Source: a virus
Taxonomy: Duplodnaviria > Caudoviricetes
Length of the DNA: 36,355 nt
Virus record (IMG/VR): IMGVR_UViG_3300032373_000061
Coordinates: 1 to 36,355 of that record
Reading direction: 5' to 3' (one strand)
Below are positions 1 through 36,355 of this stretch, piece by piece (position 1 is the first letter of the stretch; every line of letters begins with the position of its first letter). The notes below the pieces were generated by a model. It had not been told where the DNA came from. It was given only the letters and a program-made list of their open reading frames with translations, and did no database searches. The position numbers and the translations under genes are program-made.

Positions 1-186
1 CCTGCCATCCCAACGCAGACCGCAGCGGAAAAGCTGATGATGCTATCTTGCCGCGCTGTCTGCGCCTTGATCGTCAACCACATGACGTTGCGGTCTTCGC
101 GTTCAACGATTGACCCAGAAGCCCTGCGCGATGCTGGCCACAAGCTGTGCCGGATCGCCGACGAAGCCGAAAGGAACGCAGCATGA
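1..186 (+). CDS. Hypothetical phage protein, 5'-truncated by window edge
   Basis: Frame 1 is open from base 1 to TGA at 184-186 (…LCRIADEAERNAA*); its stop overlaps the next ATG (ATGA). Confidence 0.55.
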   Translation, partial: PAIPTQTAAEKLMMLSCRAVCALIVNHMTLRSSRSTIDPEALRDAGHKLCRIADEAERNAA

Positions 187-326
187 GCCTGCAACTGATG
201 TTCGCCGCGCAAATCTTACTTGTGTTGGTGCTTGCCGTGACCGTTGCCACCCTTGGCCCTGACATTGGGGCTTGGCTGGAAGGTCTGACTATTCACCCTG
301 ATTGCCGGAATGATCCGGCCTGCTGA
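183..326 (+). CDS. Small membrane protein (47 aa)
   Basis: Manually translated MSLQLMFAAQILLVLVLAVTVATLGPDIGAWLEGLTIHPDCRNDPAC; SD AAGGA upstream; one hydrophobic helix. Confidence 0.6.
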   Translation: MSLQLMFAAQILLVLVLAVTVATLGPDIGAWLEGLTIHPDCRNDPAC

Positions 327-332
327 GAAAGG

Positions 333-842
333 ATGACCGCTATGAAGTATGACCACGGACTTTCACGCCAATCTGTCGCCGCTGCGGAGTTGATTGCTGC
401 GCTTGGCAATGACGCCGACGATGAAACCCTTGTCCACGATATGGTTGAGGGCGAAACGGACTTCTTTGAAGCTGTTGAACGCGCCCTTGATGAAATTGGC
501 GAATGTGAGATTGTTGCGGCTGGCGTCAAGGATATGCAGAAAAAGCTATCCGACCGCTTGACCCGCACTGAGAACCGCGCTGCCCGATTGCGGGGCTTGA
601 TAGATCAGGCATTTCAAATGGCCGAGGTCACAAGTCACAAGTTCCCGACCGCCACCATCAGCACAAAGAAGATACCGCAAAAGATGATTGTTGTCGATGA
701 GGCGGCAATACCTTCTGAGTATTTCGCCCCGCAACCGCCGAAGCTGGACCGCAAGGCGTTGACGGACGCTGTGAAGGCTGGGGCAGTGCCCGGCGCGGAA
801 CTGAGCAACGGCGGCACAACCATTCAAATTAGGAGAGACTAA
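333..842 (+). CDS. Siphovirus Gp157-like protein
   Basis: Coiled-coil N-half plus C-terminal 'VVDEAAIPSEYF…KLDRKAL…VPGAEL' signature; directly upstream of a Bet/RecT recombinase, the usual context. True start may be the second Met (342). Confidence 0.8.
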   Translation: MTAMKYDHGLSRQSVAAAELIAALGNDADDETLVHDMVEGETDFFEAVERALDEIGECEIVAAGVKDMQKKLSDRLTRTENRAARLRGLIDQAFQMAEVTSHKFPTATISTKKIPQKMIVVDEAAIPSEYFAPQPPKLDRKALTDAVKAGAVPGAELSNGGTTIQIRRD

Positions 843-1750
843 TGGGACTTCCAGATTTCAGCCCATCACAACTAACCACCATCAAAAACACCGTAGCGCG
901 GGATACAAACCAGCTTGAGTTCGATCTGTTTATGAATGCGGCGCGGTCCTATGGGCTTGACCCGTTCCGCAAGCAGATCAGCGCCATTGTGTTCAACAAG
1001 GACAAGCCGGACAAGCGCCAGATGGCTATCATTGTCGGGCGGGATGGACTGCGGTCTATCGCGGCGCGGTGCGGCGATTATCGCCCCGCGTCCGGCCCTG
1101 CAAATATTGCCTACGACGAAAATGTGAAAAGCAACACTAATCCAAAGGGTATTATTTCGGTTGGCGTGACGTTGTACAAGCAGGACAACAAAGGTGAATG
1201 GCACCCTGTCTATGGAGAGGCTTTTTGGGACGAATTTGTCCCTGTGACAGAGATTTGGGAGTTCGACAAAGAGGCGGGCAAGAAGCAGCCAAGCGGCAAG
1301 TTTTACCCCGTTAGTGGGAACTGGGCGAAAATGCCGCTGGTTATGCTGACAAAATGCGCCGAGGGCCAAGCACTTCGGGCGGGCTGGCCAGATCAGTTCG
1401 GGAACCTTTACGCAGAAGAAGAAATGCAGGCTCATTCCACGAAAGACATTACACCCAGCCAAGAGATTGAGCAGGAGGCCGCGCACCGTCGCGAGAACGC
1501 TCTAGGCGGCAAAGGATTGCTGATGAACATGGATGACACTGGGGCGTTGCAGCGCATCCCTATGGGTGACGTGGCAGACAGATGCATGGAATTTGTCAAA
1601 GACAATGATGCTGAGGCTGTTTGGAAGTGGTCCGTTCAAAATCGCGAGGCTCTAAAGGAGTTTTGGGCCGCAACCCCGAATGATGCGCTTGAGGTCAAGA
1701 AAGTGATCGAAGCGAAAACAGCAAACATGCAAGCGGGAGTAGCAGCATGA
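842..1750 (+). CDS. bet: Phage single-strand annealing recombinase, Bet/RecT family
   Basis: Motifs 'GLDPFRKQI', 'IIVGRDGLRSIA', 'WAKMPLVMLTKCAEGQALRAGWP', 'LYAEEEM' typical of Red-beta/RecT. Confidence 0.9.
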   Translation: MGLPDFSPSQLTTIKNTVARDTNQLEFDLFMNAARSYGLDPFRKQISAIVFNKDKPDKRQMAIIVGRDGLRSIAARCGDYRPASGPANIAYDENVKSNTNPKGIISVGVTLYKQDNKGEWHPVYGEAFWDEFVPVTEIWEFDKEAGKKQPSGKFYPVSGNWAKMPLVMLTKCAEGQALRAGWPDQFGNLYAEEEMQAHSTKDITPSQEIEQEAAHRRENALGGKGLLMNMDDTGALQRIPMGDVADRCMEFVKDNDAEAVWKWSVQNREALKEFWAATPNDALEVKKVIEAKTANMQAGVAA

Positions 1751-2106
1751 AAATCATCACCATCGCCGGAAATATCGGCAAGACCGCAGAAACCCGCAAC
1801 ACCCAAAACGGACAGACCGTCACAAGCTGGGCCGTGGCCGTAGATGATGGCTGGGGCGATAACAAAACAACCATGTGGTTTGACTGCTCGTGGTGGGGGA
1901 AACGCGGCGAAAAGGTCGGTCCCTACATCCAGAAGGGCGGCAAGATCACCGTGAGCGGCGAACTGTCCAAACGTGAGCATGACGGGAAAACGTATCTCAC
2001 GGTCAACGTCAATGACGTGAAGTTGCAAAGCAAGGCGGAGCAATCTCAGGGCAACTATGACGCGCCAGCGCAGGGCCGGGATTTAGGGGACGATATCCCG
2101 TTTTAA
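1747..2106 (+). CDS. ssb: Single-stranded DNA-binding protein
   Basis: OB-fold pattern 'ITIAGNIGK…WFDCSWWGKRGE…KGGKITVSGEL' and acidic C-terminal DDIPF. Confidence 0.95.
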   Translation: MKIITIAGNIGKTAETRNTQNGQTVTSWAVAVDDGWGDNKTTMWFDCSWWGKRGEKVGPYIQKGGKITVSGELSKREHDGKTYLTVNVNDVKLQSKAEQSQGNYDAPAQGRDLGDDIPF

Positions 2107-2130
2107 CGGTATGTCTTGACATATACCGTT
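2105..2130. promoter_or_regulatory. Palindrome AACGGTAT-N10-ATACCGTT enclosing TTGACA; possible operator/promoter for the HNH gene
   Basis: Perfect 8-bp arms; TTGACA at 2116-2121; no convincing -10 box. Confidence 0.4.
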
Positions 2131-2149
2131 CTATCTGCATTGTGGACTT

Positions 2150-2620
2150 ATGGATAAAATACACACATGCAAACTCTGCGGGGCAACATCTGATTCCGCA
2201 GAGTTTTACAAAAGCACCACTTCAAGGTGCAAGGATTGCCACAAAGCCAAAGTTAGAGAAAACCGGGCGGCAAAAATAGATTATTACCGCGAATATGACG
2301 CTGAGCGGTTCCAGAATGATCCGAGAGTAAGGGAGCGCCACAAAAGGTATCAAAAGACCGCAGCGGGCAAGAAATCGACAAGGGCGGCAAAGCAAAAGTG
2401 GATATCTCAGAACCCAGAAAAAAGGGCAGCGCATGTAATCCTTGGGAACAGAGTAAGGGATGGGTCCATCGTGAAGCCAGACCGATGCGAAAAATGCGGA
2501 TGCAAGTCTAGCAGGCTGGAAGGCCATCACGAGGACTACGCGAAGCCTCTGGACGTTATATGGGTTTGCCGCCAGTGCCACGTCGATATTCACAATGCAA
2601 TCACCGGAGGTGACACCTAA
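2150..2620 (+). CDS. HNH-type zinc-binding endonuclease
   Basis: N-terminal CxxC…CxxC; C-terminal 'CEKCG…LEGHHEDYAKPLDVIWVCRQCHVDIH'. Confidence 0.8.
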   Translation: MDKIHTCKLCGATSDSAEFYKSTTSRCKDCHKAKVRENRAAKIDYYREYDAERFQNDPRVRERHKRYQKTAAGKKSTRAAKQKWISQNPEKRAAHVILGNRVRDGSIVKPDRCEKCGCKSSRLEGHHEDYAKPLDVIWVCRQCHVDIHNAITGGDT

Positions 2621-3006
2621 TGCCCGCAATCGTCCGCATAACAGATGAGGCCACCCGCGCCCGCGCTCAACATTGGGCGCGGATTGCGGAACCCGGCGTC
2701 ACCGTCACCTTTCGCAAGCCAACGCGGTCTAACGACCAGAACGCGAAACTATGGGCGATGATTAACGACATTCGCCAGCAGAAAGAAAAGCACGGCAAGG
2801 ACATGGCCGCTGATGTATGGAAGGCAGTCTTTATGCGGGCTTGTGAGCATGAAGTGGCGTTTGCAACGGGGCTTGACGGCGAACCGTTCCCAATCGGGTT
2901 CCGATCCAGCCAGTTGAGCGTTTCGCAGATGGCGGATTTGATTACCTTCATCATCCAGTGGGGCGATGAGGTTGGCGTGATCTGGTCAAAGGAGGCTAAG
3001 GCATGA
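2620..3006 (+). CDS. ninB: NinB/Orf-family recombination protein
   Basis: 'RSNDQNAKLWAMINDIRQQ…WKAVF…RSSQLSVSQMADLITFI..WG.E.GV.W' matches the NinB consensus. Confidence 0.9.
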   Translation: MPAIVRITDEATRARAQHWARIAEPGVTVTFRKPTRSNDQNAKLWAMINDIRQQKEKHGKDMAADVWKAVFMRACEHEVAFATGLDGEPFPIGFRSSQLSVSQMADLITFIIQWGDEVGVIWSKEAKA

Positions 3007-3392
3007 GCCGGATTGAGAATTTCAAGGGACCGATGGGGTTAAAGCCCGACAAGACCGCGAAAGCGCCCCGCAAGGGTATGCGCCGCGTTGCTAAGGGCAA
3101 GAAGTCCAGCAGCGAATGCCCGATTATGAAGTCGGCAAAAGGCCAGCCATGCCTTGCCGATTGGTGCGGGTGCAACGGGTCAACCGACACAACCAACATG
3201 CGCCATATCAGGAAATTCAAGATTGGCGGGATGGGACAGAAGTCACCCAACTACATCGCCTTTTATGGCTGTGACGTGGCGGAGAGAATGTTTGAGAACA
3301 GCAAAGATCAGGAATGGACATGGCGCGGCATTATGCAGGCGATGGTTCTGACCCAGATGAAACTCCGAGAAAAAGGACACCTGCCGCTATGA
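3003..3392 (+). CDS. DUF1364/YbcO-like nuclease-domain protein
   Basis: 'SAKGQPC…CNGSTDTT..RH…GGMGQKSP…AFYGC'; the second CxxCH pair is degenerate (CDVAE). Confidence 0.65.
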   Translation: MSRIENFKGPMGLKPDKTAKAPRKGMRRVAKGKKSSSECPIMKSAKGQPCLADWCGCNGSTDTTNMRHIRKFKIGGMGQKSPNYIAFYGCDVAERMFENSKDQEWTWRGIMQAMVLTQMKLREKGHLPL

Positions 3393-3676
3393 CCAACCAA
3401 CTGAAACAACTGTCCGAAGCTGCAACGCAGGGTGAGTGGTCTTGGAGCCACTTCGGGGCTGTTAAATCCATCAGAACAGAAGAAACCACAATGGCGCATT
3501 TTCATATAAGTCCTGAACGCCGTGCGCAGGAGGATGTTGAGTTTATCACCGCCCTCGTCAACGCCTATCGCGCTGGTGAACTTATCCCTACGGAAGAGGC
3601 CCGCGCCCGTGAGGCTGTGGCTTATGAGGTGGAGTTTCTTGTTGATGCCAACCCCACACAGGAGGACACCCCATGA
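3389..3676 (+). CDS. Ead/Ea22-like hypothetical protein
   Basis: Start reassigned to ATG 3389 (ATGA overlap); 'LKQLSEAATQGEW…DVEFITALVNA' pattern. Confidence 0.6.
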   Translation: MTNQLKQLSEAATQGEWSWSHFGAVKSIRTEETTMAHFHISPERRAQEDVEFITALVNAYRAGELIPTEEARAREAVAYEVEFLVDANPTQEDTP

Positions 3677-3969
3677 CAGGACACGTAGAAGCCGAAGGAT
3701 ACCGGCATATCGCAAGATGGCTTGATGAGTGCCTTGATTTTGATACCCCACCTGGGCCCCAAAGTTTAAGGGATACAGCTAAGAAGCTGCATCAGGCCGC
3801 AGACCGTATTGAAGAACTGACCACCCGCACAGACATTCACCAAGCCGCGCTTGATCGGATAGCGGAGTTGGAGAAAGGTTTAGAGGAATTGGCCTGCCGG
3901 CACGTCACATCTAAGCCGCTCTGGTGGCAGGCAATCGCTCGCGCCGCGCTGGCTAAGGGGGATGGGTGA
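3673..3969 (+). CDS. Hypothetical phage protein
   Basis: SD AGGAGG; ATGA overlap; 'AADRIEEL…ARAALAK' pattern common in phage early genes. Confidence 0.7.
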   Translation: MTGHVEAEGYRHIARWLDECLDFDTPPGPQSLRDTAKKLHQAADRIEELTTRTDIHQAALDRIAELEKGLEELACRHVTSKPLWWQAIARAALAKGDG

Positions 3970-4202
3970 TGGGCTTGCGCCAAGAGCGAATTGAGCGCCT
4001 TCTGGCTGATCTTCAATACGAAATTACGCGGGGGATGATGGAAGGCGAGATTGATGAAAGGCTTGGATTTGAGTTTTTCGTGCCGATCAGCAAGACCGTC
4101 AAAGACGGGGTTGTTCAGTGCCGTTTTGAAACGCGGCCAACAGAGAGATATTTCAACAATTCGCCGGATGGAAACCAGCCAAGGTTGAAGGTGGTCAAAT
4201 AA
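3966..4202 (+). CDS. Hypothetical phage protein
   Basis: Coupled to the upstream gene; ends 'PRLKVVK'; its TAA lies inside the 28-bp inverted repeat. Confidence 0.7.
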   Translation: MMGLRQERIERLLADLQYEITRGMMEGEIDERLGFEFFVPISKTVKDGVVQCRFETRPTERYFNNSPDGNQPRLKVVK

Positions 4203-4352
4203 CCCACTTTGTTAGGCACGGTAGCAGATCAACACCCACAGAACGCCCTTACACCCAAGGAGCAGGCGTTTTGATGTTGTTGGTTGGGCAAGACCTTAAA
4301 CACCCCAGTAGCGCCAAACTCCGCGCTATCGTGTCTAACAAAGTGGGTTATT
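4198..4352. repeat. 155-bp element bounded by 28-bp inverted repeats (26/28 identical)
   Basis: 4198-4225 AATAACCCACTTTGTTAGGCACGGTAGC; reverse complement of 4325-4352 AATAACCCACTTTGTTAGACACGATAGC; 99-bp spacer with an internal imperfect hairpin. Confidence 0.95.
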
Positions 4353-4449
4353 CAGGCTCCTTCTGTGTAGGTGTAGACGGCCCGAAAACGCGCCGCAGGC
4401 ATTCGGGACATGGATAGTCCATCGCCTTGCACTTCCAGCAATCAGCCAT
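4348..4449 (-). CDS. 33-aa CxxC…CxxC zinc-finger microprotein (below ORF-track cutoff)
   Basis: Manually translated MADCWKCKAMDYPCPECLRRVFGPSTPTQKEPE*; overlaps the upstream gene end; its TAA lies in the right inverted repeat. Confidence 0.6.
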   Translation of the reverse strand: MADCWKCKAMDYPCPECLRRVFGPSTPTQKEPE

Positions 4450-4633
4450 TGGGGTCACCGTCAGCCGATGGCTGTGAACCTTGGAACCACTGCCACGCCA
4501 GCTCTGCGACAACATCGTTTATACCGTGACCTGTGGTTTTGGCGTGCGAGGCCAATGCGCTGCACATTTGTTCAACACCAGAGCCACTTTGCGGCTTAAA
4601 AACGGTGATGTGCGGGGCTTTACGCTTTGCCAT
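4442..4633 (-). CDS. Hypothetical protein (63 aa)
   Basis: SD AAGGAG 7 nt upstream; overlaps neighbours. Confidence 0.7.
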   Translation of the reverse strand: MAKRKAPHITVFKPQSGSGVEQMCSALASHAKTTGHGINDVVAELAWQWFQGSQPSADGDPNG

Positions 4634-4988
4634 CTTCCGGCTCCTTATGTTTGGTGTAGACCGTCATAGGGTCGATGCGCTCACACTTCCCATCAGGCCA
4701 AATTCTGACCCACCCAGCGCCTAAGGCTTCCGCGTCCTCACGCGCGATTTTCAGGGCTGAAACAGGGCCCGAAAGTTGGGGGCGCTCACTTAGACTTTCA
4801 CGGCTTGGGTAGGTGTGACCCGCCGCGCACTTATCATCGCCATTCATCCTGCGCTCACGTGATTGCCCTGTGGCCCCGCACTTGGGGCAAAACCCATATG
4901 ATGGGCGCTTTACCACAGATCCACGGCTTGGCGGCTTAGATGGCGCAGCATTGCCAGTTTTTGGCCGATAGCCAGAACTATTGAACAT
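4620..4988 (-). CDS. Hypothetical protein with zinc ribbon (CPKCG…C…H)
   Basis: Start reassigned to ATG 4988 after SD AAGGAG. Confidence 0.7.
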   Translation of the reverse strand: MFNSSGYRPKTGNAAPSKPPSRGSVVKRPSYGFCPKCGATGQSRERRMNGDDKCAAGHTYPSRESLSERPQLSGPVSALKIAREDAEALGAGWVRIWPDGKCERIDPMTVYTKHKEPEDGKA

Positions 4989-5172
4989 CTTTAGTCTCCT
5001 TGGATTTAATATCTTCAAGTTCAGCCAAGTGACCTTTAAGCATTTTCAACTCACCCTCGCGCACTGCAATGTGCGTCGCGGCATCACGTAGGCGGGCAAG
5101 GTCTTGCTCGACGTGCTTTATTGCCCGCTTGGCTTTTGGAATGTCGCGCAGGTACATCGGAATATCACTCAC
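4978..5172 (-). CDS. Hypothetical coiled-coil protein (64 aa)
   Basis: GTG start after AAGGAGCC; overlaps neighbours. Confidence 0.7.
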   Translation of the reverse strand: MSDIPMYLRDIPKAKRAIKHVEQDLARLRDAATHIAVREGELKMLKGHLAELEDIKSKETKDVQ

Positions 5173-5380
5173 CTGATGGCTCCTTATCGTTGTATCTCAA
5201 TTCAGCACCACACGACGCGCAGTCATAACCCAAGTCCCTCACCGAAGGCGTCGGGTTTCTTGGTGTTGGCGACACGTATGAACCGCTAGTGACGACTATA
5301 AGTTGACTTGGACCACTACCGCACTCAGGACAGGTTCTAGGCTCATACCGCAAGCCGTATTTGATAGTGTGGTGCATCAC
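5165..5380 (-). CDS. Zinc-ribbon protein (CPECG…CASCG)
   Basis: SD AAGGAGG; two CxxC pairs. Confidence 0.7.
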   Translation of the reverse strand: MMHHTIKYGLRYEPRTCPECGSGPSQLIVVTSGSYVSPTPRNPTPSVRDLGYDCASCGAELRYNDKEPSGE

Positions 5381-5616
5381 TTGCCCTCCTTTGATTCAAC
5401 AAGGTCTCTCGCCTCTCTCAACCATTCAGCATCGGGGTCAATGCCCAGCTTTCGCCGCGCTATCGGCGTGTCCAGATGCCCCATCGCATTTTGCAACGCG
5501 CCCTCAAGTTCACGTACTCTCGCGGAATACCATGTCGAAACGCCCTTGCGAGAACCTTTGGAAACGATGGATCGCTTGCGTTGAATCAGGCGGATGGAGT
5601 TTGAACTAATTGCCAT
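5377..5616 (-). CDS. Hypothetical protein
   Basis: Start reassigned to ATG 5616 after AAGGAGCC. Confidence 0.65.
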   Translation of the reverse strand: MAISSNSIRLIQRKRSIVSKGSRKGVSTWYSARVRELEGALQNAMGHLDTPIARRKLGIDPDAEWLREARDLVESKEGK

Positions 5617-5854
5617 CTGACGGCTCCTTTTGTGCTGCCATCTTTCCAACAGCCTCCGAAATTTCCGCAGGCGTAAACCCCTCTTTTTTGAGCTGCGCCC
5701 GAACACCCTTAGCTGTTGCGCCGGGCCGTGATCCCAAGTCGTGAAGCGCGATGATAACCCGATCAATGACTAAGCTGTGTTCGTACTGCGCCTGCGTAAT
5801 GCCACGCCTATCGCGCTCTGTTTGGCGACCCGCGCCCTGCATCGGTTGCATCAT
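5606..5854 (-). CDS. Hypothetical protein, possible helical DNA-binding fold
   Basis: SD AAGGAG, ATGA overlap; 'VRAQLKKEGFTPAEISEAV'. Confidence 0.65.
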   Translation of the reverse strand: MMQPMQGAGRQTERDRRGITQAQYEHSLVIDRVIIALHDLGSRPGATAKGVRAQLKKEGFTPAEISEAVGKMAAQKEPSDGN

Positions 5855-6342
5855 GCTTCCGGCTCCTTCTGTTTAGGCGCATTGCGCGTCCCAAGATTGT
5901 CGTTAAGCGTGGCGCGTGTCACCCACGCAAACCCCGCATCGTGAAACTCTTTGATTGCCGCCTGCCAAGTGAAAATGTCAGGGCTGTGCCACCTGTCAGC
6001 GCCCCTCTTGACCACATCAGCGGGGATCATAGGCCAGCGGGGCTTTGGCCCAGGCTTGCGCGGTTCTGGCGGCGGGCTTGCGTCATCGACCAGTTCGATG
6101 CTGGCCCCGTGTGCTTCAATCTTGCGCCGGTTCTCCGCCAGATCAAAGCCCCTGCCTAGATCAGCCATTGAAACCACATGCACCACGTCACCTGTGCGCA
6201 GCAGCATAATCATGTCAGAGAATTGAGGTCGCACCTTGTCGTCGGTATCAACCCAGATACGCCGATCACCAAACCCGTCGAGGTCAATGTCAGCCTTAGC
6301 GAAGTCTTTGACCTGCCGATTTATGCCATATCCAATATTCAT
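5851..6342 (-). CDS. Serine resolvase/invertase homologue, apparently catalytically inactive, with C-terminal HTH
   Basis: 'IGY', 'IWVD', 'RPQF', 'LRTGDVVHVVSMADLGR' align with Gin/Hin-type IGY-RVS, IFED, RPGL, GDxLVVxxLDRLGR; RVS and DR are lost; C-terminal 'VTRATLNDNLG' resembles the resolvase HTH recognition helix. Confidence 0.7.
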   Translation of the reverse strand: MNIGYGINRQVKDFAKADIDLDGFGDRRIWVDTDDKVRPQFSDMIMLLRTGDVVHVVSMADLGRGFDLAENRRKIEAHGASIELVDDASPPPEPRKPGPKPRWPMIPADVVKRGADRWHSPDIFTWQAAIKEFHDAGFAWVTRATLNDNLGTRNAPKQKEPEA

Positions 6343-6348
6343 AAAGTG

Positions 6349-6377
6349 ACGTTACGCCCTTACTATAAACAGGTCAA
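6349..6377 (-). promoter_or_regulatory. Sigma70-like promoter predicted to give a leaderless mRNA for the resolvase-like gene
   Basis: TTGACC-17 bp-TAACGT-6 nt-ATG; no SD present. Confidence 0.65.
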
Positions 6378-6420
6378 CACATAGCGGGATTATTTAATTC
6401 ATTTTTGTAGGAGATATTTC

Positions 6421-6449
6421 TTGCAGTGTTGTTGATCCGCGCTTAAGGT
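6421..6449 (+). promoter_or_regulatory. Sigma70-like promoter for the rightward accessory array
   Basis: TTGCAG-17 bp-TAAGGT, preceded by an AT-rich tract. Confidence 0.5.
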
Positions 6450-6484
6450 GTAGGAATAACCTCAGAAACAGAAGGACCGAACCG

Positions 6485-6685
6485 ATGAAACTCAGTGCAA
6501 CAGACATTCACAATCTTCGCACATTGACAGTCAAGTCCACTGATTACAAAGGGCCGCAGCGTGGTATGCGCAAACTGATAGACGCCGGACTTGTTGATCG
6601 CACCGAAGGCGAAGCGCCCGCAGGAAAATCATATACTGTTTATTTTTACAACACTACAGACGCAGGCAAACAGGCGGTGGCGTAA
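6485..6685 (+). CDS. Small winged-helix-like hypothetical protein
   Basis: SD AAGGA; 'RKLIDAGLVDR…YNTTDAGKQAV' resembles a wHTH wing. Confidence 0.7.
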   Translation: MKLSATDIHNLRTLTVKSTDYKGPQRGMRKLIDAGLVDRTEGEAPAGKSYTVYFYNTTDAGKQAVA

Positions 6686-6919
6686 GCCCCGACCACCTCT
6701 TACAGATTAGGACCGAGAACATGCTCACAATCGAAATGAAATGGAAGCAGGCGGCACGCATCGCAATCATGGCGCTGGAAAACGGCACCGAAGAAGGTAA
6801 GCGCCTCGCCCGAGAAGAAATTATGCAAATGGCGGACGTTGCTGACTTTGCGGTTGATCTGCAAAATGAAATCAAAACGGCGGCGGCGTAAGCCCCGCCC
6901 ACCTCTTACAGATTAGGAC
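6673..6919 (+). repeat. 41-bp direct repeat, two copies (6673-6713, 6879-6919; 39/41 identical), with a partial third copy at 7142-7153
   Basis: GGCGGYGGCGTAAGCCCCGMCCACCTCTTACAGATTAGGAC; contains the upstream stop codon in a GTAA-loop hairpin plus the next RBS. Confidence 0.95.
6721..6891 (+). CDS. 56-aa hypothetical protein flanked by the 41-bp repeats
   Basis: Manually translated MLTIEMKWKQAARIAIMALENGTEEGKRLAREEIMQMADVADFAVDLQNEIKTAAA*; SD AGGA supplied by the repeat. Confidence 0.75.
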   Translation: MLTIEMKWKQAARIAIMALENGTEEGKRLAREEIMQMADVADFAVDLQNEIKTAAA

Positions 6920-7130
6920 GGGTTTCTGACCGCGCAGAACTTTAGGCCGATGACGCGGAGACCCAGTTGGCCTGACGAAACAAGGAGGACGCTATGACCC
7001 GTACAGTGGGCTTGGTTGCACGCTGAAAGGGGTTACAGAAACAGGGGCAGCGCCGTTAGATCCGCTGCATGATGATTGAAAACACAGAGTGTATGACTGG
7101 ACCTGAGTACGTCCCTAAAAACTGCTCACC
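6920..7130 (+). ncRNA. Candidate structured RNA (several hairpins, 3' H-type pseudoknot) containing a 10-aa ORF at 6994-7026
   Basis: Pairings TTCTG/CAGAA, TAGGCCGA/TTGGCCTG, GCAGCG/CGCTGC; pseudoknot GGAC/GTCC with TGAGTA/TGCTCA; no long ORF. Confidence 0.35.
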
Positions 7131-7180
7131 AGATTAACCAAAGATTAGGACGGACAGATGCTTGATTCAGTTGGTGGCGC

Positions 7181-7813
7181 ATGATGGGAAGCGAACGTGT
7201 TGTGCAGATATCACGACAAGACACCAAACCGTTTTTGCTCGGCATACATTACGCTCGCAGAATGCCGAGCATTTCGTTAGCTTATGGCCTACTACGGGAT
7301 GACAAACTTGAAGGCGTCGCAACCTACGGGACACCACCTAGTGCTACGCTTCGCAGCGGGCTTTGTGGCCCTGATTATGTCGAAAATGTGCTGGAGTTAA
7401 ACCGGCTTTGCCTAAAGGCGAACGCTAAGAACGATGCGTCTAGGTTAATTTCAAACTCGCTTAGGCTTATACAGGGGAACCGCATTATCGTCAGTTTTGC
7501 TGACACTTCGCATGGACATTTGGGTATCGTGTATCAGGCCTCTAATTTCTTATACTGCGGGCTGTCCGCGAAGCGCACCGATTGGAAGGTTAGGGGCAAG
7601 GAACATCTTCACGGTCAGACAATCGCTGATGAGTTTCGCGGGGTTAAAAACAGGGCGAAAGCAATGCGGGAAAAATATGGTGCCGATTTCTATCTTGAGC
7701 CGCGCCCGCGCAAACATAGGTATGTAATGATATTGGGGGATCGGAAGTTCAAGCGCGCTGCGCTGGCTGCGCTGAGATACGGATTGGAACCCTACCCGAA
7801 ACAAGAAGCATAA
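7181..7813 (+). CDS. mom: Mom-family (GNAT-like) DNA adenine-modification protein
   Basis: Motifs 'HY', 'GVATYG', 'LELNRL', 'IVSFAD…H.GIVYQASNFLYCG', 'KHRY' characteristic of phage Mu Mom homologues. Confidence 0.8.
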   Translation: MMGSERVVQISRQDTKPFLLGIHYARRMPSISLAYGLLRDDKLEGVATYGTPPSATLRSGLCGPDYVENVLELNRLCLKANAKNDASRLISNSLRLIQGNRIIVSFADTSHGHLGIVYQASNFLYCGLSAKRTDWKVRGKEHLHGQTIADEFRGVKNRAKAMREKYGADFYLEPRPRKHRYVMILGDRKFKRAALAALRYGLEPYPKQEA

Positions 7814-7828
7814 AAGGACGGATTGAAA

Positions 7829-7987
7829 ATGAACTACGGTCTTGAAAATAGCGCCAACTGGGGTTGGGATTGGTTCGGGTCTATGGCGGAAGCCGTTGCT
7901 GCTATGAAGGCGCGGCCTGTCCTTTACGGCACCAATGATGCGCCCATCGCAATGACAGGTGCGGAAATTGCCGCACAGAACCTATAG
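7829..7987 (+). CDS. 52-aa hypothetical protein
   Basis: Manually translated MNYGLENSANWGWDWFGSMAEAVAAMKARPVLYGTNDAPIAMTGAEIAAQNL*; SD AAGGA; fills the gap between neighbours. Confidence 0.55.
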   Translation: MNYGLENSANWGWDWFGSMAEAVAAMKARPVLYGTNDAPIAMTGAEIAAQNL

Positions 7988-7996
7988 GATAACATC

Positions 7997-8245
7997 ATGC
8001 AGACATATGCAAAGACCCGCCGCGACGCAGAATATCTTGAGGGGTTGATAGAGGTACACGACCTTGTGGAAGTTGACGCAGCGGTGCGTGATCTAATGGA
8101 GGCACCAAACAAAGCGAAAGCCGCAGAACTGTATTCCTCCGTAATATCCCAATGGTTTTCCGAGCAAAAAGGCGGGACGTATATGGGATACCCAAAAGTG
8201 CGCAAAATATGTCGTGATTATGGTCACGAATTTTATCTAACTTAA
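7997..8245 (+). CDS. Hypothetical protein (82 aa)
   Basis: SD AGGA; last gene before the terminator. Confidence 0.7.
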   Translation: MQTYAKTRRDAEYLEGLIEVHDLVEVDAAVRDLMEAPNKAKAAELYSSVISQWFSEQKGGTYMGYPKVRKICRDYGHEFYLT

Positions 8246-8261
8246 GGACCGCCTTGAACGC

Positions 8262-8298
8262 AAAAAGCCCCCGCTCCAATCAAGGAACGGGGGCTTTG
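8262..8298. terminator. Intrinsic terminator between convergent operons, probably bidirectional
   Basis: AAAAAGCCCCCG…CGGGGGCTTT hairpin. Confidence 0.8.
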
Positions 8299-8310
8299 CT
8301 GTGCGGGTTG

Positions 8311-8538
8311 TCACGCCTCTGGCTGTTTGCATTCGCGCTCATGCGTTAGGTTCGTCTTGTAGTCTTTCCGCAGATTCCACGGGGCATTTGCCGCCCGCCA
8401 ATCAAGTTCCGCCTGAGTGAACTTGCGTTTTTCTTCAACATCGCAGAACAGCGCGTCATCAGATGCGACGACTTTAGGGGAGCAACCAGTGGTCAGGGAC
8501 ATTGCGCAGATCATCATCAGGGATGTTATCAACTTCAT
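8311..8538 (-). CDS. o-spanin (Rz1-like lipoprotein)
   Basis: Signal peptide with lipobox-like 'SLTTGC'; overlaps the end of the i-spanin; last lysis gene. Confidence 0.7.
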   Translation of the reverse strand: MKLITSLMMICAMSLTTGCSPKVVASDDALFCDVEEKRKFTQAELDWRAANAPWNLRKDYKTNLTHERECKQPEA

Positions 8539-8731
8539 TGTCGGATTCCTTATCTTCGATCAGATTGAGCGCCCGCGCCTCGCAGGCACCCAGAGACAGC
8601 GCCAAAGCTACCTTATCGGCCTGTGACGCCCGCAAGCGTTGGGTCTGCACCCACAGCGCCCCAGAGAGGCCCAGAGAGGCCACAAGGGCCGCTCCTGCGA
8701 TGTAGGGCATGAATGGGCGGAGAAAGATCAT
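8474..8731 (-). CDS. i-spanin (Rz-like)
   Basis: Start reassigned to ATG 8731; N-terminal TM followed by a helical periplasmic part; follows the endolysin. Confidence 0.7.
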   Translation of the reverse strand: MIFLRPFMPYIAGAALVASLGLSGALWVQTQRLRASQADKVALALSLGACEARALNLIEDKESDNEVDNIPDDDLRNVPDHWLLP

Positions 8732-9372
8732 TCCGCCAGCCGCGCCAGTCGCTTGCGAAACAGCCACACCAGCGCAATCCCAGATAGGCCCAGCCCGCCC
8801 ATAGCGACATACTGCGCAACAGGATCAAGATTGCCGAGGCCACTAAGGACGCCCGCGCCTGCCGCGCCAATGCCACCGAGGCCTGCAAGCAAGCCCTTAG
8901 ACTGCCCATCCTTGGCAACGGTATCCGGTTCGCGTGGAATCTCGACTGCGAAGCTGGGTGTTTGTACCCGCTTAGGGAACGCTTTACCCCATCTCGCCCG
9001 GTTAGGGCGCGCATCCACATGCACAAAGTTTTGCTTGGGATAAGTGCCGATAGCGTTGAAGCCCACCGACAAAGCCGCCGTGATGTAGGTGTCTGGGTCG
9101 TGGTTATCCATGCGCACGTCAAAGGCGATGGCCTCAAGGTGCTTGCTGCGCGTTGCCCCGCCAACCCGCTTATTGTGCTGGGGGCTGCGGTATGCGCTGT
9201 TGACGATCATTGGCTTGCCCAGCTTTTCGCGCAGGGCTTGTAGCTTATCCATCGCGCTAGGTACGATCATCAGCCGCCCGGTGCCGCGACACGCCATTTC
9301 TTCAGGGCTGAAATTTGGCCAGCGCCATTCCGACATGGGGTAATCGCGCCAGTGGTTGTATACTTTGGTCAT
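8728..9372 (-). CDS. Endolysin, peptidase M15 family, with C-terminal hydrophobic segments
   Basis: 'SAYRSPQHN..VGGA..SKH…AFDV…FVHVD' zinc-peptidase motifs; two Gly-rich hydrophobic stretches at the C-terminus. Confidence 0.9.
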   Translation of the reverse strand: MTKVYNHWRDYPMSEWRWPNFSPEEMACRGTGRLMIVPSAMDKLQALREKLGKPMIVNSAYRSPQHNKRVGGATRSKHLEAIAFDVRMDNHDPDTYITAALSVGFNAIGTYPKQNFVHVDARPNRARWGKAFPKRVQTPSFAVEIPREPDTVAKDGQSKGLLAGLGGIGAAGAGVLSGLGNLDPVAQYVAMGGLGLSGIALVWLFRKRLARLAE

Positions 9373-9384
9373 GTCTGTCTCCGG

Positions 9385-9789
9385 TTACAGGTTCAGGATT
9401 GCGCCGATTGATTGCTGCAACCCGTTTTCGTCGGTGAACGTCCATACCGCCTCGGCCCGGTCCCCCGGTTGGAGTGCGGGGCAATCCGCGCCAGTCCAGT
9501 CGCTTGCCGTGTAAGTGTCGGTTGTGCCGTTGTAGACACCATCGCCAGAACCCGCGCAAAGCTGGTATGTGATGCCGTCCAACACACGGACCACCTCGGC
9601 AGTCCAACGCCCCGGCATAGTTGGGCCAGTTGTGGGGGACAATCGCTGCGTAAAGTTCCCGCCCGAATAACTTAGCTCCTCAATGATGAGCGCCCTCGCG
9701 GGGGGATTAACCTTGTTCGCCGTGAAGTCTGCACCGAAAGCCACGGCAAGGCCGATCCCAGCCGCGCCGAAACTTGAAGTGATGTTCAT
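9385..9789 (-). CDS. Hypothetical exported/membrane-anchored protein in the lysis region
   Basis: N-terminal hydrophobic segment, one Cys pair; ATGA-coupled. Confidence 0.65.
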   Translation of the reverse strand: MNITSSFGAAGIGLAVAFGADFTANKVNPPARALIIEELSYSGGNFTQRLSPTTGPTMPGRWTAEVVRVLDGITYQLCAGSGDGVYNGTTDTYTASDWTGADCPALQPGDRAEAVWTFTDENGLQQSIGAILNL

Positions 9790-9974
9790 TGGAAAAACCC
9801 CATTGATTTAGCCCACAGGCCAGCAGCGCCCGTTAGAACGGCCAAGATTGCGTTTTCTAGGCGACCAGTGCGGCGTTTTAGATTGTCTAAATCCGTCCGC
9901 ATCTCGCCATGCTCTTTCCCCTCTTTTCGAGCGGCCTCAACTTCTTTGTCAGTCACAAATGACGCCCCACGCAA
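9786..9974 (-). CDS. Small coiled-coil plus C-terminal TM protein (holin/XhlA-like candidate)
   Basis: 'LDNLKRRTGRLENAILAVLTGAAGLWAK'; start uncertain (GTG near 9956 plausible). Confidence 0.5.
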   Translation of the reverse strand: MRGASFVTDKEVEAARKEGKEHGEMRTDLDNLKRRTGRLENAILAVLTGAAGLWAKSMGFFQ

Positions 9975-10075
9975 GAAAACTTATCGCCTGCGAATGCGAT
10001 GTGGTGAAACTTTTAGCACATTCCGTTTGAAATGTCTTGACCCAAACGCTTATCGCATTGGCATGTCATTTTGTC

Positions 10076-10546
10076 TTATTTTCGTTTCGACGCCTGAGTA
10101 TCACGATAAACACTATCGCCCAGAATCCGGCCTCTACAATAGAGCCAAACACCACGTATTCCATGAGCAACGCGAAAGGTGGCGGAACGTCCGAGAATAA
10201 GAATAGCGGCACAGCCGAGGCAATCACTAGCAACCAAAAACGCCTGCCCGACTTCATAATCAGCACCCGTTACCCTCACGGGAATGACCGCCAAGCCCGC
10301 TAATACTAACAGTATACCCGCAAAAGTAGCGTCCTTACCACCATTAAAGCCAATGGTTGCGCCAATCCCGACCCATAGCGATGCTGCGGCGAAGGTGCGC
10401 CACGGGTCACCCATAAGCCCGCCCAATGATGACGCGCAATATATGCCAACTGCTATGATCAACAGACCCGCACGCTGCGCCCGCTTTTTTGAGGGAGTGA
10501 CCGCCGCCAAAATCAAGGCAGCGGCCAAGAAGATTGGCCAGATCAT
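10076..10546 (-). CDS. Multi-pass membrane protein
   Basis: About five hydrophobic segments; ATGA-coupled. Confidence 0.65.
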   Translation of the reverse strand: MIWPIFLAAALILAAVTPSKKRAQRAGLLIIAVGIYCASSLGGLMGDPWRTFAAASLWVGIGATIGFNGGKDATFAGILLVLAGLAVIPVRVTGADYEVGQAFLVASDCLGCAAILILGRSATFRVAHGIRGVWLYCRGRILGDSVYRDTQASKRK

Positions 10547-11082
10547 TTGTCGCCAAATTTAGGTGTTACGTCTGGCATTTGTGACGCTGCCGCTGTGGCA
10601 TCGCCGTGTGCCTGCCAAAGATGGCCCAGAGCGTGAGCGGTCAGCCCCGCCGATGCGTGTGCGCTGGTATCAGAGACAGAACAGGCGCAAGCGATGTGCT
10701 GCAACTTTGTCATGCCCTTAATAGCGGCAGCAATGTGCGCTTGTGTTTTATCTGCAAGTTCTTGGATTTCTTGGGGTGTCATTGCCGTGTCCTTATGTGG
10801 TTTGGGATAATGCCAGCTTATCACGCCAAAGACGCGAACTGTCAGGAAAAACCCGATTGAAACTGCGTGGCAAGAAATGCGGCGAATACCGCGCTGCTTC
10901 TGGCTGTCCCGCCGCATTGCCAGATAGAATTTAACGTCACAAACCAAACGGCTAGGCCGCTTCCGCTCGTATCCGTCATCGTGTTTTCCCCAAGCGGCCT
11001 CATCGAAGTAACGCGACGAAACCCGTGTGAGTGCATCGCGCCAAAGATCAGGGAACCAATATGGGCCGAGACCGTTTGGCAT
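10543..11082 (-). CDS. Hypothetical protein with an N-terminal His-Asp (PLA2/DUF1353-like) motif and an in-frame internal start at 10782
   Basis: 'NGLGP…F..AA..KHDDGY…R..CD.KF..AM'; SD AAGGA before Met101. Confidence 0.55.
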   Translation of the reverse strand: MPNGLGPYWFPDLWRDALTRVSSRYFDEAAWGKHDDGYERKRPSRLVCDVKFYLAMRRDSQKQRGIRRISCHAVSIGFFLTVRVFGVISWHYPKPHKDTAMTPQEIQELADKTQAHIAAAIKGMTKLQHIACACSVSDTSAHASAGLTAHALGHLWQAHGDATAAASQMPDVTPKFGDK

Positions 11083-11364
11083 TCAGTAGGTGCCTTCCCA
11101 AACGCGCAGTTTGGAAACTTCGCCGCTCATCAGTTTCTTTTTGATGACCTCATCTGCTGCTGGATCATCCCAGCGGACACCAGCCTCTTTCAGCCATTCA
11201 CCGACCAATGACGCCGGGGCACTGCCAATAATTTTGCTTTCGCCGAAGTTTTCACCCCGATCTCGCAGTTGCTGGTTAAACTCAAGCGTGCCTGTCGCAT
11301 CGAAGGTGCGGCGAACAATCACCTTACCCTCGTGGTCTAGCAGGCGTTCCCCCAGCTTGCTCAT
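11083..11364 (-). CDS. Conserved podovirus head-region protein
   Basis: Downstream of capsid genes; ends 'KLRVWEGTY'. Confidence 0.7.
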   Translation of the reverse strand: MSKLGERLLDHEGKVIVRRTFDATGTLEFNQQLRDRGENFGESKIIGSAPASLVGEWLKEAGVRWDDPAADEVIKKKLMSGEVSKLRVWEGTY

Positions 11365-11558
11365 TTCAGGTCTTTCACAATGATGATACGCGCCTTGCGG
11401 CCCGCTTCCTCATCAAGCGCCACGATAGCCTCGGCCTCTTGCCGTGGCACCATAACCTGCTCGTGCAGGCCAAGGTGGCCCACGCTCAATTTGATGTTGT
11501 GGTAAACGACCACGATTTGAACGGCATCGGGTTTTTTGAAGTTGGTTTTCTGGTTCAT
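11361..11558 (-). CDS. Hypothetical protein (65 aa)
   Basis: SD GAGGA; coupled to the next gene. Confidence 0.7.
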   Translation of the reverse strand: MNQKTNFKKPDAVQIVVVYHNIKLSVGHLGLHEQVMVPRQEAEAIVALDEEAGRKARIIIVKDLK

Positions 11559-11574
11559 GCTCTATCCTCAAACG

Positions 11575-11601
11575 AAAAAGGCCACCCCCGAAGGGATGGC
11601 C
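11575..11601 (-). terminator. Intrinsic terminator with UUCG loop
   Basis: GGCCATCCC-TTCG-GGGGTGGCC-TTTTT on the minus strand. Confidence 0.9.
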
Positions 11602-11623
11602 CGTTGTCATGGAATTGGGTGCC

Positions 11624-12055
11624 TTAGCTGACAGCCGCTGAGAACGGCGTAATTTCTGTGCCAGACGCCTCGGACACAACAAACACGTGCCATGTGTCTG
11701 CGGCAACGTCGATCAACTCAACCCGCGCACCTTTAAGGCCACCAGATGTTGTGCCGTTCAAGGTGATTGTATCGGTTGTGTCTGCCGTGGCAAAAACAAC
11801 GCCCGTCATGTCGGTCATTGCAACACCTTGCATCACGTTGGATGCGTCGGGGGCTTGGATAACCAAATCGCCTGTCTGATCCGCAATGGTTGTGACCAGA
11901 TAGCGATAGCCGGAGCCAGTTGCGTCAGGCAGGGTGATTGTGCAGCCAGCAGCGCGGTTGACAACAACAAGACCACCAGCCTCGAAGTCGGTCAAAGTTG
12001 CTGTGGCAGCGGTGATGGTGCGAACAACGCCGTTCGCCATATATTGAGATGGCAT
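11624..12055 (-). CDS. Putative capsid decoration/structural protein
   Basis: Thr/Ala/Gly-rich, beta-strand-like; strong SD AAGGAG; lies between the MCP and a terminator. Confidence 0.6.
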   Translation of the reverse strand: MPSQYMANGVVRTITAATATLTDFEAGGLVVVNRAAGCTITLPDATGSGYRYLVTTIADQTGDLVIQAPDASNVMQGVAMTDMTGVVFATADTTDTITLNGTTSGGLKGARVELIDVAADTWHVFVVSEASGTEITPFSAAVS

Positions 12056-12081
12056 GATGCATCTCCTTTCATTTCAAAGAA

Positions 12082-12110
12082 GGGGAAAGGGGGCCGCTAC
12101 AGCCCCCTCA
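12082..12110 (-). terminator. Hairpin after the major capsid gene (weak terminator)
   Basis: GGGGCT-GTAGC-GGCCCC followed by TTTCCCCTTCTTT. Confidence 0.55.
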
Positions 12111-12113
12111 AGG

Positions 12114-13055
12114 TTAAGATGTGGTGTTGTCCGCAATGATGCCGGAAGCCTTTTCGTTGCGGCATTCCAGTGTAAATTCGTGGACAATCTGGCGTTTCTC
12201 GCTGTCGCCAGTTTTCGCCAACTCGCTGTTTTTCGCAGGGCGAAGTTCAGCAATGGCCCACATATCTTTCTGGAAGATAAAGGCATCGCGGGAACGACAT
12301 TCACGCGACATTTGCCACTTAACGTCACCCCAGGGCGTGGAATAGAACACGATGTTGTTTGACACCTTGCCCTCGCCCGCGCTGTTGCGCTGGTTGTTGT
12401 TGCCAGTGAAACCAAGGGCCGCGTTCATCTGGAATGCAGACAGGAAAGCACAATCGGGCTTTCCGCCAGCTTCCCAAATAGCCTGCATGATGGTGTTAAA
12501 TCGCGTCTGAGTGAACGCCTCTGGGGTGCCATCGGTACGCGCATCTGATCCATCGCCAGTTGGGTCAGAACCACCGGAGCCGACTTCTGTGTTGGTGGTG
12601 ATCCATGTCGGAACGCCCGCCAACTCGCCAGCGGTTGAACTGTCACGCGCAACTTTTGCGTTGTTGTCCAGCAGCGCCTTTTCTTCATCCAGCGCCAATT
12701 CTTTCATTTTCTTGGCAATCTGGTAGCGCATTTCCTTCGCACGGCCAGCCTTGTTCAGACCAGCATCTGTGCCGGGAACGGATGCCGCTTCCTTGAAGAT
12801 CTGGCACTGGTTGTTCAGGCGGGTTGTTGGCGTTGCTGCGGTTGCAGTAGTGTCGTCGCCCTCAACGTGCTTGTTTGCGCCGGAACTGCGGAGCGCGTCC
12901 GTTTGCCATTCGTGCAAGGTGTTCTTTGCAGAGACCTTGCGCACCATAGCGCGGAACGGGGTTTCGTCTGGGGAAATGTCGTAAATGGTATCAGACAGAT
13001 CCTCACGAATGCCGATCATGGTATCGGACGTGTAGGTGTTGGTTGGAGTTGCCAT
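12114..13055 (-). CDS. Major capsid protein (DUF5309/SU10-like, HK97 fold)
   Basis: 'GIREDLSD.IYDISP.ETPF…HEWQTD.L…VEGDD…RL.N.CQIF…ELAKTGDSEK…E.TLE.RNE.A.G'. Confidence 0.92.
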   Translation of the reverse strand: MATPTNTYTSDTMIGIREDLSDTIYDISPDETPFRAMVRKVSAKNTLHEWQTDALRSSGANKHVEGDDTTATAATPTTRLNNQCQIFKEAASVPGTDAGLNKAGRAKEMRYQIAKKMKELALDEEKALLDNNAKVARDSSTAGELAGVPTWITTNTEVGSGGSDPTGDGSDARTDGTPEAFTQTRFNTIMQAIWEAGGKPDCAFLSAFQMNAALGFTGNNNQRNSAGEGKVSNNIVFYSTPWGDVKWQMSRECRSRDAFIFQKDMWAIAELRPAKNSELAKTGDSEKRQIVHEFTLECRNEKASGIIADNTTS

Positions 13056-13079
13056 CTTTTTGGCCTTTCGTGATAGGGG

Positions 13080-14048
13080 TTAAATAGCCAACGTGTCGGC
13101 CCACGCTTCGAGCGAGCCGTTCCGTTTGGCTTTTTCTTTCAGGGTTTTCTGGGCGGCCTTCGGGTTTGGGGCTTTCTTGGCACCCGGCTTCAAAACCGGA
13201 CGCGCCCCCTCCACCTTTTTCAGACCTTTGGAAGTCGAAGATTGCAGGGCGCGATAGCTTGCCGCATCCTTCAAAACCGCCAAGACACGGGCATCGGTTA
13301 CACCGCTCATTTCATCTGGCTCGTAGCCATAGTGAGATGCCGCACTAAGTAGATCCTTCATAACCTTGGGTGCCTTTTCGGCGTCCCCAAGTTCAGGGAT
13401 CAACTCCACCGCTTTTTGACGTTGCTCAGCGAGATAAGCTTTCTGCGCCTGCTCTTGCCGCGCAGTGTTTTGCGCCTCAAGTTGCTGGATAGAGTGCTGC
13501 TGCTGCTGCCACTGGCCCATTTCAGATTGATACCGGGCTTGTTCTTGCGTCCAACCGATAGGATCTTCATTGGCGTCAATTTGGGGTGGTTGCGGTTGCG
13601 GGATGATGTTGCCCGATTGCAGGGATTGGAATGCCTGCAAAACGGCCTGTCGCTCAGATTGTAGGGTTTGAACATGCTCTGCCAATGCTTTCGCTTTGGC
13701 CGCGTTTTCGCTCATCCCTTTCTGGACATACGCTTGCCCTGAATAGCCTTTCACAAGGTCGTCGTAGGTCACCCGCATTTCTTCCCCGTCCACCTTTACG
13801 GTGTGGAGTTGCGCAGGCTCTTCGTCGTCCTCTGCCTCAAGGTCATCTTCGTCGGCGTTATCGTCGTCCTCATCATCTGTTGAGGCTTCCGCCTCGTCAT
13901 CTGTGTCCGCCTCAAGTTCTTCGGGTTCGGGCTGCTCGGCAGGTGCCTCGTCCGCTTCTGTCTCGGTTTCGTTTTCAGATTGGGATTCGTCTGGCATTAG
14001 GAGGCTTTCCGCCGCCTGTTCAATGCTCATCGGTTCAGTCGCTTCCAC
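13080..14048 (-). CDS. Capsid scaffolding protein
   Basis: Very acidic N-terminus, 'TVKVDGEE..VT.DDL..GY', coiled coil, basic C-terminus; directly upstream of the MCP. Confidence 0.85.
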   Translation of the reverse strand: MEATEPMSIEQAAESLLMPDESQSENETETEADEAPAEQPEPEELEADTDDEAEASTDDEDDDNADEDDLEAEDDEEPAQLHTVKVDGEEMRVTYDDLVKGYSGQAYVQKGMSENAAKAKALAEHVQTLQSERQAVLQAFQSLQSGNIIPQPQPPQIDANEDPIGWTQEQARYQSEMGQWQQQQHSIQQLEAQNTARQEQAQKAYLAEQRQKAVELIPELGDAEKAPKVMKDLLSAASHYGYEPDEMSGVTDARVLAVLKDAASYRALQSSTSKGLKKVEGARPVLKPGAKKAPNPKAAQKTLKEKAKRNGSLEAWADTLAI

Positions 14049-14061
14049 GGTACTGACCTTT

Positions 14062-14283
14062 CTAGTTTTTGGCGAGTTTTGGCGCTTGGATTTGCGCTTT
14101 TAGTCTCCGCCTGATTTCTGCTAATCCGCGAACAGTTTCGCGGGCCTCGGCCAGTTGCTTTTCTGTTGAACTGGCATCAAGGAAGATCTTAGTCAGACCC
14201 GCCTCAATCTCTGAAATGAGGTGCTTGAACGCCTCATTGTCCCGCAAGTGTTCTGCACCACGGGCAATCTCGATTTTGTTCAT
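14062..14283 (-). CDS. Small conserved protein between portal and scaffold
   Basis: Position and helical sequence typical of this podovirus head module. Confidence 0.7.
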   Translation of the reverse strand: MNKIEIARGAEHLRDNEAFKHLISEIEAGLTKIFLDASSTEKQLAEARETVRGLAEIRRRLKAQIQAPKLAKN

Positions 14284-14292
14284 TGGGGTTCC

Positions 14293-16344
14293 TTAGAACT
14301 GCGGCTGTCTTGGCTGCTGTTGCTGGTATTGAACCTGCTGGACCGGAACGGGCTGCTGTGCCTGCTGTGCGGCGCTGATAAATAGGTCTTGCGCCATCTT
14401 GTCGCGGCGGAAGTCGTCATCCATCGCGGCCTTTTGCACTGACAGAATGTTCTTCTGCTCGTCGCTTTGGGCCTTCTGCTGGACCTTCATTTGCTCGGCC
14501 TGCAAGAACGCCGCGTTTGGATCGCTGCCTTGCTCTTGACCCTGTGTCGCCTGCGCTTGCTGTTGCATCAACTGCGCCTCGGCCTCTGGTGACATTGGGT
14601 TCATATGGCGGTCTGCGTTGTGAATGCCGCCAAGGGACAGAATGTCGGCCTGCGTGTTGCGGATCTGGGAAAGCGTCACCAAGCCATTCTGCGGCCCGTA
14701 TTGGCCCCAGATCGTCTGCTGGAATACCTGTTGTGCTTGCAGTGCTGCGTAGCGTTCCGCCTTCTGGCCCGTTCCCAAGCCAACATTGGTGGTCACGTCC
14801 ATTTCCGCATTCCACCCAGAAGGATCGACCGGGACAAATTGCCCAGACAGGCGCATATGCTCGCCCGGTGGCACATGCTTGCGGATGGCTTTGAACATCA
14901 GCTTGAACAGGCGTTTGTATCCGCCTTCGGCCAAGTGACGCGCCATCAATTCAACGGTTGCCTGCGCGGCCTGTACCATCGCATTAGCGCCGACAACGGT
15001 CTGTGATTGCAGGGCATCGCCATCCATGCCCATGCCCGCCTTGCTGCTGCCTGTTTTGGCGTCAACGGTCTGGTCAAAGTAGGTGATGGCAGGGAGTGCC
15101 GCTGTGGCGGTGTTTGGCGTGACCAGTTCAACAAGGTCAGTTTGCGGGTTTTCGCACCCAATCAACGCGCCGTATTCGTTATTCATAAGGTCGCCAACGC
15201 CATCCTCGCCGCCGATTGCCCCCACTTTGTATAGGGTGCGCGGGTTGTTCGACATGTGGATGCCATCAATCAGGCCACGCCGCAGGGAAGTCCCCACGTC
15301 CTGATCTTCGATGATCAGATCAACCAGTGATTGCCCAAAGAATGCGTGAGCAATGGGGTCCACCTCAAACACGGCAAACGGCACATCGTCGGCCAACTCA
15401 TAGTCAAGAACCTTGTGGTCTGCACCGCCGCAAATGAACTTGTACAGCCGCGCTACGCCCGTGCCTTCAATATCCATCCGCATGTAGGCTTCTGTGAGCG
15501 TGACGGGCTTCATAGATGGATCGCCCGCGCTTTCGTCGTCGGCCAGATCCTCCACACGCTCATATTCGGCCTCTTCCTCGCCTTCGGTGCCAAGTTCCGC
15601 CACTTCTTCAAAGTCAAAGCCCATCTCCACAAGGTCAGTGACGCGCATCTCCTCGGAATGGCCCATGATGTAAAAATCATCCATTCCGGTCGCGCCGCTG
15701 TCTGTGAAGAAATGTTCGGGCGGCACGGTCTTGATTTTCAACTCGCCAGACTTGTTGGTGCGAGAGATTTTCATATCATGCAGCGTGATCGGAATTGGGC
15801 CTTGCGGGGCGTCAATCATGCCCTCGACTGGGGAATGCTCCAGAACCTCAATGCCCTCGCCCTGCAAGTGCATCTGGGCTTCTTCAATCGTCAGGTTTGA
15901 GTATTCGTCAATCTCAACGGTTTCGCTTTCGTCCCAGTAGACCTTGGCAATACCCGTCTTTGACACCAACGCATCCCGAAACACGCTTGAAAGCAGTTGA
16001 AAGCCGCCGCTCTGGTCAAACTTCCAAGCCGCGTAATCTGTCGCCTGCTCTGCCCCTGCAACGTCCTCTGGCCCCTTCGGGATAAACTCCGCTGGCTTTT
16101 CAGACTGCAAGAAGATCCGCATTAGGACAGGCTCAACCGCCCGCACTGCATCGCGGCACTTGGTATCGACAACCTTTGAACGATCCTCCTCAAACGAAAG
16201 ATCAGTCTCGCCCTTGAAATACCGCATCGCTTTGAGCCGTTCTGTCTCAATGTCGCCCGAAACGTGGTTTTTGGCCGAAGTGATGGCCCGTTTCACAATC
16301 GCATTGACCTGATCGTCTGTTTTTTTTGTGCTTTTCGTGGCCAT
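14293..16344 (-). CDS. Portal protein (P22-like)
   Basis: 683 aa; 'RSKVVD','FIPKGPEDV..AEQATDY','DAL..KTGI.KVYWD','NVGLGTG'; Gln-rich C-terminal barrel. Confidence 0.92.
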   Translation of the reverse strand: MATKSTKKTDDQVNAIVKRAITSAKNHVSGDIETERLKAMRYFKGETDLSFEEDRSKVVDTKCRDAVRAVEPVLMRIFLQSEKPAEFIPKGPEDVAGAEQATDYAAWKFDQSGGFQLLSSVFRDALVSKTGIAKVYWDESETVEIDEYSNLTIEEAQMHLQGEGIEVLEHSPVEGMIDAPQGPIPITLHDMKISRTNKSGELKIKTVPPEHFFTDSGATGMDDFYIMGHSEEMRVTDLVEMGFDFEEVAELGTEGEEEAEYERVEDLADDESAGDPSMKPVTLTEAYMRMDIEGTGVARLYKFICGGADHKVLDYELADDVPFAVFEVDPIAHAFFGQSLVDLIIEDQDVGTSLRRGLIDGIHMSNNPRTLYKVGAIGGEDGVGDLMNNEYGALIGCENPQTDLVELVTPNTATAALPAITYFDQTVDAKTGSSKAGMGMDGDALQSQTVVGANAMVQAAQATVELMARHLAEGGYKRLFKLMFKAIRKHVPPGEHMRLSGQFVPVDPSGWNAEMDVTTNVGLGTGQKAERYAALQAQQVFQQTIWGQYGPQNGLVTLSQIRNTQADILSLGGIHNADRHMNPMSPEAEAQLMQQQAQATQGQEQGSDPNAAFLQAEQMKVQQKAQSDEQKNILSVQKAAMDDDFRRDKMAQDLFISAAQQAQQPVPVQQVQYQQQQPRQPQF

Positions 16345-16353
16345 GGTGGCTCC

Positions 16354-16380
16354 AATAAAAAAACCACCCCGAAGGATGGC
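16354..16380 (-). terminator. Intrinsic terminator with UUCG loop immediately upstream of the portal RBS
   Basis: GCCATCC-TTCG-GGGTGGT-TTTTTTATT on the minus strand. Confidence 0.85.
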
Positions 16381-16415
16381 TTGATTTAGGCGGCGTGAAT
16401 CGCCATTATTCGCGG

Positions 16416-16619
16416 ATGAATGAAAACCTAGAACGCGCCCTAACGCGGTGGCTGTATCGCTACTGGCCCCATTACGGGCTGGTGTCTCTGCTGTATTTTG
16501 TCGGGTTCATTCTGATCTATGCAGACCGAATAATTGAATTTGCGGGGCTGTGGACGCTTGGTTTCATTGCGTCATGGGTTGGCCTTATTGCAGCCCTTTT
16601 AGCCCGCTCTGATGAGTAG
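16416..16619 (+). CDS. Antisense-oriented 2-TM membrane moron, superinfection-exclusion candidate
   Basis: Two hydrophobic helices; TTGATT-17 bp-CATTAT-6 nt-ATG (16381-16418) suggests its own leaderless transcript. Confidence 0.6.
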   Translation: MNENLERALTRWLYRYWPHYGLVSLLYFVGFILIYADRIIEFAGLWTLGFIASWVGLIAALLARSDE

Positions 16620-18786
16620 CAACGCCAGCGCCAAGCAAAACCTGATTGGCGATTAGCTTAACTTGCTGCTCGGTTAGGGCGTTCCCGTTGATTGCATCGT
16701 TCACGTATTTCAAAGCCGCCTCTGCGGTCTTGTTGCCTTTGCGCTCAGTCAAAACCTGTGCCACCTCGGACCAGATACCTTGTTGCCGTGCCGCGTCATC
16801 CCCCGGCGTTGTCGCCATAAGGGTTTGCACTAAAGATTCCGTGGCGTTGAGTGGCTTACCTCGCGCAAGGGTTCCAAGCATACCCGGCGCGGTAATGTCG
16901 TCAACCTGCCCTTGGATAGCGCCGCGCACCGCTGTTTTGCTGTTCTGCGCGACACTTGCCACCATGTTTTGAGTGGCTATAGCCTTGTCCAATTCGGGCA
17001 TTACTTTTGCAAATTCAGAAGGGCCAAGAAGGGCTTTCAGCTTGTACTTTGCATTGTCGCTGGTCAGCATCCGCAAAGCCTGCATGGCCTGCCTGCTTTC
17101 CATTGCATCGGGGTTTGAGGCAATCATTTTGACCGCGCCCAGCGTTTCGTCAATGTGGCTACGCAATCCAACCTTAACCATCTGCCGTGCATCTGCGGAC
17201 ATTCCCGCCAGTTGCTCGGATACCATTTCGCGGGTTGTCTTGTTCGTATCCCGCAACATGTTCAGGCCAAGTTCTAGCCCTTTGTCCATTTCAATCTTAT
17301 CACCACCCAGCTTCACCGCCGCCGCGTATGGGCTTTGATCCCCGCCTGTCGCCTTGATTGTGGCGTCACGCACAGCCCGCGCCTGATCTGCGGCCAAACC
17401 ACCATCCGTTGCCCGCCCGAACTGATCGCGCCCTGTTTGGTCAAGTTGATTGAGGGCTTTCTTCAATTCATCCAACTGGCGAACACCGGGCATCTGTCGG
17501 AAAGATACGCTGCCATCGTCGGCAAGGTCAGCAAGGATCTGCGCCTGCCCGCCATCCCACCGCAGCCGCTCATTGGCGATTTTGGTTGCCGCTTGCAGTT
17601 TTTCAGGCGCAATTCGGCCTAGCAGGCTTTCTACGTCGCGCCCTTCTGGCGTTGCATAATCAATCGCGGTGTTGAATGCGGTGTCATACGCCTCTTTCCT
17701 AGCAGGCGCAGAAGCCGACGAAACAGCCTTGGCCGCTGCCCGTGGCCCCTGCGGTGCGCCCAGTGTGTCGTCAAGCGCCCCAGCCAAAGATGGCAAAGAG
17801 CGGTTAGCGCGGGCGTTTACAGCGCCCTCAACTATGTTCAGGGGGTTGCCCCCGGTTTGCGCCGCCGCGTCAATGAGTGCCCTCCCTGAACGCCCTGCAT
17901 CGGCAAGCGTAGCCTCATCACCCGCCCGCAAGATATTATCAATGGCGTTTGTGTCGTTATTCTCAAACGCGGTCTTGAGAACCCGCGCGGCGTCCCGTGA
18001 TACACCGAACTTTTCGGCAATTATGCCCACATCTTCGCCTTTGTATCGCCGGATCAGCCCTTGAACAAAGTCGCCAGCTAGTGGCACAGCCGCGCCCAAT
18101 ACGCCGCCCGCAACACCACCAAAAATACCTTGCTGGATAGCGTTCTGCCTGCGCTCATCGCCCGTGCCTTCGCCAGAGCCGTAAACAGCCCCCTCACCAG
18201 CCCCACCCAATGCGCCGAACAGACCGCCCATAACGGCCTTGGCTGCTGGTGCTTTGGGTGCCGCCGCCATTACAGCGGGCGCACCCGCCACAGCGATTGG
18301 CGCAGCCGTTGCCAGTGCGCCTGCCATGTTCAACGCCCCGGTTTGCACGGGATGCTCACGCTGCATTGCGCCTGTGGTTGTCCGCATCGCGTCCCGTGCT
18401 TTTGGCGAAAACGCCCCCACCGCCTCATCAGCGTATGATCCAACAAACGGCGTCCCGCGCACAAATTCATTCGCCCGCGCTGCAATTGGGTGTTGCGCGA
18501 TTGTTTGCTGGTCAAACCCAGATTGCACAACATCTTTGATGCCCGCACCATCCATCAACCGCTTGACTGTTTCGGGGTCGCTTGTGGAGTATCCCAGCGA
18601 TGCAAAGGAGACCGCGCCGCTTTCAGACTTCACAAACCGCCCGCCATCAGGTGTGGTGCCAATCACGTTTTCTTGACGCTGCTGCCCGCCCATCGCCCGC
18701 TGGAAAGCCGCAATAGCCCCGGCCTCAGTTGGGCCAGAAACCTTGAACTTTTCGCCGCTTGGGCCTGTGAAGATAAAATCTGCCAT
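16585..18786 (-). CDS. Large ejection/internal virion protein
   Basis: 733 aa, helical, Gly/Ala-rich hydrophobic segments; last gene of the ejection cluster. Confidence 0.75.
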   Translation of the reverse strand: MADFIFTGPSGEKFKVSGPTEAGAIAAFQRAMGGQQRQENVIGTTPDGGRFVKSESGAVSFASLGYSTSDPETVKRLMDGAGIKDVVQSGFDQQTIAQHPIAARANEFVRGTPFVGSYADEAVGAFSPKARDAMRTTTGAMQREHPVQTGALNMAGALATAAPIAVAGAPAVMAAAPKAPAAKAVMGGLFGALGGAGEGAVYGSGEGTGDERRQNAIQQGIFGGVAGGVLGAAVPLAGDFVQGLIRRYKGEDVGIIAEKFGVSRDAARVLKTAFENNDTNAIDNILRAGDEATLADAGRSGRALIDAAAQTGGNPLNIVEGAVNARANRSLPSLAGALDDTLGAPQGPRAAAKAVSSASAPARKEAYDTAFNTAIDYATPEGRDVESLLGRIAPEKLQAATKIANERLRWDGGQAQILADLADDGSVSFRQMPGVRQLDELKKALNQLDQTGRDQFGRATDGGLAADQARAVRDATIKATGGDQSPYAAAVKLGGDKIEMDKGLELGLNMLRDTNKTTREMVSEQLAGMSADARQMVKVGLRSHIDETLGAVKMIASNPDAMESRQAMQALRMLTSDNAKYKLKALLGPSEFAKVMPELDKAIATQNMVASVAQNSKTAVRGAIQGQVDDITAPGMLGTLARGKPLNATESLVQTLMATTPGDDAARQQGIWSEVAQVLTERKGNKTAEAALKYVNDAINGNALTEQQVKLIANQVLLGAGVATHQSGLKGLQ

Positions 18787-20336
18787 TAGTCAACCCGCTG
18801 GATGGTGTAGCTTGTGCCGTTAATGTCGATATTGTTGACGCTGGGGGCATCGGATTGGATTGTCCCGCCCGTGCGCTCCCGCTCCATGCCAAGCTGCAGC
18901 AAGCCTTTCAATTCTGTGAGGGCGTTGCGATAATCCTCTGGGCTTTGCGAAGCATCCAATCGGCCAATGGCTTGCGTTGCTTTCTGGCCTTCAATCTCGG
19001 TAATGTGACCGCCACCCTTGAGGCTTTCAAACGCCTGCAAGAATGCTTGCCCGTCAAGCTGCTTGACCCGCGCCCCAAACCTTTTGGCTGCCGTGCCTGG
19101 AATGTTCTGCGTCCACTCTAAAAAGCCCGTCGCAAAATCCAACGCCGGATCATTCAAGATGCCATCAATGCTTGAAACCATAGCTGGAACCGATGATGGG
19201 TTTGTAACGTCCTGCGGCTTGCCCACGTTGCCTTGGGTGAACTGGATCTGACCGTCCTTACCCACAGTCAGGGAAATTCCTTTAGACGCGCCGCCGTTAA
19301 TCATAAATTGTTGATATTCAGGGGTGCCGCGTTGCAGGCCCGCCATCTGCGCCCGCTGATCCAATGACTGCACCGCCGTCGTCATTTCGCTGTTGTTGTC
19401 GCGGTAGTCGCCCATCTGTTCGCCCGTCTGCGGGTTTATAAGTTGGTTGTTGATCTCAACACCCTTGACAGGTGCTTGCCCCGCGCTTGCCTTCTGCCAC
19501 ATCTGCAAAGCCGCCGCTGCTGGCAAAGCACCGCTTGCGATGGCCTGTGCGTATTGTTCGCCGCCCGGTTGGGTCATCAGCCATTCCGCCGTGCGGTTGC
19601 GCTGCTCTGCGCCTTTGGCCTCTGCTTTAGCCTCACGCCCCGCTGTGGCGCGGTCCTGCATGTTCTGCTGCGCCATCCCCATAAGCCCTTGGTTCGGGTT
19701 CATGGTCATACCCTGCATTGCCATAATCAGCCGATCACGGGTTGCGGGGTCCATGTTTTTCAAGAACATGTGTTGCCGTTGCTGCTGTTCTGGCTGCATT
19801 TGCGCCCCCTGTAGAGTGTCTGGCGGTGAAGACGGAGTGAGTGAAAGACCGCCAACTGCGGTGTTAGTGTCGCCACCGCCCGCGACATTGTGCTTGTGGT
19901 TCGGGTGGCCGTGGTACGCTTCGCTAAGCCAATCTGGGGCGTTTGCGCCCCTACCGCCCGCGCCCCAAACCGCATCATTTCCGAAACCGATGTGCATTGA
20001 GCCTTGCTGCATATACCCATCGCCCGCCCCGAAACCCGTCACGCCGTTGGCTCTGGCCTTCTGAACAATGCTTTGAAAGATTGGCACATCATTAGGGTTG
20101 CCCCAATCCAGCTTGCGCCCATCTTTGTGAAAGAAAACATCAGCAGCGTTGCCGTGGTCGTGGCGCGTTGACCCAGTGCGCGGCCCGCCCGATCCTTTCG
20201 GTGCCTGCCCGCCTGAAAAGACTTCCATTTGCACCCCCATTTCGGGGAGAAACGAAAGCGCGTCCAGAAGCCCGCCAGAGATAGGCTTGCTGCGAATTGC
20301 GCCTTGGTTGTTGTATCGGAGCCAATCGGGAGTCAT
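18786..20336 (-). CDS. Ejection protein with N-terminal M15-like peptidoglycan peptidase domain
   Basis: 'VFSGGQ…GSTRHDHGNAADV…MHIG' (HxxxxxxD…H zinc motif). Confidence 0.75.
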   Translation of the reverse strand: MTPDWLRYNNQGAIRSKPISGGLLDALSFLPEMGVQMEVFSGGQAPKGSGGPRTGSTRHDHGNAADVFFHKDGRKLDWGNPNDVPIFQSIVQKARANGVTGFGAGDGYMQQGSMHIGFGNDAVWGAGGRGANAPDWLSEAYHGHPNHKHNVAGGGDTNTAVGGLSLTPSSPPDTLQGAQMQPEQQQRQHMFLKNMDPATRDRLIMAMQGMTMNPNQGLMGMAQQNMQDRATAGREAKAEAKGAEQRNRTAEWLMTQPGGEQYAQAIASGALPAAAALQMWQKASAGQAPVKGVEINNQLINPQTGEQMGDYRDNNSEMTTAVQSLDQRAQMAGLQRGTPEYQQFMINGGASKGISLTVGKDGQIQFTQGNVGKPQDVTNPSSVPAMVSSIDGILNDPALDFATGFLEWTQNIPGTAAKRFGARVKQLDGQAFLQAFESLKGGGHITEIEGQKATQAIGRLDASQSPEDYRNALTELKGLLQLGMERERTGGTIQSDAPSVNNIDINGTSYTIQRVD

Positions 20337-20338
20337 GA

Positions 20339-22795
20339 TTAAGCCGCCAAGAGCAGGGACGCGAAGTCAAACAGACCCGGTGACTTGCTCGACGTGGTTG
20401 TCCCGCCACCACCCGGCATACCGCCAAGGATGGCCGACAACTGCGCCAAGGCGTCATCAGGTGCGCCCGTAAAGCCATCGTATTGGCCCTTGATGGCGTT
20501 AATAACCTGCTGCTGAATATCGCGGGTGGTCTGGCCCTGCTGCTGCTGCTGGCTGGTGATGCTGTTGCCCATGCCGAAGCCAAGGTTTGACAGGTTGCCC
20601 AGTGCGCCCGCACCCGAAAGTGCATTGTTGAACTGGTTCTGGTTGAACGTGTTTTGTGCGCCCGCGTTGTATTGACCCGCCTGATTGGCTGCGGTCAGGT
20701 TTTGCGAGTTCAGAGCATTTGCCGATGCCGCATTGTTGCCCGATACGCCTGTCATGGCGTTGGCATTGAACTGGCCTGCGGTGTTCTGTGCGCCTTGGTT
20801 GGCGGCACCAGCCTGCTGCGCGAGATTAGCATTAAACTGGCTGTTCTGCATGTTCTGGGCTTGGCCCGTCATGTTGTTGCCTGCGTTGTACTGGCCCATG
20901 TTGTTTTGCGCTGATGCGTTGAACTGGCTCGCGCCTTGCTGGTTTCCTGCATTGAACTGGTTGTTCTGCATATTCGCCAACATGCCCTGAATGGTGTTGC
21001 CCGCGTTCTGAAACCCTGCGTTTTGCTGCTGTTGGGCGTTGAATTGGCTTGCGCCCTGCTGATTGCCCGCATTGAACTGAGAAGCGTTATTCAGAAACCC
21101 AAGGTTTCCGCTTGTCATGGCGTTCTGCTGGCCCGCGTTGAATTGGCCCGCCGTGTTGAGCGATGCCATGTTCGCAAGCCCAAACTGGTTGCCCGCCGCT
21201 GCGTTTGTGGCTGCTGCGGTGTTATCGGCCCCGAATTGGTTCTGTGTGAACTGGTTCTGTGCGCCCGCATTCGCTGCATTTGCGCCTGTGCCAAGCTGTG
21301 CGTTTAGGCTGTTCGCCGCATTGGCCGCGCCCGCCGCAAACTGATTGCCCGCTTGCGTAAAGCCCGCGTTGTTCGCATTGACCGCGTTTGTCGCATTGGC
21401 GTTTTGTGAGCCTGCCTGTTGTGCAAAGGAGGCGTTCTGGCCTGCCCGTGCCGCGTCCTGCGCCGCGTTGCTGGTGCTAACGCCCGTTCCCAACTGTGCG
21501 TTGAGGGCCGATGCTGAGTTGTTTGCCGCCGCGCCGAATTGGCCCGCCTGCTGGGAAAGATTCGCTTGGGAAAGGGCGCGATTGTTCTGCGCCGCTGCAT
21601 TCCACTGGTTTGCCGTGTTTGACGCATTCTGATCCGCCGCACCCACTTGCAGGGCCGCGTTCTGGTTGCTGGTCTGGCCGGACAAATCGCGGTTCAGGTC
21701 GTTTGTTGCTGTGCCAAGGGCTGTCTTGAAATTATCTTGATACAGATCCGCAGTCATCCGCGCCAAGGCATCGCCATGGTTCCGGTTGGCTTCGCCCTCA
21801 ACAATCCCGTGACGCGATCCGCCAAAGGCTTTCGCCGCTGTCGCCTGCGCCCCAACATCATTGAGCGTCATTTGGTGATTGCGGTTCATTTCCCGCGTTG
21901 TGCTGTCGATCACGTTCTGCGTGTAGGGGTTCATATACGGGTCAAGGTTGGTGCGTGACACCTGCCCCGCGTTGACGTTCCGCAAGTTGCCCTTGTCAAA
22001 GTTGGTCGCGGAGTAACCTGACGCGGGATCAATCTGCGCAGCGTTGAAGCCTTGCGCCGTGGCCTGCTGGGCTGTCGCGCCGGGTGTCTGCGCTACCTGC
22101 GCCGCGTTCATCTGGGCCGCTGGTGCCTGCTGTGCCGCATTAAAGCCCTGCGATGTGGCTTGTTGAGCGCCATAGGTGGCCGCTGGGCCAAGGTTGCCAG
22201 CTTGATAGGTGTTCGCCTGCCCCGTAGCCGCGTCATAGCCCGCTGCGGTGCCTGTCGTGGCGTTCATCTGCGCCGCGTTCATAGTGGACGCATTGACTTG
22301 CGGAATATTGCCAAGCCCCTGCGATGTGGCGGCGTTCATCTGCGCCGTCCCAACCGTGGGGGCGTTGATTTGGGCGTTTGAACCCTGCGCGTTCATCATG
22401 GCAGGATTGTAGGTCGTGGCCTGCTGCTGCGCTGCCTGATTGCCAAAGACGGGGTTATAGGTTGCCGCCTGCCCCTGTGCGTTCTGCGCCAAGGCACCGT
22501 TCACCGCGCCCAATGCGCCGGAGTATGCGGATGCGGATTGGTCATAGATGTTGGCTGGTGGAGGCGCATATCCGTTAGCACCACCACCTGACATAAGCGC
22601 TCGTTGTTCGGCGGTCATCTGGGGGCCAGCCATGGGGTTGCCAGTGGGTTGCCCACCACCGTTTTGCGGCCCACCGCCAGACATGGCGCTATACAGTTGC
22701 TCTCGCGTCAAGGAGTAACGGTTATTCGCGATCCCTTGTTGCGGGGTCATGCCGTTCGGCTGCGCAACCTGCGCAGGATTGTTTTGACCAGCCAT
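20339..22795 (-). CDS. Asn/Gln/Ala-rich ejection (DNA pilot-like) protein with 11-aa repeats
   Basis: Conserved core 'YMNPYTQNVID…AFGGSRHGIVE'; repeated Q(F/Y)NA. Confidence 0.8.
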   Translation of the reverse strand: MAGQNNPAQVAQPNGMTPQQGIANNRYSLTREQLYSAMSGGGPQNGGGQPTGNPMAGPQMTAEQRALMSGGGANGYAPPPANIYDQSASAYSGALGAVNGALAQNAQGQAATYNPVFGNQAAQQQATTYNPAMMNAQGSNAQINAPTVGTAQMNAATSQGLGNIPQVNASTMNAAQMNATTGTAAGYDAATGQANTYQAGNLGPAATYGAQQATSQGFNAAQQAPAAQMNAAQVAQTPGATAQQATAQGFNAAQIDPASGYSATNFDKGNLRNVNAGQVSRTNLDPYMNPYTQNVIDSTTREMNRNHQMTLNDVGAQATAAKAFGGSRHGIVEGEANRNHGDALARMTADLYQDNFKTALGTATNDLNRDLSGQTSNQNAALQVGAADQNASNTANQWNAAAQNNRALSQANLSQQAGQFGAAANNSASALNAQLGTGVSTSNAAQDAARAGQNASFAQQAGSQNANATNAVNANNAGFTQAGNQFAAGAANAANSLNAQLGTGANAANAGAQNQFTQNQFGADNTAAATNAAAGNQFGLANMASLNTAGQFNAGQQNAMTSGNLGFLNNASQFNAGNQQGASQFNAQQQQNAGFQNAGNTIQGMLANMQNNQFNAGNQQGASQFNASAQNNMGQYNAGNNMTGQAQNMQNSQFNANLAQQAGAANQGAQNTAGQFNANAMTGVSGNNAASANALNSQNLTAANQAGQYNAGAQNTFNQNQFNNALSGAGALGNLSNLGFGMGNSITSQQQQQGQTTRDIQQQVINAIKGQYDGFTGAPDDALAQLSAILGGMPGGGGTTTSSKSPGLFDFASLLLAA

Positions 22796-22807
22796 AATTC
22801 TAACTCC

Positions 22808-23605
22808 TTACCAGCGTTCCGAGGGACCGCCGAAAAACCCGACTGCGTTGCCCACCGCGTCACCGATACCGCTGAATGCGTCACCAAACCCGCCGAAACT
22901 GGCCTGCTGCCCGTTGCCTGTCGGATCTGCGTTACCTGCAAAATCCGGCATGAATGCGTTGCTGTTCAAAAGCCCCTGCTGCGCCGCCTGCTGCTGGGCT
23001 TGGACGTTCTGTTGGTATTGCGACTGCTCACCCGTTTGCGGGTTTAGAAACATCGCCATAAGTGCGTCATGTTGGCCGGGGCGGCGCTGTTTCAGTTCAT
23101 TGACCGCATTGTCAAAGCCTGCGCCCGACGAATAACCGCGAATGCCGTTTGTTGTTCCCGGCATGGCCAAGCCCGTGAGCGGATCAACCCGCGTTCCCGC
23201 CGCGAAGTCATTGGCAAAGGTCTCTGGGTTGTAGTTCTGCATCCAGAAGTCAAAGCCCGCCGCGTCAGGGTCGCGCCCAAGCTGGTTTTTGTATGCGTTG
23301 TTGATCGCCGTTGCCGCGTCTGCGTTCTGGTACTGTGAAGGGTCAACCGGAGCCGTGGTGCCGTTGACCTGCGCCAGTGGATCAGCCTGCGGGGTGTACA
23401 TGCCGAACGCGCTTGCCGCATTTGACGTGTTGCGCATGGCCGCTTCCTCAAGCGGTGACAGCGCCGCAACATCCGGCCCGTAATAGGGCGTGTACCCGAT
23501 TTCACTTGCCGCGTTGCTCTTGGCCAGAACCTCTTTGCTCTGATCCTCAAGATACTGCGGGATTTTTGTTTCGCTGGTCTGCGAACCGCCTAGAAGTTTG
23601 CTCAT
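22808..23605 (-). CDS. Ejection/internal virion protein with a DUF4214-like insert
   Basis: Start reassigned to ATG 23605 ('MSKLLGGSQTSETKIP'); 'YTPYYGPDVAAL'; insert 'INNAYKNQLGRDPDAAGFDFWM'. Confidence 0.7.
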   Translation of the reverse strand: MSKLLGGSQTSETKIPQYLEDQSKEVLAKSNAASEIGYTPYYGPDVAALSPLEEAAMRNTSNAASAFGMYTPQADPLAQVNGTTAPVDPSQYQNADAATAINNAYKNQLGRDPDAAGFDFWMQNYNPETFANDFAAGTRVDPLTGLAMPGTTNGIRGYSSGAGFDNAVNELKQRRPGQHDALMAMFLNPQTGEQSQYQQNVQAQQQAAQQGLLNSNAFMPDFAGNADPTGNGQQASFGGFGDAFSGIGDAVGNAVGFFGGPSERW

Positions 23606-23606
23606 T

Positions 23607-23972
23607 TCAAATGTCCTTTTCCAGAACGGTTGCCTGCTCATGCCAGCCGTGCTTTTTGAACGCGCGAACCCAGCCGCGTCGCCCTATGATCCGCGCACCC
23701 GTGCAGCCCTGTTGTTTCGCCCAAGCGATTACGTCAGAGTGCATGTCTGCGAGTTGGTCCAGTTCACCGCCGCCTAGAAAGACGCTGATGACCTTCTTTT
23801 GTGGAAACTCCACGATTTCAGTTACCAGACACCCTTTCGGGGCTGGCCAAAGTTGCATCTTTCCGGCCTCGATGCCCGCTGCAACGTCCTCAAATGCGCA
23901 TTCACCGCCGTTATAGGCCAGTGCTGCCTCAATCCACGGCTTACACCGCTGTAGTTGAGAGTGCGCCTGCAT
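23607..23972 (-). CDS. GNAT-like protein of podovirus tail/ejection modules
   Basis: 'AWAKQQGC…GRRGW.R…GW'; SD GAGG. Confidence 0.7.
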   Translation of the reverse strand: MQAHSQLQRCKPWIEAALAYNGGECAFEDVAAGIEAGKMQLWPAPKGCLVTEIVEFPQKKVISVFLGGGELDQLADMHSDVIAWAKQQGCTGARIIGRRGWVRAFKKHGWHEQATVLEKDI

Positions 23973-24129
23973 TGTCTACCTCAACCGAATATTTGGTTCC
24001 GTCTGGGCTGGTGATAATCAGCTTGCCCGGCGACACGTAAATATCGCGGTCTTTCTTGTGGTTCTGCTTGTCAGCCTGCTCGATTTGACGCCGATCATTG
24101 TGCGGAATGCCGTTAACGCTCAGTCTCAT
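23941..24129 (-). CDS. Small tail-associated protein
   Basis: 'LIITSPDGTKYSVEVDNAGALST'; start reassigned to ATG 24129 (ATGA overlap). Confidence 0.6.
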   Translation of the reverse strand: MRLSVNGIPHNDRRQIEQADKQNHKKDRDIYVSPGKLIITSPDGTKYSVEVDNAGALSTTAV

Positions 24130-24461
24130 CGCTTGCCCCAATCTGTGAGCAGACCGTTCTGTCCGCCGCCCATCGCGCTTCGGTTCATTGCGGAAAACGA
24201 ACCAGCGCCGGGGGTTTCGTATCGTGGGAACTTCTGCCCCGTCCGTTTTTCATGCTCTACGGCCATTTGATAAGCTTGGTCTATGCCGACTTTTACAGGC
24301 CTCCCGTCTGGAGAGTACCAAATCATTGGAATGTTCCAAAATCCGCCATCAGGAGCGCGTTCCGTGGCTAGATATTCTGTTGACTGCCCGCCCAACCCTA
24401 CGTCTTTCGATTCATGCCTTTCCTTATCGAAAGGCTCCATGAAAAAATCGACCAGCCCCAT
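24126..24461 (-). CDS. Hypothetical protein
   Basis: Coupled to genes on both sides. Confidence 0.65.
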   Translation of the reverse strand: MGLVDFFMEPFDKERHESKDVGLGGQSTEYLATERAPDGGFWNIPMIWYSPDGRPVKVGIDQAYQMAVEHEKRTGQKFPRYETPGAGSFSAMNRSAMGGGQNGLLTDWGKR

Positions 24462-25939
24462 TATCGCCGCCCCCTAGAAGCCGTCCGAAGCCGTGGAATA
24501 CCCAAGCGCCAATCCGCCATTTCAACCGCGTCAACCCGCATTCGGATCTGCCGCCCCGTGAACCTCACGCTGGTTGGGTTTGTCATGGTGTATGGCCCAT
24601 ATTCGCGCTCTGTGTCGTTTGGGTGCATCCGCGTCTTGAATGTCGCGGTTACATCGCCCTGCGTTTTCTCATCAGGCAGTAATTCTGTGACCGAGAACGT
24701 GTTTTCACCCACGCCCATGCTAATCGGCCCTGTTTCGGCAAAAATTGATGCTGAACCCCACGAAAACGCGGCAATCTCATGCTGATAACCATCCCCGTCA
24801 CTGTCAAACCACACCGGATACCGCGCCGCGCCAGAATCTACAGCCGCCGTGCGGTCCATTTCACCGATAGACCAGATATTCTGGTTCGCATCATAAGCCA
24901 CATAACGGTCGATTTCCGTTGAACTGGCCGAGCAGTAGAACCACCAGACTTCATTAAACCGCGCATTCGTGACCGCGTGAGCCTTGCTGATCTGGTCGAT
25001 GTTAATGTCTGAGAAAACGTAATCCTCAACTTCACACGGCAAAGGCTCAACAGCCCCGCCAAGGTAGCGATAGAAGCTTTCCCGCCCCATCCAGTATGCG
25101 CCGCCATCCAGCACCGCCACCGCCGCAGGCGCGGCCAGACCGCAGGATGAGCCAACGCGCTCAAAGCCCCAAACAAACGGCGGCCCCTGATATGTGCCTG
25201 TGTGGGCATCGGTATCCGTCAGGATGAGTATTTGCCCCCGAAGCCTGCGCCCCGCCAAGATCCGGCCCGCCGTTTGCAGTTCAAGGCTACCCGCCTCGTT
25301 TGTCGCTGCTGGCGTCCATGTGGTGTTGTCCTCACGGTCAGACCACTGCACTTTCCTGTCGTTACTCCCCGCGCCCAAGGCAAACAGGAACCGCTCATCC
25401 GCCGACATTACCGCCGTGCAGCCTGTAGGTGCGCCGCTGATGGCCGCTGCTGGCGTTCCTGTGGATAGTGTCCACTCGTACAGCTTCCCGTCATCAGGCG
25501 AACAAGCCACAAGGTTTTCGCCCCAATTATCCATGGCCCAGACGGTCGCAAAAGATGTTACACCAGTTTCGGGCCGAGGCGTTCCGTATGTGCCGCGACC
25601 ATAAAACCCGCCGCCGAAGCCCGTATTGATAGTAGGGTTTTCAATGCCTGCTGTCAGGCCAACAGGTGTAACATCGCTTGTTGTGCCATCGCCCGCAACG
25701 ACATAAATCTTGTTGTATGTGCCAAACGCCAACCACCGGGCGCCTGTGGTCGTCACCCAAGAGTAGGCACCACGCGGAGCCGCGTTCAGTGTTGTGCCAC
25801 CGAATGAGCGCCATCCGCCCACGGGCTGCATCGCGCCCTCACGCCAGCGCACAAGGTTTGCATCACGCCAGCGCCCCGCTGATTGCAGATCAGTTCCGCC
25901 GCGCCGAATGCCGGGGGGGATTTCCAAGGGCATAAACAT
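24461..25939 (-). CDS. Tail hub/nozzle (DNA stabilisation) protein, beta-propeller type
   Basis: 492 aa, Trp-rich beta repeats 'VQWSDREDNTTW','NEVWWFY…DRYV.Y'; position after the adaptor and fibre genes. Confidence 0.75.
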   Translation of the reverse strand: MFMPLEIPPGIRRGGTDLQSAGRWRDANLVRWREGAMQPVGGWRSFGGTTLNAAPRGAYSWVTTTGARWLAFGTYNKIYVVAGDGTTSDVTPVGLTAGIENPTINTGFGGGFYGRGTYGTPRPETGVTSFATVWAMDNWGENLVACSPDDGKLYEWTLSTGTPAAAISGAPTGCTAVMSADERFLFALGAGSNDRKVQWSDREDNTTWTPAATNEAGSLELQTAGRILAGRRLRGQILILTDTDAHTGTYQGPPFVWGFERVGSSCGLAAPAAVAVLDGGAYWMGRESFYRYLGGAVEPLPCEVEDYVFSDINIDQISKAHAVTNARFNEVWWFYCSASSTEIDRYVAYDANQNIWSIGEMDRTAAVDSGAARYPVWFDSDGDGYQHEIAAFSWGSASIFAETGPISMGVGENTFSVTELLPDEKTQGDVTATFKTRMHPNDTEREYGPYTMTNPTSVRFTGRQIRMRVDAVEMADWRLGIPRLRTASRGRR

Positions 25940-26316
25940 TAAGTCAACACCACATCATAAATTGTACTGGCGGTCAGTAGCGTAACGCCAGATGCCCAAG
26001 TCGCTTGGCCATTGATGCCAGATGTGTTTAATGTCGCATCCGCAAAGGCATAATCTGTACCGCCAATAGTCAATGTCGTGAAGCCACTAAATGCGGACTC
26101 AGGCTGGTCCAGAGCCATAAACAGACGGCTATTTGAACTGTTTGTGTATATTGACTTAGTTCCAGCGGGTACAGCCGCTGCCAAGCTGAACTCCCTGTTC
26201 AGAGAGCCAAAATCTGTAGGTTCCCAATTGTTGTTGAGGTTAAACCCAACCAACACGCCATCCGCTGCGGCTGTCAGCTTGCTAACGGGGCCGCTGTTGC
26301 CCACCGGGAGCAACAT
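25939..26316 (-). CDS. Putative tail accessory protein
   Basis: Ser/Thr/Gly/Asn-rich; TAATG coupling. Confidence 0.6.
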   Translation of the reverse strand: MLLPVGNSGPVSKLTAAADGVLVGFNLNNNWEPTDFGSLNREFSLAAAVPAGTKSIYTNSSNSRLFMALDQPESAFSGFTTLTIGGTDYAFADATLNTSGINGQATWASGVTLLTASTIYDVVLT

Positions 26317-26729
26317 TAGGCCGCGCTCCCCACATAACTAAGATAAAGCGTGGAGCCTCGCTTCCAAATGCTGATCACGTCCTCTGACGTATATGAAAGA
26401 GGAGCGCCACCGACCCAAGTGGACGCGGGCCATGTCGGGGTGTAGGTGTCGCCTCCAAGCAAGTGGAATATGGCGGTATCCCCATCTGCGAAACTGTCGG
26501 TGAATGTGGTATTAGAGGCCATCGTGTAGTCAATGACCTGTCCGCCCGCTGCGGTTAGTGCTGTGCTGGCAAGCGTTGGCGTTGTGGCCCGCAACCTGAC
26601 AACAGGCGTAGTCCCGTCAAACAGATCATCCGCCTTGTCCCAGTTGGCGTTAAGCAGAGTCCCCCACGAATCTTCCTCAGTGCCGGGTGTTGGCGTATTG
26701 AATGCAAGTGATGTGGTTGTGGTTGCCAT
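26316..26729 (-). CDS. Short tail fibre/spike-type protein
   Basis: N-terminal 'P.PG.E.DSWG..LN.NWD..D' anchor motif; C-terminal 'TWPAS.W.GG.P'. Confidence 0.65.
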   Translation of the reverse strand: MATTTTSLAFNTPTPGTEEDSWGTLLNANWDKADDLFDGTTPVVRLRATTPTLASTALTAAGGQVIDYTMASNTTFTDSFADGDTAIFHLLGGDTYTPTWPASTWVGGAPLSYTSEDVISIWKRGSTLYLSYVGSAA

Positions 26730-26734
26730 GTGAT

Positions 26735-27133
26735 CTACTCTATCCCTACTGCGGCCCTAAACAGGTCATCCACCTGCAAGTCCGTTAGCCCCTTGGCGTC
26801 ACGCATTAGCGCGACGATTGGGTTGTCCCTGTGAATATTGAGAACGCTCAAGGCTTTCACCTTTGCCGCCATCTGCTCAACGCCACTCAAGCCGCTGTTA
26901 GAAATTGCGGCCTCTGCAAATGCGGGGAGACTGTTCCCGCCCGCGAAGTTCACGGCGTCCTCTGCTGTGATGACGCCAGACGCGGCCAAAGCGATTGCAA
27001 ACTGCGTCCGAGTAACAGGCAGCAACGCCTGCCGGGCGATCAAAACCTTTTCCGCAGCGGTTGGCTCTGGCCCCCAAATTTCCTCTTTGGTTACGCGCCT
27101 ACGGGTGCCATCTGACTTACGAATATACGCCAT
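26735..27133 (-). CDS. Tail-fibre assembly/chaperone-like protein
   Basis: 'VTR.QF..AL…R.NP.V..M….GLT..QVDDLF..A' pattern following a fibre gene. Confidence 0.6.
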   Translation of the reverse strand: MAYIRKSDGTRRRVTKEEIWGPEPTAAEKVLIARQALLPVTRTQFAIALAASGVITAEDAVNFAGGNSLPAFAEAAISNSGLSGVEQMAAKVKALSVLNIHRDNPIVALMRDAKGLTDLQVDDLFRAAVGIE

Positions 27134-28194
27134 TATGCACCATCCTCTATGCCGTATAGGTGGAAGTCCCCACTAAAGATATTGCCTGTACTTTGTAGGA
27201 ACCTAATAGCATCGACGGCTGTGGATGACTCTCTTCGGCCAGCTACTGTGACACCTTGGATAAGGTTAGAAGAGTTTTGATAGCAAGACGTTCCGTAAAT
27301 AACTGTCTTATTCGTACCGTTTGCGGGATAAATAACTAATTCCCCAAACCAATTCGCAGCGGAAAAGTAGACGGAAGGGCCTAGTTCGATTTCGGTATCC
27401 CCGCCCACGTCATCTGCTTGAGTTGCCGCGCTGCTTGCCCCCCAGTAGGTCCACCGATAATCGGAGGCCCCGCTATCAAACGTGGTCCCTCCATCCGTTG
27501 ACGTTCTTAGGTACGGAACAGAACTGGACAAGGGCGCAACATTTGCAAAGCGCACTAGGTAAGCCGTATACCCACCAGTTAGGCTAATATCTATCGCCGC
27601 GTCATTGCTTGCCGTGGTTTTACTGATTGGAACCAGCCCACCGCCGCCGCCCGCCGCCGCCTCAAGCCCAATAGTGCCTGCCGCGTTATCGTAGGTCAGG
27701 ACGTAATCATCTTGACCCGCGCCAACCGTCTGATCTGCGTTGAACGTAAAGTTGCCCAGTAGAACGTTGCCCGTTCCGTTTGGCTCAATGTCGATATTGC
27801 CGTTTGACGTGGAAACAATCTTGTTGCCGTTCACGTCCAAGCTGCCACCAAGCTGCGGGGTTGTGTCTGAAACCACGTCCTGCAACGCGCTATCCGCTGT
27901 CGTGCCCTGCGCCGCCGTGGCGTAGTCTGTGGTGTCAAATGCTTTCACTTGGGCGAGGTTTGTCACTTCGCTGTCCATCAACGCGCCTGCCGCCGTTACA
28001 TCGGCGGTTGATACCGAAGTTAGGAACCCCGCGTCATTGCTCAGTAACGAAAGCGGGATGCTGTTGATTTGGAACGTCACCACCTCGCCATTGGCATCAT
28101 TCGTGGTGTTGGACACGTCAATGCCCAGAACACGATCCGTTGCCGCTGGCGTGGTTGCCGGAAACTCGGCTGTGTCGTTAATCTTCACGCCCAT
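27133..28194 (-). CDS. Tail fibre / receptor-binding protein
   Basis: 'DTTPQLGG.LDVNG', 'NGNI.I.PNGTG.V', poly-Gly hinge, C-terminal 'VDAIRF..STGNI.SG.F.LYG' domain. Confidence 0.8.
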   Translation of the reverse strand: MGVKINDTAEFPATTPAATDRVLGIDVSNTTNDANGEVVTFQINSIPLSLLSNDAGFLTSVSTADVTAAGALMDSEVTNLAQVKAFDTTDYATAAQGTTADSALQDVVSDTTPQLGGSLDVNGNKIVSTSNGNIDIEPNGTGNVLLGNFTFNADQTVGAGQDDYVLTYDNAAGTIGLEAAAGGGGGLVPISKTTASNDAAIDISLTGGYTAYLVRFANVAPLSSSVPYLRTSTDGGTTFDSGASDYRWTYWGASSAATQADDVGGDTEIELGPSVYFSAANWFGELVIYPANGTNKTVIYGTSCYQNSSNLIQGVTVAGRRESSTAVDAIRFLQSTGNIFSGDFHLYGIEDGA

Positions 28195-28379
28195 TACACA
28201 TCAACCCATGTCTCATCATTGGCCGAAGCCGCAGACCAAGGGGCAAGTAAGCCCCAAACCAATTCATTGCCGCTTTCGTCCAGCAGGACGTTACTACTTT
28301 CATCAAGCATTCGGATTTCGCCGCCTGTGGCCAGATCGCCCCATTGCTCGGAGTTGGCGTTGGCGTCAGTCCACGTCAT
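28194..28379 (-). CDS. Small acidic Trp-rich virion protein
   Basis: Start reassigned to ATG 28379 (ATGA overlap); ends 'ETWVDV'. Confidence 0.55.
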   Translation of the reverse strand: MTWTDANANSEQWGDLATGGEIRMLDESSNVLLDESGNELVWGLLAPWSAASANDETWVDV

Positions 28380-28567
28380 TTCTTCACCGGATATTCGATT
28401 TCGGCCCACATGTCCGGCTCAAGGCGCTCAAGGCCCGTCTGTGACGTTGCGCCCCACCAATTTCCATCAACGTGCTTGCTACCAATGAAAAATTCATGGA
28501 ACTTTTCTTTCCAAAGCAATACATCGCGGTCATCATCCGGCGCGGTGTCCATCGGTTGCCAAATCAC
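28376..28567 (-). CDS. DUF551-like small protein
   Basis: 'WQPMDTAP.D.R.VLLW…P..W..I..P'. Confidence 0.6.
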   Translation of the reverse strand: MIWQPMDTAPDDDRDVLLWKEKFHEFFIGSKHVDGNWWGATSQTGLERLEPDMWAEIEYPVKK

Positions 28568-29178
28568 TTGCGAACCCTCCGCCGCTTGCCTGCGCCGCCG
28601 AACTTGCCAGCCTCGCCCTGCTTATTGACCTGCGCCACTGCCTGAGCGTATAGACCGCCCCACGTTGCCACGCGGGCATCTTCCACCAGATAGGGCGCAG
28701 AATGAATTAGAGCGCCGTAGAGATACACGTCAGGCGCGTTTGCCAGCACCCAGTTGCTTGTATTGCTGTCGCTCAGGGCCGGAACCTTGGCGCGATAGTA
28801 GAGCGTTGCCGTGAGCGCCGCTGATGGCGTGGGCAGAAACTCAAACTCATCACCCACAAGAGCATAGAAACACGGCGTTCCTGCATCGTCGTCACGCGCA
28901 TTGCGCCGATCATGCATGTCCTGAACGCTGATAGGCTGCATTGGCGCGTCCGTTGTGCCAACTTGGAACCGGATAGGAGACACAAAGTCATCAGGCACCG
29001 CAGAGAAACGCGCATCAATCGAAGCCGTTGCCCGCTTTTCCATCCGCCAGTGCTTCAGGTCGCGCTGCATGGATGCCTCGGCCAGCGTGATAAAGTCCGG
29101 CACAACTGCGGTCAGGTCGTCACGGTTCAAGAACCCCGCGATAGACGTTTGCAATTCTGCGTATGTGGTGAGCGCCAT
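28564..29178 (-). CDS. Head-tail adaptor protein
   Basis: 'MALTTYAELQTSIA.FLNRDDLT…FI.LAEA…NW.L..APD.YLYGAL..SAPYL.ED.R..W'. Confidence 0.85.
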   Translation of the reverse strand: MALTTYAELQTSIAGFLNRDDLTAVVPDFITLAEASMQRDLKHWRMEKRATASIDARFSAVPDDFVSPIRFQVGTTDAPMQPISVQDMHDRRNARDDDAGTPCFYALVGDEFEFLPTPSAALTATLYYRAKVPALSDSNTSNWVLANAPDVYLYGALIHSAPYLVEDARVATWGGLYAQAVAQVNKQGEAGKFGGAGKRRRVRK

Positions 29179-29954
29179 TACAGAATCTCCGCCATTACAG
29201 CGGAAAACTCTGCATTAACCTCGGTGCCGCTGGCGCTAGAAACGGCAGTGATGCGGACCTCGCAGTTATTCTCAACGATCAAAAACGGCGTGACGGGCTG
29301 GTAAAATGAGTTGCTGCCTGTTGTGGACGCCGAAACCCTGAACTTAGGCAGGAACACACCACCCGGCTTTTGCACCTCAAGCTCAAAATCAACAACGGCA
29401 GTCTGTTTCTTGTCAACAGCCACCGAAAGCCCCGTGATAAACGCGACTTCATCGTCTGCGGTTGTAATGCAGGCTTTATAGCTTTGGTTTTCGCCCGCGA
29501 GTATCTTCATGTGGATCTTGTCGGCAGTCTGCGGAACTCCCGCCGTTACGGTATCGGCTTCATAAACGTAAACATCGCCGACGAATGACACCCCGTTGGA
29601 GTTAAACCCGCGCTGCACCCGCGCAAGTGGCGTCGTCAACGGTGCCGCAGTTTGGCCCGCAAGGGTGACTTCCTGCACTACAAGCGTAAACTTTGCGTCT
29701 GCGCCCGTGCCGCTTACGGTGTGGCCTTCAACAGTGAAAACGCCTGTGTCGCTGCCGGATGAACTGCTAAACGTATCAATGGCATTTGTTGTCGGGAAAA
29801 CTTCAAACCCGCCTTGGTTCCAAACCGTCTCCTTAGACGTGCCTAGATCATCATTCTTGCCGAACTTTAGGACAGACTTGCCCTTGCCCTTAGCGGTGAC
29901 GCTAATCAGGTTTTGGAGCCTCGCCTCTTGTTCTGCGTATGCAACCCAATCCAT
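29178..29954 (-). CDS. Putative virion structural protein (beta-rich)
   Basis: 'KFG.N.D…ETVW..GG' N-terminus; lies between terminase and adaptor. Confidence 0.6.
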   Translation of the reverse strand: MDWVAYAEQEARLQNLISVTAKGKGKSVLKFGKNDDLGTSKETVWNQGGFEVFPTTNAIDTFSSSSGSDTGVFTVEGHTVSGTGADAKFTLVVQEVTLAGQTAAPLTTPLARVQRGFNSNGVSFVGDVYVYEADTVTAGVPQTADKIHMKILAGENQSYKACITTADDEVAFITGLSVAVDKKQTAVVDFELEVQKPGGVFLPKFRVSASTTGSNSFYQPVTPFLIVENNCEVRITAVSSASGTEVNAEFSAVMAEIL

Positions 29955-29955
29955 C

Positions 29956-31281
29956 CTATAATCCTTTAATTCCGCGCTTAGGCGATGACCATTTGCGGGC
30001 GTTGCTCTTTGGCCTGTCGATCACATCAACCGCCATCTGCCCGAATGCATCCGCTGAGTGGCTGGACCAATCATGCTCCGGCCCAAGCCCCATATCGCGC
30101 TTTTCGTCTTGCTTTTCGTGATACCAGCCAAGCGCCTCGCGCCCGCCTTTTGTCTTTTCGCGGTCAAACACAATGCGGGGGAAAACCCTGCGCACCGCTG
30201 CAACCCGCTGCATCGCGGCCCCGCTACCGATGTTCCGGCAGACCTCAACTAGGAATCCTGCGTCCTTTAGGAAGGATTCAGGCGTCACCTTGTGAACCAT
30301 GTCATGTTTGCGCCCATCGTGGGGCAGCATCATCACGGCCTTGCTGTGGCCATTGCTGTGAAGCCAGCCAACATGCTCGCCAAACTCTTGGCCCACTGCC
30401 TCGTAGTGGTCGATTACGCGGATCTGCTCACCAGCGAATTGCACGACCCAGATGGCCGTTGCGTCCGACTTGCCGCTAGTCCCGCCTATATCCCAGTATG
30501 CGTATTTGCGCAGAAGTGGATCGGTGCTGATAACATCGATCCGGCCCTCACGTTCTGCAAGGTTGAGCGCGTCCGCATAGTATGCGCCTTTAAAGACCAC
30601 GGCATACTCGCCTTCCCAAATATGCCCATACTGCTCAGGGTCATTCTTGAGCGCGTCTTGGCGTTCCTGCTCAAGCACCTTTGGGAACCAAGGATTGTCA
30701 GACCAGTTAGCCTCAACAACAACCGAATCCTTTGGTGGATTAGGGCCGCGCAAAAACTTATCAACCGGGTCTTTCGCGTGTCGTGGGTTCCAAGGAAACC
30801 AAATCTCCGAGGCAAGCCCGCGTGTTGCATCTTCCCAACGGATTGTTGGTCTAAGCAACCGCATGGATTTTTCCGAAAGCGTCTGCGCTTCCTCAACCTT
30901 AGCCCTGTGAAAGCCTTCCATTGACTTGATGCTGTCTGCAGTGTGGTCCTGCATCCCCTGAAAGATCATCACGCCATCACCGGGCAGTTCAATCTTATCC
31001 TTGAACACCTTGAAGCCTTGAGCCTCGCCTAACCCGTAATCGTGCAGTTTCTTTTCAAACAGCGCCTTGGATGAATATTGCAGTGACTTCTGGACTTCGC
31101 GGATCTGCGCAAACCGCAAACCCTCGCCAGCATCACCGGGCCATCTAAGCGCGTCCTCTACCGCCAAGTCCTCAAAGAACTGCGACTTGCCCGATCCTCG
31201 GCCACCATGCGCGCCCTTGTATCGTGCCGGATGCAGAAGCGGTTCAAAGACCGCCGCTGTCTTAATCTGTAGACTTGACAA
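29956..31281 (-). CDS. terL: Terminase large subunit (PBSX-like)
   Basis: Walker A 'GGRGSGKS', Walker B 'KVEEAQ', 'WNP', nuclease 'WDIG…D.TAIW', 'HDWSSHSADAF'. Confidence 0.95.
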   Translation of the reverse strand: MSSLQIKTAAVFEPLLHPARYKGAHGGRGSGKSQFFEDLAVEDALRWPGDAGEGLRFAQIREVQKSLQYSSKALFEKKLHDYGLGEAQGFKVFKDKIELPGDGVMIFQGMQDHTADSIKSMEGFHRAKVEEAQTLSEKSMRLLRPTIRWEDATRGLASEIWFPWNPRHAKDPVDKFLRGPNPPKDSVVVEANWSDNPWFPKVLEQERQDALKNDPEQYGHIWEGEYAVVFKGAYYADALNLAEREGRIDVISTDPLLRKYAYWDIGGTSGKSDATAIWVVQFAGEQIRVIDHYEAVGQEFGEHVGWLHSNGHSKAVMMLPHDGRKHDMVHKVTPESFLKDAGFLVEVCRNIGSGAAMQRVAAVRRVFPRIVFDREKTKGGREALGWYHEKQDEKRDMGLGPEHDWSSHSADAFGQMAVDVIDRPKSNARKWSSPKRGIKGL

Positions 31282-31516
31282 TTAAGCGTTCGATTTGCTG
31301 AACCTGTACAGGCTTTTCGCCACCTTCGATAGTGGTTGTTGAAAGCTTTGGCATCACCCGATCAAGCAGGCCAAGGGCCGCTGCAACCTGAGTGCTTGTC
31401 ATTTCTCGTTTGCTTTCAGCATGTTCGATCAAGTGCTTGAGAATTTTGGAGTTTGCGATTTTAGTACGATGCTCGGCCCCCATCTGGAAACCTGCTGTTC
31501 TGCCTCGTCCTGCCAT
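31262..31516 (-). CDS. terS: Terminase small subunit (putative)
   Basis: Start reassigned to ATG 31516; 'M.STQV.AA..LL.RV.PKL'; overlaps the terL start. Confidence 0.7.
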   Translation of the reverse strand: MAGRGRTAGFQMGAEHRTKIANSKILKHLIEHAESKREMTSTQVAAALGLLDRVMPKLSTTTIEGGEKPVQVQQIERLIVKSTD

Positions 31517-31572
31517 TGGATACACCTTGCTCAGTCCCTTGCGGGGTGCTGGCCTTTGTGTTGGGGTAATGC

Positions 31573-31645
31573 AAAAAGGCGCAATCCTTTTGGACGCGCC
31601 CCTTGCGATAGATATGAAGATAGCGTTTAGCGTGACAAGGGTCAA
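31573..31645 (-). promoter_or_regulatory. Late promoter followed by a terminator (pR'/tR'-like)
   Basis: TTGACC(31645-31640)-17 bp-TATCTT(31622-31617), then hairpin GGCGC-GTCC-AAAA-GGAT-TGCGCC-TTTTT. Confidence 0.7.
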
Positions 31646-32169
31646 TAGCGCAGGTGATCCGCCACGCGATCCATTGACTGCGCGAAGCGGGCCAGCCATC
31701 TTCGGCGCTCGGTGCGCGTCAACGTCTGGGGCTTTTCGTTATGCCAGCAGATATGCTCCACGATTTGCCGCTCTGATCTGAGAACCGCCCTCATGGCTCT
31801 GGCCAGGCGTGACTGCGCGTCTACCTGTGCTGAGATAACAGCATCGGGCTTGGGTGATGACTGCACTTGCTCCTTGAGCGGCCCGCCACTGGATAGGCTT
31901 TCAACCTTGCCATATGCGTTCTGGATCTCCTTCGCCGCCTGCACCTGCCTGAGTGTTAGGCTTGTGAGCGTGTCAATCACGTTGACCCTGACCCGCCGCG
32001 CCATCCGGTTTGGGTTGCGCCCGTCCTCGGTTAGCACCTCTCGTACCACGGTCCCCGCGTTTGCCGCTGTGGTTCCCGTGCCGTGGTCCCCGTTCCATGG
32101 GGCGGTTGATACGCTCACCGACCGCTTGGCTTTGATGACCGTGCCACGCTTCAACTTACGCCTGCTCAT
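31642..32169 (-). CDS. Putative late-gene regulator (DUF6456/Q-position protein)
   Basis: 'LT.RQ.QAA', C-terminal 'R.IVEHIC…MDRVADHL'; directly upstream of the late promoter. Confidence 0.6.
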   Translation of the reverse strand: MSRRKLKRGTVIKAKRSVSVSTAPWNGDHGTGTTAANAGTVVREVLTEDGRNPNRMARRVRVNVIDTLTSLTLRQVQAAKEIQNAYGKVESLSSGGPLKEQVQSSPKPDAVISAQVDAQSRLARAMRAVLRSERQIVEHICWHNEKPQTLTRTERRRWLARFAQSMDRVADHLRY

Positions 32170-32366
32170 CCAAACACCCTTTCCGCTATTGCCTCATCTG
32201 TCAGTTGCGCCTCAAGCTTGGCCTTGTTGGCCTGTAGCCAATCCACCATGCCCTGAAGCGTATCCACGCGCTTTTGCAGCGCCGCGTTCTGCACCCATAG
32301 TTCCGTGATGGTCTGCGTTTGGGTGGTGTTCTGCGCCTGTAGTTGTTCTGCCTCTTCTGGGGTCAC
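32166..32366 (-). CDS. Hypothetical coiled-coil protein
   Basis: GTGA coupling. Confidence 0.65.
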   Translation of the reverse strand: MTPEEAEQLQAQNTTQTQTITELWVQNAALQKRVDTLQGMVDWLQANKAKLEAQLTDEAIAERVFG

Positions 32367-32530
32367 TGTTTGGCCTTCCAGATCAATATTGCCATGGCCC
32401 GCTCATCCGCAGTGGCTGGCGTCTTGTGGCGGTTGGGGCAGTCAAAGAAAAATCCCATGAACGGACTGATCTTGATCGCCCCCACCCCGCACACTTTGCA
32501 CGTCCTGAAATTGCTCGCTGTTACTGGCAT
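32363..32530 (-). CDS. Lar-like zinc-finger protein
   Basis: 'CKVCG…CPNRH…A..IW'; start probably ATG 32530. Confidence 0.5.
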   Translation of the reverse strand: MPVTASNFRTCKVCGVGAIKISPFMGFFFDCPNRHKTPATADERAMAILIWKAKQ

Positions 32531-32904
32531 TTTACCTTGCTCCACTTCAGCTTGTTCGGCTTTCCGCTTTTCTTGAGGATTTTCAGGTCATGCATCTTAT
32601 TCAAGCTGTGCCGCATGGCCTCTGGTGTTACCCCTACGGCATCGGCAACTTGCAGTGCAGTCACTGGCCCGTCTGCGTCGCTGATGAACTTGAGTGCCTT
32701 TGCCGCCGTGAGTGTCCGCTTGCCCGCCTTGGGGTGCTTGCCGCGAAGGGTTGTTTGCTTAACCTTTGCTCCGGGCTTTAACATCTGCTCTACAAACCAT
32801 TCCTCCGCGCCCTTGGGCAGGTCAGGCAAATGCGCTGGCCGTGACGCCGCTGCTTGGTTCGCCGCCTGCTCGTGCTTGCGGTCCATTCTGTGAGATAGGT
32901 TCAT
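32521..32904 (-). CDS. Winged-HTH protein
   Basis: 'GPVTALQVADAVGVTPEAMRHSLNKM'; start reassigned to 32904. Confidence 0.7.
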   Translation of the reverse strand: MNLSHRMDRKHEQAANQAAASRPAHLPDLPKGAEEWFVEQMLKPGAKVKQTTLRGKHPKAGKRTLTAAKALKFISDADGPVTALQVADAVGVTPEAMRHSLNKMHDLKILKKSGKPNKLKWSKVKCQ

Positions 32905-33029
32905 TGCAGCGCCCCCCAAATGTGAAACGCAAAGATGGCAACGAAAATGAATGCGTAGATGTAAAGCCCGGTCAGCACGATCCTCAGCAACACATTCGCC
33001 GTTTTGTAAAACTCGTCCTTCTCACTCAT
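32901..33029 (-). CDS. 42-aa single-TM protein
   Basis: Manually translated MSEKDEFYKTANVLLRIVLTGLYIYAFIFVAIFAFHIWGALQ*; SD AAGGAG; ATGA overlaps on both sides. Confidence 0.65.
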   Translation of the reverse strand: MSEKDEFYKTANVLLRIVLTGLYIYAFIFVAIFAFHIWGALQ

Positions 33030-33226
33030 GTGATCTGCTCCTTTGCTTGCTTGATTGCGCCTGCCGCGTAGCCCAGTGCGATAAGGTAGGCCTCATTCCA
33101 CCCCTCAAGCAGTAACCGCTTGCAGTATGCCACCTGTGCGGCCTGCGCCTCTGTCTGGCGGGGTTTCTCGCCCTGCCCTGCGGGTGGGTTGTTCTCGCCA
33201 TAGTGGCCATATTCTGAGAAGGTCAT
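33026..33226 (-). CDS. Hypothetical protein
   Basis: SD GGAGG; ATGA coupling. Confidence 0.65.
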   Translation of the reverse strand: MTFSEYGHYGENNPPAGQGEKPRQTEAQAAQVAYCKRLLLEGWNEAYLIALGYAAGAIKQAKEQIT

Positions 33227-33507
33227 CGGCTGGCCCTCCGCAGTGCTGCGTTTTCCGCTGCGGCAGTTTCGGCCATCATCTCAAGGCAGAATTTCGCCGG
33301 GTTGGCCCGTGCAGCCCTCAGAACGCTGTGCTTTGCCCGGTTGAATGTGAGGTGATACCGCTTTGCCGCATGGCACACCGCTGCCTTTGAAACGCCCAGC
33401 GCCCTTGATGTTTCTGCTCTGGAAAGCCCCATTTCGCAACACTTGGCATATTTGTCATAAGCCGCATATTTGCGCTGCATCTGCTCTGCTGTGATGTGGT
33501 GGATCAT
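33223..33507 (-). CDS. HTH protein
   Basis: 'GLSRAETSRALGVSKAAVCHAAKRY'. Confidence 0.7.
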   Translation of the reverse strand: MIHHITAEQMQRKYAAYDKYAKCCEMGLSRAETSRALGVSKAAVCHAAKRYHLTFNRAKHSVLRAARANPAKFCLEMMAETAAAENAALRRASR

Positions 33508-33701
33508 TTTGAGCCCTTCGACAAAGCCACCAATCCAGCGGCAATCATCGAAAAAGAATGCTCAGAAGATGATAGCTCAGAGTGCGCACCTTCCTGCACC
33601 TCAATGCGGAATTTATGCGCCTCCGCCCCTAGTACATTCATCGCATTATGGTCGTTCAATATCAGCATCGCGGCTTTTGATATTTTGCTTAACTCGGTCA
33701 T
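33504..33701 (-). CDS. Hypothetical protein
   Basis: Start reassigned to ATG 33701 after GGAG. Confidence 0.6.
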   Translation of the reverse strand: MTELSKISKAAMLILNDHNAMNVLGAEAHKFRIEVQEGAHSELSSSEHSFSMIAAGLVALSKGSK

Positions 33702-33871
33702 ATCTGCTCCCCCCAATAGGCCAGCGTTTGCTTCGCGTGTTCGGCCAGTGCCGGATAATCCCGAACCCAGCGCCGGGCTGTTGGCAGGACTGTGTTTTCA
33801 AGCAAATCCATTTCGTCCATAGACAAGCTGGCGCGGTTGCCGTGTGCTGGCGGCGGTCCCTTAAAACTCAT
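33698..33871 (-). CDS. 57-aa hypothetical protein
   Basis: Manually translated MSFKGPPPAHGNRASLSMDEMDLLENTVLPTARRWVRDYPALAEHAKQTLAYWGEQI*; ATGA overlaps on both sides. Confidence 0.65.
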   Translation of the reverse strand: MSFKGPPPAHGNRASLSMDEMDLLENTVLPTARRWVRDYPALAEHAKQTLAYWGEQI

Positions 33872-34290
33872 TGGTCAACTCCAAATTTCTTAGGTGTGTA
33901 GCCAGCTTCTTCGCAGATCCGTTGCGCTGTCTCTGGGTCGCAGCGCTCTTTGACGGGTTCCGGATTTGGCTTAGAATGAACAACCTGCGGTCGGGGCATT
34001 GCCTCACGGGCCAAGGCGTAGATTGCGCCGGGTGTTGGCTTTCGTCGCGGCTCGTCACGCTGGTACTGAATGCAAGCCTTCTGTATTGCGCCCCTTGGAA
34101 TACCCTCCAAAACATCAGCCCAATCGGAACCAATCGCGGCGTCCATCTCGGCGGGGTCGTCATCTCGCCAATAGTGGTTGAGCAATGTAATTGCCCGTCC
34201 GCCAATCCATTCACGATGATCCAGCCGCGCCTCTTGCTCCTGCAATGAAGGCGTCCATTCTGTTTTTTGATTTGTTGGCAGGTTGTCCAT
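33868..34290 (-). CDS. Putative helicase loader (lambda P-position protein)
   Basis: 'DW.D.L…P..AIQ.AC..Y…R.PTPG.I'; follows the initiator; SD GGAGG before Met 34290. Confidence 0.6.
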   Translation of the reverse strand: MDNLPTNQKTEWTPSLQEQEARLDHREWIGGRAITLLNHYWRDDDPAEMDAAIGSDWADVLEGIPRGAIQKACIQYQRDEPRRKPTPGAIYALAREAMPRPQVVHSKPNPEPVKERCDPETAQRICEEAGYTPKKFGVDQ

Positions 34291-34954
34291 TCTGTCCTCC
34301 ATTGATTGCTGAGAATTTTGGGGTTTTGCTATTTCGCATCCAGTTACGCCAAGTGGCTAACCAGTCGAGCTTGGCTGCGTCACGGCCTGCTTTGGAAACC
34401 CAGAAGTCTCTGAATTTCTCAGCCTCAAACCTAACGGATTGATCCGTCCAACCCTGCTCAATCGCCCACTCTCCGTATTGCTTGGGAAGGGTCCAGTTTT
34501 CGGGAAGCCTGTGCGCTTTTTTTGGAGAAGCTTTAGCTTCTCTTTTTATTAACTCTGGTTCTGGTTCTGGTTGGTAGGGCTTTGCTACAGCTTTGCTAGA
34601 CCCAGTTTTGTTTGCATTCAATGCCTTAGCCGAACCCCCCTTTGAGCCAGCGGCAACACGCTTCTTATGTGCTAGGTCCGTTTTCTGGTATTCCTTAGCA
34701 AGCCTAGGACTGACCAATCGGCCCTTTTGGGTAATGAAAAATTCATCCATCACCACCTTCACGACGTCATTAAATGTGGCCTCATCAATGCGCATCCGAC
34801 GCATAATCCAAGCTTCATCCGCTGGCAGTGAGCAACCGGGGGTCATCCACATGAGGCGCAGAAGTCTGTTGTATGCACCGTCCTCGGCCAACGTCAGGTG
34901 TGACGTGTCCGCCTCAAAGTCCGTTGGGTACATGGGGAAATATGGCAAGCTCAT
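34211..34954 (-). CDS. Replication initiator, DUF1376/YdaU family
   Basis: 'PYFPMYP.DF.ADT.HL…E.GAY.RLL..MW…G.LP.D'; C-terminal 'F.DFW…K.DW.ATWRNW'. Confidence 0.88.
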   Translation of the reverse strand: MSLPYFPMYPTDFEADTSHLTLAEDGAYNRLLRLMWMTPGCSLPADEAWIMRRMRIDEATFNDVVKVVMDEFFITQKGRLVSPRLAKEYQKTDLAHKKRVAAGSKGGSAKALNANKTGSSKAVAKPYQPEPEPELIKREAKASPKKAHRLPENWTLPKQYGEWAIEQGWTDQSVRFEAEKFRDFWVSKAGRDAAKLDWLATWRNWMRNSKTPKFSAINGGQNGQPANKSKNRMDAFIAGARGAAGSS

Positions 34955-35007
34955 AGTAAAACTATTGCCGCTTCTGGGTGGTGTGTTATATTGCCTTTAA
35001 TGGGCAT
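34951..35007 (-). CDS. 18-aa leader peptide coupled to the replication initiator
   Basis: MPIKGNITHHPEAAIVLL*; SD GAGAAGAGG; its TGA overlaps the initiator ATG, which has no SD. Confidence 0.55.
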   Translation of the reverse strand: MPIKGNITHHPEAAIVLL

Positions 35008-35080
35008 ACGGACCTCTTCTCAGGTTTCTATGTCAAGGGCGGGTGAAGGTTGTTGCAAACCTCCCCGCCCGCTTCATTCT
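34998..35080 (+). ncRNA. Candidate antisense RNA to the initiator leader
   Basis: Promoter TTGCCG-16 bp-TATATT with extended TG (34965-34992); hairpin with CTTCTC loop, then a GC-rich hairpin GGGCGGG…CCCGCCC. Confidence 0.5.
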
Positions 35081-35118
35081 AAGCACATGCGCCGGAAATA
35101 TCAAACGCATTTCAAGCA

Positions 35119-35529
35119 TTACGTCACAATCCCCCGGTGTTCGATGTTCACGATTGCGGGCCGCAGGGTGATCTGGACGCGGCCATGTGGCGGCTCTGCT
35201 TTGGAAATGACGGGCTGTGCTTGGCGGAATACGTTGTCATCTACGCCGATCACGCTGGCGATTGTATCCCGGCCATACTTCATTCGCGCCACAAGGTTGT
35301 CGTCGTCATAGCGGTAGTTGGCAGGCGGGTAGAACGTCATTTCAAGCGTTATGCTGTCGTCTAGCATCCGGCGCACCTTCTGCTCTTTCATCATAGCCCA
35401 GACTGCCTGTTGATAGGCTTTCTTGGCTTTATTCTTCTTTGCCCAGTGTGATCTGTCGTTAGGTGACAGTAATGCAGGCGGGAAAGGCACCGAGAATGAT
35501 TGTATCTTGCCCGTTAGTGGATCAGCCAT
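35119..35529 (-). CDS. rusA: RusA-like Holliday junction resolvase
   Basis: 'P.PP..LSPN.R.HW','F.PP…D.DNL.A.MK…D.IA…GVDD..F'. Confidence 0.78.
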   Translation of the reverse strand: MADPLTGKIQSFSVPFPPALLSPNDRSHWAKKNKAKKAYQQAVWAMMKEQKVRRMLDDSITLEMTFYPPANYRYDDDNLVARMKYGRDTIASVIGVDDNVFRQAQPVISKAEPPHGRVQITLRPAIVNIEHRGIVT

Positions 35530-35704
35530 CTATCGCCCTCCGGTGAAACATGGTGTCAAACACACCGTTGCGGCGCATGATCTTGACCATCTCGCGGATG
35601 CTGTCGGCCTCTACGCCTAAGTGAACGGCAATATCCTCAACGCCAAAACCCTGAGAAAGCATGTGTCGGACTTGCGCCTGCCAGTTTGCTGCCCGTCTAG
35701 CCAT
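35522..35704 (-). CDS. Small HTH protein
   Basis: 'GFGVEDIAVHLGVEADSIR'. Confidence 0.7.
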   Translation of the reverse strand: MARRAANWQAQVRHMLSQGFGVEDIAVHLGVEADSIREMVKIMRRNGVFDTMFHRRAIDG

Positions 35705-35837
35705 TCGCCAATTCCTCCGCCAGCAGGGCCGTTCTAGCCGTTGCCAGACGTTCTAGCATGGCGTGATACCCTGCCTTACCCCGAAGGGCGTCAGCGCGGC
35801 GCTGTAAGCTGTTTACGCGGTCTGATAGCTTTTCCAT
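35697..35837 (-). CDS. Hypothetical protein (46 aa)
   Basis: Start reassigned to ATG 35837 just after the gapR stop. Confidence 0.55.
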   Translation of the reverse strand: MEKLSDRVNSLQRRADALRGKAGYHAMLERLATARTALLAEELANG

Positions 35838-35838
35838 A

Positions 35839-36138
35839 TCACATGCCCATCGCGTCTTTGTACATCTGCAAAACCGCATCATCCTCAGCAACGTCATTCG
35901 GATCGCGGGCGCGTAGGGCAATCAACTGGCGCATAGGCCGGGTCATGTATCCGTTGGATTTGGCCTCAGCAAAAACCTCTTTTTCAAGTTCCGCAATGTC
36001 GGCCTTCTCAGCCCGCAATCGTTCAATGCGTTCAATGAGTGATTTAAGCTGGCCACCCTCTGCACGTATAGGGTTATTGACTTGACTTGTGCCGCCGTTT
36101 GGAACGCCTTTTGGTTGTGTTGTGTCGTCTAGCATCAT
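35839..36138 (-). CDS. gapR: GapR/DUF2312 (UPF0335) DNA-binding protein
   Basis: 'QLKS.IERIERL..EK..I….KEVFAEAK..GY…MRQLIALR..D….E..A.L..Y..A.GM'; SD GGAGG before 36138. Confidence 0.88.
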   Translation of the reverse strand: MMLDDTTQPKGVPNGGTSQVNNPIRAEGGQLKSLIERIERLRAEKADIAELEKEVFAEAKSNGYMTRPMRQLIALRARDPNDVAEDDAVLQMYKDAMGM

Positions 36139-36164
36139 GTACCTCCATGTAGGTTTCGCCTGTG

Positions 36165-36217
36165 AATAAAATATGAGGGCCGACACGCTTCTGAGGTTGC
36201 TCAGTGGGTCGGCCCTC
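36165..36217 (-). terminator. Long hairpin / probable terminator upstream of gapR
   Basis: GAGGGCCGAC/GTCGGCCCTC 10-bp stem plus inner CTGAG/CTCAG; followed by ATATTTTATT on the minus strand. Confidence 0.55.
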
Positions 36218-36355
36218 TAGTTGGCCCTGCTGCAATGACAGCGGGCGGCAGTGCCGGGACAGGGAGGAGAACCCCGACAAAGAAGCGGGCGCAGTGTTAC
36301 CCGCGCCCTCACCATCAGCCACACCCTGCAAAGGGTTGATGACGGGTCTGATGGT

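Follow-up and report, generated by a model that had tools for sequence, protein, structure and literature searches.

The locus at positions 4198 to 8300 raises the question of whether a divergent island of small genes, headed by a resolvase-like gene, is an extensible gene-cassette platform, and what the head gene does there. The window, that is, the whole stretch of DNA analysed, covers positions 1 to 36,355 of the IMG/VR virus record IMGVR_UViG_3300032373_000061 (Duplodnaviria; Caudoviricetes; 36,355 nt) and omits the region between its two ends. We consider it probable that the island serves lambdoid-type phages as a portable platform for accessory genes, with two predicted divergent promoters, interchangeable small genes and a dead-resolvase head gene likely repressing both promoters. 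The new elements are the dead-resolvase family and an empty allele. In the literature, mainly open-access, nothing relevant on the family or on the arrangement was found. Annotated phages and plasmids gave no match for the head protein, three further family members or the right-arm DNA, and GTDB genomes gave one weak match, in an unrelated genome.

Layout of the island

The left arm starts with the head gene, a leftward resolvase-fold ORF at 5851..6342 (minus strand), which is followed in the ORF list by seven overlapping small ORFs (4348..5854, minus strand). ORFs 1-4 lie at 5606-5854, 5377-5616, 5165-5380 and 4978-5172, and ORFs 5-7 at 4620-4988, 4442-4633 and 4348-4449. CxxC pairs were found in three of the seven; with the PF00239 match of the head protein given below, they bear out an earlier note on this DNA, which had described a leftward resolvase-fold gene and seven tiny overlapping ORFs, three with Zn-type motifs. 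The arm ends in an inverted repeat (4198..4352), whose 28-bp arms at 4198-4225 and 4325-4352 are complementary at 26/28 positions (z -4.5). It marks the convergence point of the left arm and the recombination operon, and the stop codons of both last ORFs stand at its base. The repeat is thus real, but it is not conserved: it was absent from all relatives searched, and a conserved element was rejected after seven single-arm matches proved all unrelated. An Rfam match to a microRNA was also rejected, as it reflects the long hairpin only. The repeat is likely a local terminator-like hairpin.

The right arm runs rightward through small ORFs and a Mom gene to a terminator hairpin, with its genes and junctions on the plus strand. 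Its first junction, AAGGACCG at 6472..6479, recognized by motif count and joints, is the platform copy and the likely ribosome-binding site of the first cargo gene R1 (6485..6685, 66 aa, no family in the family scans). Repeat and folding analysis delimited a long junction (copy 1, 6667..6716), with a small hairpin over the stop codon and AGATTAGGACC, and a second copy (6873..6922) with 91% identity over 47 nt; between them lies cargo R2 (6721..6891, 56 aa, phrog_22670, unknown function). Copy 1 is common to L005 and partly to L001, L017 and L029. A non-coding unit between two junctions follows (6920..7140), with no ORF of at least 25 aa behind a ribosome-binding site; AAGGAGG precedes a 10-codon ORF in it (6994-7026), and it also contains, at 7100-7127, a 28-nt motif widespread in phages. 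The Mom-family DNA modification gene (7181..7813, PF25680, E 1.8e-37) comes after junction 7142-7154 and an ORF of 8 codons that overlaps the Mom start with its stop. Then come R4 (7829..7987, 52 aa) behind junction 7814-7821, R5 (7997..8245, 82 aa) behind the variant junction AGGAT, and an orphan terminal junction, AAGGACCG at 8244..8251, with no ORF beyond. The terminator hairpin (8262..8298, fold z -3.5) separates the right arm from converging lysis genes, and related hairpins occur in L011, L012, L014, L018, L029, L038 and L045.

Small ORFs, Mom and terminator are thus as first described, but the non-coding unit is not "structured": its folding does not exceed that of shuffles (z 0.06 for the whole, 0.02 to -0.30 for parts). 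A hammerhead or other known RNA was rejected for this unit (no Rfam match; three unrelated matches in an exact 18-mer scan), and no other holder of the RNA was among the matches listed.

The island had been placed at the usual int/attP position. In agreement, no tyrosine integrase was found in the window, and PF00589 was absent from the window, G001-G005 and G007. In L012, however, a xis-int-attP unit with a tRNA-like attP adjoins the left arm, so the island is no substitute for int and lies beside int/attP there. The integrases of L012 and G006 are both on the recombination-operon side of the island, and replacement of int/attP as a rule was rejected.

Gene content of related loci

A comparison of homologue neighbourhoods, set beforehand, supported the extensible platform: promoter geometry and junction motifs are kept, cargo varies and breakpoints lie at the motifs. 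The nine compared records share 0-4.1 kb of DNA pairwise. The right arm holds no gene in L012, two in L018 and L014, four in L011 and L002 and about nine in L005, while that of the window holds five genes and the non-coding unit. L012 and L013, both with the empty right arm, were counted once (1 difference in 277 nt). That the empty allele is an assembly collapse is unlikely, since the words used in assembly are presumably longer, as a rule, than the shared window of 7 bp. L011 and L016 have one gene in common at 98.8% identity; the alignment of their platforms is patchy, at about 79%.

The earlier note had also suggested anti-defence cargo. In a scan of 80 island proteins from the relatives and the window, the only counter-defence families over the cut-off were Mom, present in the window and in L005 (81% identical), and Acb2/Tad1, present in L011 and L018 (E 4.6e-16). 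As most cargo is without known function, the suggestion holds for a minority of the genes.

Junction motifs and crossover joints

Each arm has its own recurring junction sequence, as had been noticed before. AAGGAGCC occurs five times in 36 kb, always in the left arm, and AGGAC[CG]G six times on the plus strand, always in the right arm; 0/1000 shuffles reached either count. The further claim that each signature is also present past the last gene was confirmed at 4355-4362 (left) and 8244-8251 (right). The window junctions are 7-47 nt long and carry no promoter boxes, and only two have a small hairpin. In the left arm, the AAGGAG(CC) junctions fall within the final codons of the upstream gene. 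The motifs stand 5-9 nt upstream of start codons and likely double as ribosome-binding sites, so a dedicated cassette recombinase is not needed, nor was one found.

The nested right-arm alleles (empty, two and four genes) differ by crossovers within the 7-8 bp AAGGACC(G), although they give no direction. The crossover window was exactly AAGGACC or AAGGACCG in 5/5 nested right-arm comparisons and AAAGGAG in the single left-arm case tested. Under a strict filter, 15/18 right-arm joint positions were at most 2 nt from a motif (background 4.8%), and in the left arm 11/21 (background 5.1%); the counted joints are not independent events. Under a loose filter, 23/57 right ends and 30/132 left ends were near a motif. 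One contig runs along the long junction through AGGAC and then into another gene, and no joint within the right arm was seen among the contigs listed. In a scan for the terminal motif, 14/16 matches were chance-like, with no family match and no matching terminator by eye.

Some joints lie elsewhere, at ATG or inside genes; L007 has lost most of the platform at a joint unrelated to the motif, and in the small-gene tail next to the island (3400-4200) the joints fall outside the island motifs. Moreover, many right-arm spacers are no longer than 9-15 nt and have stop codon and motif fused, so some joints would reach the motif by selection alone. All of this would fit an explanation by selection only, with the motifs as strong ribosome-binding sites, random illegitimate joints and survivors that keep whole genes, in which the head protein may still regulate. 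We regard this explanation as unlikely, because the orphan terminal copy serves no gene and yet homology to relatives begins exactly there (8244-8251), because the empty allele and a 52-nt-spacer case are both exactly in register, for which a random intergenic joint has a chance of about 1-2% in each case, and because other window genes have varied ribosome-binding sites.

Under the preferred reading, a platform with crossovers at its motifs, the unit would be spacer-ORF-stop-motif, and with this order a crossover between any two motifs would leave a ribosome-binding site on all remaining genes. Losses would be deletions between direct repeats. In gains, annealing proteins of the phage itself (RecT, ERF or Sak4) would pair a long anchor, which may be the platform, a gene in common or one of the long junctions (19-47 nt), and resolve at the motif. 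Family scans identified a RecT-family single-strand annealing protein outside the island (842..1750, plus strand) as a candidate for the crossover, and an annealing-protein gene was present in 5/9 whole records; no match was found in the incomplete records G003, G004, G007 and G009. The minimal pairing segment given for Red-beta in the part of PMC3945230 used here is 23-27 bp, and the 7-base window is far below it, so the responsible enzyme is a candidate only.

Predicted divergent promoters and the head protein

The head gene and the second operon diverge from a short shared region (6343-6484), as in res-type loci. A leftward promoter was predicted at 6349..6377 on the minus strand (TTGACC, 17 nt, TAACGT, 6 nt to ATG) and a rightward one at 6421..6449 on the plus strand (TTGCAG, 17 nt, TAAGGT). 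Both are below the scan threshold: a sigma-70 consensus scan found 0 promoters and no promoter-like site in 3000-9500. The two divergent sigma70-like promoters of the earlier note are thus backed by spacing conserved across 10 aligned loci, but not by the consensus. Wherever the right side of a close locus can be read (11/11), the promoter spacing and the first AGGAC motif are kept. The link of the array to a resolvase-like gene, which recurs in these 11/11 loci, is nevertheless not obligatory, since similar junctions occur in arrays without such a gene (3/6 repeat-first matches, L030-L032, plus L045). The slot is occupied by an intact serine resolvase in L038 and by an RHH-type ORF in G007. 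In L038, a 16-bp inverted repeat spans both -10 boxes; in the dead-resolvase loci the search for a conserved operator gave nothing clear, the only candidates being imperfect inverted repeats of 8-10 bp around the left -35.

The 163-aa head protein matched Pfam PF00239 with E 4.5e-5 and 24 bits (cut-off 23.3) and the resolvase fold in Foldseek with E 1.4e-4. In structure comparison, it gave Z 10.8 with Tn3 resolvase (rmsd 2.3, 81 aligned) and Z 11.2 with Sin (rmsd 8.0, 88 aligned). The model shows a resolvase N-terminal fold, a Pro-rich linker replacing helix E, a GP/GR arm and a three-helix C-terminal domain.

Active serine resolvases carry the nucleophile motif Y-x-R-x-S, with Arg8 and Ser10 in the usual numbering. 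This motif was found in 0/74 members of the head-protein family; the window protein has GYGINR at its position, the Ser10 column holds Arg in 63/74 members and Ser in 1/74, and the Arg8 column mostly Tyr, Ile or Phe. D-R-L-x-R (Asp67, Arg68, Arg71) is replaced by ADLGR in the window protein, and the Arg68 column holds Asp in 65/74 members. A DRLxR-like word is present in three members, in two of them upstream, near the Arg45 column. The old active site of the family is taken up by an invariant Tyr and new conserved Arg and Asp residues. The long helix E, which serves dimer and tetramer formation in active resolvases, is missing, with no helix between residues 84 and 106 (pLDDT 94 model); the median motif-to-arm distance is 33 aa in the 44 members measured vs 73 in the intact L038 protein. 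The "dead resolvase" is thus upheld by the loss of Ser10, Arg8, Arg68 and helix E in the alignment and the model.

The C-terminal domain is predicted from the model to be an HTH after the GP/GR arm; the leads are weak (atlas 0.79-0.82; homeodomain E 0.04), and an AT_hook match (E 0.04) occurs in 1/74 members. dN/dS of the head gene was 0.13-0.24 in 6/6 pairs, lowest in the C-terminal domain (0.05-0.15) and about 0.2 in the N-terminal domain. By these ratios the head gene is under purifying selection, and a pseudogene was rejected. Its start has no Shine-Dalgarno sequence, and its mRNA is predicted to be leaderless.

In all, the family comprises about 80 divergent resolvase-derived proteins without catalysis and helix E, a candidate case of an enzyme turned regulator. 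Diversity within the broad alignment precluded a locus scan, and the locus context of distant dead members comes from L029 alone. A quick tree put six intact resolvases on one side, with the L038 resolvase not sister to the dead family; two dead forms with a helix E-like stretch fell between, on long and unsure branches.

Since catalytic residues and helix E are lost, the slot is also held by an intact resolvase or an RHH gene, and arrays without the gene exist, the head protein is likely, by analogy, a TnpR-like autorepressor and not a cassette recombinase. Made from its leaderless mRNA, it would bind the intergenic region through the arm-HTH domain and shut the island after an early burst, like TnpR at the divergent promoters of Tn3 res.

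The head protein might instead be no island repressor but cargo fixed in first place, acting as decoy or competitor on res-type sites or resolvases that belong to the host or to other mobile elements. The N-terminal domain is conserved though catalytically empty (dN/dS about 0.2), P0023, P0026 and L006 have the C-terminal domain of the head protein joined to a GIY-YIG-like domain, and no clear operator is seen at the dead-resolvase loci. Against this, the head gene is the only constant gene, always first and of leaderless geometry, an RHH-type gene fills the slot in G007, and helix E, the main partner surface of resolvases, is missing, so that we consider the decoy very unlikely.

It is still more improbable that the head protein or an intact ancestor is a dedicated factor steering crossovers to AAGGACC, with the ribosome-binding site as an integron-like att site. 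Such a factor would account for joints that are exact to the base at a motif below the length that ordinary annealing needs, for the intact resolvase in L038 and for the invariant Tyr and new Arg/Asp residues; nucleophile and helix E are missing, however, arrays with these junctions lack the gene in L030-L032 and L045 and have an RHH gene instead in G007, and the motif is not a palindromic site of 28-30 bp, as resolvases use.

Returning to the proposed repressor-headed platform, the series of empty, two, four and five or more genes is a base-exact natural record of gain and loss of small phage genes, and it bears on whether the joints in mosaic phages are guided by homology or random. The head gene would also point to unknown counter-defence genes, provided that it acts as a marker in the way Aca genes do.

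Comparison with known systems

In integron arrays a single promoter reads a row of genes that lack promoters of their own; a repeated junction closes every gene, a further copy belongs to the platform, and the array can be empty. The island likewise has an upstream predicted promoter, promoterless cassettes, a platform junction and an empty state (L012/L013), but it has no IntI-type recombinase and no attC-type long hairpin, its junction is 7-8 bp, and its two arms have different junctions. A recombinase-free integron-like system, with the ribosome-binding site as attachment site, circles carrying one AAGGACC, insertions expressed at once and a dead resolvase that represses and also gates crossovers, by which phages would sample counter-defence genes at a controlled rate, is conceivable though quite unlikely.

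Aca-regulated anti-CRISPR operons join a constant small DNA-binding gene to a variable counter-defence row under a shared promoter. Here too a constant small gene for a predicted DNA-binding protein is tied to a variable row of small genes, but the candidate regulator is a dead resolvase of no Aca family and is transcribed divergently from one arm. Lambdoid boundary or linker sequences are short shared sequences on gene edges at which mosaic joints lie; the island resembles them in its joints at short gene-edge sequences, and its carriers encode RecT, ERF or Sak4. Rad52-like phage recombinases perform relaxed recombination, according to the portion of PMC3945230 used here, but the windows in the island are below the 23-27 bp given there and are concentrated in one island.

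In the Tn3 family, as described in an excerpt of PMC7157771, the resolvase gene and another operon are transcribed away from each other, their promoters both lying in a short intergenic region, and TnpR binding autoregulates both. L038 shares this res layout, with an intact resolvase. Unlike TnpR, the head protein has neither nucleophile nor helix E and is thus unable to resolve. A scan of 43 window ORFs gave no transposase, nor were res subsites identified.

The closest parallel in shuffling comes from T4-like phages, for which excerpts of PMC2839356 and PMC4122927 describe PeSL-mediated modular shuffling of hyperplastic rows of small unknown genes, demonstrate mini-circles and draw the authors' own comparison with integrons. 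As in that account, gene indels here arise by crossover between short repeated regulatory elements, the empty site keeps one element, and no dedicated recombinase is known. Each PeSL has its own promoter and terminator there, whereas the island, known from contigs alone, has one predicted promoter per arm, its shared element can be as small as a ribosome-binding-like motif of 7-8 bp, and its platform is divergent, has a head gene of its own and belongs to unrelated lambdoid-type phages.

Results

Conserved platform and variable right arm

The island (4198..8300) is a real feature, and its ORFs, motifs, terminator and inverted repeat were all recovered where an earlier note had placed them. The motif AAGGAGCC was present in five copies genome-wide, every one in the left arm (4348-5854), and AGGAC[CG]G in six plus-strand copies, all in the right arm (6472-8298); either count was reached by 0 of 1000 shuffles. 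As the motifs lie 5-9 nt upstream of start codons, they are most simply read as ribosome-binding sites, while the ribosome-binding sites of other window genes were varied.

Homologue searches gave 23 loci. Eleven close loci whose right side could be read were kept: the window, L001, L002, L003, L005, L011, L012, L014, L016, L017 and L018. L010 (the record of the window itself), L004 and L015 (record of L001), L013 (nearly a duplicate of L012) and L023 (weak) were dropped. Loci matching in the C-terminal part only (L006/L019/L020, L007/L024, L008, L021 and L022) were used as variants or for left-arm joints. The first AGGA(C/A) motif lay ~130 nt from the head ATG in 11/11 close loci, and behind it the right arm held 0 (L012), 2 (L018, L014), 4 (L011, L002) or ~9 genes (L005), with five genes and the non-coding unit in the window, while those of L003, L016 and L017 end at the contig edge. 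Variable cargo behind a conserved promoter spacing and first motif, as predicted, was thus seen. Record pairs had 0-4.1 kb of DNA in common (nine records compared).

The divergent promoters proposed earlier failed a consensus scan, but their spacing was kept in 10 aligned loci. Since the left -10 box ended 6 nt ahead of the ATG, without a Shine-Dalgarno sequence, in 11/11 close loci, the head-gene mRNA is predicted to be leaderless; L029, L038 and L006 differ from the close loci in this geometry.

Crossover joints

With a strict filter applied to 14 right and 16 left arms (L029 and L038 among them), 15/18 distinct right-arm joint positions were within 2 nt of a motif (background 4.8%). For the left arm this was 11/21 joints (5.1%), and 17/21 were within 10 nt (14%); the strict-filter joints are not independent of each other. 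A loose filter, which adds ends due to plain divergence, put 23/57 right and 30/132 left joints within 15 nt of a motif. Many right-arm spacers are only 9-15 nt with the stop codon fused to the motif, therefore a uniform null is too easy.

Nested alleles are a stronger test than joint counts. The identity at the crossover was exactly AAGGACC for L011 vs L012, L011 vs L018 and L018 vs L012, and AAGGACCG for L014 vs L012 and the window vs L012; the sole left-arm nested case had AAAGGAG in common, so the breakpoints fell at the motifs as foreseen. For a random joint between genes, the chance of being in register is ~1-2%. No gene follows the terminal motif copy (8244-8251), yet this copy marks the start of homology in the window, L011, L012, L014, L018, L029, L038 and L045. 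One contig (run X3) follows the long junction and then switches to another gene directly after AGGAC. The nested alleles do not reveal the direction of change, and gene gains are implied because cargo differs between platforms 88-96% identical and one cargo gene is 98.8% identical between L011 and L016. Against the motif rule, a few joints fell at the ATG or within genes, the platform of L007 was lost at a different joint, and joints in the adjoining tail (3400-4200) were not at junction motifs.

Head protein

A profile search of a 50%-identity library gave 86 proteins, mostly ~150 aa. In the model of the head protein (gene 5851-6342, minus strand; pLDDT 94), residues 1-87 matched resolvase catalytic domains, helix E was replaced by a Pro-rich linker, and a GP/GR arm and three helices followed, which suggests that the C-terminal domain is likely HTH. 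The Ser10 column (numbered as in gamma-delta resolvase) was Arg in 63/74 aligned sequences and the Arg68 column Asp in 65/74, and the Y-x-R-x-S motif was found in 0/74. The head protein is not an active resolvase. Its gene had a dN/dS of 0.13-0.24. The family member P0075 had lost the active site and kept a helix E-like stretch, being a possible evolutionary intermediate. No published description of the family was found in a literature search made without most subscription papers or supplements.

The link between arrays and head gene was also checked from the other side, by scans starting from the junction motifs. The long-junction scan gave six matches: two known loci, one new locus (L029, with a distant dead family member on a far branch of the tree and an identical layout) and three arrays without a head gene. 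The terminal-motif scan gave 16 matches, 14 of them chance-like; the other two were L038, with the full layout, an intact resolvase in the slot and a 16-bp inverted repeat across both -10 boxes, and L045, where no resolvase gene accompanies the array and its terminator. The proposed linkage of a resolvase-like gene to such arrays thus held in L029 and L038, but not in the three headless arrays or L045. In the phage record G007, the slot held an RHH-type ORF (NikA-like, E 4e-5, below cut-off), then a GIY-YIG-like domain fused to the C-terminal domain type of the head protein. The same fusion behind an RHH-type ORF was observed at L006:6731-7186, P0023, P0026 and L021; these fusions appear to be domain swapping at the head slot. 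Because of the intact resolvase, the RHH-type ORF and the arrays without the gene, the slot appears to accept varied DNA-binding proteins and the junctions to function without the dead resolvase.

Genome setting and cargo

The record is near-complete and linear (CheckV 99%), and the region between both its ends is absent from it. It encodes an SU10-type capsid and portal, and its gene set is presumably of alphaproteobacterial appearance. The island sits where the RecT/SSB/NinB recombination operon (333-3392) and the late operon converge, with the lysis module from 8311. An annealing-protein gene on one side and an endolysin on the other flanked the island in G000, G001, G002, G005 and G006, and in G004 the left arm faced the endolysin; this comparison covers the records that could be placed, leaving out G003, G007 and G009. 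The earlier note put the island at the usual int/attP position with neither seen. No integrase was found in the window, G001-G005 or G007, but G006 and G009 have one, and in the empty allele L012 three elements, together at L012:5523-6837, converge on the adjoining left arm: xis, a gene for a tyrosine integrase, and an attP that resembles a tRNA (anticodon CCC). The end of the recombination operon, a tail of small genes (3389-4202), was likewise mosaic in run X3, with joints within genes and not at ribosome-binding motifs.

In a scan of 80 island proteins, the Pfam families matched above the cut-off were Mom (L005, and also in the window), the Acb2/Tad1 hairpin (L011, identical in L018), DUF3560, DUF551 and DUF1653; the majority of the cargo had no known function. 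Mom blocks restriction, and Acb2/Tad1 is a sponge for defence signals. A protein of 243 aa (L008:1284-2012, in G009), which has a C-terminal tyrosine-recombinase match (E 6.6e-7), lies cargo-like in the left arm behind a AAGGAGCC junction. At its start, the third cargo gene of the L011 right arm (~725-740) carries a short insertion bordered by a duplicated 4-base sequence, relative to the intact L016 copy.

RNA-like elements

The non-coding unit (6920-7140) had been called structured, but folded no better than shuffles. Two short ORFs, one of 10 codons behind a perfect AAGGAGG (together 6982-7026) and one of 8 codons (7158-7184) whose stop overlaps the Mom start, are possible leader peptides. 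A candidate pseudoknot was seen by eye at 6920-6973 (6920-6934 with 6954-6964; 6944-6950 with 6967-6973), and a search for its relatives found none. The 28-nt motif GAC-CTGAGTA-N-GTC...AAAACTGCTC (7100-7127) was present in ~170 viral stretches of very different phages, frequently behind a gene end or adjoining tRNAs. It can fold as a small H-type pseudoknot, with compensatory stem changes in four extra copies. It had no Rfam match (20 loci), no paper describing it was found, and the dead-resolvase gene was absent from 120 loci carrying it (L080-L199).

The inverted repeat (arms 4198-4225/4325-4352) folded well but was seen in no relative. A variant of 4198-4352 in run X3 had identical arms and an altered interior, so the arms may be under local selection. 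In the long junctions (6676-6700, 6881-6903), and also in L001, L005, L017 and L029-L032, the stop codon is covered by a small hairpin whose loop is GYAA/GTAA; this hairpin recurs across unrelated phage arrays and is possibly an RNA-stabilising or antitermination element. The right arm of L006, ~950-1190 nt from the RHH start, has another unit free of ORFs and bounded by AGGAC junctions; it contains hairpins and a CTGCTGA...GAAAC core, and had no Rfam match at gathering score.

Discussion

We propose that the island would be a repressed expression platform whose genes are swapped at the ribosome-binding motif, guided by homology. We consider this explanation reasonably probable as a whole; its platform and joints are very probable, and for repression the balance tips just in favour. 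In Tn3 res, two divergent promoters are repressed by resolvase (PMC7157771). A resolvase retained purely for repression could shed catalysis and helix E. Gene gains would probably depend on a one-sided anchor, as in anchor-assisted illegitimate recombination, or on the long junctions of 19-47 nt, since seven bases are fewer than the minimum for Red-beta. This minimal segment is 23-27 bp (PMC3945230).

By their defining tests, the island is neither a PeSL system nor an integron, yet it operates like PeSL shuffling (PMC2839356; PMC4122927), and its outcome is integron-like.
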